Source of the DNA: Microbotryum violaceum
Lineage: Eukaryota
Direction: 5' to 3'
Assembly: GCA_001244265.2 (NCBI GenBank)
Contig: LN717261.1
Coordinates: 124,001 to 188,000, forward strand
DNA length: 64,000 bases
The position numbers were made by a program, and so were the translations under genes. Of this stretch, positions 1 through 64,000 are shown piece by piece. Within the stretch, counting starts at the first letter, position 1; each line of letters starts with the position of its first letter. The notes beneath the pieces are model-generated. The model did no database searches, was not told where the DNA came from, and worked only from the letters and a program-made list of their open reading frames with translations.

Positions 1-259
1 GGTAGAGGAAGCGGGGTCGCCATCCTGTTCGAGGAGTGGATGAGTGGATGAGTGGATGAGTGTGGGTGGGTGTAGAGTGCAGTGCAGTGCAGTGCGGGTG
101 TGGGAGGAAAGGTCCACAAGTTTGAAACTGGTCGCGGTGAAGTCGGCTCAGGCTGCCGGTAATAGGCACTTTATAATAAATAGGTTGTAACGAGCTGAAC
201 GAGCTGAAATCGCTGCCGAGGCGCGTGGCCGGCCAGCCAGGTGACGACGGTCGTCAGCT

Positions 260-430
260 TTTAGTTTTGGTTTTAGTTTTAGTTTTAGTTTTAGTTTTGC
301 TTAGGCTCCTCCTCGCCAGCGAACAAGCTACTCTCCCAGCCAGCTTTCTCTTTCTCGTTCTCTTTCTTTCCCAAACTCGCAAGCTACTCTCCCAGCCAGC
401 TTTCTCGTTCTCTTTTTTTCCCAAACTCGA
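260..430. repeat. (TTTTAG/TTTTGG)n microsatellite plus ~57-bp direct duplication upstream of TAF4
   Basis: About 7 hexamers at 260-300; caagctactctcccagccagctttctc...ttcccaaactcg occurs twice. Confidence 0.8.
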
Positions 431-481
431 GTTGCTGTCCTGGCACCTGCCCCGCTGCACCCCGTTCCTCGATCGACCACG

Positions 482-2440
482 ATGCCATCCGCCTCGTCAC
501 CCCCACCTCCCTCCCAATCGCCAGCCACAGTCTCCACACCAACGGCCTCTGCCTCCGTCAGTACTCCCAAACCGGGTGCGGGTCGTACAGGCGGTGGATT
601 ACAGCTTCCCGGTGCGCTGGGGAACAAGGGCAAGACGAAAGCTAATCCGAGTGCGGAAACGAGTCGTACGTTTCGTTTCGGGTATCATCCGATCCGCGCC
701 TGTGTTTATCTAACTACTAGTCGGAACCCTTACTCAACTTGGGTGCGTTTTGGGGGGGGGGGCTGCGAATAGGTAATAATACGACCAGAGATACTTTGAA
801 AGAGTAGGTCCTGAACTCTGTCAACTTGTGATGACCGTTTTCGTTTTCCTAGTTCCCTACTAACCCTCTTCCGCTCTCTCTCTCTCTCTCTCTCTAACCC
901 TCTCCCTCTCTCTCTCTCTTCCGCTCTCTCTCTCTTCTCTCTCTCTATTCAGACCCCACGAAACTACCACAAACACAAACACGACCACGGGCAAATTCGA
1001 ACATGAACCGAGCACGAACGTACAACACCTCATGGACGCTGTAGGAGCGAGTGGAGTTGATATCAACGTTCGTTTTAATCTAGCCTAACTAAGCCCCCCC
1101 AACCCCTAACCCCTAAAAAGAACCCCAATCTAAATCCTGACCCCAATCTAAATCCTGACCCCAATCTAAATCCTGAACCCTTCTTCCCAGGCCGAAGAAG
1201 ATTCACTACGACAACATCAACCTGTCCGATCTCACTTCAACACCACCTCTACTTCCCAACAACCCAACCCATCCACAACCCACACCCATACCCACACCCA
1301 CACCCACACCGCCACCACCGCCGCCTCCTCCGCACCTTCCACCTCAACCCTAACCGACCTCGACCTCCGAATCCATTCCCAATCCTTCATCGACCCTCAA
1401 GTTCTCGCCGACGTAGTTCGTAAAATCGCCGCCGAATATTCACTCAAAAGTTTAGAAGGTCAAACCATTCCTTTGATCGCTTTGGCTTGTCGAACTAGGT
1501 TAATGGATTTAATTTCCAATTCGATTCGAGTGAGGGATCATCGTCTAAATGCGAATCATTTAAGGAAACCTCCTTTTGATAATCAACTCAAGAGGAGAAG
1601 GAGGGATCAAGCTTTAGGGCAGGAGTATAGAGTACATGAGGAGGAGGATATGTTACAGGAAGGTAAAAAGGAACCTGTTTGGGACGCCGTCGTTTATGAT
1701 GAACCGGAAAAGGCTTTGTGGGTTTTGGAAAAGGTGGATAGGGAGGAAGAGAGGAAGAGGAGGAGGGAGAGGGTCTTGAGGGATGAGAAGGAACAAGAGG
1801 AGAAGGAATTGAGGGAAGCTGTCGAGGCGAGTGAGCGAGCACGTGAGGAGCAAGAACGCGATGATATCGCTATTTCCACCCCTGGTGTTGATGGTACCGA
1901 TCAAACGATGACGAATACGCTAGCTTCGACGGGCGGTATGGAAACGCCAAAATCGAACCCTCTTTTGAAGAAGAAGAAGAAGCGCGATTTGGGTCAAGCC
2001 GCGATCGCGAAGAACCTTTCAGGTGACGTGCAAAAACGTTTGACCGATCAAATCGCGATGCGATCTTTGGGCGGTCGATCGTTCTCTTGGCTTTCGGGAG
2101 CAGGTGGAGCAGCAGCGGGAGCTTCGAATATGTCGACTTCTAATCGACCTCATAACCAATCAGCAATGGGAACACCTACACTAGGAACGACCCCGACTGC
2201 ACGTTCCTCCTCCTTGAATCCTTTCCCATCCAGTTTGAACCGACTCACGACGATCCCTTCCTTACACGACGCGAATCGACAAAAACTCGACGCCGAAGAA
2301 ACTTGGCGCCAAGGTGCTCACGTCGTCGAATTGAAAGACATTTTATTCGCGTTGGATAATCAGAGGGGATGGGCTTGGGTAAAGGGGCGGGTAAGGTCGC
2401 GAGCTTGAAAGCTAGAGCGGGGGTGGTGAGAAAAGCTTGA
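482..2440 (+). CDS. TAF4: TFIID subunit TAF4
   Basis: Frame-consistent exons 482-665, 721-742, 953-1067 and 1191-~2440. Motifs LMDAVGASGVDIN/AEE, histone-fold LIALACRTRLMDLI, TDQIAMRSLGGRSFSWL and VELKDILFALD. A 1-nt frameshift in the G run near 2364 would restore a RGMGLGKGAG C-terminus. Confidence 0.85.
1123..1176. repeat. 18-bp tandem repeat x3 in TAF4 intron
   Basis: ccccaatctaaatcctga x3. Confidence 0.9.
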
Positions 2441-3319
2441 TGAGAGGAGTTTTAGCTTGAGTAGGGGGGGGGGCTACGTTTAATGAAGATGAGACAAGCT
2501 GTCGGCTCACACGAGAATATGCATGCCATGTGATTATCTCCCCAAGTCAAAGCAAAGCATCTGTATTTCGATGCTGGTAGACTGGCAGGATGTCCACGGG
2601 TAAACCTCGCAGTATTTGGTACAATCTAGATAGTCGAGCAAAAGAGTGTTCAAGAGCGCCCAGATTGATTTGAGAATGAACCAAAGAGATGAAGCGGTAC
2701 GGAGGAAGGAGCGGAGAGATCCGATCTCGCGGCTTGGTGCAGCTAGAAGAGGAGGAGGGGTTGAAGGGCGCACCACAGACCCCTGAACTCCTCTCACTCC
2801 ACGGTGATGATTACCATGGCGGCGGCTGCTAGTACTACGGCGACGGAAGTGTCACTGGTTCGAGGTTCGAGCTCAACTGATATCAGCTGAACGATTGAAT
2901 AACATGAGAAATAATCAAGCCACCCCAAAACAATCTCTGGTCCTAGTACTGCCTGGAATTGATGGATGCTCTCCGCTCAGGCCGCACAGAAATTGAACGC
3001 GGCACACTGCGCCACGATTGTCCTTTCAATGCATAAGAAGACCCTCACTGATGTTAAGAAAATTCCGTATAATTTATCATCGCTCTACTTCGTCACTCCA
3101 TCACCACAGTGATCCCGCCTCATCACTGCAACCTCCACCGTCGAACCGCCCCTTAAAAGCCGCCACTGCTGAGTTCTTTGGCTTCCCACACCTTCTGCTG
3201 TTATTCGTCGCAATTATAGATAGCTGCGATTTCCAACCTTCTATCAGTAGTAGAAAGAAATCGCAGTATAATCCTCCGAACGACGGGTGATGCGGCGAAT
3301 ACAAGAAAAATGACACCTA

Positions 3320-3972
3320 CGCGGGCACTCATCGGGGTAAATTTGGTAGCATCCCTTGTTACACGCCCGACAACGATCTGCCTCGGCTTGATCCGCCTCC
3401 CCTCCTTCTTCAACTTTTTATGATGCTATTTACTATCCACGAACGCGCCCCAAAAATGGAACCAAACCTCAAAATCAGCGGGGAGAGCTCGAGCGTGGTG
3501 TGCCTTGGAAGTAGAGTCGTTGGGGATTCGCTCGACGGCGCTATGAAAGACTCACTGTAGTCGAGACAACCGGTGTAGGCCTTGGCCCAAGGTTAATTCA
3601 TACAAAATCAGTTGAAGTAGTACTGGTCTTGAGTCTTATCGTTGGGTACGTCGTGATATGACTTGGTGAGATCGTGACAGAACGGATACGTTAAACCCCC
3701 TGGCTGCCGTTGGCCTAGGAGCTGCAAGCCCGAGCGAGTGGGGGCGGACAACGGTCGGAGGTTCAGGTGTTTAGGGGGTCGTCAGCACTCTCAGCGATTT
3801 TCCTATCCGCGATGTCAAGATACATCGAACAACAACAAGGGGGACGACTCACTTAAGTTTCAGCCATGTCCCTACAATGCTGATCCAAGCTCGACTCCGT
3901 CATGTCGAACCTGGGCGCTGATTGTGCAAAGACGCCGAACGTGAGCGCCGTCACCAAGGCGCTGATACGCAT
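3320..3972 (-). pseudogene. Pseudogene of the 8-Cys small secreted protein family
   Basis: Exon 1 reads MRISALVTALTFGVFAQSA...DQHCRDMAET* then GTGAGT. Exon 2 (3721-3556) reads ...YPFC...DQYYFN*FCMN*PWAKAYTGCLDY, and exon 3 has DRCRAC. Cys spacing and intron phases match the genes at 20534 and 22845, with in-frame stops. Confidence 0.75.
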
Positions 3973-4889
3973 GAGGTCGAGTCGATAGCGAAGAACGAAG
4001 AGATGGGCGGGTCGCTGATGTGATCTAAATACTGAAATCCTGAGAGATCGAGGTAATGAAAGGGGACTTCTTACGAATGATGAAATGCAGAACAGAGGAA
4101 AGAGGCTTTGCCCAGGTTCAGTTCAGCCCTATCGGCAACTAAATCGGCGTCCTGAAAACCTAGAGGAGCGCCGCTACAGAGGATGTCCGGCGTGAGCCAC
4201 GCGGCGGCAGATTGCGCGGCTACACCCGCCACGACGCTTTGATGTACGAAACCAGAGTCACTTTCCCCTCCCCACCCGAGCGAATGGTGAGGGGCGAGAC
4301 ACCTCCACTTGGTAGAGCTCAGATTCTCGTGGCTTTGGCACGATAAATTGAGCTCTCATACCACCGAAAAGATTGCTGCAACGGACCTTTCATGAGTGAC
4401 CATAGTGTGCAATTCAGTTGCTCGAACCCTTTTAACGCGCTGGCCGGGATTGACCTTGTTGGTCAGAAGAAACAACCACATCGGCGTAGTACTTGCCCAC
4501 GAAACTTGAAGTTTCTGACTCGCCGAGGCGACATGTCTCTCCACGGACATCTTGCTCTACGCTCGATACCAAGACATACCACAGCTTCGAACGAGGAAAT
4601 AATTTTGTGGAGTTGTGAAGCGCAACACCGACCAAACTGGCAGCGTGCATGGTTCCCAATCAATGGCAATGGACAAGACAGGGGGGCAGGCAAACTGAGC
4701 ACCTGCAGCTCCGCGCTGGGCAGACCAAAATCGACGAGCATCGGTTGGGTTGGGGGAAGCGCATATTTCCCCGAAGTGCCCCTTTTTTTTAGAAGCAAGC
4801 CTAGCAACTGCAAAATAGCCAACTTTGCAGACCGAATAGACTGAGATCATCCGAGAACACCGGGTAATTGCTACACCACCCAGTCTTTA

Positions 4890-7408
4890 CTACTCCTTTC
4901 CTTTCGACATGACCCTCCCCTCGACTCTTGTAAACCATTTCTCGAGGCCGTATTTTTCATCCTCCATAACCCATTCAACCTCGACACCCATCTGCGCGCC
5001 ATCATCACCACGCGACATGGTCTCGACCCATCGTTCAATCCTCAATTCGCCAACCTGGGTCCTTCGCACCTGTCGATCCGAACTCAACATCCAGTCCTCG
5101 CCGGCATATTCAAGTTCAAGGGGTGTTCGAGAAGGGAGGTGACCTTTTTCGAACCCGGTCAAAGCGGTCGTAGCCAAGAGTTCTTGATGAGAAGCCGAGA
5201 GTGCAAGATCGCTTGAGTGGGAGGGGTAGAGTACGTTCGTATGAATTGATCGGACGTGCGTCCGAGTGAGCAAGTCTTGGTGCGGGAGGTAGACGACCTC
5301 CAAGATTTGCTCCAAGCTATCGGACGGTTGCAGAGCACGAGGCTTGCGGACATAGCGAATGCGACGGAACGCTTCGGAGGAGAGGTCAGGCGAGTCCAGT
5401 GCGAGTTGATTGAGCCAGTCGAGCGGGTCGTCGGTGTCTTCTTCATGCGAGAGGTCCGAGAAGAAGGGCAAGTCGTAAACGTTTTTAGGAGGGTTGCTCA
5501 AACCGCTGGCGGGAGTCGGCTTCGTCGCTCCGGTGGAAGAGAGGAATCCGGTGGGTGGGCAGGATAAAAAATGCCGGTGCGGGGGTAAAGAAGTGACATC
5601 GTCCACAGCGACGGGCCCGAAGACGGGTGTCGAGGACGATGGGTACAAAGGGAATAGCAGGTGACCAAATGTCGCTTTGAGCCCGTGCTTGGTGGTAGGT
5701 TCGGCCGAGTTTGGTAGAAGAGAACACATATTCTTGATGCGCAACAGGACATCACTCGATCCAGTCGTCTTGATCTCTTGTCCGCCGTCCCTCGAGCGTC
5801 GATTGACGTCCACCAGACGAGCAAACGAACTTGTCGAATCGTTCGGGAACGTCGGAGATGATGTCGGTCCGAAAGGAACAAAGCAGAATTCATCCTTGTC
5901 CCCTCCCGCGTTGCTGACGATGAGATTCGTCGCTCGAGTCTTCCTCGCCTCGCCAAACGCCAAACCCAAGAGCCTCTCTGCCGTTTCTAGTCCATTCTTG
6001 TCATTCGTCGTCGCCCTTAGAACATTATCCGACTCTTTTGCATGTTCTGGAGCTTCGAGGTAGACTTTAGCGTTTCGTGAAATCGTCTGATAGACCTCGG
6101 CGGGTAGGCTCCTCGTCGAATCGGGTAGAACGAAATCCCGTCGATCGGCCGTTTCGCCAATCGAGCCGATCGTTTCCTGTGCGACGAGCACCGAAGCTTC
6201 GGGACCAGATACGATGAGATTCAGCGTCGAGGTTTGTGGGTCTTGTTGGAAGGAGAAGCGAAGGGCATGATTTGCGGAGAGGTGGCTGAAGGTCGTCGAG
6301 CCTGCGAGAAGTGGGAAAAGTCAGCTCGTCCAAAGGGAGCGTTCACCTGCCACATCAGTCGCGACCTATCGCGACCTACTTGGCGACAAGAGCAAGAACA
6401 AGGTACGGTCCGAGAGTGGAATAGCTGTTGGAGCACGAAAAAAGGGTCAGCCCATCGCCGGCAAGTCGTGAGACTCTGAGATGTGTCGACCCACCCTGCG
6501 TAGCTTTAGGCCCCTTCGCAGCCGCCGGCACCGCTGCAGGGTCGACCATGCCCCATTTCAACACCATGATGGTGACACACAACTCCTTCTTGTTCATCAT
6601 CCCGAGCGTCTTGTTGAGATACTTTTTGCCCCTTGTCCGTGCACGCATCTTCGAGGCGTCACCCAAGGGGTCCAAGCTAAGCCCGAGTGGGCCGGCGAGA
6701 TGCAGCAGTTGGGACTTTGTAAAGGCGTGGGAGAGTGCCTCGTACGTCTGAGACCACACTCGAGAATAGACGACACGGTAAGATTCGGGGAGGTGTGGGC
6801 AGGTATCGTGAACCGCCGTGGCTGAAGCGCATCGAGGTCTTGGGGCGAAGGGAGATCGGTGGTGGCGTCGCTCTGCAGCAGGAGTTGCGGGTCAAGAGTG
6901 GATGGACCGATCGAATGAATCCGTTCGTTTCTGTTTCTCGGACTGCTGATTGGGCGTCTGGTGTGGATTCCTCCTCCAAAGTCAGCGGTGGTGTCGAGGA
7001 TGAGCCTGCTTCAGATCGAGCTGCGGTCGAGGAGAACAAGCACCTCGCAGAAGGTCGCGTTCGACCGAGGTCTATCCGGCGATCAAAATGCTCCCGTCCA
7101 TAAGTGGTCGAAATTGATGCCAACATTCTTGCTCGCTCGGGCTCGGGCGCACCGGTGCGACGCCCTGACCGAGCTGGCGCGGGTACGCTCGAGCTGCTGC
7201 CGGTGCTGCTGCTGCTGCTGCCGCTTGCGAAGCTCGCTCGAGTCGATGACGATCGCGCACCGCGTGCGGACGCGACGCGAGCCGAAGCTGCAGCAGCTCC
7301 ACACGCCGCACACAACGACAAGGAAGATGATGAGGCAGACGCTCCATTCGATGACGTCAATGTTGGGGAAAGGAGAGGTCGAGCTGAGCGAGAAGATGAG
7401 CGAATCAT
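4890..7408 (-). CDS. Mitochondrial Sls1-like protein (multi-exon)
   Basis: Arg/Ser-rich presequence-like N-terminus. The segment DLDALQPRRF...YEALSHAFTKSQL...KKELCVTIMVLKWG resembles the SLS1 N-terminal domain. The long last exon is ORF 4890..6191. Confidence 0.55.
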
Positions 7409-7679
7409 GGTCGTCGCACCGCACTCGTCCCGTCGGCAGCTCGATCGGCGTCGAGTTGCTTTGGTGCCAAGTCGAGAGAAAAGAGTCGGCGCGCGCCCTC
7501 ACGCCCGGATCTCGCGCAGGTCAGAATTCGGTTGAGAAAGCTTGGACCAACTTCCGCGCTTTCCGCGCTAAGTAATTTGTTCGGGTCCCTCGTTCTGGCA
7601 CCTAAGTCGGGATATACGTCTTTCGCGTTCCCCTCCTTTTTTCTATTTGACGCTTCTAACTGAAGATTAGTGCGCATCT

Positions 7680-8797
7680 GGCCGCAAGCCTGCAGGGCAG
7701 GATACCCCCTCCCTAATCGCAGCAAGGGACCGATCGGCCATCCAATGATATACCTCAGGTTGTTCGACCAAAAGCAACCCTCCACCCGTTCCAACCTGCT
7801 TCACCAAGTACCGGCTATTATTTTATTTCACGTCACCTGCGTTCATCAGCGGAATTCTTTCTCGGCCGTCGCCCGATGTCGGATTCCAACGAGTCGTTCC
7901 GTTGTCGCCGGCGCGAGCAGGTCGTCAGCTTTGATCTTCATTCTTTTGTACCTTATTGGCCTCGTCGCCTTCACATCTTAGTTTGATTAACTTTGGTTTC
8001 ATTGTTCCGTTTGTGGAAGGTAGACCGGGTTCATGACGTAGTCACGGTCTACGCCGACCAACTAAGACTTGACTCTTCTGCCTGCGTGCCGAGGTCGCTC
8101 TGCCAAGTTAGACGCACATACACCATTTAAAATCGCATAGAATAATATTTAAAGCTCATCCTTCCGACTTTTGGGTGAGCCTCGACTGCCGACGTTCTCA
8201 TCGTGCGACAGCGTCCGCCGCACCAAGACAGGGGACCGATACGATGGCAGACCCAGCTTTTCGCCGTATGAGGCGGACTGAATTCGTTTGTCGCTAACTT
8301 GCTTGTACAGCATTTAGGTATGTTATAGCACAACCGACGATCAAAGATGATAGGATACAATAAGGGATGAGATGTGAGTGAGAGCCTTAAGAGACTGGAA
8401 GAAAAAGACAGACCCGAAGCGGGAGATAGGGCGCCAGTGACGGGAAAGGGAGAGCCCGGGAGACACGTAGAATGCTTGGTCACCTGGCTTGTGTCAGCTG
8501 AATTATTTCCTCAATGCATGATCCGCTTGACGGAGCCCCACTACTCTCCTGAGGCCGATAATAACGAAGAGCCCCAAACAACTGCACTTGAACAGCTTGG
8601 CTGGTCGGCGACCCCTAAACGCGGTAAACCCCGGGACCGAGCAACGTCCAAAGCGGTCCAAACTCGCCCTTCCTTCCCTATTGTCCAGCTGAGGTGCCGA
8701 AATCAGTTTCGGTCAGCCCAACTCCGTGCCACCGCCTGCCATCATCGTCTCTTTCCCTCACTTTTCTGTGTGCTCTCATAGCCAACTCTCCACTCAT
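7680..8797 (+). repeat. Diverged copy of the ~1.1-kb region upstream of the effector gene at 20534
   Basis: Colinear with ~19335-20487, e.g. cctgcagggcaggata...ctaatcgcagcaagggaccgatc, acagcgtccgccgcaccaaga and tctccactcatc. Confidence 0.85.
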
Positions 8798-8799
8798 CT

Positions 8800-9302
8800 A
8801 CCAAGAGTAAACCCCCGCGCGGGACCTGTGGCACTACTCCGATTCTCGAAAGTGAGATGAGACCGTGCACGTGGTGATAGAGCAGACGTAAAGCACCGGA
8901 TTTTTTTAAGTCTTGCCGGGGCACGCGCACCGAGATGTCAAAAGTGAACACGATCGAGAGCTCATGGGCCGTGGAGGACGACAACATGGCGAAGCCTTCA
9001 GACCGAGGGCCGAGTATAGCTTAGGATTAGAAGTCGAGGTCAGTAAAAACGAAGCCTGGATAGGTATGGGACTGTCCAGCGGCAAGGGACTCACTAGCAA
9101 CGGACGATGATCATCCTGCGCACCCAATAGACATTCTTACACAAGCTGCAGGCCCGGGGCCGGTCATGATCAGGTTCATATTCTTGTGGCTACCCATTCA
9201 AGCGATCAACGACAAAGTGACTCTTGGTACTGGGTACTGTGAGCTAATGAGTACACCAGCGCGGCGGGACCATGTCCTTGGTCCGTATACTCACCGAGAT
9301 GC
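8800..9302 (-). repeat. Degenerate dispersed repeat, copy A (continues past the foldback to ~10150)
   Basis: The minus strand matches 33000-33445 (+): tgaacctgatcatgaccg, ggcttcgt..tt.ctgacct, gttgtc.tcctccacgg.cca and gtgttcac.tt.gaca. Confidence 0.75.
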
Positions 9303-10067
9303 TGTCAGAGTCAAGACCCAATGAAGGGAAGTAACAATGATAGGATAGAACGAAAAGGGGATGGAAGATCTACCCAACGTGGTACCGCACAGGATTCAAC
9401 TTTGATAGCACTTTGGGTGCGCGTGCGTGGAAGATGAAGATTTGGAAACGAAATTCAAAGATAGAGGGCTGAAGGATAATTCGGGTCAAGGTGTGGGAAC
9501 ACTATGGATTGAATGTTACAACTGAAGAAGAAAGGAACGAGAAAGAGAGACTAAATACTCCGGCCACCGGATATTCAAGTTGCCGAGCCGGCACGGACGT
9601 TCAGGGGTTGGTTCGCAACATTGCTCGCATCCGAAGAGGGAGCCGCAATATGCTGTGCAAATGGTTCGCATCCAAACGACATTACGGTACCCTCTCCGGA
9701 TGCGACCCATTTGCACAGCATATTGCGGCTCCCTCTTCGGATGCGAGCAATGTGCGAACCAACCCCTGAACGTCCGTGCCGGCTCGGCAACTAGAATATC
9801 CGGTGGCCGGAGTATTTAGTCTCTCTTTCTCGTTCCTTTCTTCTTCAGTTGTAATATTCAATCCATAGTGTTCCCACACCTTGACCCGAATTATCCTTCA
9901 GCCCTCTATCTTTGAATTTCGTTTCCAAATCTTCATCTTCGACGCACGCGCACCCAAAGTGCTATCAAAGTTGAATCCTGTGCGGTACCACGTTGGGTAG
10001 ATCTTCCATCCCCTTTTCGTTCTATCCTATCATTGTTACTTCCCTTAATTGGGTCTTGACTTTGACA
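9303..10067. mobile_element. Foldback element with TGTCA...TGACA ends, ~370-bp arms and a 5-bp TSD
   Basis: Arms 9303-9673 and 9698-10067 are reverse complements (6 substitutions and 1 indel by eye) around a 24-nt spacer. Flanks are GATGC and GGTGC. Confidence 0.85.
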
Positions 10068-10338
10068 GGTGCTCGTCTGAATGGCAAGCCTAAGGCCTCT
10101 TTCAAAGTCGTACCCGGAGTGCGTTCTGGTGGTCTGAGTCGGCGTCAAAAAAACCTGGCTCCTGGATTGCAGATTTTGCACAACTTTTTTATTTGAGGGG
10201 ATTTGAATCTGCCATTGCAACTGGATATACGAGGTGTTATTATTGCTCCTTCCAGTGTCGGTGTCTCTACGTCCAGCGAGGCGACGCGTGGCCGTTCAAA
10301 TTGAAGGGGGTCACTCCAGCTGCGCGAGCATGATCTCT

Positions 10339-12151
10339 TCACCCGAACCAGCTTTTTTCCATGATCTCCCAACCCTTGTCACCCAACAAGGATCGGATGT
10401 ACATCATCCCATACCTATCGAAGCACTGCTCGTCCGTCTCGTCCGGCAGGGCCTCTAATCCTTGACCCAATACGCCTCCACTCTGTTCGGCTTCCCGCAC
10501 GCGCTCCCACAGGATTAGGAACACCCTCGTTATGATCAACGCATCGAAGAAACTCCCCGTGATCCTGACCCCTGTCTCTCCGATCAAGCCCAACAGCTTT
10601 TCCGCTTCTCTGAATCGAATGAACCCCTCCCGCCATTCGGGCAAGATCCATCCTTTAACAAGCACTGTGGTGGCGACGTCCACGGAAGGATCATTGAGTC
10701 GCGCAAAGTAGTCGTTTATGCGACCCGAGTCGGCTATTTCGAGTCGACCGCCCATCCGAAATTGGCGGTACTGATCGAGCGCCAGCATCTGCAGCACCCC
10801 CGCAGGTCGTTGTGGTGAAGTGAGAAAGCCGACCAAATCTTGATAGGGAGGTTCGGTACCTTCTTCGAGTACAATCGACTCGAGCGAGGGCAGTTGCACG
10901 ATCGACTCCCAAAAGACGGGGGTAAGTTGCACAGCGCCTTCGAGCGAGAGGTGTCGTAAGCGCGTGAAGTGGGCCAGAGTTTCATCAAAGACGTCGACAG
11001 GCCGATAGTCCCAGGCCATGTATTGGCTACAGACGATAGCCAGGTCGCAGAGTTGGGTGGAGAGTGACCGAAGGTAAGGTACCAAGTTCTGGTCCCCCCA
11101 CTCGGGCAGAGGTAGACCTTCTCGGCGTGGGTAAAGCACGCCACAAAGCCGAGCAAGCGCGAGGATGAAAAACTGCCCGCGATCGTGACTTTTCTGATTC
11201 CCGGTAAACTGACTTCTGGATACGTCTTAACGTTTAGGTCCCATTCGGGTTCGTCTTCTTTCAAAGGCGGGATGAAGAAGGCGAGGTCTCGCAGACTCGG
11301 ATGCGAGGCCAGTCGGGCCAGTTGTCGAGGCGTCACACGAGACCGCGCAGGAAAGATGATTCGAAAACGGTATAGGCTCGGCGCGCAGGACCGTGCGAAC
11401 TCGTCGGAGAGTATGACGGTCAATAGATCAAATGGTTCCTCGGCGTCGTCGTTCCCGTCGCTAAAGGTGGAGTCGTCGCGTCGATCGTCGTCCTCCCCTT
11501 CAACGCCGAGATCGTCATACGCCTCATCGTTCTCCCCTTCCCCCTCTTCTTCCCCTCCGGCATCCCCGACCCATGAAAGACTTTTTAACCAAGTCATCGC
11601 CCTGAATCCTGCCAAGATCTCGTGTTGTCGCAGTGTTGGGCAGCTCTCCCGATCGATCTCCACATCCTCCAACTCGGTTCGGTCCGAGTTACCCCACATG
11701 GCGCTTTCGTGGTTCTCCTTCAGCTCGAGGTAACTCGCCGTGGGGTTGATCTTGAGTGAGCTGATCAGTCCTCCTAAACCGGGGGAAGTCATCAAGGTTG
11801 TATAGAAGAGCGCCTCAAACTGAGCCCAGCTGCGCAAGTCGATCGAATGGTACAAGGCAGCTCGCTGCTGTGCGAGCAGGGCCTTGCAAATCGGCCGACG
11901 TAGACAGTAATTAACCTTGTTAACCTCATTCCGGACGAGGAAGAAGATGCACCGCTGCAGCTCCGGGGGTAGTCGAGAAAAGTGACCAACGCCTTGCCGA
12001 TGCAGTGTCGATGATGAGGTCGCGTTTGCCGACGATGTTGTAGTGAGCTAGTAGACGGGTATGATGAGCGGGTTCAGTAGTCAAAGTAGACCATTTAGAG
12101 TCAGAGACCAGAGCTCACTGTGGTTGTGTCGTCGCCGTCGATATCCATCAT
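10339..12151 (-). CDS. F-box / LRR-like protein
   Basis: After a short first exon: FSRLPPELQRCIFFLV...ICKALLAQQRAALYHSIDL, then Leu-rich repeats (LRHLSLEG, LPSLESIVLE). ORFs 10734..11855 and 10339..11139 join by a 1-nt frameshift near 11105. Confidence 0.65.
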
Positions 12152-12619
12152 AGTAGCCCCGGCCAGAAGCGGTGCGGTGGCCAACGCCTACGCAAGTAAG
12201 AAGGAAGCGTTAATAGATGCTGATCCGGGTGGGGGAGGGTGGCGGACCTGGAGGGACTCGGTTTGCGGGAGTCTGCGGGTCCGGCGCTAGGCGCGTCAGA
12301 GCTCGTCAGAGCAGGTCAGAGCTCGCAGAGTCGCGTCAGGTCTCATCAGGCTTCATCAGGCTGGGTTTGCGGGAATCCTACCGAGTCCGCACCGAGAGTC
12401 CGACTTCCATTTCAGCCACATTCGGCTTGGTACATCCTGCTTGAAGCCGGAAAGCGTGCGCCGTGTCTGCGCGCGTATCACGTGGCCGGGCGCCTTCGTC
12501 GTCGCGTCGACATGATGCTTAGGACGCGTCGCGCTGTCGAACCCCCGGTGACCCAAACCACCTGTGTGGGTCCTCCCGACGCCGAAGCTTCTACAACTGC
12601 TTTAGTTCAACCACGAAGG

Positions 12620-14336
12620 ATGCCCGACCTCCCCGTCGAGATCATCCGATTCGTCCTGGCTCTTTCGGACGAGACCAACTACGACGACGAGTACGGTTTC
12701 TCCCAAGCGAAGGGTTTTGGTCCAGATCGTGGGCAATTTCATTCCTGAACCGTATCGCGTCGCAACAGTGAACCCAACAGATTATCTTACGGCTGGTGGA
12801 CGAGCTGGTGTCGCGTTAGTCGCACGTGGTGCGCCTGGGTCAGTCAAAAACCTTCTCATTCCGTGGTGTGTGCGCACCAACTTACGGCCAGCTGACCCAA
12901 TGTACTCACCACCAGATTCAACCCATCCTATATCGACATGTCAGACTCCGAGATTGGGACTCGCTCTACCGGTTTCAAGACATGCTCCAGATGATCGATC
13001 CCCTTGTTTCCCCGCGCTCATCACTTGGGACGACTCGTGCACAGCTTCGATTTCAGGCCGATTCACGAACCGACGACGTCGGTGTCAGACGTCTGGCGAC
13101 TCCTTCCCTTTGAAAAGATCGTAAGCCACTGCACGGCCCTCAAGAGTGTCACGCTGAACGTCTACGCGATGCCGAGTCGGAAGTCGTGGAGGGTCTGGCA
13201 CCGCGCGCTCGACAGGCATGCCGCCGTGGCTTCGCCCATTAAAAGTCTGAGCTGCAGTCTCCCCTTCACGAGTGAAGCCCTCAAGCTGTTTGCATGCCTG
13301 GGCTCCGAGCTGCAAGAACTCGTCGTACGAGGCTGGGAAGATGAAACGACAACGTCAGCCCCGGACGTGGAACAAGAACTCTACCACATCTTGCGCATGA
13401 ACGCTTTGTTGGTTCGTCTAAAGCGTTATTCGCTGTCCGCCCCGCGCTGTTCACTCTAGAGATGCTAAGCTTCCGCCGTACCTGTGTTTGCAGCCGAGTG
13501 CGAGGACCGGTGTCGTAACGTTCGGACTGCGCAAGATCTCTTTCTTCGCTGAGGGCTTCGTCAGCGCGGCGTTCATTCAGTCGCTTCCGTTCATAGCTCC
13601 CCAGCTAGAGGAGTGAGTAGGGTTCGAATTGCCCCTGCCCATTGTATGCTTCTGCATGTATTCATAACGGCCCGCCTAACCTTCATTTACTTGGCACCTC
13701 GCGTAGACTACACATCGCAGAGGAGGTGGAAATCCTCGAAGCCGACGACAACAATCGGGGCAGTGACCTCACCTTCCGTGACTTGATCGCGTCCCTCCCC
13801 CCGAGTATGAAGAGCTTCAAGATCTACGCCAGCCACGATGCTCACTTGAACCTCGGAACATTCGAGGGTCTCGGGGCCCACATTCCAGGACTTATGCATT
13901 TGGGAGGTCGTTCGCACTACTTTAAGTACGTGCTTCACCTTCATGAGCCTCGCTTGACTTTGCTCGCCAGTAGTTTCGATGTCCATCGAGCCGGCCCTGA
14001 CCCCCTCTCAATCTGCTTGACATTCGCAGTCATGACATGTTGATCGCCCTTGCCGAATACGGTAAGGTGAGTTCATTGTGCATCCATTCGACGAGGAGGG
14101 GTGACGAGGTATCTGCTCGCTACGAGGACGAGGACGACAAGCGCGCGGTGTACCGAGATGAGACGCTCGACTCGCGCGCGGCGGTGCAAGAGATGGGGGC
14201 GGTGGCGAGGGATATGATGGTGCATGGGATGAGTTGGAGACAAGAGGATGACCACGAAAAGTCTGGAGTGATTGATAGGACAATGAGGCTTGCGAGGGGC
14301 CGAGCTCAGAGAAGGGATGCTGCTGAGAGTGGGTGA
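12620..14336 (+). CDS. F-box / LRR-like protein (multi-exon)
   Basis: MPDLPVEIIRFVL...CRVSRTW...IQPILYRHVRL...LGRLVHSFDF, followed by LKSVTL and LQELVV repeats. Confidence 0.65.
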
Positions 14337-14923
14337 AGAAGCTGTTGGGAAAGAAGATCGAGTCGAGCCCGACTGGGTCTGAGTGGGATATGTTTAGCTA
14401 CAGAGATTGGCCAGCTATGCGGGTATTGATACGCCAACACGGATAAAATTGAGAGCTAGTCTTTTTTCGACCCGTGAACGAGTCTCTCGAGATGACCGTC
14501 ATTCGGACTCCGAGCAAGCCCGCTTGAGCGTTCCAGGCAGGACATGCTCCTGTCCTCGTTTCCTTGAGGATCTCCAGAAACCATATCTCCAACCTAAGGT
14601 AAGAGAAGGAGCGCAGAACACCTTGTAGCAAGGAGCGTGGGGCGAGCTAAAGCAAAGTCCGAGAGGAGGGAGGTCCCCTGTCCGCTGCGCGTCGATCACG
14701 GCTTGGGCTCTGATCCCCACCTCGATCTGGCTCGGATTTGGAAGTACGGTGGTGTTACGCAGCGTCATTGTCGAACATTATGCGGTGAAACAGGGTCTCC
14801 AAAATAGTATGTTAGCTATTACACTGATTTGATCTAAGTCGCTGTAGCTGTAGTGCCTCAGGAGCTGGCTTGCTAGGCTGGATCGGCGATGCTGACACTG
14901 TCCTGTACGACGCATACCACCAG

Positions 14924-17850
14924 ATGAACGCCAGCATGTCAGCACCATGGAAGATGCAGCAACAACTAGGGCATCGACCATCTCTGCACCTCACCTCCAC
15001 AGCAGGCCTGCCACGCGGTTATGGACGCTCGACACTGAGCTTTGCACCACGTCGCGTCTCGTCCATGGCTCGCCCCCGCCTCGTGCCCGTCTCGATGACG
15101 ACCAGGATCATGTACCACCCTGCGACGTTCCTTCTTCACCTCGGTGGCATCACGCTGGGGACCATGCTGGTGCCTGGTATTGCGACGCGACGTCAACTCG
15201 CATCAAACGCCGCCAATGACACGGACACAGCTGCTTCATCGACGACAGCAGCTACGGCTGCACCCCCGAGACCACTCGTTGATGAGCGAATACATCCTTC
15301 ACCTACACCCAGGCAGCTCATCAACCTGGCCAACTCGCTGCGTCGTCAGTTCCACGCTCCTTCCGGCAGTCTCACCCCATCGGAGCTGCAGAGCCCAACG
15401 GACCCCGAATCAGTCGTGCCACTACCTTATGACGCGTGTTTCACTCTACGACAACTCCACATGACGATGCAACGACCCCACATCACGCTGCCGTCCACGC
15501 ACATCTACGGCTACTCGATGCCATTGCCGACCCTCAAGCCCGAGAAATGGGTCTGGCGACTACCGGCGACGTGCGCCTTGCATGCGATGCTGCGTCATCT
15601 CCTTCATCGTCGTCGGAACAACGAGAAATTGAGGGAAATGCTCGAGCCTCTCATCGTTCAACTTGTGCAACACGCGCTGTACTGGGACGGCTTGATCTGG
15701 GCCGCGGTCGTCAAGTCCCGAGGCTCCGAAGCGCAAATCGAGTGGTGGTGGCTCTTTGAGAAGCTCAGAGGCAACATTACTGGAGAGGGCGTCAACGAGG
15801 ACGTCGGTATACTCTCTACTATTTCGTCGGGGCAAGTGATCGAAACGACGACTCCGCACAGCTTGCAGCGATCGACCGAGATGCCACTCGCGGCTCCCTC
15901 GGACGCTGCCACCCGCTCGCGCAAGCGGAGATCCCCCGCACACCGGAGACGAGTCGAGAGACGGCGAGTCGAGATGTCGATGAACCCACAGAATATGCGA
16001 CAGAGTCAGCTCGATCAAGCTGATCTCCACAGTGTCGAAGTGCTCGGTCAGTTCTGCGAGCCCACCTCGGCCGCGGCGGCAGATCTCACGCCGCATCCGC
16101 TCTCCTCCATCCCGCTCCCTACCCTTGAGCTCGTTTTCGACTGCCTGGCTCGATCGCCATCGTCATCGACCCGGTCTTCGGCCCTGTCGATCGCACTCTC
16201 GATGTCGAACCTCTCGTTCCGACGATCGGCGCGTTTCCACTTCCAAGCATTCGATCTCGCGCTTGCGCTCGGCCGACCCGACCATGCGGCTCGATTTTGG
16301 TCCGATTGGCTAGTGCAGTCTCCGTATCATTCATCTGGTTCGACGCGAAGAAGACTGGCGAACGAGTTGACTCGATTGAAACCTCATCTGCGGGCATCCA
16401 GGGAAGAGTTCTCGAGCGAGTTGGGCCAGAAACAACTGTCCGCGATGGCGACTCTGACGCGAGCATTACATCTCGAGTGGTCACGGCGTAACGCGGCATC
16501 CGACGCAGAACGGCCACTGGTCGAGTCTCTCCTCTTGGACTTGGTAGGATCATTCCCCGCCTCGATCAAACAGATTGCGGTCGAAGGTCAGAGCGAGTAC
16601 CGTCGCATTCATCGACTCCATTCGGCCGTTTTTTCGATGACTCGTCAAGTTATGCTCGAGGTCTTATCATCCCTCTTGGGTCGTCAAGTCATTTCCGGTG
16701 CCTCAGTGACGGACCCAGCAGAATTAGGACCACCTTTGTTACCATCAGGCTCCGAGTCATGTCCGCCGCATCGGCTCGACATTTTCACTTTCAACGTCCT
16801 CATCACCTACGCCTTGCGTCAACTGCAATCATACCCCATCGCATCCGAGCTTGTTTCCAAGCTCCGTCAACTTGGCCTCACACCCACGGCGACGACGCAC
16901 AATCTCCTCTTCGAGACCTTACTACACTCGGACCTCGACCCTCTTGAAGCCATCAAGTCAGGTCAAATCCCCAACAACGACCATACGTGGTCGCTACTCC
17001 TCTCTCATCTCGCGCGGACAAAGCAAGCCCATCGAATCGACGAGGTCGTCTTCTACCTGCTACCCGAATTGGATCATTCTTCCGTCGTAGGGAATATCAA
17101 GCCGGAAATCGAACCGACACCCCGAGGGAGGGTCGAGGAGCAGAGTTTTACACGGTGCTTTTGTCTGCTCTGGTTAAGTTGCGCAAGACGGGATTGGCGG
17201 AGAGGGTGTTTAGGCACGCGAGATGGGCGGCGCAACGTTCGCGTCAGACCCGGCCAGTGGTGGAGACGCAAGTTGAAGCCGAGCCAATTGCTCGGAGTGT
17301 TCGACGAAGGGGTAAAACGACCATCGAGTCTACACCAGCGACTTCACCATCTCCCGTTCGAGTCAAGCCTTGGGTACTCCCCCCCGCGGCCTATATCTCT
17401 ATGCTCCTCCTCTACTCGAACGAAGCGCAACACCCTCACCACTCCCTGGAAGCAGGTCACACTCCACACCCGCGTACATTCGTTAAAGGCTGGGGCCGTC
17501 GACCTTTACGTATTCATACCCAAAAAGCCCGGCAACATGAGCTCGAAACCAAATTCGGATCCTCCTTCGCTTCTTCCCGACCACGACAAACGCGCTCAAT
17601 CGACGTCTCGGGTTATTCAAGAAAGGAAGCCGCTGCGATCGTGGCGATGTATGAATTGGAAGTCTCTTCAAGTGTGGAGGAGATGGAAAGCTTGGTCAAG
17701 GCGATGAAGAGTGATCTTGGGGGGAGGTGTTTGAAGATCTTGTTCCCTGAGATGCAGGACAGCGGTCAAGGGGTCAGGGAAGCGATCAGGAGGATCAGGA
17801 GGAGGAGGAGGGATTTGACGAAGGAGGTGGAGGTTGTGGGAGCGAGATAA
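14924..17850 (+). CDS. PPR-like, probably mitochondrial, helical-repeat protein
   Basis: PPR-like motifs LDIFTFNVLITYALRQ...LGLTPTATTHNLLF and EFYTVLLSALVKLRKTGLAERVF. Two ORFs are joined by a frameshift at the C run 17120-17123. Confidence 0.6.
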
Positions 17851-20533
17851 GTGCAGCAGGTTTTTTGAGGATTTTTTTGCAATGTTGTAAAGCTACACGA
17901 TCGTATGAAACCCCGCATCGTATCGCTTCGTCGGAAGTTTTTGTTGCTCATCTTTCTGGGATGCGCCTCGAGATAAAAGTGGAGGATCATGGCGTGTGCG
18001 CCCCATTGCAACGACTGGTGAAGCTCATTGTCATTTCATCGGGACCCAATTGCGTCATTACGCGGGCACGCGATCCGCGTAAGACTTGTTGAAGCGGTGA
18101 GTTACCTACCAGCAATCACGGTCGAGCTATTTAAGGAAAGAAAAAGTGGGGTCCGAGCCTCGCTCAAGAAGACTCGGTCGGATCTCCTCCGCTCTTACCC
18201 CACTCACGCCAGCTCTAGGCCACATCCTCTTGACCAAAAGCACGGCATTTCGCCTCGACGTATGTAAGTCCTAGCACCGCCAAAGCCGGCATACTTCTTT
18301 TACAACATAGTCTGCCTCTTCCAACGTTCCCAAAGATGATGATGCCCTTGGCCTTGTCTTAGATTTCTTAACATAGCAGTCCACACCTGTTCTCTTCTTT
18401 CATCAAAAGTTGGATCCGCCCATGGTGTCGTCGAGAAGCCAAAAGCCCCACTCCGATCTCCGACCCGACGTTCGAATTTCCGCTGGCGCATAACCTTTCT
18501 CAGTTCCAGTTCTTGTGGTCACTTCTCCGTTGTGACAACGCGCACTTCATATTGCTGGCCATCCTTCATCCTCATGAACTTATTCACATTGTACTCTCCC
18601 TCCTCATCCGCTCGTCATTGGCGCGCCGGCGCCCCTGACCGCTGCCGATGTGTCCGCTCCCTCGCGCACTCTCCCCGCTCGCTATGTCGAAGGCACTGTT
18701 CAGCAACGGAGGAACATCAGTCGGTTCGCTGAGAATTTTTCGCACAGATCTTGCTTTCAATTTTCCTTGAGTCTCCTCTCATCTTACCTCCCAGTTTTCT
18801 TCCAACGACAGGATTTTTCCCACCCCGTAGCAGTCACGAAGATCTCAAGACTGCCTCAATCCAAGCGTGAGTTCGAATTAACCTGATTATTGACCTGATC
18901 CTTCTATTAACCGGTTTCAATGCACTTCCTAGTCCCATGATCGACTCCCACGACTTCCCTTTGCGTGGTTCGAGCTCTCTTGCTACAACGGCACTCGCAC
19001 GGGCGCCCCATCTGCCGCCCTTCGAACATGGCAGTGAGTACGAGTATCGTCTACCATCCTATCCGAGTATGAAGCGTCGTTGCCGGTCCATTTTATGCCG
19101 TTCTTCGGGGTGGGTCCGACTATGACAAGAAAATTCATCTGTCAATATCACTGCCATCCGGACCGATTGCGAGGAAGGCATCTTTTTCCACATGGGCCAC
19201 GAGGCTGAGCTGTTCAACAGCGCTCAGTATATTGCCTCGAGTACCTCATTCTGGCACGTGTTGGGACATAAGTCCTTTGGGTTCCCCTTTTGTTCGGTTA
19301 CGTTTGAAACTGAAAACCACGCGCTCACCTGGCGCAAACCTGCAGGGCAGGATAGCCCCCCCTAATCGCAGCAAGGGACCGATCTGGCATACAACCATAC
19401 CTCTGTTTGTTCGAAAGAAAAGCAATTCTTCACCCCGAGACAACTTTGCTCACCAGAGTTCCGCTACCATTTTTTTTTTCATGACCCTGATCATCGTCAT
19501 CCGTTCATTTCTTCTCGGCCGTTGCCGGAATTCGGATTCCGACAGGAGCCGTTAGACTGTCGCCGGCGAGAACAAATCGTCAGCTTTTGTTATTCTTTTC
19601 TTCTGTACCTTTTTGGCCTCGTCGTGCGATTGCGCATCTTCCTTTTGTTTCCCCTTGGTTTTGCGGAACATAGGCTCGTTTCATTTTGTAGTCAGGATCT
19701 ATGCCGACCGACTCAGATTTGACTCTTCTGCCAGCGTCCTGCAAGTCGACCTCTTTGCGTCGCTCTGCTAGATTCGGTGCACATGTACCATATAAAATCG
19801 CATAGAAAGCGAGCCATACTAACTGTAAGCTCCCCCTTCCGACTTCTGGGTGAAATCCGGCTAGCGACATTTTCCTTCGAACGACAGCGTCCGCCGCACC
19901 AAGAAAAGGACTCAACATGACGGCAGACCCCGCCATGCGCCGCATGAAGCCGAATTCGCTCGACGTTAAGTAGTACCGCATTTCGGTATGGTATAGCAAA
20001 CCGGATGATCAAATATGACATAAGAAGAAAAGTAATGAGGTGTGAATAAGAGCCTGAAGATATAGGAAGCGAGAGCGAGACCCAAAGCGATAGACAGGGG
20101 GCAGTGATCGGAACGAGAGAGCCTGGGAAAGTGGTGTGGAAAGGGGTAGAACTGTTCAATCACCTGGCCCGTGTCAGCTGATTCATGTTGTCATGACCCG
20201 CTCGGCTGAAGGCGCACTACGCTCCTGAGATCGGTGCAATAAGGACGATGCCAAGACGCCTGCACTAAAACCGCTTGTAAAACCGCTTGTCTGGTCGTCG
20301 ACCCCTGAACACGGCAAAACCCTGGCCCGGGCGATGTGCAAATCGGTCCGAACTGGCCCTTCCCACATTGTCCAGCTGACGTCCCCCAAACCGATTTCGG
20401 TCATCCCGACTCCGTGCCATCGCGGACAACTATCGTCTGTTTCCTTTCTTTTCCTGTGTGCCCTCATAACCAAATCTCCACTCATCAAGGTCCCACTTCC
20501 AACGTTTCAAACCTCCAAGCCACGTCACGGAAC

Positions 20534-21157
20534 ATGGTCCGCTTCTATCTCCTTGGACTTGTCGCAGTCGCGCTCGCCTTGCAAGCCTCCTCAGCGCGAA
20601 AAACCTTCGACGAGAAGTGTCGAAGCAAGGCCGACAGGGCCGAAATAACGCCCGTGCGTGCTGGCGGTCGTTTGATGCTACCATTGCCGGTTCCCTGTTG
20701 TGTACGAGCTGACTGCCATGACCTCGTGCTTCCATCGCAGGATTACCCCTTGCTCTGTGTAGTGAGAGCGAACAGAAGTCACGACATCATCTACTATGGC
20801 CAATGCTTGTGTGGAGGCCAGGCTTGGTGGGACACATACGACAGGTGCCTCAAAGACGGTCCGTGCTTGCTTCCTTGAAGACATGAGGCGACTCTTGGTC
20901 TTGGCAATTGCTTACCCGTCATATCTTCGGTTTCGTACTCGGCACTTCAGTTAAGAATCCCAAATGGACGACCTACATCGACAACGACAAGAAGCGTCGC
21001 TGCAACCAGTGCTCCCAGGAATTCAAAGATTCGCCGGACTTCGGTGAGCCTTTTTTGACTTTATCAGGCACGACGAGCCAGCGTTTCGTATGAGGTATAT
21101 GTACGGGAAGTGATGATCTTCTTCATCACCGAAATCGCAGTAGCCATTGGATGCTAA
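20534..21157 (+). CDS. Small secreted 8-Cys protein, candidate effector (115 aa)
   Basis: Exons 20534-20653, 20741-20858, 20951-21043 and 21141-21157, all GT-AG. Signal peptide MVRFYLLGLVAVALALQASS; pattern C..C..CLC..WW..C..RCNQC..GC*. Confidence 0.85.
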
Positions 21158-21239
21158 AGACGAGCAAGTCATAAACCAATGTGTGGCGTTGTAACTTCAC
21201 TGGCGGGGCGTCGGACATTGTGCTGACCAAGCTGTTGGT

Positions 21240-21740
21240 CCTGCACAGGTGACGGCGAGCTCGTATACGTGTCGCAATCTTACGATCGCTTGCATTGTCG
21301 TGGTCGCGCGTGGGGATCTGAAAACCGTCAAATCGAGGTGCACGGTCGATTGCTCGTGCACTGCTGTTTATTAGGGGAAGGCGAAGAGGGGGCCGGGTTG
21401 AGCAGCGACGCGCCCAGCAGCAGGCCCATGGTACGGCGCTACCCTACGACCCGCGTCTCCAAAAAAACCGTCTTGGACCGATTTGTATACCGAATATGGC
21501 TATCCAAGGGGTGTATGTGTTCCGGTGTAAGACCAAATCATCCTTATATTGAAAAAGTTACTTTACCATCAAATTTTACCTCATATAGCATGTTACAAGG
21601 CATAAAGGGCCCAAAAAGTACCAATCTCCGAGACGCTCGTGCACATTGGCCTGAGCTTTTCCGGGTCCTCTTACCCTTGCGCCCAAGTCTTGGCGAGGCT
21701 GCGACGGACCACCACCCTGGGCGACCTTGCGACCGGGCAG
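21240..21740 (-). mobile_element. Helitron fragment interrupted by ~230 bp of AT-richer DNA
   Basis: Matches 55296-55540: gctcgtatacgtgtcgcaat, gcccatggtacggcgctaccct, ccaag.cttggcgagg.tgcga and ggcgaccttg.gaccggg. Confidence 0.75.
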
Positions 21741-22049
21741 TGCGGTTACGGCGGTCTGCGATACGGGTGTGTTTTTTATTTGCTAGACTTCATTAACAGC
21801 ATAATTATATCAATACCTAGAAATCTTCGGAAAAGTCGGATGGAATGCTGTTATGCACACTGGCAGAAGCCAGTAGTGTAAAACTCATTGACCCTGAACC
21901 AGGATCAACCATTCCCACTAAAACCCCCTTTGGTGGCTTACAGAGACACTAGGCGACCCTTGGACTCCTGAACGAAGGCTCGAAGCCCCTCGAAGTCCGT
22001 TTTGGTGATCGGTTCCAGAAGATCCGACAAGGTTCGGCGACGGCGGAGC

Positions 22050-22420
22050 AGCAGGCAAGGGGTCAAGGGGCCGATCAGGAGGAGGGAGTTGAAGGAGGAG
22101 ATGGAGGTTCTGGGAGCGAGATGAGTGGAGCAGGGATTTTAAATCGGGTTCTTGCAATGTTGTAAAGCTACAACTTTATCCCGCAACGTATGGATTCCAT
22201 CCAAAAGCACCGCATTTCGCCTAGTAAGTCGACGTATGGTAAAATGTTCTAGCGCTGCCAAACCCTGCCTTCATTTTATACAGTCTGCTCTGCCTCTTCT
22301 GACCTCCCCTAAGATAATTTTGCCTATAGCCTCGGTTGATATTTTATTCACAGAGCAGTCCACAACTACTTCTTCCTTCATCGAGATTTGGATGCTTTCG
22401 CGGGCCGTTAGGGAGGGAGA
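22050..22420 (+). repeat. Diverged duplicate of the PPR-like gene 3' end and downstream DNA (~17760-18420)
   Basis: Shared ggaggtt.tgggagcgagat, gcaatgttgtaaagctaca, ccaaaagcac.gcatttcgcct and agcagtccaca. Confidence 0.8.
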
Positions 22421-22844
22421 TCATCGATTTTCCTCAGTTCTCTTCGGTGTTAGCAATTTTCGTCATCCCCCTCCTGGTGGCGCAAATTTAGTAGCGCTCA
22501 GACTTAACGGGGACCAGAAGATCCTGTCTTATGTAAACACGCATCGAAACTTGTTCGTGCTCTTCCTCACTGTTCGGACCTTTGGTCGTTCGAGCGGATC
22601 TCGCTTTGACCCCTGAACGCGGCAAAACGCTGACCCGGGCGACGTCCAAATCGATCCAAACCGGCCCTCCCCCACTCCCCCTGTTCAGCTAAAGTGCCCC
22701 AAATTCAGTTCGGTCAGTCCGCCCATACCACCGCGGGTGACTGTCGTCTATTATACTCCCTTTTCCTGTGTACCCTATAACCAAATCTCCACTCATCAAG
22801 GTCCCATTTTCAACGTGTCAAACCTTCAACCCACGCCACGAAAT

Positions 22845-23456
22845 ATGGCTCGCTTCTATCTCCTTGGACTCGTCGCAGTCGCGCTCGCGATCCAAGCCCC
22901 CTCACTCTCACTGGCGTACGAAAACCCGCCCTCAGATTGTCGAAGCGAAGCCGACAAGACCCAAATGATCCCCGTGCGTGCTGGCGTGCTTTTGACATCA
23001 TTGCCGGTTCCCTGTGTTTGCGAACTGACCGCCACGTGATTCTTTCATCGCAGGGTTACTCCCAGCCCTGTGAAACCAGAGCGCACATACCTCACGATGT
23101 TGTCTACTTTGGCCTATGCCTGTGCGTAAGCAAGACCTGGTGGAGAAAATACGACACGTGCCTCAAACGCGGTGCGTGCTTCCTTCCTTGATGATATGAG
23201 GCGATTTGTGGTCTTGACAATTGCTTACACATCATACCTTCGGTGTCATCCTCGGCACTTCAGTGACGGATTCTAGCTGGAAGACCGCCATCGCTGCCGA
23301 TAGGCAACGTCGCTGCAACGACTGCTCCCAGGAGTTCCCACCATCGCCCGGTTCTACCTACCGTAAGCTTTTGTAACTTTCTCAAGCACGACGAGCCAGC
23401 GTTTCATAACGATTTTCTTCTTCATCGTCGGTATAGCCGGAACCTTGGGATGCTAG
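22845..23456 (+). CDS. Small secreted 8-Cys protein, candidate effector (121 aa), paralog of 20534
   Basis: Exons 22845-22973, 23054-23171, 23264-23362 and 23437-23456. Begins MARFYLLGLVAVALAIQA; same 8 Cys and GC* terminus. Confidence 0.85.
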
Positions 23457-23894
23457 TGATGACGAGCGAGTCAAAGACCAGCGTGTAGCGGCCGTGCCGA
23501 TAGGCAACGTCGCTGCAACGACTGCTCCCAGGAGTTCCCACCATCGCCCGGTTCTACCTACCGTAAGCTTTTGTAACTTTCTCAAGCACGACGAGCCAGC
23601 GTTTCATAACGATTTTCTTCTTCATCGTCGGTATAGCCGGAACCTTGGGATGCTAGTGATGACGAGCGAGTCAAAGACCAGCGTGTAGCGGCCGTGCCGA
23701 TAGGCAACGTCGCTGCAACGACTGCTCCCAGGAGTTCCCACCATCGCCCGGTTCTACCTACCGTAAGCTTTTGTAACTTTCTCAAGCACGACGAGCCAGC
23801 GTTTCATAACGATTTTCTTCTTCATCGTCGGTATAGCCGGAACCTTGGGATGCTAGTGATGACGAGCGAGTCAAAGACCAGCGTGTAGCGGCCG
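23295..23894. repeat. Perfect 200-bp tandem triplication
   Basis: tgccgataggcaac...gtgtagcggccg starts at 23295, 23495 and 23695. Confidence 0.95.
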
Positions 23895-25048
23895 ATTCGA
23901 ACCGCTTTGATTCCATCATCTCCCCCTCACCGCCTCATCCGCTTGTTGTCGCCGCTCGTTCCACAGTTTTACCGTTCTAACTGTTCGCCTCTACGAACCC
24001 CACCCTACCGTTACTGACCTCGCTCGTCGTTCTTCGAATCTCCAAATCGCAAAACTAAAGGGCTCGTTCGTGTTCACCTCCTAATGCTCCCTTTAGCCGC
24101 CTTAGCCGCTTCCTCCTATCGGGGCTCGGTCCTTCCCGCTCCGTGCACATTTACTAGGCCACATGCATTTTCGTCGGTAGTTAATTCTGGGTACACATGA
24201 ATTCTCGTTGTTCGCTAATTCCTGGTACACCAAATGCGTGAGTTCACCCGAAGTGCGTTATCTACCGATGAGATGTCTGCTAAGGCCGCTGTAGTCAGTG
24301 GCCTGATGGATCGCCGGATGTACCCTGTCGTCGAGAGGCCGAAGTCCGGAACTTGCTGCCGCTGCAACCACCGTTGGCCTTGACAAGCTAAAGTGACGAG
24401 CTCGACGGGATCCTGAGTACTGTCATGCCATCATAAAATGTGGTCAAACGGCAGTATGGCAGTATTGTAGCATCACTTGGGTTCTCCATTCTGCTCGGAC
24501 TGCAAGGCATATGCCAGCCACTTGTGGGAGGCTGGCTGCTTGTTCGTTGGTTTTCGCCTCAGCTACCTTTCCTCCCCTCTCCTTCTTCATTCGCTCTCGC
24601 ATGAGGACTGACTGTAGTGTCGCTCAGGCCTCTTATAAGCGAGGTTCACAGCGTCTCACCCACCTATCACGATATGTACCACAGCGCAAAAACGGTAATG
24701 CCGAATTAGACTCTGTCGGTGTTTCCTCGTTTCTCCGGTTGCTCCGATTGCGATTGCATTGAGGCCATGGCACTGCGATGATCTGGGCGGGAACCCGCCG
24801 ACGATGATGCAAACCACACTTGAACAAATGCGGAACTCATATGAAGCTATGAAGGCCGAACTCGTATCAAGGCCGAACTCGAATCAAGACCCAACTCAAA
24901 TGAGCGCCGAACCCGGGCCCTCCCGAACCCAAATGAAGGCCGAAGTCGAACTCGACATTCGGTCGTGGACGAGCTTCCCTTCTTTCCCTCCTTCTCATCA
25001 CTTCCCCAAGCCTGATCCTTTCCATCTTTGCGCCTCCTCTATCTTCAC

Positions 25049-25854
25049 ATGAAGCTGTCCACCTTGATCCTCACCCTTCTTGTCGGCAGCAGCATTGCCG
25101 TGGCGGCACCGGCACCCCTAATCGACGGCGGCGACGCCATCTCGTCCGTGCCTGCCGACTCCGCTCGTCAAATGGACAACGTCGTCCAGCAAAAAAATTG
25201 CTTGCTTTCAAAAACCACTATTTTTCCCGTGGGATCCTAAAATCAAAGGCAAGCTCTGACACCCGATCCTCCCCCATCCTTCCCTCTCCCGCGTGTGCTC
25301 CAACGCCTTTACAAATGATGCTCGCGCGGTGGCAACTCGACCTCTTCCCTTCCCACTGACGGTCAGCAGGGAGCAAAAACAAAGTGCTCTTCCCGATGAA
25401 GGGTGAGTTACGCCTCCTCAATAAAGAATCACCACCACTCTTGTCCCCACGGTTCGGATTTACACTGACGCGTTTACACAACGTTTCATCCCTTCGAACG
25501 TATCCGCAGATTTCAATCGCAGACGGTCAAACACCACGCTGAAGTCACGGCCCTCTTACAAAAGCGGGGGTACACCGGAATTATGTATTTCGCTTGCACT
25601 GGCCAGTATACCAAGGCCGTAGCTCCAAACCCTCGGGTTTCGATCACGGAGAAGTAAGCCCGTTGCCAACCTATTGCTCGCTGTTTCCTCAAAGGAAAGA
25701 ATTCATGTTTTGACGAGCTAGCTTGGGGGTATCAACCCTTTTCCTCCGTACGATGTTGGCAGGGCCGAGTAGACAATACTGCTATGGTGCAGGCGTGGAA
25801 CTGCGCTCAGCGCAAGTCCTTACCAGCGTATCGAACTCTGAGCTCAAAACCTAG
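25049..25854 (+). CDS. Small secreted protein with putative Kex2 site
   Basis: Signal peptide MKLSTLILTLLVGSSIAVAAP. Frame-consistent exons 25049-25188, 25367-25402, 25510-25653 and 25722-25854, containing LLQKR/GYTG. The first donor is a non-canonical GC. Confidence 0.6.
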
Positions 25855-26961
25855 ATCGGTACATCGGCCCGGGAAGTTCCTTCTGGTCCGCAGTGAGTCG
25901 GTTGTTATCAATTTTCAGTTTCCTACTCCCCAGACTAACTGACTCGGACACTCGGCACAAACCCACTAGGGGAAAAAGTTCCCGATTCCTCAATAGCGCT
26001 AAAATGCGTAGCGATGACTGGCGAGAGACTAACAACCAGGTCGATCACTCGTCGTCTTCGAACTGCTCCCCGCCCTCGGTTCGACACAAACATCCTCGAC
26101 CATGCTTCACCCCAACGCCCCGTTCCCCAATTCTTCCTCCCTCCACGTCCTCCCTCCACGTTCGATCATCATCCGATCTCCGTCAGACCTCCCCTTTTTG
26201 CGCTCGCTCCACCGTTTGACAGCATCCTCCACGGCCGTGTTTTCTTTCGTTTTGTCCATACATCACCCTCCCCGTAAAATATTACGTTTCATCCTTGTCT
26301 AAACTTTGTCACTCGTCGTTCTGTGAAGACATCTCAGAGCCATTTTCTGAAGCCTCTGCGCGCAATCATCGACGCAGAACATCCTTCGGCCGGGAGATGG
26401 CCGGGAGACTCGGTCGATCCAGAACCGACCAGCAGCCCAGGTGCCCTGGGTACTTGAAGAGAGGGGCTCGACGGATCGCCGGACCCTCTGCTTATTGCCG
26501 CCCGACACGACAAGAGACTCTGTCGGCGTTAGCGTGAATACCCAGAAAGTGTTTTTTGGAGCCCGAGTGTACTGTGTTGCTTACTGTGAGGATTCCACTG
26601 GTCGGAAGTTGAAAGCTATCGGATCACACGCATTGATTGAGCTTTGGAAAAAGTCTAGCTTCACATACTCGCCCGCATCGTCCCATCACGGAATATCCCT
26701 TCCTCTACCCCCGAGCCCCATCAAACACTTTTTCCCACCATGCCTAACGCGTGTCTCCTCCACCTTGTTGCGCATAAGTCTCGTCATATGGGTTTTCAAT
26801 CACTTGCGTCCGAAAGCGTCCGAAAGAGCGGTGACCTTCACCTCGGTCCCTCTCTCACGAGCACGTGTCTTGTATTTATACCGGGAAATCACATTACACA
26901 CCAATCACAAATCTCCTTCGGCCCGCTCCTCCGGCTCAATCATTCTCTTCCAGTCCTGGGT

Positions 26962-28593
26962 TCACTTTGCCTCCTTCTTTGCCTCGGTCGCCTCGTGCTC
27001 TTGTGCCTCCTGCATGCTCATCGCAACTGCGGTGACCCATCAAGCCAGTCAGCTCTCTCCCCAATTTCCAAATGCTTCTCTCTCTCTCTCTCGAACTCAC
27101 TAGCTCTGGCCATCTCCTGCTCTTCTTCCATCTCTACGTCCCCTTCTTCCCCCTCGGCGCCTCTGGAAAGTGCCAAAGCCTTGGCCAGATCATCCTTCTC
27201 CTCCCCATCGTGCTCAATCTCAACATCGTCCACCCCGGCCGCGCCTACCACCTCAGCCCCCAAAAGCCTTTCCGTCTCGATAGGTTCCGGACCCTGATCC
27301 GTCGCCTCGACCGTACCTTGCTCTTCCTTAATCATGTCCGCTCCGACGCCAGCGGCAGTGTTGTTCCCCTTTACCTGTTCCAAAGCAGCTTGTCTCGCCC
27401 TCTCTTCCTGCAAACTCATCCTCAACGCCATCGCCAACTCGGGATCCAAATTAGGGTCCACTCCGAACCGATCCTCTTCTCCCGTTCGCGCGACCCCAAC
27501 CGAACCCTGACCCCCAAACTGGGAATAATCCTCTTCCATTCCTTGAGTTCTCAAAATCGGGGATTGAGCAATTCGTTCCGAAAGAAGAAAAGGTCCTTTT
27601 TCGACGAAAAGGAGGTGAGAGTTATCGGACGAATTAACCGCTTCGTACAAGGTCGTTAATTTATGTTGGGTCGTTTCCGTTCGAGTTGTGGGAGTTGATT
27701 CTTGCGGTGTGGAAGAAGAGGGAACGGATGGGATCGAGAGGTCCACGTCGGCGTCTTCGTCGTGGTCGGGGTCGGGGGAATCTGACGAGAAACCGAAAGC
27801 GATAATATCGATCGCGACATTGTTCTTCTTCATCTTCTTTCCAAGCTGTGGGGGAGAAGAAGCAGCGAAGCGAATATGCCAAATCAGCCCCCAAAAAAGG
27901 GGAGTAACTTGGGCTTTGGCTTACTTTGGACAAGGTGGCGGAGGTGGTCGTGATGGGGCTGGCGCAAAAGACGATGATCCTCTGCCTCTGGTTCTTGTTT
28001 TGACGATGCTTCAACGCCAACTGGTCACGCACACGTGAAAATACAAACCCTAGTTCAGTCTCTCGATCCCGCAAACACAGCCTGGAGGTAGACTGACCTG
28101 TGCGACTTTGATCGCGGTCTCGAGGTCGGCCTGGCCGGAGGGTTGGATCGTGTGCAGCGCGGCGATCAACTTGCCTTCGTGCTGGGTCGGGGTGACGAGC
28201 ACTTGTGGACTGCAACCGTACGGTGGGTGGAGGGGGTAATCAGTTGGCCGTGCTCGGATGCGAAGGTGGTGAAAGTGTCCGGTCACAGTGATGACGACGC
28301 GCACCCCCGCTCTCGGCTGGGGAAAGGAACTCACGCCGGTCCGGCCATGACCATCAAGCCGACCTCGCTCTCCGGATGAGCGTTCAGCTTGCGGTTAAAG
28401 ATGACGTGCACCGCATCCGATTGCGCTTCGAGACGGGTCGCTGTAGGAGGAGTCGAGTGGAGCGGGAAGGGAGCAGGCTTAGTGGAGGTGTAGGGTGTAG
28501 TGTGTAGTGTAGGATATAGTACGTACGTGTAAAGTCACCGTTTATGGCATAGGCCGAGTTGTCCAAGACGAGCATCGTCGCTTCAAGGGACAT
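26962..28593 (-). CDS. RPN10: 26S proteasome ubiquitin receptor Rpn10
   Basis: MSLEATMLVLDNSAYAINGDF, QLALKHRQNKNQRQRIIVF and UIM FGVDPNLDPELAMALRMSLQEE. Confidence 0.95.
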
Positions 28594-28598
28594 GACGC

Positions 28599-28668
28599 GC
28601 GATGGGGTACGCGATGGGGTACGCGATGGGGTACGGGATGAGGTACGGGATGAGGTACGGGATGAGGG
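28599..28668. repeat. 12-bp tandem repeat (~6 copies) just upstream of RPN10 ATG
   Basis: gcgatggggtac and gggatgaggtac units. Confidence 0.85.
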
Positions 28669-28702
28669 TGGGGGGGGGAAAGAGAGAGCGAGGGAGACAG
28701 AC

Positions 28703-28990
28703 TTCGCGTGGAAAGCGCCGCCGCCGGATTATAAAAGCGCAATTATAATAACCTAATGCCCCATTTCACCGAGGGGGTTTCGCGTGGAAAGCGCCGCCGC
28801 CGGATTACAAAAGCGCAATTATAATAACCTAATACCCCATTTCGCCGAGGGGGTTTCGCGTGGAAAGCGCCGCCGCCGGATTACAAAAGCGCAATTATAA
28901 TAACCTAATGCCCCATTTCGCCGAGGGGGTTTCGCGTGGAAAGCGCCGCCGCCGGATTATAAAAGCGCAATTATAATAACCTAATGCCCC
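28703..28990. repeat. 76-bp tandem repeat (~3.8 copies) in the RPN10 / L17 divergent promoter
   Basis: ttcgcgtggaaagcgccgccgccggattayaaaagcgcaattataataacctaat starts at 28703, 28779, 28855 and 28931. Confidence 0.95.
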
Positions 28991-29092
28991 GCCCCAATTC
29001 GCCATCAATCGATCCGCGCAACGCTCCCCCCCGTCGGTCGCTCCTTCTGCATCTCACCTCCCGCATCGAACCCCACCGCTCACTTAACAACG

Positions 29093-30313
29093 ATGCGTCA
29101 CCGCTTAGGCTACAACCACCTGTCGCGTCCGACCGCGCACCGCATGTCGATGCTCCGTAACCTCGTCTCCTCTCTACTCGAACACGAACAAATCAGCACC
29201 ACGCTCGCGAAAGCGAAAGCGACCCAACGCATGGCCGAGCGCGTCATCGAATTGGGCAAGAAGGGTGGCGCGAACGAGTGGAAGAGGGCCAACGCTTTCC
29301 TGTGGGTAGGTCGAACCGTTTATTGGATGGGGGGAAAAGGTAGAAGATCGAGCGAGCAAAGACGAAAGCGCAGACCTCCTTTTTTTACTCGCCTCCCCCG
29401 CGTCTCCCCCTCGTCCTCCACCACATTCTTACTGACCTCGTCCCCCCTTCCAAAACAGAACGCTCCCACCACCCTCCGACCACTCTTTACGAGTCTCGCC
29501 GAACGCTACGCCTCCCGACCTGGCGGCTACACTCGCCTAATCCGTTCCGGACATCGGGTCGGTGATCATGCCCCCTTGGCCATTCTCGAACTCGTCGATA
29601 ACCGCAACGATTTCAAATTCGAAACCGCTTCCAAAGCCTTGGCTAGGGAATTGGCTTTACGTGCAAAGGGGGAAGGGGAACGTAATGGACCGGATGTGGG
29701 ACCGGATGTGTGGTGGGGTTTGAGAACGAGGTTGGAAGCCTTTGGCGAAGAAGGAATTTTCGGTCAATTGGAAAAAGAACCCACTATCGATTCGATGACG
29801 AAGAAGAACGTACTCAAAGCTTTGAGGTATAGGAAACCTTTCACCCCTTTGACTTTGGATTCGAATTCGACCGAAACGACGACGACCAACGCGATTCATC
29901 CATCGGTCCAATTCCTCAATCGCACCCATCATCACTACCTCCACCACCTCGCCTCCCTCCAACTCTCCACCCCTTCCACGCCCTCCTCTTACAAAACTAT
30001 AAAACAACTCACCCAACGCTTACGACCTTCCGAAAGTAGAGGCGCTCCGAGACCCGTATTGACCGTACCTATGATGGGTCGACGCGTCGCAGCGGGTCAG
30101 TCGACGCGAGGTTGGGCCCAGCAGCACGAACAGCGGTCAAAGTCTTCTTCTTTGGACGGGTTGGAGCAGAGACTTTCCGGATTGGACTTGGGACAGGCCA
30201 AGGGGAGGGAAAAGGGGGGTCCGATCTCGAGGGCCAAGGCGGGCAGATCGAGGGGTGCGAGGAGCGCCACTAGGGCTTCTTCGACCACAGCGAGGACAGA
30301 GGCGGGGCTTTGA
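29093..30313 (+). CDS. MRPL8: Mitochondrial ribosomal protein L17 (bL17m) with C-terminal extension
   Basis: MRHRLGYNHLSRPTAHRMSMLRNLVSSLLEHEQISTT and ERYASRPGGYTR; intron 29306-29458. Confidence 0.9.
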   Translation: MRHRLGYNHLSRPTAHRMSMLRNLVSSLLEHEQISTTLAKAKATQRMAERVIELGKKGGANEWKRANAFLWVGRTVYWMGGKGRRSSEQRRKRRPPFFTRLPRVSPSSSTTFLLTSSPLPKQNAPTTLRPLFTSLAERYASRPGGYTRLIRSGHRVGDHAPLAILELVDNRNDFKFETASKALARELALRAKGEGERNGPDVGPDVWWGLRTRLEAFGEEGIFGQLEKEPTIDSMTKKNVLKALRYRKPFTPLTLDSNSTETTTTNAIHPSVQFLNRTHHHYLHHLASLQLSTPSTPSSYKTIKQLTQRLRPSESRGAPRPVLTVPMMGRRVAAGQSTRGWAQQHEQRSKSSSLDGLEQRLSGLDLGQAKGREKGGPISRAKAGRSRGARSATRASSTTARTEAGL

Positions 30314-30522
30314 TCCGAGATGCATGATGAAACGAGTGTTTTGTCGTTGGTGTATGTACAAGGGAAGAGAGGAACCTCCGACAGAAAGAAAGACGACGGG
30401 CTACAAAAAGAAGATGCGTGGAAGAGAAAAAATCGGTAAGAGTCAATGTGTCTAGTAGGTAACAAGGTGGGGAAAAGAGTAGCACACGGGGGAAAGCAAA
30501 AAGGAGAGCAAAATTCACACCA

Positions 30523-31861
30523 TCATCGCAAATCAATACCTCTTCCCATGCAGAACGTTGGGCCCGTTCCTTTGCTTGGGCAAACTCGCGTCCTGATATC
30601 CGGAAACAGCACTCGCGGCGTAACCATGCCCGCGTACCCGCCACCATGCTGATACTCATCCTGATAAGCCCCTCCATTCGTCGGATCCCAATGCGATTCA
30701 TACGGCTGGGCCCCCACATACCCCTCATCGTGCGAATACACGCCACCGTCAAGTTCGTACCCGGAAGGGGAAGGGTGCAAATACAATTCAGAATTATGTA
30801 TCTCGTCCTCATGGTCCATATCAATCTCGTGCCTCAACCCGGAATTCTGCCGCCCGTGATGGGGTGCTGCCGCGTACGGTTGGGGCTGCGTCGAGCTGAC
30901 GAGTGGTTCCAACGAGTCGACCGTTAACGGTCGATCGGTTGAGTAGATCCCCGATTGACGGATCTCTTCACGGACGGTTTCGAATAGACTGGCGTATTTG
31001 GCACTGTAAAGACGAAGTAACAGGTCAATAATCCGTTTCATGTGGTAAGGTTATCTGCCCTCTTTTACATCAAACTCACTGGTCCAGGCGTTGACTCTTG
31101 CCGTACCCGTACGAGAGCATAATAAAGTAAACCTGCCAAAATTCGCAGGGGGCTACCCATTAGCCTCGACTGCTCTTCTTGAGGAGGTAAGAAAACCAGA
31201 GGCACAAAGCATCCACGAAGGCACGCACCTCGGCAATCGCGATAACGATCCACAACAAGCCCATCAAGCCGACCTGAACCCACATCCAAATGTTGCACAC
31301 CGCCGAATTCTGCGCGACCGTCGTCGTCGCCGTCGCGAACAAGCCCTCACACGACGCCAATGCGGTCGAGTGGCGCACGCAAGAGAGGATGATGAACCCC
31401 AGTGCGACGCCCAACGCGAGGAGCACGGCGAGCAAGTTCCACAGCGTGTATTGGCGGTAGAGCGACGGTCGTTCGCGGTAGACGCCAAAGAAGCCAAACA
31501 CCTGGATCAGGGCGACGAGGATGCAGCACGCGCCGAGGATGTAACCTCCAAACGACGGAACCGCTACAGAGACGACTGTGGGCGGGATCAAAAAACACAG
31601 GCTATGTCAACAACTGGCTGCTGCGCTATGCAGTTGGGCGTGGCCTCCAGACGAACTTTTGGGAGCGGCGAGGGAGAGGATACCGGTGACGAGCGAAATG
31701 ACGGCGAACTGGGCGATGATGGTGTAGATTCCCGTATTGTCTGTGGGTGAAGAGGGTCGAGGCAGAAATGAGCACTCTCCCTCACGGGACTTTACGCAGT
31801 CGTCGCCAGACTCACACATGGGCACGGCGCAACAGCAGTAGGAGTAGGTCCGAGCCCTCAT
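30523..31861 (-). CDS. Four-TM membrane protein with N-terminal YCCCAVP motif
   Basis: Multi-exon; hydrophobic helices (FGGYILGACCILVALIQVFGFFGV, WMWVQVGLMGLLWIVIAI) and a polar tail. Confidence 0.7.
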
Positions 31862-32949
31862 GATGGCCTACTTGAGCGAACCCTGCCGCCTCGAAAACTG
31901 TTGACGGAGGCTATGCAGCATGTCAGTGTGTTGAGAGTTGCCTCGTGTATGGTGCACATCTGAAGCTGCACGCCCGCCGACAGGAAGGCGGAGCGTTCGT
32001 TCAACCGCGCCTGCTGACTGCTCGTCGTCAGATGTCGTCTTGAACGTCATCGTGGACGAGCTGAGCCGCTCTGAGACCACCTTCTACAGGCCCACTCAGT
32101 CCATCCGGTTCGATCGCCCGTGACCGGGAACGGCTGCACGCTTTCTTGTCGGCACTCGGAACCAGGCTCGATCGTAAGACACTCCGCACCGCGGTGCTCC
32201 CTGCCCGACGACGACAAACGCGACAAACGATGATGGCCTTGCAAGCACGCAGGCCCACCCTTGGCACGTTCAGAGAGACCGAGCACTGACTTTGATCCAA
32301 CGTCCAACGGTTGACGGGGTGGCGCGTCGAATGCGAGATGAGATGAGGCTGGCTCGTACGGGTAAGCCAGCGCGGTCCAGCTACTCTACTAGACTCACGA
32401 GACTCTACTGTCTTGCTACGATCGACTCGGCAGCGCACGGCGGCGGCAGCGGCAGCGGGGAGGGAGGCAGTGCAACGACGAACTTGGACCGCGCTCACAC
32501 AGTAATTGGCCAGTCGCGCACGCCTTGGAGCTCGATGCAGTTAGACGAGGATCGAGGCGGAGGGGGAGACTTTGATCTAGGCAAGTGTAAGGAGTGGAGC
32601 CCGTATAGAAAGGGAAAGGGACATGCTTGTTTCAAACTGCTCGTTGGCTGACGAAAGGCGCATGAATCAGCGCGCGCGCGCTCAAATCAAGACAAGTGGA
32701 GGCACTTCCTTGCGCTCGGGACTTTGTCGTTAACGTTGGAACTTGGCGTTGGAACTGGAAGCCTCCACAAACGACCCTGCTGCGACCTCCCGACACCCGC
32801 ATTCCGGTCGAAATAGCTCGAGTACCCCTAAGTTCTGCCCCCGCCCCCGCCCCCGCCCCGGCGGTGCCGACCGTGCCTCTACTACCGGGATTCAAGACTT
32901 GCCTGCAGTAGCGAAGTGTCCTCGAAGAACGTGTTCCCCACCGGGTCCT

Positions 32950-33445
32950 CCAAGAACGTGCTCCCCACCGGGAGGATTGGCTGAAGGCGTTCGAAACCTG
33001 TCTTTCCGGCGAGCCTCTCGATGACTTTACGGACTAAAGAAATGCCCACGACATCGATGTGCGCACCCATGCCTTATTTGATGACGTGAGCCGGTAGCCT
33101 CAGTAATGTGAACCTGATCATGACCGACTTAACGCCGCGACTTGTTTAAGAATGTTTATCGCGTGCCCCGGAGTGTCCGTTTCTAGGCCCTGCCGCTGTA
33201 CCGCCTCATAACTCTATGGGCTTCGTGTTTGCTGACCTGCACGACTTACCGTGTCTCATACTTGGCGCTCCGTCCAAAACCTGGGCTTCGTTGTCCTCCT
33301 CCACGGTCCACTCTCTCCGATTGTGTTCACGTTCGACAACCCGCTGCGCATTCCAAGACCATCAAGCCTGGCCCTCCACTTCTGGTCCAGCCCCGCCGTT
33401 TTCATTTGACTTTTGATAATCAAAGTGTTGTCCTACAGTAGACAT
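32950..33445 (+). repeat. Degenerate dispersed repeat, copy B (carries the empty site of the foldback)
   Basis: cgagcctctcgatgactttacggactaaagaaatg aligns with cgagcatctcggtgagtatacggaccaaggacatg reconstructed across the 9303-10067 insertion. Confidence 0.7.
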
Positions 33446-33754
33446 TTAGTCCAAGGTTCCATTTTCTTAATTACGTCTTCTCTTCAGCCTTGCAACCTAC
33501 AAAATCATTTCTTCATCTTCGGTAATCCTTGCCGCGACCGAAGCCCGTTTCGACTTCTCCATGACTCAGCAGTGGGAATTCAATCAACATTAGCGCTCCA
33601 CAGTGAAGGCCATCAACGTAGTGAACCTCGTGATTGTGTACGTCTCGGTCGCAAGCGCCCGTCGTTTCTCGTCTATCTTGGTTATTCAAATCGGTGTCGC
33701 AGTGGCTGTGGCACATAGCCGGACAACCCTCGCTCGCTGTAAGGCCGGCTGGTG

Positions 33755-34171
33755 CCGAAACCCGAGTGTGAGACTAGCTACCTCTCACTCAACCACTTCG
33801 AAAGAGGAGATCCTCGCCGCACCCAAGAAAGACAAGGGTGTGGCACGAAGTGATGAATCGCCATCACCAATCGGCGGTGCCCGGACAGCGATGCCAAGGC
33901 TTCCAATGTCGACACGGGCCGATGACCTCGCCCGAAAAACCCGACGTGTTTCGGCGCCGATGCCGAACCGAGAACGAACTGGCGGGTTTCTCGGGCGAAG
34001 TCATCGGCCCGTGTCGACACTGGAAGCCTTGGCATCGCTGCCCGGGCACCGCCGATTGGTGATGGCGATTCATCACTTCGTGCCACACCCTTGTCTTTCT
34101 TGGGTGCGGCGAGGATCTCCTCTTTCGAAGTGGTTGAGTGAGAGGTAGCTAATCTCACACTCGGGTTTCGG
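33755..34171. repeat. Long inverted repeat / hairpin with 189-bp arms and 39-nt loop
   Basis: 33755-33943 is the reverse complement of 33983-34171 with 5 mismatches. Confidence 0.95.
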
Positions 34172-37100
34172 AGCGAAGTCGTAAATGAACGTTCGCTTCT
34201 GTGGTCGGCCATGGTATGTTCAAGTATACGAGGGTTAATTACATCCTGTACTCAAATCAGTTACTTTGTCCAGTGAAGCAACGTGGTCCATCTCAGAAAG
34301 AGTGTGTCAAGGATAGCTGGTTTCACCGTCCTCATCCGATCACAACATCTAAGTTGGTTCTTGGGATCGGGCCCAACGTGCCTTCATTTGGCCCGTTGGT
34401 ATCTCAATCTCCCAGCTCTAATTGTCTCCTTAGTTACTCTATTATTGCAGCGCTTTACCAGTTAGCCTTCCACGAGTCTGTCCCTTAGTCTCTGGCCACT
34501 CTGTTCTCGTCCCTGTTCATTGGACTGAGTCGTGGTCATCATCAGAGAACAATCCGTAAAAGAGAGGTCTGTGCCTTTCCACTCAGGAGTAGAAATTGAC
34601 ACGTCGTGCTACTCGCGACGACACGAGGTCGAGGCTTTCGCAACGAGGCTCTGTTGCTAAGCAACGTTTTTCTGTCTGTTACCAGAGCAGATATACCTTT
34701 CTTCAAGGCAGACAACTCCTTCAGAAGTCAGTCCAAGAGGTACCATGCGAAGTATTTTGAAACTGCTAGCGGTAAGGGTTGTCGATCGGCTTGTCCTCCA
34801 GCGATGGTTTCGTGTCGAGTTCGGGGTTGCTGAAGTCCACTAAAAGAAGATGTAAGGCCGGTGGCCTTACAGAGGGATCGCAGGTACTGGGCCGATCGCT
34901 CGTCGTATTCGAAGGGGTATGGTTGACTCTGTTCATGTTTCAGAAATCGGTTCCGAATGAATGTCTTATCTAAGAGAGATAGAGAGAGGATCGAGACTGA
35001 ACTACGTACACAAAAGGGAAAATATTGGTCCAATATTTGGTCAGCCGGGTTTCGGCCAGATTCGGTCCTTGGTCCTGTGCGTGCGAGGCCGCTCGGGCCT
35101 CACACTCGCAGTCATTTCGGGCCTACTCCGATCGGGAGGAGTAACGATGTTGTTCTATCGATGCAGTGTCATAAGTCACAGCGCGATCGTCACTTCTTGA
35201 ACTGAGAAGGCCCTTCCACCAAAAGGATCGTTGGAAGGTTGGGTGAAGAAGGATGTGTGAGGGAGAGGCAAGAAGAGGAAGAGCGCGCACGCGGTGAGAG
35301 ACTTGAGCCTGTTGAAAGAGGATTCAGCGCATGCAGCTCTTGAAGGTGCCTTCACTTTTGGTGTACTGGTTAAGGCGACCAGGATGGTTTTACAACAGAC
35401 TGCGATGACGAACACGAGACACCCGCAGTGAAGCCATATGTATGTAGTGCCGACGGTGTGCATGAGGAGACGTGCTTGCGGAGCAGACGGTACGAAGATA
35501 GATTGTAGCACATGCTTGGATCCGGATAACGTCTGGGGCCGGTGAATTGGTAGTGAGGCTCAGACTCGCTGCTGAGCAGCAAGTTGATCCTCCTCAAGGT
35601 ACGCTCACTTCTGACAACAACTGTTGTTGACCAAGCCAGGACTTCAATTGATTGATGAGAAGGAATGCGAAGAAGACGAAAACTGACTGGGGAAAACGGG
35701 GAGACGGATCTACGAAACGATAGGACACAAGAGTAGAACCCAATTCAATGTTGCTAGAGGTGGCGGGGCGATGAAATGCGACCATGACCGCGAGTCTGAG
35801 CGTGAGCGGAAAACGACGACGCTGGAGTTTGACTCGCTCATCTTCACTTTTTCGCGCTCGCCGCGTTTCCAATGATCATCGTGATCGTCAGTTACGGCAC
35901 GTGTGCTACGAAACGCTTGCTCGTCCTGCTTGTGAACGTCAAGCAGGCTCACCGGCGTGCTACTAAAACGGTGCATTCGTGATACTGGACGGCACACCTG
36001 ATCGCGCTATTTTTCCGATTGCGGATCCGTTGCTGAAGTGCCGAGGACACCAAAAATAGGATATGTAAGAAACTTCAAGACCGAAAGTCGCATCATGTCG
36101 TCAAGGACGCAAGCACTAGCCTCTGAGTAGCTAGAACTGCCGAGTTCTAGTTAAGACTTGCTTTTAATCTAGTGGTCAAGAACGACAGATTGTATTTTAT
36201 GCACATCAGAGGCGCATATATAGGGCTGTTCTGTAAGGCATCCCCTTAGAGCAAAGCTCAGACCCACACGTCCGACTTCCCATTATCTAGTGCGGTTTTC
36301 ATTCGTCTATCTAATTGTTTGGTTTACTTGATGTAATCAAGGAACAGAGACGAAGTCATACGAAATGGAAGTAATATACATCAGAGCTCCGATTGACTGC
36401 GCGTGTTTCTTGGCGCACAGTTGGTGGGCCGCCGAGCATTCGCCGCAGCAAGGGGGCCTGTTGACATTCCTCCCACTTTAGTCGGATTATAGGTCCGAGC
36501 CTGTACCGTCTCTTTCGGTTGGAAAATACTGACTCCTCTCGCTTCCTCCAAAGGTGCCCGTGGGTTTAGCTACAACATGAAGGGGTCCGGAACGGTGAAG
36601 CTAGCCTTCGGACCCGACAATCGGCCTGTCCCGTAATAAATGGAAGCGAACTAGCCCTAGTGCTGATGGGTGCCGCGGCCCGTCCAAGTGGGTAGACACC
36701 GCATGTCGACAGAAAATCACAAACCGACCCGACGCCGAACGAAGACCAAAGAGATGCTACCGAATGTGCCCGAAATAGATTTTGACGGGCCTCGGTGGGT
36801 TGGTCCCGGCCCCCGTCGAGCAGTAGCGGAAGCTGCCGATGTTGTCGTGAGTGCCAAAGCCTGTAAATCAGATTTTTCTGATGGAAAAAAATGACCGGTT
36901 CATACTTGCAGTAATGATTTTAAGTGGTTGGCTCCAACTTGGAACCCAGCTGCGTCCATCTTGGCCAAGAGACACAGGAAGACTAGCCCAGAGCAGCATG
37001 ATTACTTTTTCAACTGCGTTCGGTGGAATGCGTCTGGTGGAGTGGGTTTGTCATGGGGGCACGATGAGTAAATTGATTATCAAAGGGGACCCGGGGGTGA

Positions 37101-37716
37101 GTGCATGAGCCTATACAATGGAGGCAAGCCTCTGAGTGGAAATCTATGTCCGCTCGGAGGTCGATTTCATCGCGAAAAGTCGCCGTGGCACTGCAGTGAT
37201 CAGAAAATTACGAACGCCATGGATCCAAGCTCTTAGACAAGACTAAATGTACTCCCAAGACCTTGCTCTTCCACTACAAGGCAAGTGAAAGAGCATGCAA
37301 CGAGGCATGCACCTATACGCACATTAGCCGAATCCGTTGCCTCGGCGCCACAAGCAGTCGTGTCCTTTTCCCCCTGGACCCGGTGGAAATGCATGGACCC
37401 GCACAGACGTGTAGAACATTGCACAGGCTTTCCAATTGGTCTTTCGGGTGAGTTAGCCCAAAAGAACCTCCGTTCATGCCCAGGGACACTGATGCACACC
37501 GATGCACGTCGACGCCGACTGAACTCAGTGAACTGGCACTGCCGCACCGGTGCGGAGCGAGCCGGTCACTTCGAACCCGGATCTCTCGCTGCACCTCGAC
37601 CAAGTGATCGGACTCTGTCTAGAGCGTTGTTGCACGACCTTGCGTCAGGTATCACTCTCTTATATTACAACAATACCGGATCGCAGAAAAAGAAAACATA
37701 ATTGAGACCATACCAT

Positions 37717-43261
<5,545 letters not shown>

Positions 43262-43769
43262 CGTGTTTTTTTTGGACTCGAGAACAAAGAAGGGGTTGGG
43301 TAGTAAGACTGTCACTCTTACGCCCTGGTGGAGCCCTCTGAACGGAGGGAGGCGAGGCGAGGCGAGATTGAGAGGAGGGGGAAAGTCAAAGCAGCAGCTC
43401 GCTTGCTGGACGACGGCGCCGGCGAGCGCGAGGTCCCGGCGACGGACACAAGTCAGCACCAGAGTCCGCGCTCAAGTTAGTATTCGACAGCGCTGCCTAT
43501 GTCGATGTCTCCCGAACGGATTTGGAAAATGATGAGGTATTAAAATAAAATAAAACCTGGATTGCATCATGTTGAAAAAAAGAAAAAAAAAACCAAGTCG
43601 AAGAGAGTCCCGAAAATCCACAGAGACAAGGAAAACACACACGAGGGAGGGAAAAAGTACCCAAGTCCAAGAAGGAAGAGCCAGGAAAACCCCTATAATC
43701 CCTTGTAATTCCCTCCTCCTTGGTAATTCAGAGCGAAAACGCACTGTTCCTCATATCGGGTCCATGTTT

Positions 43770-45929
43770 CTAAACGCTCGAGATCTCCGAGGTCTTGGCC
43801 TCCTCGCGGTGCTCGACCCTCTCGGCCTTGGCTTCGTGGATGTTGGTCGCATGGGTCTTGCTGAACAACAGATCAATCTCCTCCAGACTCTTGCCCTTGG
43901 TCTCGGGGTAGAAGAGGTAGATGACGGGGACGAACGAAAAGTTGAAGACGCAAAAGAGGATGTATGTCTTCCATCCAATATTGTCGATCGCAATCGGGAA
44001 GATCTCGACAACGGTGAAGTTGATGATCCAGTTGCAGCACGTCGCGAGCGCCGTACCCTTGGCGCGGATGCGAAGAGGCAAGATTTCGGGAGGGTAGACC
44101 CAAACGGTGGCTTGGAACCCGATCGTGAAGAGCGAGAGGTACACGAACGCGAGCACGACCGCAAAGATGCCCATACCGTGCGAATTGGCGGCCTTGTACT
44201 GGATCTGGTGCGTCGCACCGCACATGCACGCAAAGATGATGCCCATGCCGGTGATCGAACCGAGGAGCAGGGGCTTGCGGCCCAAGCTGTCGATGAGAGC
44301 CCAGGGGACGAACTGGGTCACAAAAATAATCGATCGCTCATCAGTCAAAGGGTTCTCATCACCCAAGCTGCAATCGCTTCCCTTCGACTCACACTCATGC
44401 CGAAGAAAACGGTGAAGAGAGCACCCGAGAGCAAGGAAGCCTTGTCATTGTCGAAGCCGAGCGAGTTGGAGAAAAGGAAGTTGGCGTAGTAGATGATGGC
44501 ATTGATACCGCCGAGTTGCTGGAAGAATTGGATCGAGCATGCGATCAATAAGCGGCGGCGGGTGCCCATCTCGTCGTTGGCAAACATTTGCTTCCAGCCC
44601 GTGACCATAACCGCCTTTTCGTACGCGACCGCATCTGCGATTTCCTGGTACGACTCGCGAGCCTCGGCAGACGAGATATCGACGCCCTTGAGCGCGGCGA
44701 CGACGGCGAGGGCCTCCTCATCACGACCATGATTGGCGAGCCATCGAGGCGACTCCTTGACGATGAACGAGAGCACGAAGATGGGAACGATGATGACGAG
44801 CTGAAACAAAAGAGGGAAGCGGAACGCGAACGAGGTGGTGTAATGCCGTGTTGTTCCGTAGTCGAGCCAGTAAGCGAGGAAGATACCAAAGTTGAGAGTC
44901 GAGAGTTGCGCGCAGACGTATCGACCACGCGAGGCCTTAGGCGAGACCTCAGCTTGCAAGACGGGAGCAGTCGAGTTGATGAGACCCATGCCGAAACCGG
45001 ATACGATACGGCCTACGATTAGTTGCGGCTTGCCATAGGCCAGACCTTGGAGGAGAGCGCCGGCGGTCATCAAGACGGCACCGACGGAGAGTGACTTTTT
45101 TCGGCCCTAGAAGTGAAAAAGTTGGCACCGGTCAGCTACCCGATCACGGAACATTGACTGTGGCTGTGCAGATAATACTTACAAGGCGTTCACCGATGGA
45201 CAAGGCAATGACAGCACCTGATTAGGAGTATATGCGTCACAGGCGGGAAGTCGGTTGAAGGGAACAGGAGGCAATAGAAAATCAGGTGAGCGAACCGCGC
45301 ATCGATCACCGGCGGTGGTGCCGGGAGATCAGATTCGGGCACTTACCAAAGAAGCAGCCGACTTCGTAGATAGCGACTGTACATCACAAGACAAGATAAC
45401 AGTACCGAATTCAGTCGACTGTGATGATCAGAGGAGCCTATGCGCTCGACCTGGGCCGCGGACCCTTGCCGATCGGCGGAGGTCTGCCAGCTGCCGGCAG
45501 CAGACAGTCGGGAACGCCTTGCTGGCGTCCCGTGACTGGCGACTCAGAGGGGGGAACCGTTGCATGGCCACTCACCAATGGTCGAGAGCGTAGACCCAGA
45601 CGGGCTGTCGAACGTCTTGTTCCATGACGTTGTGCCGGTGAGACCACCAATGACGCCATTGTCATCTATATCATGTCAAGAGAAGGACGGGCGGAAGACG
45701 CAACCGGGTCAGCCTCGGGTACGTAAAATCCATTTCGGCACGTGAACGCAGGAGCGACCGCCGGCCTGCCTCGCAGGGCACAACCAACAGGTGAGGATCC
45801 GCGACTACGACGGACGATGCCGTCTGTTGCAAATCAGGGACCAAAGAAGGGGAGGCACTTACATCCGATGAGCATGAAACTCAGCGAAGTGAGCAACGCA
45901 ATGTTGAAGAGGGCCGGAGATATTCCCAT
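43770..45929 (-). CDS. MFS sugar porter (STL1-like)
   Basis: DNGVIGG, GRIVSGFGMG, KESPRWL, QFFQQLGGINAIIYY, PPEILPLRIRAKG and YPETKGKSLEEID. Confidence 0.92.
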
Positions 45930-47479
45930 TTTGGCAAAGTGTGGATCTCGGGTCAAGGGGTGAAGTGTGAGAGAGAGAGAGCGAAAGGAAGGCAACGCCC
46001 GCTGACGTCGCTGACTGTCGTCTGAAACTCGGAGAGGTGCTGAGAGGTGAGGAGACTAGGTGCGCTAGTCGATCGGCATGTCGAGACAGAGTTTGAGCGC
46101 GTGGAACGGAAAGGCAGTCGAAGTTGAGGTTAGGAGGTAAAGAGACGAGTTAGGCACAAGTCCTGGACTCCAAGTCGGGATCTTGAAAAATATGGGGCAG
46201 GAAGCGTGTGGAGTAAGCAGGAGGAGAAGAAGCACAGACCCCGCGCCCGATTCAATGGGAGAGAATCGCCTGGGACTTGGCTGAAATGACCCCGGGATCA
46301 GGCCCACCCTTTTCTGCACCCACGAAAGAAACTGGTTTTTGGCTCACCCCACAGCGGTATCGAAGCGCCAAAAGCCCATGCCCGACGCCCCGTGCAGTGC
46401 TTGCCTGTGGGTTCTTCCTGCGCAAAAATTGAATGTGGGGGTCGGGGTTACCACTTTGGCGAGGAAGCGTGGGGAAGATCGCTGGTTAGTGAGTGGTTCG
46501 TCTCGCCCTGGCGCCGATCACTCCAACGCCCCCCCCCCCCCACCCGCGCGCTGATTTCCGAGTCGGTTTTTGGGTGTGCGAAAGCGCTGACCGAGCGACA
46601 CAAAATTACATGTTGGTGGTCTTGAAAGACCTGAGTGCCGCGGCAGAGGCGCCGACTTGACGCTCGTTCTTTTGGTGCACTTGTTTCCTGTCACGTGCTC
46701 GTAGTTTTGACAGCCATGTGGGCCCGTCATGTTCCCGTGCTTGGAAAGCGATCAAGGCCGGAGAGCGCGTAACCCGCGTAACCCCTTTCCTTGGGATCTT
46801 GATCTTGCGCTAGGAGCTTCGGCAAAAATTCTACATCTCCTCCTCTCGTTCACATGACAAAAGGAGACGCTGAGGTTCTATACTTGGAAAGTCATGAGTG
46901 GCATTTTTGAAAGAACGGGTTGTTCCGGTTCTGCCTTCTCGGGATCCAAAGGCTGGTCCAAGAGCGGCAGAGCGGCACTGTTCCGCCCTTGAAAAGCCCC
47001 TGACGAAACGCCAGTGCACGACATCTCGCAGATGAAGCTCAGTCGCCTCCAAACGCGGCGACTTGCCGACTCGCGCGTCGTCGACTCACCGCGTAGTCGT
47101 CTCGTCGGCTTTGCCCTTCCCAGTCGCGGTCGGAGATGACAGTCAACTTCGGCCGATGATGGAAGGGAGCTGGTGCACGATCTACGACGCGCTCGACGAC
47201 TGGCACCAACTGTGACGTGTCTGCTGACCCAAACTTGGCGCGCAGAAAGGCGGGGTGTATCTATTTCCGCTCCAGTCAGAATTGGACGTCACCCCACGCC
47301 AGGTGATCTCTTCACGTGACTTTCGCCCTCCCGCAGTAGTAACTGGGTCCCTTTTTTGTCGGCCCTGTCATAAACCGGCGCACATTCCCTTACATTCCTG
47401 GCCAGGTCTAACTCAACTGTTGACTAGTCCTTTGCTGTGACCGGAAGCGACTTCTCCTTGAAGCTCCAACTTGAACGGA

Positions 47480-49518
47480 ATGGCCGACTCTCAGGTTCTA
47501 CAGCGCCAGACGATGCACTGCAGTGGGCGGACATCGAGCGCAAGCGTCCCCCACGCCGACGACCCGGAGCGTGGGGGTAGCGGGAGCGCCAAAGCGGACC
47601 GCCCGCTACCGCCCGTCGAGAGCCCGCGCGGGTCGCTCGCTTGCGGCCAGCAGCGGAAGCTCAACAGTCTACCACTCCCAGTGCGTCATCCGAAGCCTTC
47701 TTCGCGGAGGGAATCTGCACCAAGTCCATCAGCACACGCACGGACGCCGGTCACAAGCGCCCTCTTCCGCAGCTATGGCCTCTTTATCGACCCTGTCAGC
47801 GTCGAGCGCGATGAGCTACGCCGCGGCGTTGGATCTGGTGCGACCTTCTTCGCAGCTCGGACGCGACGCGAATGTGTCGCACCACGCTGCAAGCGATGGA
47901 CCGTTCATCGCGTTCCACTCAGACTTTGCTTCTATCGTTGGTGCGAACCCCACGTTGGATCTGATCGCCAGTACTGAGAAGAGTCAAGGGGGTACGCACC
48001 CATTTCCGACTGCGCCCACCCCCACTCACTGCCGCCCCCCGCCTGTGCAACCTCGTTCGCGGTCGAGCGAGCGCCGAGCGGCTGATGCGCCCCACACTGA
48101 CCCCCACTCTTTATCCATCGCCCAGGCAACGGCGTATCTTTGTTCCACGAAGCTGGCGTGTGGGCCCCCCAAAAAAAGGGTAGCGACCAAGGTGACGTCT
48201 ACATCACGTCCAACATCATCGGCAACGACCGCGATGGTCTCGAGATTAAGGTTTGCCGCCTGCGTTTCTCGACCTCGTCGGAGTCCGCGGCCAGGGTCGC
48301 ACCGTCGGTGAGTCCATACCCAAGTACTCGCGCAATTCCCTGTCCAAACTAATGCACAAGCTTGTGTTGTGCAGAAATCCGACTCGTCGGTGCTTGTTGT
48401 GCCCGGGATCGAGTACGAGGACTTGCAGCATCTCGCGGATGAGGTTGTCATGGCGAACGGTGCGACCGCGTACGGATCCAACATCCTCTGGTGCTCCAAG
48501 GTCAACACAAAAAGTTCACTGCTCCGCTCCGAAACAAGCTCGAATCGTCCAAGGACCCCAAGGATGATCGTGTGGCGGGCTCACTTATCCTGGTCCGTTG
48601 ACCTCTTCACCCGAGAGGACCTCAGCAGAATCGCTTGACTTGACGGTGGGCCCATGCTGATGCGGTATACTTGGCCTTTGAATTGCTTTTTAGAGTGAAC
48701 CCCAAGCCGACGGAACGTTCAAGAATCGGACTCTTCTCAACCACTTCCGAGGCCGCGAATTCAACGCCCTCAACGATGTCGCCGTCCACCCGCAATCGGG
48801 CTGCATCTTCTTCACAGACCCGGACTACGGTCTCGAACAAGGCTTCAAAGGACCTTCGCAGCTTCCAAACGGAGTTTGGAGGTACTGCCCCAAGACGGGT
48901 GCTCTGGGAATGGTCGCGGATGGTCTTTGCAAGCCGAATGGGATCGTGTGCTCGCCTAATGGAAAGACGTGCTATGTCACCGATACGGATTACATCCATG
49001 GCGATGGTACGATGGTTTCGACGCGCATGGGCGCCATGTACGTCAGTTTTCTGCTCATCATCGTCTTCGTAGCACGAGTGGCCCCTGAACTAACTTTTCC
49101 CTCCCCTCCTGCGTGCCCCCAGCTACGCGTACGACATCCACCACTACGACAAGATCCCCCAACTGCACAACAAACGCCTTTTCGCCCTGGTCGACTGCGG
49201 TGCACCAGATGGAATTAAAGTCGACGAACTCGGCAACATCTACACTGGCACATTCGAGGGCGTTGATGTGAGCTGCATGCCATCGTGGCAGCTTTCTGTC
49301 AGCAAGCGTCGAGCTGACCTGTTTCTCTCTAGGTCTACCACCCTGACGGATACACTCTGGGCAAGATCGTAATACCCAAGGACGACGAAGGTAATCAACG
49401 AGGATGTGCGAACCTCGTCTTTGGCCCCAAGGGCAAACTCGTCATTCTCTCCGAGACGACGGTCTGGATCGCCTCGATCGCGCAGAGCGGGGAGCTTAAA
49501 GGGCTCGAGGTGGCATGA
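47480..49518 (+). CDS. SMP-30/gluconolactonase family protein (start uncertain)
   Basis: FHEAGVW, PNDVAVHP..IFFTDPDYG, KPNGIVCSPNGKTCYVTDT and GAPDGIKVDELGNIY. Confidence 0.85.
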
Positions 49519-49708
49519 TTGAGCAAAATGCAGCTCGTGCTCAGGGCTCATCGCTTTCTAATAACATATTTGCTTCAGTCTCGTATCAGCAGTATAGTAT
49601 CACCACAAACGCATGTAACGGAAGATTTCACCCAGTCTTGCAGTCACAATCCGACTTCACATCAGACAACATAAGTACAGACCAGACCAATTTGGGTGTA
49701 CCCGCCCC

Positions 49709-52526
49709 CTAAACGGAGATTCGTTTCATCAAATCCGGCACCTTGTAAGGCTTGGTGACGACATCATCCATCCCTGCCTGGAGCCCCATCTTAATCTGCG
49801 CCTCCCTCGCATTCCCGGTCAACCCGACAATCCTCGTCTTGCGACTCTTGTCCCTCTCCTCGAGTGCACGAATCGCCCTCGTTGCCCCTAGTCCATCCAT
49901 AACGGGCATCTCGTAATCCATAATGATGCACGCTATCTTGGCACTGTGCAAATGCAACAGCTCGAGCCCTTCCTGACCATTCTCAGCGAGCAAAACTCCC
50001 TCGGCCCCAGATTGGAGCAATTGCTTGCGCAAGACGGTGCGGTTGATCTGATTATCCTCGCAACAGAGGATCGTCTTGCCCGCCAAGGGGAGAATCGGTT
50101 GCTCGGAGTCCCCTTCGGCTTCTGGCAGGCGAGGATCATTGTTGAGTTTCATGCGTGGGGCTTGACCGGGACGGGCTTCGGTGATGCCTTCGATGACGGG
50201 GACTCCGTCCGCCTCGGCTTCCGTCGCTCCGGCGTCGACGGAACGGGCGGTGATGAAGCAACGGAAGATCGAGCCTTCGCCGACTTTGGATTGCACTTCG
50301 ATACGCCCGGCTTGCAACTCGCACAAATCTGCAGGGGGCTGAGCGGCGTCAGTAATAGCGACATATTGCAACGACACGGATATGTTCTGCTCGACCTACT
50401 CCGAGCGATCCACAGACCGAGTCCAGAGCCTCCCATCGTCGAATGAGTGAACGGGGACGCCTGCGTGAACTTTTTAAACAACTTCGACGTCTCCTCCTCG
50501 GTCATACCCGGTCCCGTATCCGCAACCGAGAAGAAGAGGTAGACAGGCCGCTGCTTCTCGATGTAGTATTCCGTCTCCGCCGGCGGTACGATCTGGCCTC
50601 CTCGATCCGGGGGCTGGCCCGACACCTCGACGGATAGCACGACTTTACGAACAGCCGATTTGGCCGTGAACCTGACTGCGTTCGAAAGGAGATTGACAAG
50701 AACCTGCGACAGACGCGTCGGATCCGCCAAGACGCGGGCATGCGGGCCCAATCGTTTGAGCGAGTTGCCGAGCGATAATTCGAGCTTGATTCCTTTCGCC
50801 TTGCATTCGCTCTTCCACATCCGGCATATGTTGCGCAGCGAGGCGATGAGGTCGAACTCGATCGAGGCGATCGTGTACTTAGAGAGCTGGATCTGAGCCA
50901 AGCCCAGAATGTCATTGGCTATTCGCTCTTGCGCGTGGCCGCATTGGATGATGGCGTCGCATGCCTCGATGTTCTCTTCGACTTGTTCGATTGTTTTGCG
51001 TGTGAAGCAGAGAGGGAGCTCATTCGTCTTTTCGAGGCGTAGCATAGATGCATATAAGCCGTCCATAGACGATCGGGTTAACTCGGCGTTCTGAAGAATG
51101 GCCGAGATGGGGTTGCGCAGTTCATGTGATGCAACTGTTGGAGCATAGTAAGAGTGAATCATCAGTGATTCTGGTTGAATGCTTTGAATCCGAAGGGATA
51201 CAAGCCAGCTCACCATCAAGGAACAGCTCGGTCGCCTTCTTCTCCTGCACCGCCTCGGTCGCCCGTTCTTCTGCAGCCTCAGCTGCCTTCCTCGCCAAAG
51301 CCTCATTCTCTACACTCAGCGCAACCACTGCCTGCTCTGCAACGAGCTTCGCCCTCGCACTTTCTTCCTTTTGCCGCAAAAAGTGTAGCTCGTCTACCTT
51401 AAACTTGGCCACACTTTGGGTGGAGAGCACGCCGAGTCGAATAAGGATAGGTCGGGATACTTGGTCAGTAAGCAAATGTGTGCTGTAAACCTTCGAACCC
51501 TTTATGCGCAGACTCACTTGGTCAGCGATCCAACCATCGCGTACGGTTTTCCATCTTCATCGCAGAGTGGGGCGACTGTTGAAACTGTCCAATTTTCGCT
51601 GTCGTCGCCCCCTAAGGACAACCATCGGAATTCGCACGAATCGCGCTGATGATGTGCGATGACTGACGAGTGAAGACAAAGATGCCATGAGCTACAGCTT
51701 CAGTGCAAGTTGGGTGAGGAAGCCGAACTCACGCCGGTCGCGGTATTCGGTCACCACGGGGATGTCTTCCGGTTCGATCTGCGAGGTTTTATTGGGCAGC
51801 TAAAAGTCAGATGTCCACTTTCCAATCGCCCCTTGGACCCCGGAACTCGTCGGCCCGTGGGCGTCGTTGAAAGTCTAAACCACTCACCCGCTCCCCCCAC
51901 CTATCGTGGTCCTCCTGTCCATACATGCCTGTTATTTTGAGCCACTCTTTGTTGACCCACAAGACGGAGCAGTCGAGGCTCATCGTCAGCAGGCCTATTG
52001 GGGCTTCGTATGCGGCCGCCGCGAGCTCGTTCCGAACCGAGGGGAGGTTCGAGGCCGTCAAGACGAGTAGGCGACCGTGGCGCGAGATCCTCCACTTGGA
52101 AGTGTAAGCGCGATCTTTGAAAGCTTTGGTTTTGGTCAACCGTAAGGTGAGCATGTTGCGCTTGTCCTTGTTGTATGGTGTCTGTGGTAACTCCCGCCCG
52201 CCAGCGCGTGCAGTCTGGCCATCAGAGAATCCTCGGCATGCTTCGAGCAGTGCTTGCAAGGGCGACGCATCCTCGATGGCGTCGAGAAAAGAAGAGCGAG
52301 AGGTGCCAGGTCCAAAGTAGTCTCGCAACGCCTCGTTCTCCAAGTGAGGCGTAGGGAGCTGTGACTTGAGGCCGGCGGCCCTTGCAGTATCAGCAGCAGC
52401 AGTCTGAGAGCCTGGCCCGCCGCCGCAGTCCTTGCGGCTATCGCCGATCGTCCAGGCCACCGTGGGCGTCTCGGATTCGAGGATGTAGTCGATCAGCTCG
52501 ATGGGTAGATCCTTGAGAACAGCCAT
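49709..52526 (-). CDS. Hybrid histidine kinase (PAS-like, HisKA, HATPase, receiver)
   Basis: H-box SHELRNPISAI, QVLVNLLSNAVRFT, DTGPGM, GGSGLGL and receiver EDNQIN...IMDYEMPVMDG...TKPY. Confidence 0.92.
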
Positions 52527-53228
52527 GAAGAGGTCGGCGTGTTGAGTTGAATTAAGAAGGGGAGATGGGCTGAGAACAACCTTCTGCCAGCCTTCAGCAA
52601 CAGTTAACGTGCCTGCTCAACGTTGACCGTCTTTTTGGCTCGAAAGCTTGTCGTCCAACCGTCAATTACCCGGGCATGTAGCCGGTGGCGTTCGGGCGGC
52701 AGGCTATAAGGCGGCCGCGCGCCTCTGCTGCGCACCTGATGTGGCCGATGCCGAATCGGCCTCGAAAGGCCTAGGCTCATTCCGAGGCTCGTGGCCGCGA
52801 CGGTGTCAAACTTTCGATTCACAAAAGAGCAGGCCGAGATTTCCACAAAAGCCGCGGGGACTGCGGTCACCTCAGGTACCTCTGAGAAGATGAAAAAAGA
52901 AGGTATGTTTGGCTTATTTTTCAAACGTTAACTATTTCGCTTATTTTTACTTTTTATTGTTTTTGTCCTTTTTGTGGTTTTTTGCCATTGACTTAGTAGT
53001 GCTAATTATAGAGTCAAAGCAAACTGAGCACTAGTTATTATTTAGCGTTTCATACCGGCAATAACTGACTTAACTGTAATTAGATAATGACAACCTATCA
53101 TTAAGATAGGAATAGCATGAAAAAGAATTAACATTATCCAACAATATAGACAAGTGAAATTTACCTCAAACGTCTGACATCCTCTTGCATCCATCAACAG
53201 CACCTACCCTGCGTTTTTATTTCTGTCA

Positions 53229-53455
53229 CTAGGGCTTGTTGGCGCTGTATAGCTATGCACTTATCTCCCTGCGTGATTCAACTTGGTCGTGGCTGGCTTG
53301 CCCGACCGGTGGGGGGAGAAGATCGGCGCGCGCGCGTGCGGCTGAGAACCTTATTTGGTGGAGGTGTTTTGAGGTGCAAGATTATAAAAAGTAGTAGATA
53401 GATGTAGATGGGTAGATATATAGAAGTAGACAGTAGATAGAAGTAGATAGATAGA
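53229..53455 (-). mobile_element. Possible short non-autonomous Helitron
   Basis: The minus strand begins A|TCTATC...TCTACTAC (Helitron-like 5' ends, reiterated) and ends CTAG|T at 53229. No clear subterminal hairpin. Confidence 0.4.
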
Positions 53456-53585
53456 TCGCAAGACCGTTCACGACCATCTCCCCACTGGTTACGCCCAGCC
53501 CCTATTTGAAGACTGCGTCCCGCATGCTCTTTAGTCACGAGGTTGTTGCCTCGAACCACCGAGAGTTGGTGGACCCATCAGGAAA

Positions 53586-55660
53586 CCAGTGGGAACCCGT
53601 TAAATTAACGGGAGGATGAAATTCAGATAGCAGGATAATTGTACAGTCTACGCGATTTCAGGTTAAAAACCCCAATACGCAGAAGAAACAAAATCCATTC
53701 ATCCTACATTCATCGCCAAAACAGCCTGCATGTCGCTTGCTGCCAGACTTGGCTTCAAACACTCGTGCAATGAGATCCGGACGGTTGCATGCTTTGTCGT
53801 TCGGCCCCAGTGCAGCCTTGGTTTGCGGTGATTCAGGAACGCACGTCATCGTGATGAGCAGCGGAGGCTTTCCATGTTTGACAACGCACGCCATCGCATC
53901 CTGGTATCGCTGCATGATGTCGCGCGGTCTATTCTTGAACATCGAGCCCAAAGTCATCGAGCGTTCAACTTGGTCCGGGGTTAAGTCGTTGATGCCTTGG
54001 GTCGTGGTGAGGCGTAGGTTTTCTTAATGCAACTGGATGTAGTTGAGTCGATCGGCCTCAGCCTGGGAGTATCTTTCGATCACGAACGCCGGGAAGGGAC
54101 GTCGAGTGCCATGCGGGCTTGTCGCGTTTGTGCAAGTAGAACGCAAAGGATTTGAGAACACGAGACTCACCACCTTGACCCCCTTTACTTGACCTTCGTC
54201 GTAGGTGTTCAAACATTCAATATCAGTCTGTGCTCGCGCCTTAACAGAATGGGAACACCCGAGGAGGAGCCAAAGATGCTTATGTTCACCATCACCGTTC
54301 TTTTTGTCCCCTTCCTCCTCGTCCTCACCTTCTTTGTTGCTGTCTTTTGGCGAAGAGTGGCCCAACTCGATCGAACCGCAAAGAGGAATGTTGGGGTGGA
54401 AGCCATCTTCCCCCGCGGGGAAGAGTAGTGGGTACCGGAGAGGCATCGCAGACGGATGGAGCGAGCTAACGATTTGGTACTTGGGCCGACCATCGGGACA
54501 TCGATCACTGTGCACCTGGAGAATAAGGTCTTGCGGTCCACGATCTCCCGTGTTGGTGTCGGAATCGCAGATAAGCATCGTCATTTCCGTGCTCGACGTA
54601 GGAAGGTTGTGGGTGCGTCGGTCTCGGCCTGGTGGTAGGCAGAGGCGCAGGACCCACTCTTTGGCCGTATCCCAACCCGCGCGGGCTTTGGCCGATGCGA
54701 ACTCCCTCACAAAGCGATTGCCGGTGCGCAACATGGACTCGAGCTTGGTCAAAGTAGATCGTTGCATGTGACTGTCTGCGCCGTCGGGTTCAAGTCGAGT
54801 GTCGGTGGCCTCGGCCGGGTTGATCAGCCATGTCTGGGCAAAGGCTGGGCGTTGATTCACGGCAGGGATCAGGGCACCGAGTCGATCATAGAGGCGGCCG
54901 AACACACGAAACACGGGAGGTCCTAGAGTGCCCACTTGGGTTTGGTCCCAGCAGTAGGCAGCGAGCGAAGTAAAGGACGACGCGTTATTGTAAGACCGGG
55001 CATTCTCGCGGAATGCTTTAGCGTCTGTGTAGGTGCATCACACAGTTCAGCATGTGGGTCTACTGCAGACGAACGTTGTTGGACGGAGCAACTGACCGCT
55101 ATCCGAGCCTTGAAGAAGCTGCCGATACTCGAGATTGGCCTGGGGAGGGGGAGGTAGCCGCACCTTGCCCTGCGAAAACGTGGGGCTTGAGGGGTTTGAG
55201 CGCGATTCGAGCCCGGCGCACTCGCCTTTGCGGAGGTGGTGGTGGTGAGGCGAGCCCAGCGTCGAGTTGGCCATCGCGCTGACCACGCTGTCCGTTCTGC
55301 ACAGCTGCACGGCGGGCTCGTATACGTGTCGCAATGCCAAGATCGGTTAAATTGTTGTCATGACGCGCCGGGGGGCTGATTCTGTTGATCGGAGCGGGAC
55401 GAAGAGGAGGGTCGAGCCGCGGGGCGCCCAGCAGCGGGCGCTCGAGCAGGCCCATGGTAGCCCATGGTACGGCGCTACCCTCCAAGACTTGGCGAGGTTG
55501 CGATGGCCCTCCCTGAGTCCCTGGCGACCTTGGGACCGGGACATAGCAGCGAGGGTTTGTTCTTGAATGAGTGTCACTAAAATTGGATGAGAGTGAGAGG
55601 GAGAAAGGAAAGGTTCGAGGGAGTGGCGCAGGAGTATTTACGTGGTTTGATTTGTTGTTC
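53586..55660 (-). mobile_element. Internally deleted Helitron with Rep N-terminal remnant
   Basis: RYQDAMACVVKHGKPPLLITMTC...NRPDLIARVF and HPSAMPLRYPLLFPAGEDGFH. The 3' end is hairpin CCCGTTAA-T-TTAACGGG followed by CTGG|T at 53586. No helicase is present; the 5' end was not fixed. Confidence 0.85.
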
Positions 55661-56005
55661 AACCCCTAATGCCGCTGGTCGACTGTAGGAATGACACTGA
55701 CACCGCCGGCGCACCGCATCACGTGACAAACGCCAGCCCTCGCCTCGCGCGTCAGGCAGAGCTCTGCTGTAGAAGCAATATCATGCAAAGCCACGCGCTT
55801 GCAGTTCGTTAAATACCATATGAGTGGAAGCATTGTTTTATGTCAGCGAAAAAAAGAAGGAAAATACTGGGAGCGCTGTAGCTTCGTTGGAACGGCGCGG
55901 AAAATACAAAAGTCACCACAGGGCTTGTACATGACTTCTGATCGGAACCCCGACACCACAGGCAGGTGCGGCAGACACAACAGTATGCTGGCACATCCAC
56001 CACAG

Positions 56006-56029
56006 GCGGCCCTCCGGGCCGCAACCTAG
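56006..56029 (+). mobile_element. Helitron-type 3' terminus
   Basis: GCGGCCC-TCC-GGGCCGC hairpin, then AAC CTAG|T. Confidence 0.6.
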
Positions 56030-56859
56030 TTAAAAACAGCGATTTTAGGTACATTCCTTAACTCACACTTTTTTTTTACTAGTTAGGGTAATAGTTACTA
56101 GTTAGGGTAAAGAGCCGAAGTCAGGGGCTTGGCTTCACGCTCCTAAGTAGGAAACGATCGCGAATGGAAAGCTGCGTGGGACGGGATGCTGGTGAAAGAA
56201 GAATACTGTCAGAGCTTGCGAGGGTACTGGGGACGAAACGGAGATGGGGAGCTAGAAGCTTCAAGATTCGCAAGTTCGTTCCGACGGCCTGACTCTCATC
56301 CGCGCAGTTCGTGAGACGAATCCATGAATCGCTTAGGAGACGGCAGTAGTGAGCCTCTCGGTTGCATCTTTCTGTAAACAAGACAAGCTGGGATCTACGA
56401 CTGAAAACTTAAGACTCCTCGAGGGCTGAAACGCCACCCCGACGCACTCATTGCTTCATAGTGCTGCTCTCATTGCTCAGTGCAGATGCCTGACATGGTA
56501 TAGGAGTGCTCAAATGGTGTGCACCCGAGATTGAATACCTGAATATCATTCTGCGAGGCGAGAACACGTGCGCTGGGCCGGCTCGCCAGACCTAAAAGGC
56601 TAGCGGGTCTTGACTATCGAACACCGAGCCTGAGGCCTAAGCGGTTACGAAATGTTCGTGGAGAGAAGCAGTCGAGGAAAATTGCGCCTGAAGCCGAAGG
56701 AATTCGGCGCGGCGACGGGCTTCACGTCACTTTGTCCTTCTTATCGTTAAAAACCGTCCGTTTCATTAAAAAGCTACAGTAGGAGGTTCGTCGAGACGAC
56801 CCTGAAACATGCTGGCGTTCAAAGTCGTCTAGGGAAACAGGTGTTTTCGCGACCCTCGT

Positions 56860-59800
56860 CTATAAATCGTGCTTGAATCGACCTGGGTCACAAGGGCGCC
56901 GACTCCCAGCTTTAGTAGACAGTTCCCCAAAGAGAACATGAAAATCTACTCACACTTTGTGCCCATGTCACAGCCCCGCGGCGTATTGAAGAACCGGCAC
57001 TTAGTGACCTTGCCCTTGGCGCCCTTGCCAGCTTTCTTGCCCTTCATTTTGCTTGCTTGCATATCGATGCTTGAGCCCCCCGGCGGCACATAGCCGTTGT
57101 ACTGGTCTGATAGGGTCAATTGAGGCGCCTGCGACATGAGCGATTGCTGTTGCTGCTGCTGCCATGAGAGCATCGAATGCGGAAGCGGAGGTGTCGGCTT
57201 CAATTGAACAGGGAAGGTCTGCAATCAAGCAAGCAGAAACGTGAGCAGGTTTTTCATCCAACTAGGCAGTAGCTATGCATCGACGTACTTCTCGTTGACT
57301 CAGCTCGTTCGCAAGCATGCCCAGTTCTTGGGGGTGCTGGTTGACGATGCTCTGAATCAGAGCGGGATCGAAGGCCCGAAGCTTGGCCAGTGCCTGCTCA
57401 TCAAAGACGCCCGTTTGCTCGAGAGCATTGGAGCTCGGACCCGTGTGGGGTTGGTGGACGTGCTGTTGAAGCTGATGCGGTTGTTGATGGTGGTGCTCTT
57501 GCATGCTGACAAGGTTGCCAAGCAGGCTTTGTAGTTGATCCTCTTGCAGGTAGCCCTGTGTCGGGGTGTTCAAGGACTGGGCATTTGCGATTGCCTGCAT
57601 CACAAAAGGATCACTCGTCATCTCGGATGAGAAGGTCATCTCCTTTGTTTCGGGCTCGTCTTCGCCGGCTGTTGCGTCCAATTGGGGTTCAGCCGGAGAC
57701 TCCATCTGCGCTTCGGGATTGCTTTCGTCATAGAGGTACTCGGGTCGACCCATTTCGCGTTGCGCTTGAAAGTCGGCTTCCTCGGATTCAACAACAGCGT
57801 GATAGGAGCTGAAGTCCGCCGTATCAGGTACTTCGATGACTGAACGAGCACAATTACGGGTTCTCAATGAGTAAGACGCTAATGTTGTCGAACCCAAAGA
57901 GGTCACGGCTGATCAGACTTACATAACGGCTCGTACCAGGTGATTTCTTCCTCCATTGCCGCACCTTGAGTCATGACAGCTCCCTCGCGTTCATTCATAT
58001 CCCTGACCAACGACTCGAAGCCAATGTCCTCGTCCTCCGCACCGGCCTCACCCATGCCTTTCCGTGGCCGTTGCCCGTCGAGGCAATTCTCGATGATCCG
58101 GATGTGGTTGAGATCGACGTCATTGAGCGGCCAGTGTACTTTCTTCTTATTTCTCTGTTTAAGAGGATTCAAAGTTGATCGAAGCTCGGAGGGAATTTTG
58201 TCGGCCGCCAATGAAGTTGTTGCCGCCAATGTCCTAAAGGCTGTGGAGGGAGTCGGAGCAGCGGCAGAAGTAGACGGCGGCTCGCTCGTGCGCTTCTTGT
58301 CAAACTTCATTTGGGCCAACATCTTTTGCAACGGGTTGGCGACCACGACCGGCGCCTTTTTGACTGGTACTAGGGTCGCGGTTGACGTTGGTGCTTTCCT
58401 GGTGCTTGTTGTGGCAGCATCTGCGACGTGCTTCTTGGCTTCGGCGACAACAGTCTTCCCTGCCGAGACGGTCTTTAGCTTCTTGACCGGAGCTGCGTGT
58501 CCGAATTGAATCAACCACGAAGTCAGCCAACCAGATCGCTCAACATAAGGTTTATACGCCAAACGCTCGCCTTCAGAGCTCGAATCCGGTGTCTTGCGTT
58601 TTATCGCTGCACTGGCCGCTTTCTTACTGGTCGCTTCGTCCTTTGAGTCGGTGATGCTGCTGGCCAGTTCTTGCCATTTGTTGACCAGTTCCCGTGCAAG
58701 CTTGACCGCCTCTATCAAGATCAAACACAGTCAGGTTGAGTAAAGTGTAGACAAGTGGGTCAGTTCAATGTCAAGTAACATGGAACCGCCATCTTGGAAC
58801 TCACCTTTGTTCTTTGAACCTCGATCGACCCTCCGGACTCGTTTTCCGAGCTCGTACGTCTTGAGATGATTGATTGTGAGGGGAAGTTTGTTTAGAGCCT
58901 GTGCATTCACGATTCGGGAGTATAATTGGAGACTTGCTGGTCAGGTTCATGGTCTGATCCCGCGCAAGTCATATGTAGGAGCGGCAAGCCAACGTCGGCG
59001 CTGCGCGCACGGGCCCGAGGACCGGACAGGAGCCACGACTCGGTCGCGCCAGTGATGGGATACGAAGCTCTCTACTTTAGGGGCACGTGACCACAAAAAG
59101 ATCCGACAGGATACAAAGCACAAGGTAATTTTCAAGTTGTGATTGCTCTGTGCAATTTGTAGAGCGGGTGCAAGGCGCGCAGGTAGGCCCGGCGCTGAGT
59201 TTCGGGCCCGAGCGGTCGGCTCCAGATTTGAAAGCTGACGGCTCGGACGAGCTTCCCAAGACCACCATCGCACGGTCGAAGCACCAAAGACTCACTTTGA
59301 GAATAGGTACCAACGTCCCTTCCAACTCCCTGCCCTGGCCCTTACTCGACTCGACCTCCATCTTCCCTTCCTCGCCCTTCTTCGCCACCGAGGTGCAACT
59401 TAGACTCGCACCCCAGAACCAAACCTTGATCGTCTTGATCCCCTCATCCCCCGGTACGGCCGCGAAAGCATTCCAAAATTCCTTCGTCCCGTTCTGTAGC
59501 ATCTGCGTCAATATGGTCAAGCGATCCGAAGGTGGGATCACGGATTGGTCGCCCCAAGGTGAGAGTTGAGGATTGGCATTACCGAAGGAGAAGTGCGAAA
59601 GCCCTTTGGCGAGCCGATTGGCCAGCACAAGCGGTGTTTTGGTCGTGCGCAGGTTTGCAAGGACGTCGCGCAGCTGCGAGGCGTACATCTTGATCCAGGC
59701 TTGATTCTCGGGCGTGGGGGCGGCGCTACTATTTGCTGCTGAAGTCGCACTCGTTGCTGATGTCAATTTCGATTTTAAGGAGGCGGTGCCCGCAGGCTTG

Positions 59801-60594
59801 GCTGTTGTTAAGACTGAGGTCGAGGTCAAAGCAGGAAGTTTGCCTTGAGCGACGGCGGATTTGGGTGTGATGACGATAGCGGGATTCATAGTGGAATGAG
59901 TAGAAGCGGCGACTTTCTTAGTGCTTGTTGTGGTGGCCTCTGCCTTCTTCTTCACTATCGTTGCTGGAGCCGACGGAGTCACGGGCGCCGCAGTCGAGGT
60001 CGATGCGACAGGGGCTTCGCCGATCAATGCAGGGTGGATGGCGATTACGTCCGTTTCCATCTCCGCCGGAAGTGACGACGACGCGGTTAGGGTCGAAGGA
60101 TCAATGGACTGCACCAGCTCCTCGCCGTCGTCCTCATCATCCTCATCATCCTTATCCTCATTCTGATCAACATCCTCTTCATCGTCGTCCACTTCAGCCT
60201 CAAACCCGCTGTTGAAGGGTTCCGGAGAAAGTCGATCCGCTTCGGTTTGCAATCTGAAAATAGACGCATCACCATCAACAGCCATCATCCCACTGATCTC
60301 GTCGCTGTTGTTGACATTCTCGCCTCCGAGCATCAGCGTCATCGATGCGGCGTCAGGAGCTGATTCTCGGAACGGCGAAGGAAGCTCAGCGGGCAGGTCT
60401 GAGTCCATGTTTAAGGAGTCGATGTTGCCCTTGTGGAACACTGCTGGGCTTGCTAAACCTTCATTGTCATCGTCGATCGGCAGGTACGATGTGCTTGCTC
60501 TCGGATGTTGCCCCTCGGCGGCGATCGTCGATCCCGCATCTGACGAGGGGAAAGTGTCGAGGTCGATGTAGGCGGAAACGTCCGCGGAACTCAT
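56860..60594 (-). CDS. PNUTS/PPP1R10-like PP1 regulatory subunit
   Basis: TFIIS-N-like region (ARELVNKW), PP1-docking KKKVHW and spliced C-terminal CCCH finger CRFFNTPRGCDMGTKC/RFKH. Confidence 0.75.
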
Positions 60595-62553
60595 TGCAAG
60601 GTATCGTCGAAGATGCTTGGGTGTTTATGCTTTGAAAACCCCACGAGTTTTGCGTAAAGGATCTGCACGATGGGAAAAGCGGGACAGGAGAAAGACAGCG
60701 GAAATTGGCGGTGACCGATCGGCGGAGAGGGCAAGAGGGAGCACCGAGTCAGTCAAGAAGTTTTTTAAGTTGTCAAGTGATCAACAGCAAGTTGTTGATC
60801 GGAACGCCAGTGTACTCCGCATCTGATCCATATCTGCCGTCGGTGTCTGAAGGTCCAACTCGCCGAGGAGCCGTAGCTGCGGCCACGGCAACTCGTACCC
60901 GCTAGCTCAGGGGCTCAGGCGGGGCGCGTTTTGCCGGTCGGCAAGCGAGGCGCGGGCACGACCGAGCGCAAGAATCGGCGTCGTGTGAGGCCTGTGCACG
61001 CGGAAACCACGCGTAGGGTAGATCGACGCCTGTAGAGCAAAGCAAAAGCGACAGTCACAAAGTTTGCACTTTGTCTCGTCTCAATCTGCCTTGGTTCAGC
61101 CGGGCCCGGCTCGTTTCGACACGAGGGTCCGATCGCTCTTCCTGCCGCACGGACCGCGCAGGCGGCAAACCTTGTGGTGCCGCTGATGGGCCTGGTCGTC
61201 TCAAGCTCGATTGTTGACTAGTCGTCGAGCCTCCCCTCCCATCGACTTCGCTTGTGCACCAGAATGGAATGGTGACAGTGAAAAGTATGATGTATTTGGG
61301 AAAAAATGACATGCTGGGAAAAAGTGCGATACGTTGCACGAGCTGCGCTCCTGAACAACCCGATCCGAGTGAGGCCTTACCAATCGATGCAAAATCTGTG
61401 GAGGGGAAACCCATGGAACGATTGAAGCGAGTATGTGAAGTGAAGGCCAAACAGAGCGTTTCACCAGCGCACGCGGCAGGCGGAATGGAGGCGAGGGAGC
61501 GAGCGGATCAGTCTGGCCGTTGGCCTGGCAAAGGGGATGACAGAGCCGCTAAGCTCAACAGAGAGCAAGATGAACGTACGTCGTAATAGGGAAAATGAAA
61601 GGAATGCTGCGAGAACACGAGCTTACAGCAACGAGGCCGAGCCGGCCAGGTGACGCACAGCGCAAAAGGTTCACCGCGGACGATGACTATGCAAGCGAGT
61701 ACGATCACACCACAGCACACCACAGCCACTTGCGGGCTCTCAGACACAGTCTAAACAAATGCTTTCACTCCCGGTCAAGTCGTCGATGATGATGAGGTGT
61801 GGTTCGACGAGACGAACGCAAGTTGGGACAAGCGGGGACAACGATGGCGTCGAGGTCGTACAAAGGTAGATTAATCTTGAAGTGGAACGGCCGATGCACC
61901 CTGCCTGCAAAGAATGAATCACAGAACACACGGAGCACCCTGTATGGTGGGGAGGACCGGGTGGGACGCCGGTAGCGAGATGCGGGCGTGGTCGGATGTG
62001 GACGAAAGGCAAGGGCTCATAAGACCCGAGGCCGCATAAAGCCGCGCGCGCATCACGTTGGAACACGGACCAGGAATAGCTCCGAGGTTGTAATACCAAT
62101 TCGCGCTGTTTAAGCACGGCTTTGGCAACCCGAATCGACGGCGCCAGGCGGCGCGCATCCTCGCGCATCCTCGCGCATCTCGCTTGCAGATGAATACCCC
62201 AGGCTTGCCTTTATGGTTGCACCGCAACCCCTTGATGCGTTCCCGCGTGCTGCACAGCTGCCGGTTGCTTGCCTCCACTCTGGCCCATCGCTCGGACGAC
62301 TATGGCGCCCTAGGCACGTCTCACTCTACAATCGACACTCACCTCCATCCTTGCAGATCGAGTCGAGCATCAATTACGAGGCTATCCTACTAGCAACTCA
62401 CTCCATCGCCGCGACCAGTCTCGAGTGTCTGTTCGCCCCGCTCACGTTACCGAATCGGGTCACCACGACCGGCGGCGTGAGGTGGGGTCGACCACCGCAC
62501 GCATTCCTCCGCCTTGCCCCGAGGCAGGCACGCCGCCAGTCCCACTCGAAAAG

Positions 62554-64000
62554 ATGCAAGTGCGACTAGGTCCGGGAATGAACGGCATCATGGGTGCAGG
62601 AGGGGGTCTCCACCCTTCCTCACCGCAGGCGCAGCCGGGAATGCTCGGAAGACCGCCTTCGACTCGGCCACCCCCAGGTCCTCCCTCGTCGAGCAACGGC
62701 GCCTTTTCGATCCCACCCTCCCACCCACAGCACCCTCAACATCCTCAACACCACCAATGGGTCCTGCACCAGCACCAGCAGATGCAACACCAACATGACC
62801 AGCAGCAGATGCAATTGCAGCAGCAGCAACAGCAGCTCCACCGGCAGCAACAGACGCAGCAGCAGCAACAACAGCAAGAACAGAACGGGCCCGGTCCGCC
62901 TTCGATGGAGCTCTTGAGACAGCAACAACAGTCCCAGCTCGGGTACGGCATGCCACCTTCATTGCCTTCATCTTCGCACCCTCAGCTCGTCGCGTCGACT
63001 TCGGCGCAACCCACAACGATGGCGATGCAGCGGCAACAGCAGCAACAACAACAGTCGCATCAAGTCCCACCGGGAATGCTCCTCATGACCAACGGCGAGA
63101 TGAGATCGATCGAAATGCGCATCAACGCGAGCGGGTTGTCCGACTCGAAGTCGAACGGCAACAGCATACACTCGCCCCGCGGTGGCCGCCCAGGTTCGGC
63201 GATACCAACAGCAGGGTCGAGGCAGATGGGGGGTGTTTCGTCCTCGCCTTCACCGTTCGGGACACCGCCCGTTCAAGCTCCAACGCCAATCCACTTTCGA
63301 CAACCTTCGGGCTTGCAGCAACAGCAAGCACCAGGACTCGCCAACTCGCATGTGGGACCGCACCCGACCCCGCCTACTCGACCTATGTCGATCGCTCCTC
63401 CTGGCCCGCCCGGGCCATCGCTTGCCATGGTCGGGCCGGGATCAGTTCCCGGTGCGGGTGTAGGGCCTCAGTTGCTGTACCGACCAAGTGGTCCGGGCGG
63501 TCCACCGCAGCTTCAAACGCCGATGCGGAGAGATCTGATGCTGGCCGCTCAGCTGGCAGCTATGGCGTAAGTGCTCGAATCGCAAGCGTTCGACTCTTTA
63601 CCGATGCTCATATCGTTTTCAATCCTGCAGAGCCGGCCTCATTACAGCGACACCAACATCAGTCGGGCCTTGTCTGTCGAGGTTAACCGCTTTCAACGAG
63701 AGTCTCGCTTTAGCACTAGAAGATGCAAGTCACATATATTCGCGGTTTAGGACAGGGGCTAGCTCGGTCGATAATCTGACAATTCTCCCGACTCGTATTG
63801 CTTTTGCACAGACCGACATTCTCGATTCTCTACGGACACTGGTCGCGGACTACTTCACCGACTCGGGTCTGATCAAATTCGGGCTGTTCGATCGTACAGC
63901 GCAGCTGCACAAGATCTTTGGTACGTGCATGATTTACATTCATCGCACGAGTACCTAAACCCTTGTTCCTTCATCAATAGAAATTCCATGTTCCGCCTTC
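62554..64000 (+). CDS. Q/P-rich LIM-domain-binding (Ldb1/PtaB/Adn1-like) transcriptional cofactor, runs off window
   Basis: Spliced RLTAFNESL...LVADYFTDSGLIKFGL...KIFEIP after a polyQ/Pro region. Confidence 0.7.

Follow-up and report, generated by a model that had tools for sequence, protein, structure and literature searches.

The window, that is, the whole stretch of 64,000 nucleotides analysed (C1:124001-188000 of a 33-Mb, 20-contig assembly of Microbotryum violaceum), contains at 9303-10067 an almost perfect palindrome of 765 bp with the ends TGTCA...TGACA (Table 1). Its two inverted arms are identical in 364 of 371 alignment columns and differ by six substitutions and one indel. The palindrome has no match in Rfam and is overlapped by no ORF of at least 150 aa, which bears out its description in the earlier note as a non-coding element with two ~98% identical arms around a 24-nt spacer. 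The flanking 5-mers, GATGC and GGTGC, are alike at four of five positions. The element was inserted into an old host repeat, and a Pfam scan of the neighbouring ORFs on its right returned no match. Pfam identifies host genes for TAF4, ribosomal L17, the largest subunit of RNA polymerase and a histidine kinase elsewhere in the window (1170-2408, 28985-30313, 37717-42474 and 50149-51309, respectively), where three exact 200-bp tandem copies (23295-23894) and a 76-bp tandem array (28703-28990) are also found.

Table 1. The palindrome, its surroundings, and the related loci of the two LTR families. Positions refer to the window unless a contig is named.
Feature	Position	Strand	Target duplication	Basis or remark
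Old low-copy host repeat receiving the element	7565-9302	.		69-72% alike to 19220-20486, 22608-22797 and 33093-33349
Left target-site copy GATGC	9298-9302	+		paralogous uninterrupted site is GAGGC
Left arm, 371 nt, last 371 nt of LTR (part of U3, TATA-like box, CT tract, R-U5)	9303-9673	-		U5 end outward; orientation from PPT-preceded copies
TATA-like GTATTTAG, left arm	9551-9558	-		sequence, conserved in family alignment; putative function
5' half of native U3 stem TCGCATCC, putative fold-back point	9666-9673	+		copies C14 and C13R have the same stem-loop
24-nt spacer, loop of native U3 stem-loop, LTR sense, continuous with right arm	9674-9697	+		
Right arm, 370 nt, last 370 nt of LTR, U5 end TGACA outward	9698-10067	+		
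TATA-like GTATTTAG, right arm, then CT-rich tract	9812-9819	+		sequence and family alignment; putative function
Right target-site copy GGTGC	10068-10072	+		flank sequence
Neighbouring ORFs, F-box-like by language-model features (lead only)	10339-12047	-		3' end faces the element ~270 bp away
Paralogous uninterrupted ('empty') copy of insertion site	32997-33438	-		flank alignments
Arm family, C18: solo LTR			GGTGC/GGTGC (5/5)	
Arm family, C7: solo LTR			ACTAC/ACTAC (5/5)	
Arm family, C14: solo LTR with an insertion			GCAGC/GCGGC (4/5)	
Arm family, C5a				purine tract AAAAGGAAGGGGAG and internal sequence directly before LTR
Arm family, second C5 copy				truncated
Arm family, C13L and C13R: two full LTRs head to head				175 bp between, including purine tract and internal pieces; 9.9% apart
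Second family, L077: U5-out fold-back	C1:2226399-2226958		CGGAC/CGGAC	
Second family, L078: U5-out fold-back	C2:283683-284251		GCTTC/GCTTC	arms one base apart, centre different
Second family, L086: U5-out fold-back	C1:1457399-1457805		CTGAC/CTGAC	short arm, LTR nt 54-117
Second family, L089: U5-out fold-back	C15:529638-530038		AAAAC/GAAAC	short arm, LTR nt 54-117

An identical copy of the palindrome occupies the matching place of contig C2 within near-identical flanks, so that the two represent one locus on homologous contigs (C1 and C2) and not a second insertion. Four of the 20 public runs bearing the region, from four studies and under three organism labels, were aligned to 8300-9697; no RNA run was listed among those bearing it. 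The left flank is joined to the arm in contigs of all four, which removes the concern of a chimeric read raised in the earlier note. The right flank is joined to the arm end in three of them, as loose ends, the aligned stretch stopping before the right arm, and one record of run X1, which just meets the 31-letter rule, spans the palindrome centre without differences. Neither an empty allele nor a plain solo-LTR allele was seen in the four aligned runs, and the orthologous empty sites envisaged earlier for other strains thus did not appear among them. Runs X11 and X13 had been candidates for such strains, with a word share of ~0.69 as expected without the element; they were rejected once the alignment showed the element to be present. 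Both differ from the window by eight substitutions and three gaps in ~1040 flank bases (~0.8%), and the presence of the palindrome despite this divergence indicates that it predates that split. The arm differences at 9577 and 9617 are absent from most run contigs and that at 9515 is seen only in X1, which implies that the arms were even closer before the split, while the difference at 9429 is common to X6 and X11. All four runs have one extra G relative to the window at position 9155, probably an assembly error in C1.

The left flank aligns over 302 of 479 columns to the minus strand of 33013-33438 as far as the 5-mer, and beyond the second 5-mer 11 of 16 bases match the same paralogue (binomial p 4e-4, anchored comparison). 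This arrangement supports a real insertion with a 5-bp target duplication, GATGC/GGTGC, as had been claimed, through collinearity with a distant paralogue. The 'empty site' placed near 33008 in the earlier note stands as an uninterrupted match; judged by its sequence, it is a distant paralogue, only 63% alike, and not an allele. Homology ends 16 bases past the site, since the right flank further on reaches a score of 22 against the paralogue, a value attained by 178 of 200 shuffles; this part of the flank is single-copy.

Among the best-scoring candidates of three own-genome searches there are seven other arm units at six places, ~370-870 bp in length and all single-armed, and these copies are ~500-bp LTRs. 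Three of the seven are solo-type TG...CA units with 5-bp target duplications, the remainder being truncated, PPT-flanked or unclear. The earlier note had envisaged the arm elsewhere as LTRs, as further palindromes or as terminal repeats around an integrase ORF; it is the first form that was encountered, with no palindrome at other sites among the best candidates and no copy with these ends around an ORF in the genome searches. The target 5-mers GATGC, GGTGC, GCAGC and ACTAC suggest a weak preference. A nested cluster of inverted and direct repeats (L046 5914-7008; arms of 55-141 nt, 84-96%) lies 1.3 kb from the C7 solo LTR.

C5a and C13L share internal sequence, and each is preceded by the polypurine tract (PPT) AAAAGGAAGGGGAG. 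This tract fixes the orientation of the LTR, with TGTCATAGTCA as the start of U3 and TGACTCTGACA as the end of U5, and it follows that both outer ends of the palindrome are U5 (3') LTR ends. Right arm and spacer together correspond to the final ~400 nt of the LTR; the left arm is an inverted copy of its final 371 nt. Two earlier proposals are thereby upheld, namely that each arm read outward resembles the 3' part of an LTR and that two LTR parts are joined head to head. The U3 of the family (L022 4936-5451 and relatives) consists of ~31-bp subrepeats that vary in number and each contain short inverted repeats, providing many hairpin sites. The centre of the palindrome coincides with a native stem-loop of this repetitive U3, one of several such stems and not uniquely strong, which C14 and C13R still carry; its loop, the spacer, belongs to the strand that would be synthesised first. 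The palindrome resembles solo LTRs and non-autonomous LTR retrotransposons (TRIM/LARD; fungal Ty3/Gypsy-like or Ty1/Copia) in its TG...CA ends, short terminal inverted repeat, TATA-like box and 5-bp duplication, and its relatives have the PPT before the 3' LTR that characterises LTR retrotransposons (feature set from a section of PMC2864245). It differs from them in having two inverted U5 ends instead of U3...U5 and in missing the 5' part of U3, and, whereas an intact LTR retrotransposon or TRIM has two direct LTRs around a PBS and a PPT, its arms are inverted and it has neither an internal region nor a PPT of its own. Neither a 5' LTR with a PBS nor a full-length element of the arm family was found among the best candidates of the own-genome searches, nor a full-length or autonomous parent in the ~40 kb that separates and surrounds the two C5 copies. 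Nine of the 44 ORFs surrounding C5a were scanned for RT and integrase and gave host desaturase domains only, and the internal remnants of the family contain no self-primer complement longer than 11 nt.

We propose that the palindrome probably arose when an aberrant cDNA of an LTR retrotransposon, with a U5 end on either side, was inserted once, and that it is now dead. After the first strand transfer, the minus strand would grow from U5 and R into U3, fold back on an 8-9-bp U3 stem with a 22-24-nt loop, and copy itself out to the U5 end, in which case the left arm would be the copied one. Priming from a second strong-stop DNA or primer would then carry synthesis of the other strand across the hairpin. 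The product, a linear duplex terminated at either side by a TG...CA U5 end, would be inserted by integrase supplied by an autonomous partner. The fold-back and second-strand steps are those that we infer. The same outcome could be reached if a longer head-to-head cDNA were later trimmed by deletion between two TCGCATCC copies. The cDNA reading is supported by the fact that both arms are LTR 3' ends, by the native U3 inverted repeat at their join and by the position of the whole within one 5-bp duplication. Because it has no PBS, PPT or internal region, the element cannot be reverse-transcribed again. Of the earlier idea that an integrase moved the palindrome, the action of an integrase is likely, but movement as a unit is not, given a single locus.

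This proposition is consistent with the part of the Ty1 work in which any DNA ending in TG...CA is inserted by integrase with a 5-bp duplication, and in which composite elements ascribed to faulty priming and strand switching also become integrated (PMC2939329). As far as those composites are described there (Friedl et al. 2010, PMC2939329), they resemble the palindrome in being TG...CA-ended DNA inserted by integrase within a 5-bp duplication; they differ in being laboratory events with transformed DNA, whereas the palindrome is natural, made of its own LTR only, and shared by several strains. The literature search returned nothing on U5-U5 concerted integration, and the second-strand priming step draws on general background and on the Ty1 result. 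Likewise, no description of natural palindromic two-U5 LTR insertions was found in the literature searched, a body that leaves most subscription journals outside.

A second LTR family, different from and younger than the arm family, serves as a calibration with that caveat. It was searched with a similar palindromic object of 560 bp from elsewhere in the genome, and the best 40 of 65 candidates were classified. Its LTR measures 117 bp and its internal part, which ends in a purine-rich tract, 232 bp. Inverted arms with two exact U5 ends occur at four of these 40 loci, each within its own 5-bp duplication; there are no U3-out fold-backs among the 40. When the present element is added, the U5-out tally is five of five, which under even odds has a one-sided chance of 1 in 32 in what is a small sample from two families. 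Locus L112, with two LTRs whose U3 ends point outward 192 bp apart, was considered as a U3-out fold-back and rejected, as its first LTR has its own duplication and its middle is not element-derived.

The four fold-backs have three different centres and different private variants, which indicates that they arose independently and not by the spread of one palindrome. The short arms of L086 and L089 (64-65 bp) meet where 12 bp of the LTR, situated ~25 nt downstream of a TATA-like box, are complementary to the beginning of the internal part. Complementarity of this kind, between the LTR and the adjoining internal sequence, is the layout of Tf1-type self-priming, as presented in a portion of PMC7175516, and points to reverse transcription; the finished minus strand would fold back through the complement and copy R-U5. 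The palindrome of this family on C2 carries private variants on both arms without a matching source, and a missing source is therefore not unusual. The 27 solo LTRs of the family (L101-L128, with L123 left out; L107, L108 and L127 share flanks) comprise 16 with a 5/5 duplication, eight with 4/5 and three with at most 2. An imperfect 4/5 duplication was accordingly dropped as a sign of old age, since eight of these 27 young solos also have one. In five of the eight it is an outer position (1 or 5) that is mismatched, perhaps because the gaps left at integration are repaired with errors.

The divergence of the arms leaves room for another explanation. The arms are 1.6% apart, yet 8.4-9.8% from their nearest relatives (C18 and C14); they share 10 substitutions and one deletion seen in no other copy of the family, and in the tree the stem leading to them measures 0.042 and their own branches 0.008-0.009. 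The closeness of the arms, set against this distance, would imply a source lineage that was active late and left no close copy, a later homogenisation, or a fold-back in place. In the last case, a template switch would have occurred on an old solo LTR: the nascent strand would fold at the U3 stem, copy 371 nt and rejoin at the short terminal inverted repeat of the LTR, replacing its first ~120-200 nt. The original solo LTR would have sat in the 5-bp duplication, and integrase would have acted on that element only. We regard this course of events as unlikely, though it is the main rival of the cDNA reading. It would account for arms far younger than their distance to any relative, and the private changes per copy (9-14 in five copies, 20 and 23 in two) amount to a similar load per solo copy, as after one old burst. 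The native LTR ends form a 10-of-11-bp terminal inverted repeat, which would enable a template switch on the chromosome to rejoin precisely at the LTR end and to that extent speaks against the cDNA reading, as does the failure to find a 5' LTR, a full-length element or an RT/integrase ORF of the arm family in the genome searches. Template switching between inverted repeats is moreover described, in a part of PMC8604942, as homogenising the arms, and another fold-back lies 24 kb away.

That second palindrome of the window (33755-34171; 189-nt arms, 39-nt spacer, 97%) is a fold-back within a repeat of at least 2.3 kb, whose six other copies are not palindromic. Its left end falls arbitrarily within the repeat, of which it lacks the upstream part, and a 258-bp insert comes after it at 34300-34558. 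It appears to be what an in-place event looks like in this genome, and the exact ends of 9303-10067 are unlike it. The palindrome shares with quasi-palindrome template switching and fold-back inversions a join at a short native inverted repeat and homogenised arms; it differs in that both its ends lie exactly at the integrase attachment end and in its 371-nt arms, the events given in that part of PMC8604942 having arms of ~7-16 bp. Further evidence against an in-place switch is that no such form occurs among the 27 solos of the second family or the other solos of the arm family, that the second family reaches its four exact-ended forms in 40 loci with a terminal inverted repeat of only TGTAA, and that the ordinary-solo allele is missing from four of four runs, two of them ~0.8% diverged in the flank.

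It is improbable that the head-to-head arrangement was produced by double insertion or end-joining of two independent elements or cDNAs, followed by loss of the centre through deletion between short repeats. Inverted tandems of LTR elements, formed by double insertion, are on record in Drosophila (in a passage of PMC5932611), and the C13 locus offers a pair of this form within the arm family. Two rare events would however be required in a family of about eight LTRs, no internal target duplication is left, and the 10 private substitutions common to both arms imply a single source molecule or homogenisation. The C13 pair may instead be an older product of the same kind as the palindrome. At this locus (L024 4036-5540) the left U5 end occurs as a tandem array of four 79-bp units, and there is no clear target duplication.

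It is very improbable that the palindrome is a MITE, a non-autonomous DNA transposon, that depends for its movement on a DDE transposase of the Ginger type or another. The palindrome has the TGT...ACA ends of the TGTNR pattern, long inverted terminal arms, a target duplication and no coding capacity, as a MITE would, but instead of several dispersed copies there is one locus only, C1 and C2 being the same site. As far as Ginger1 and Ginger2-TDD are covered in a section of Bao et al. 2010 (PMC2836005), they share with it the TGTNR termini, inverted terminal repeats and integrase-type chemistry. Its 371-bp arms exceed the 40-270 bp of Ginger1 and the 50-180 bp of Ginger2, and its 5-bp duplication is neither CCGG/CCGT nor of 4 bp; in the same section only TDD-4/5 have 5 bp, and Ginger2/TDD elements target RTATAY with a 4-bp duplication, so that the GC-rich target is also a misfit (PMC2836005). 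The palindrome contains no transposase and no sign of excision or re-insertion, and its relatives are single LTRs with PPT and solo-LTR structure, which leaves the earlier suggestion of a Ginger-derived MITE unsupported. DIRS elements are not known to make a target duplication. Inverted LTR-like ends are shared with DIRS-1, as depicted in part of PMC3950715. DIRS elements use a tyrosine recombinase, whereas the arm family has direct-LTR anatomy, a PPT and 5-bp duplications, seen at three solo copies as well as at the palindrome. Long-read chimeras can yield perfect-looking palindromes, and the absence of the differences at 9577 and 9617 from most aligned contigs counts for an assembly or chimeric-read artefact, an explanation of virtually negligible probability that we judge refuted by the presence of the two junctions, and of the centre, among public contigs from four studies, by the arm difference shared with X6 and X11, and by two flanks that differ from each other and are collinear with a paralogue.

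Taken as a single locus, the integrated two-U5 cDNA that we favour would be a dead retrotransposon remnant. Its value lies in its not being alone: together with the four of 40 second-family loci, it brings such products in this genome to at least five, which suggests that two-U5 cDNAs form and integrate often enough to be counted. For annotation, finders based on terminal inverted repeats plus target duplications will call such objects MITEs. Such insertions are also a source of long inverted repeats and a potential one of hairpin RNA against the parent family. In a passage of Bao et al. 2010, the terminal repeats of Ginger1 might stem from two LTRs in opposite orientation, the chain of events being left 'unclear' (PMC2836005), and fold-back offers a testable mechanism for this conversion of LTRs into terminal inverted repeats. 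One could go further and hypothesise that fungal LTR elements regularly give rise to fold-backs when they are reverse-transcribed, and that this amounts to a one-step conversion into TIR elements and to the missing route from Gypsy to Ginger, with the 765-bp palindrome as its minimal product; we hold this wider proposition to be quite doubtful. No example of a re-mobilised or integrase-bearing fold-back was found in this analysis. In the self-priming second family, where the fold lies at the primer/PBS complement, the entire internal region is retained; it is bordered by inverted R-U5 ends of 64 bp and enclosed with them in a 5-bp duplication. If the proposition were true, the same event in an autonomous element would put an integrase gene between short TG...CA inverted repeats, which is the anatomy of Ginger1.

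Each arm keeps ~115 nt upstream of its TATA-like box, and outward promoter activity on both sides is plausible from the sequence. Two outward transcripts of identical sense would result, which would not pair with one another, contrary to the earlier idea of dsRNA arising from outward promoters. Folding computation predicts ~368 pairs for a transcript across both arms, and a hairpin RNA of ~370 bp would therefore be expected only if the element were transcribed across by read-through from outside. The F-box-like gene on the minus strand, which ends ~270 bp to the right and is itself a lead only, is a possible candidate source of such read-through.
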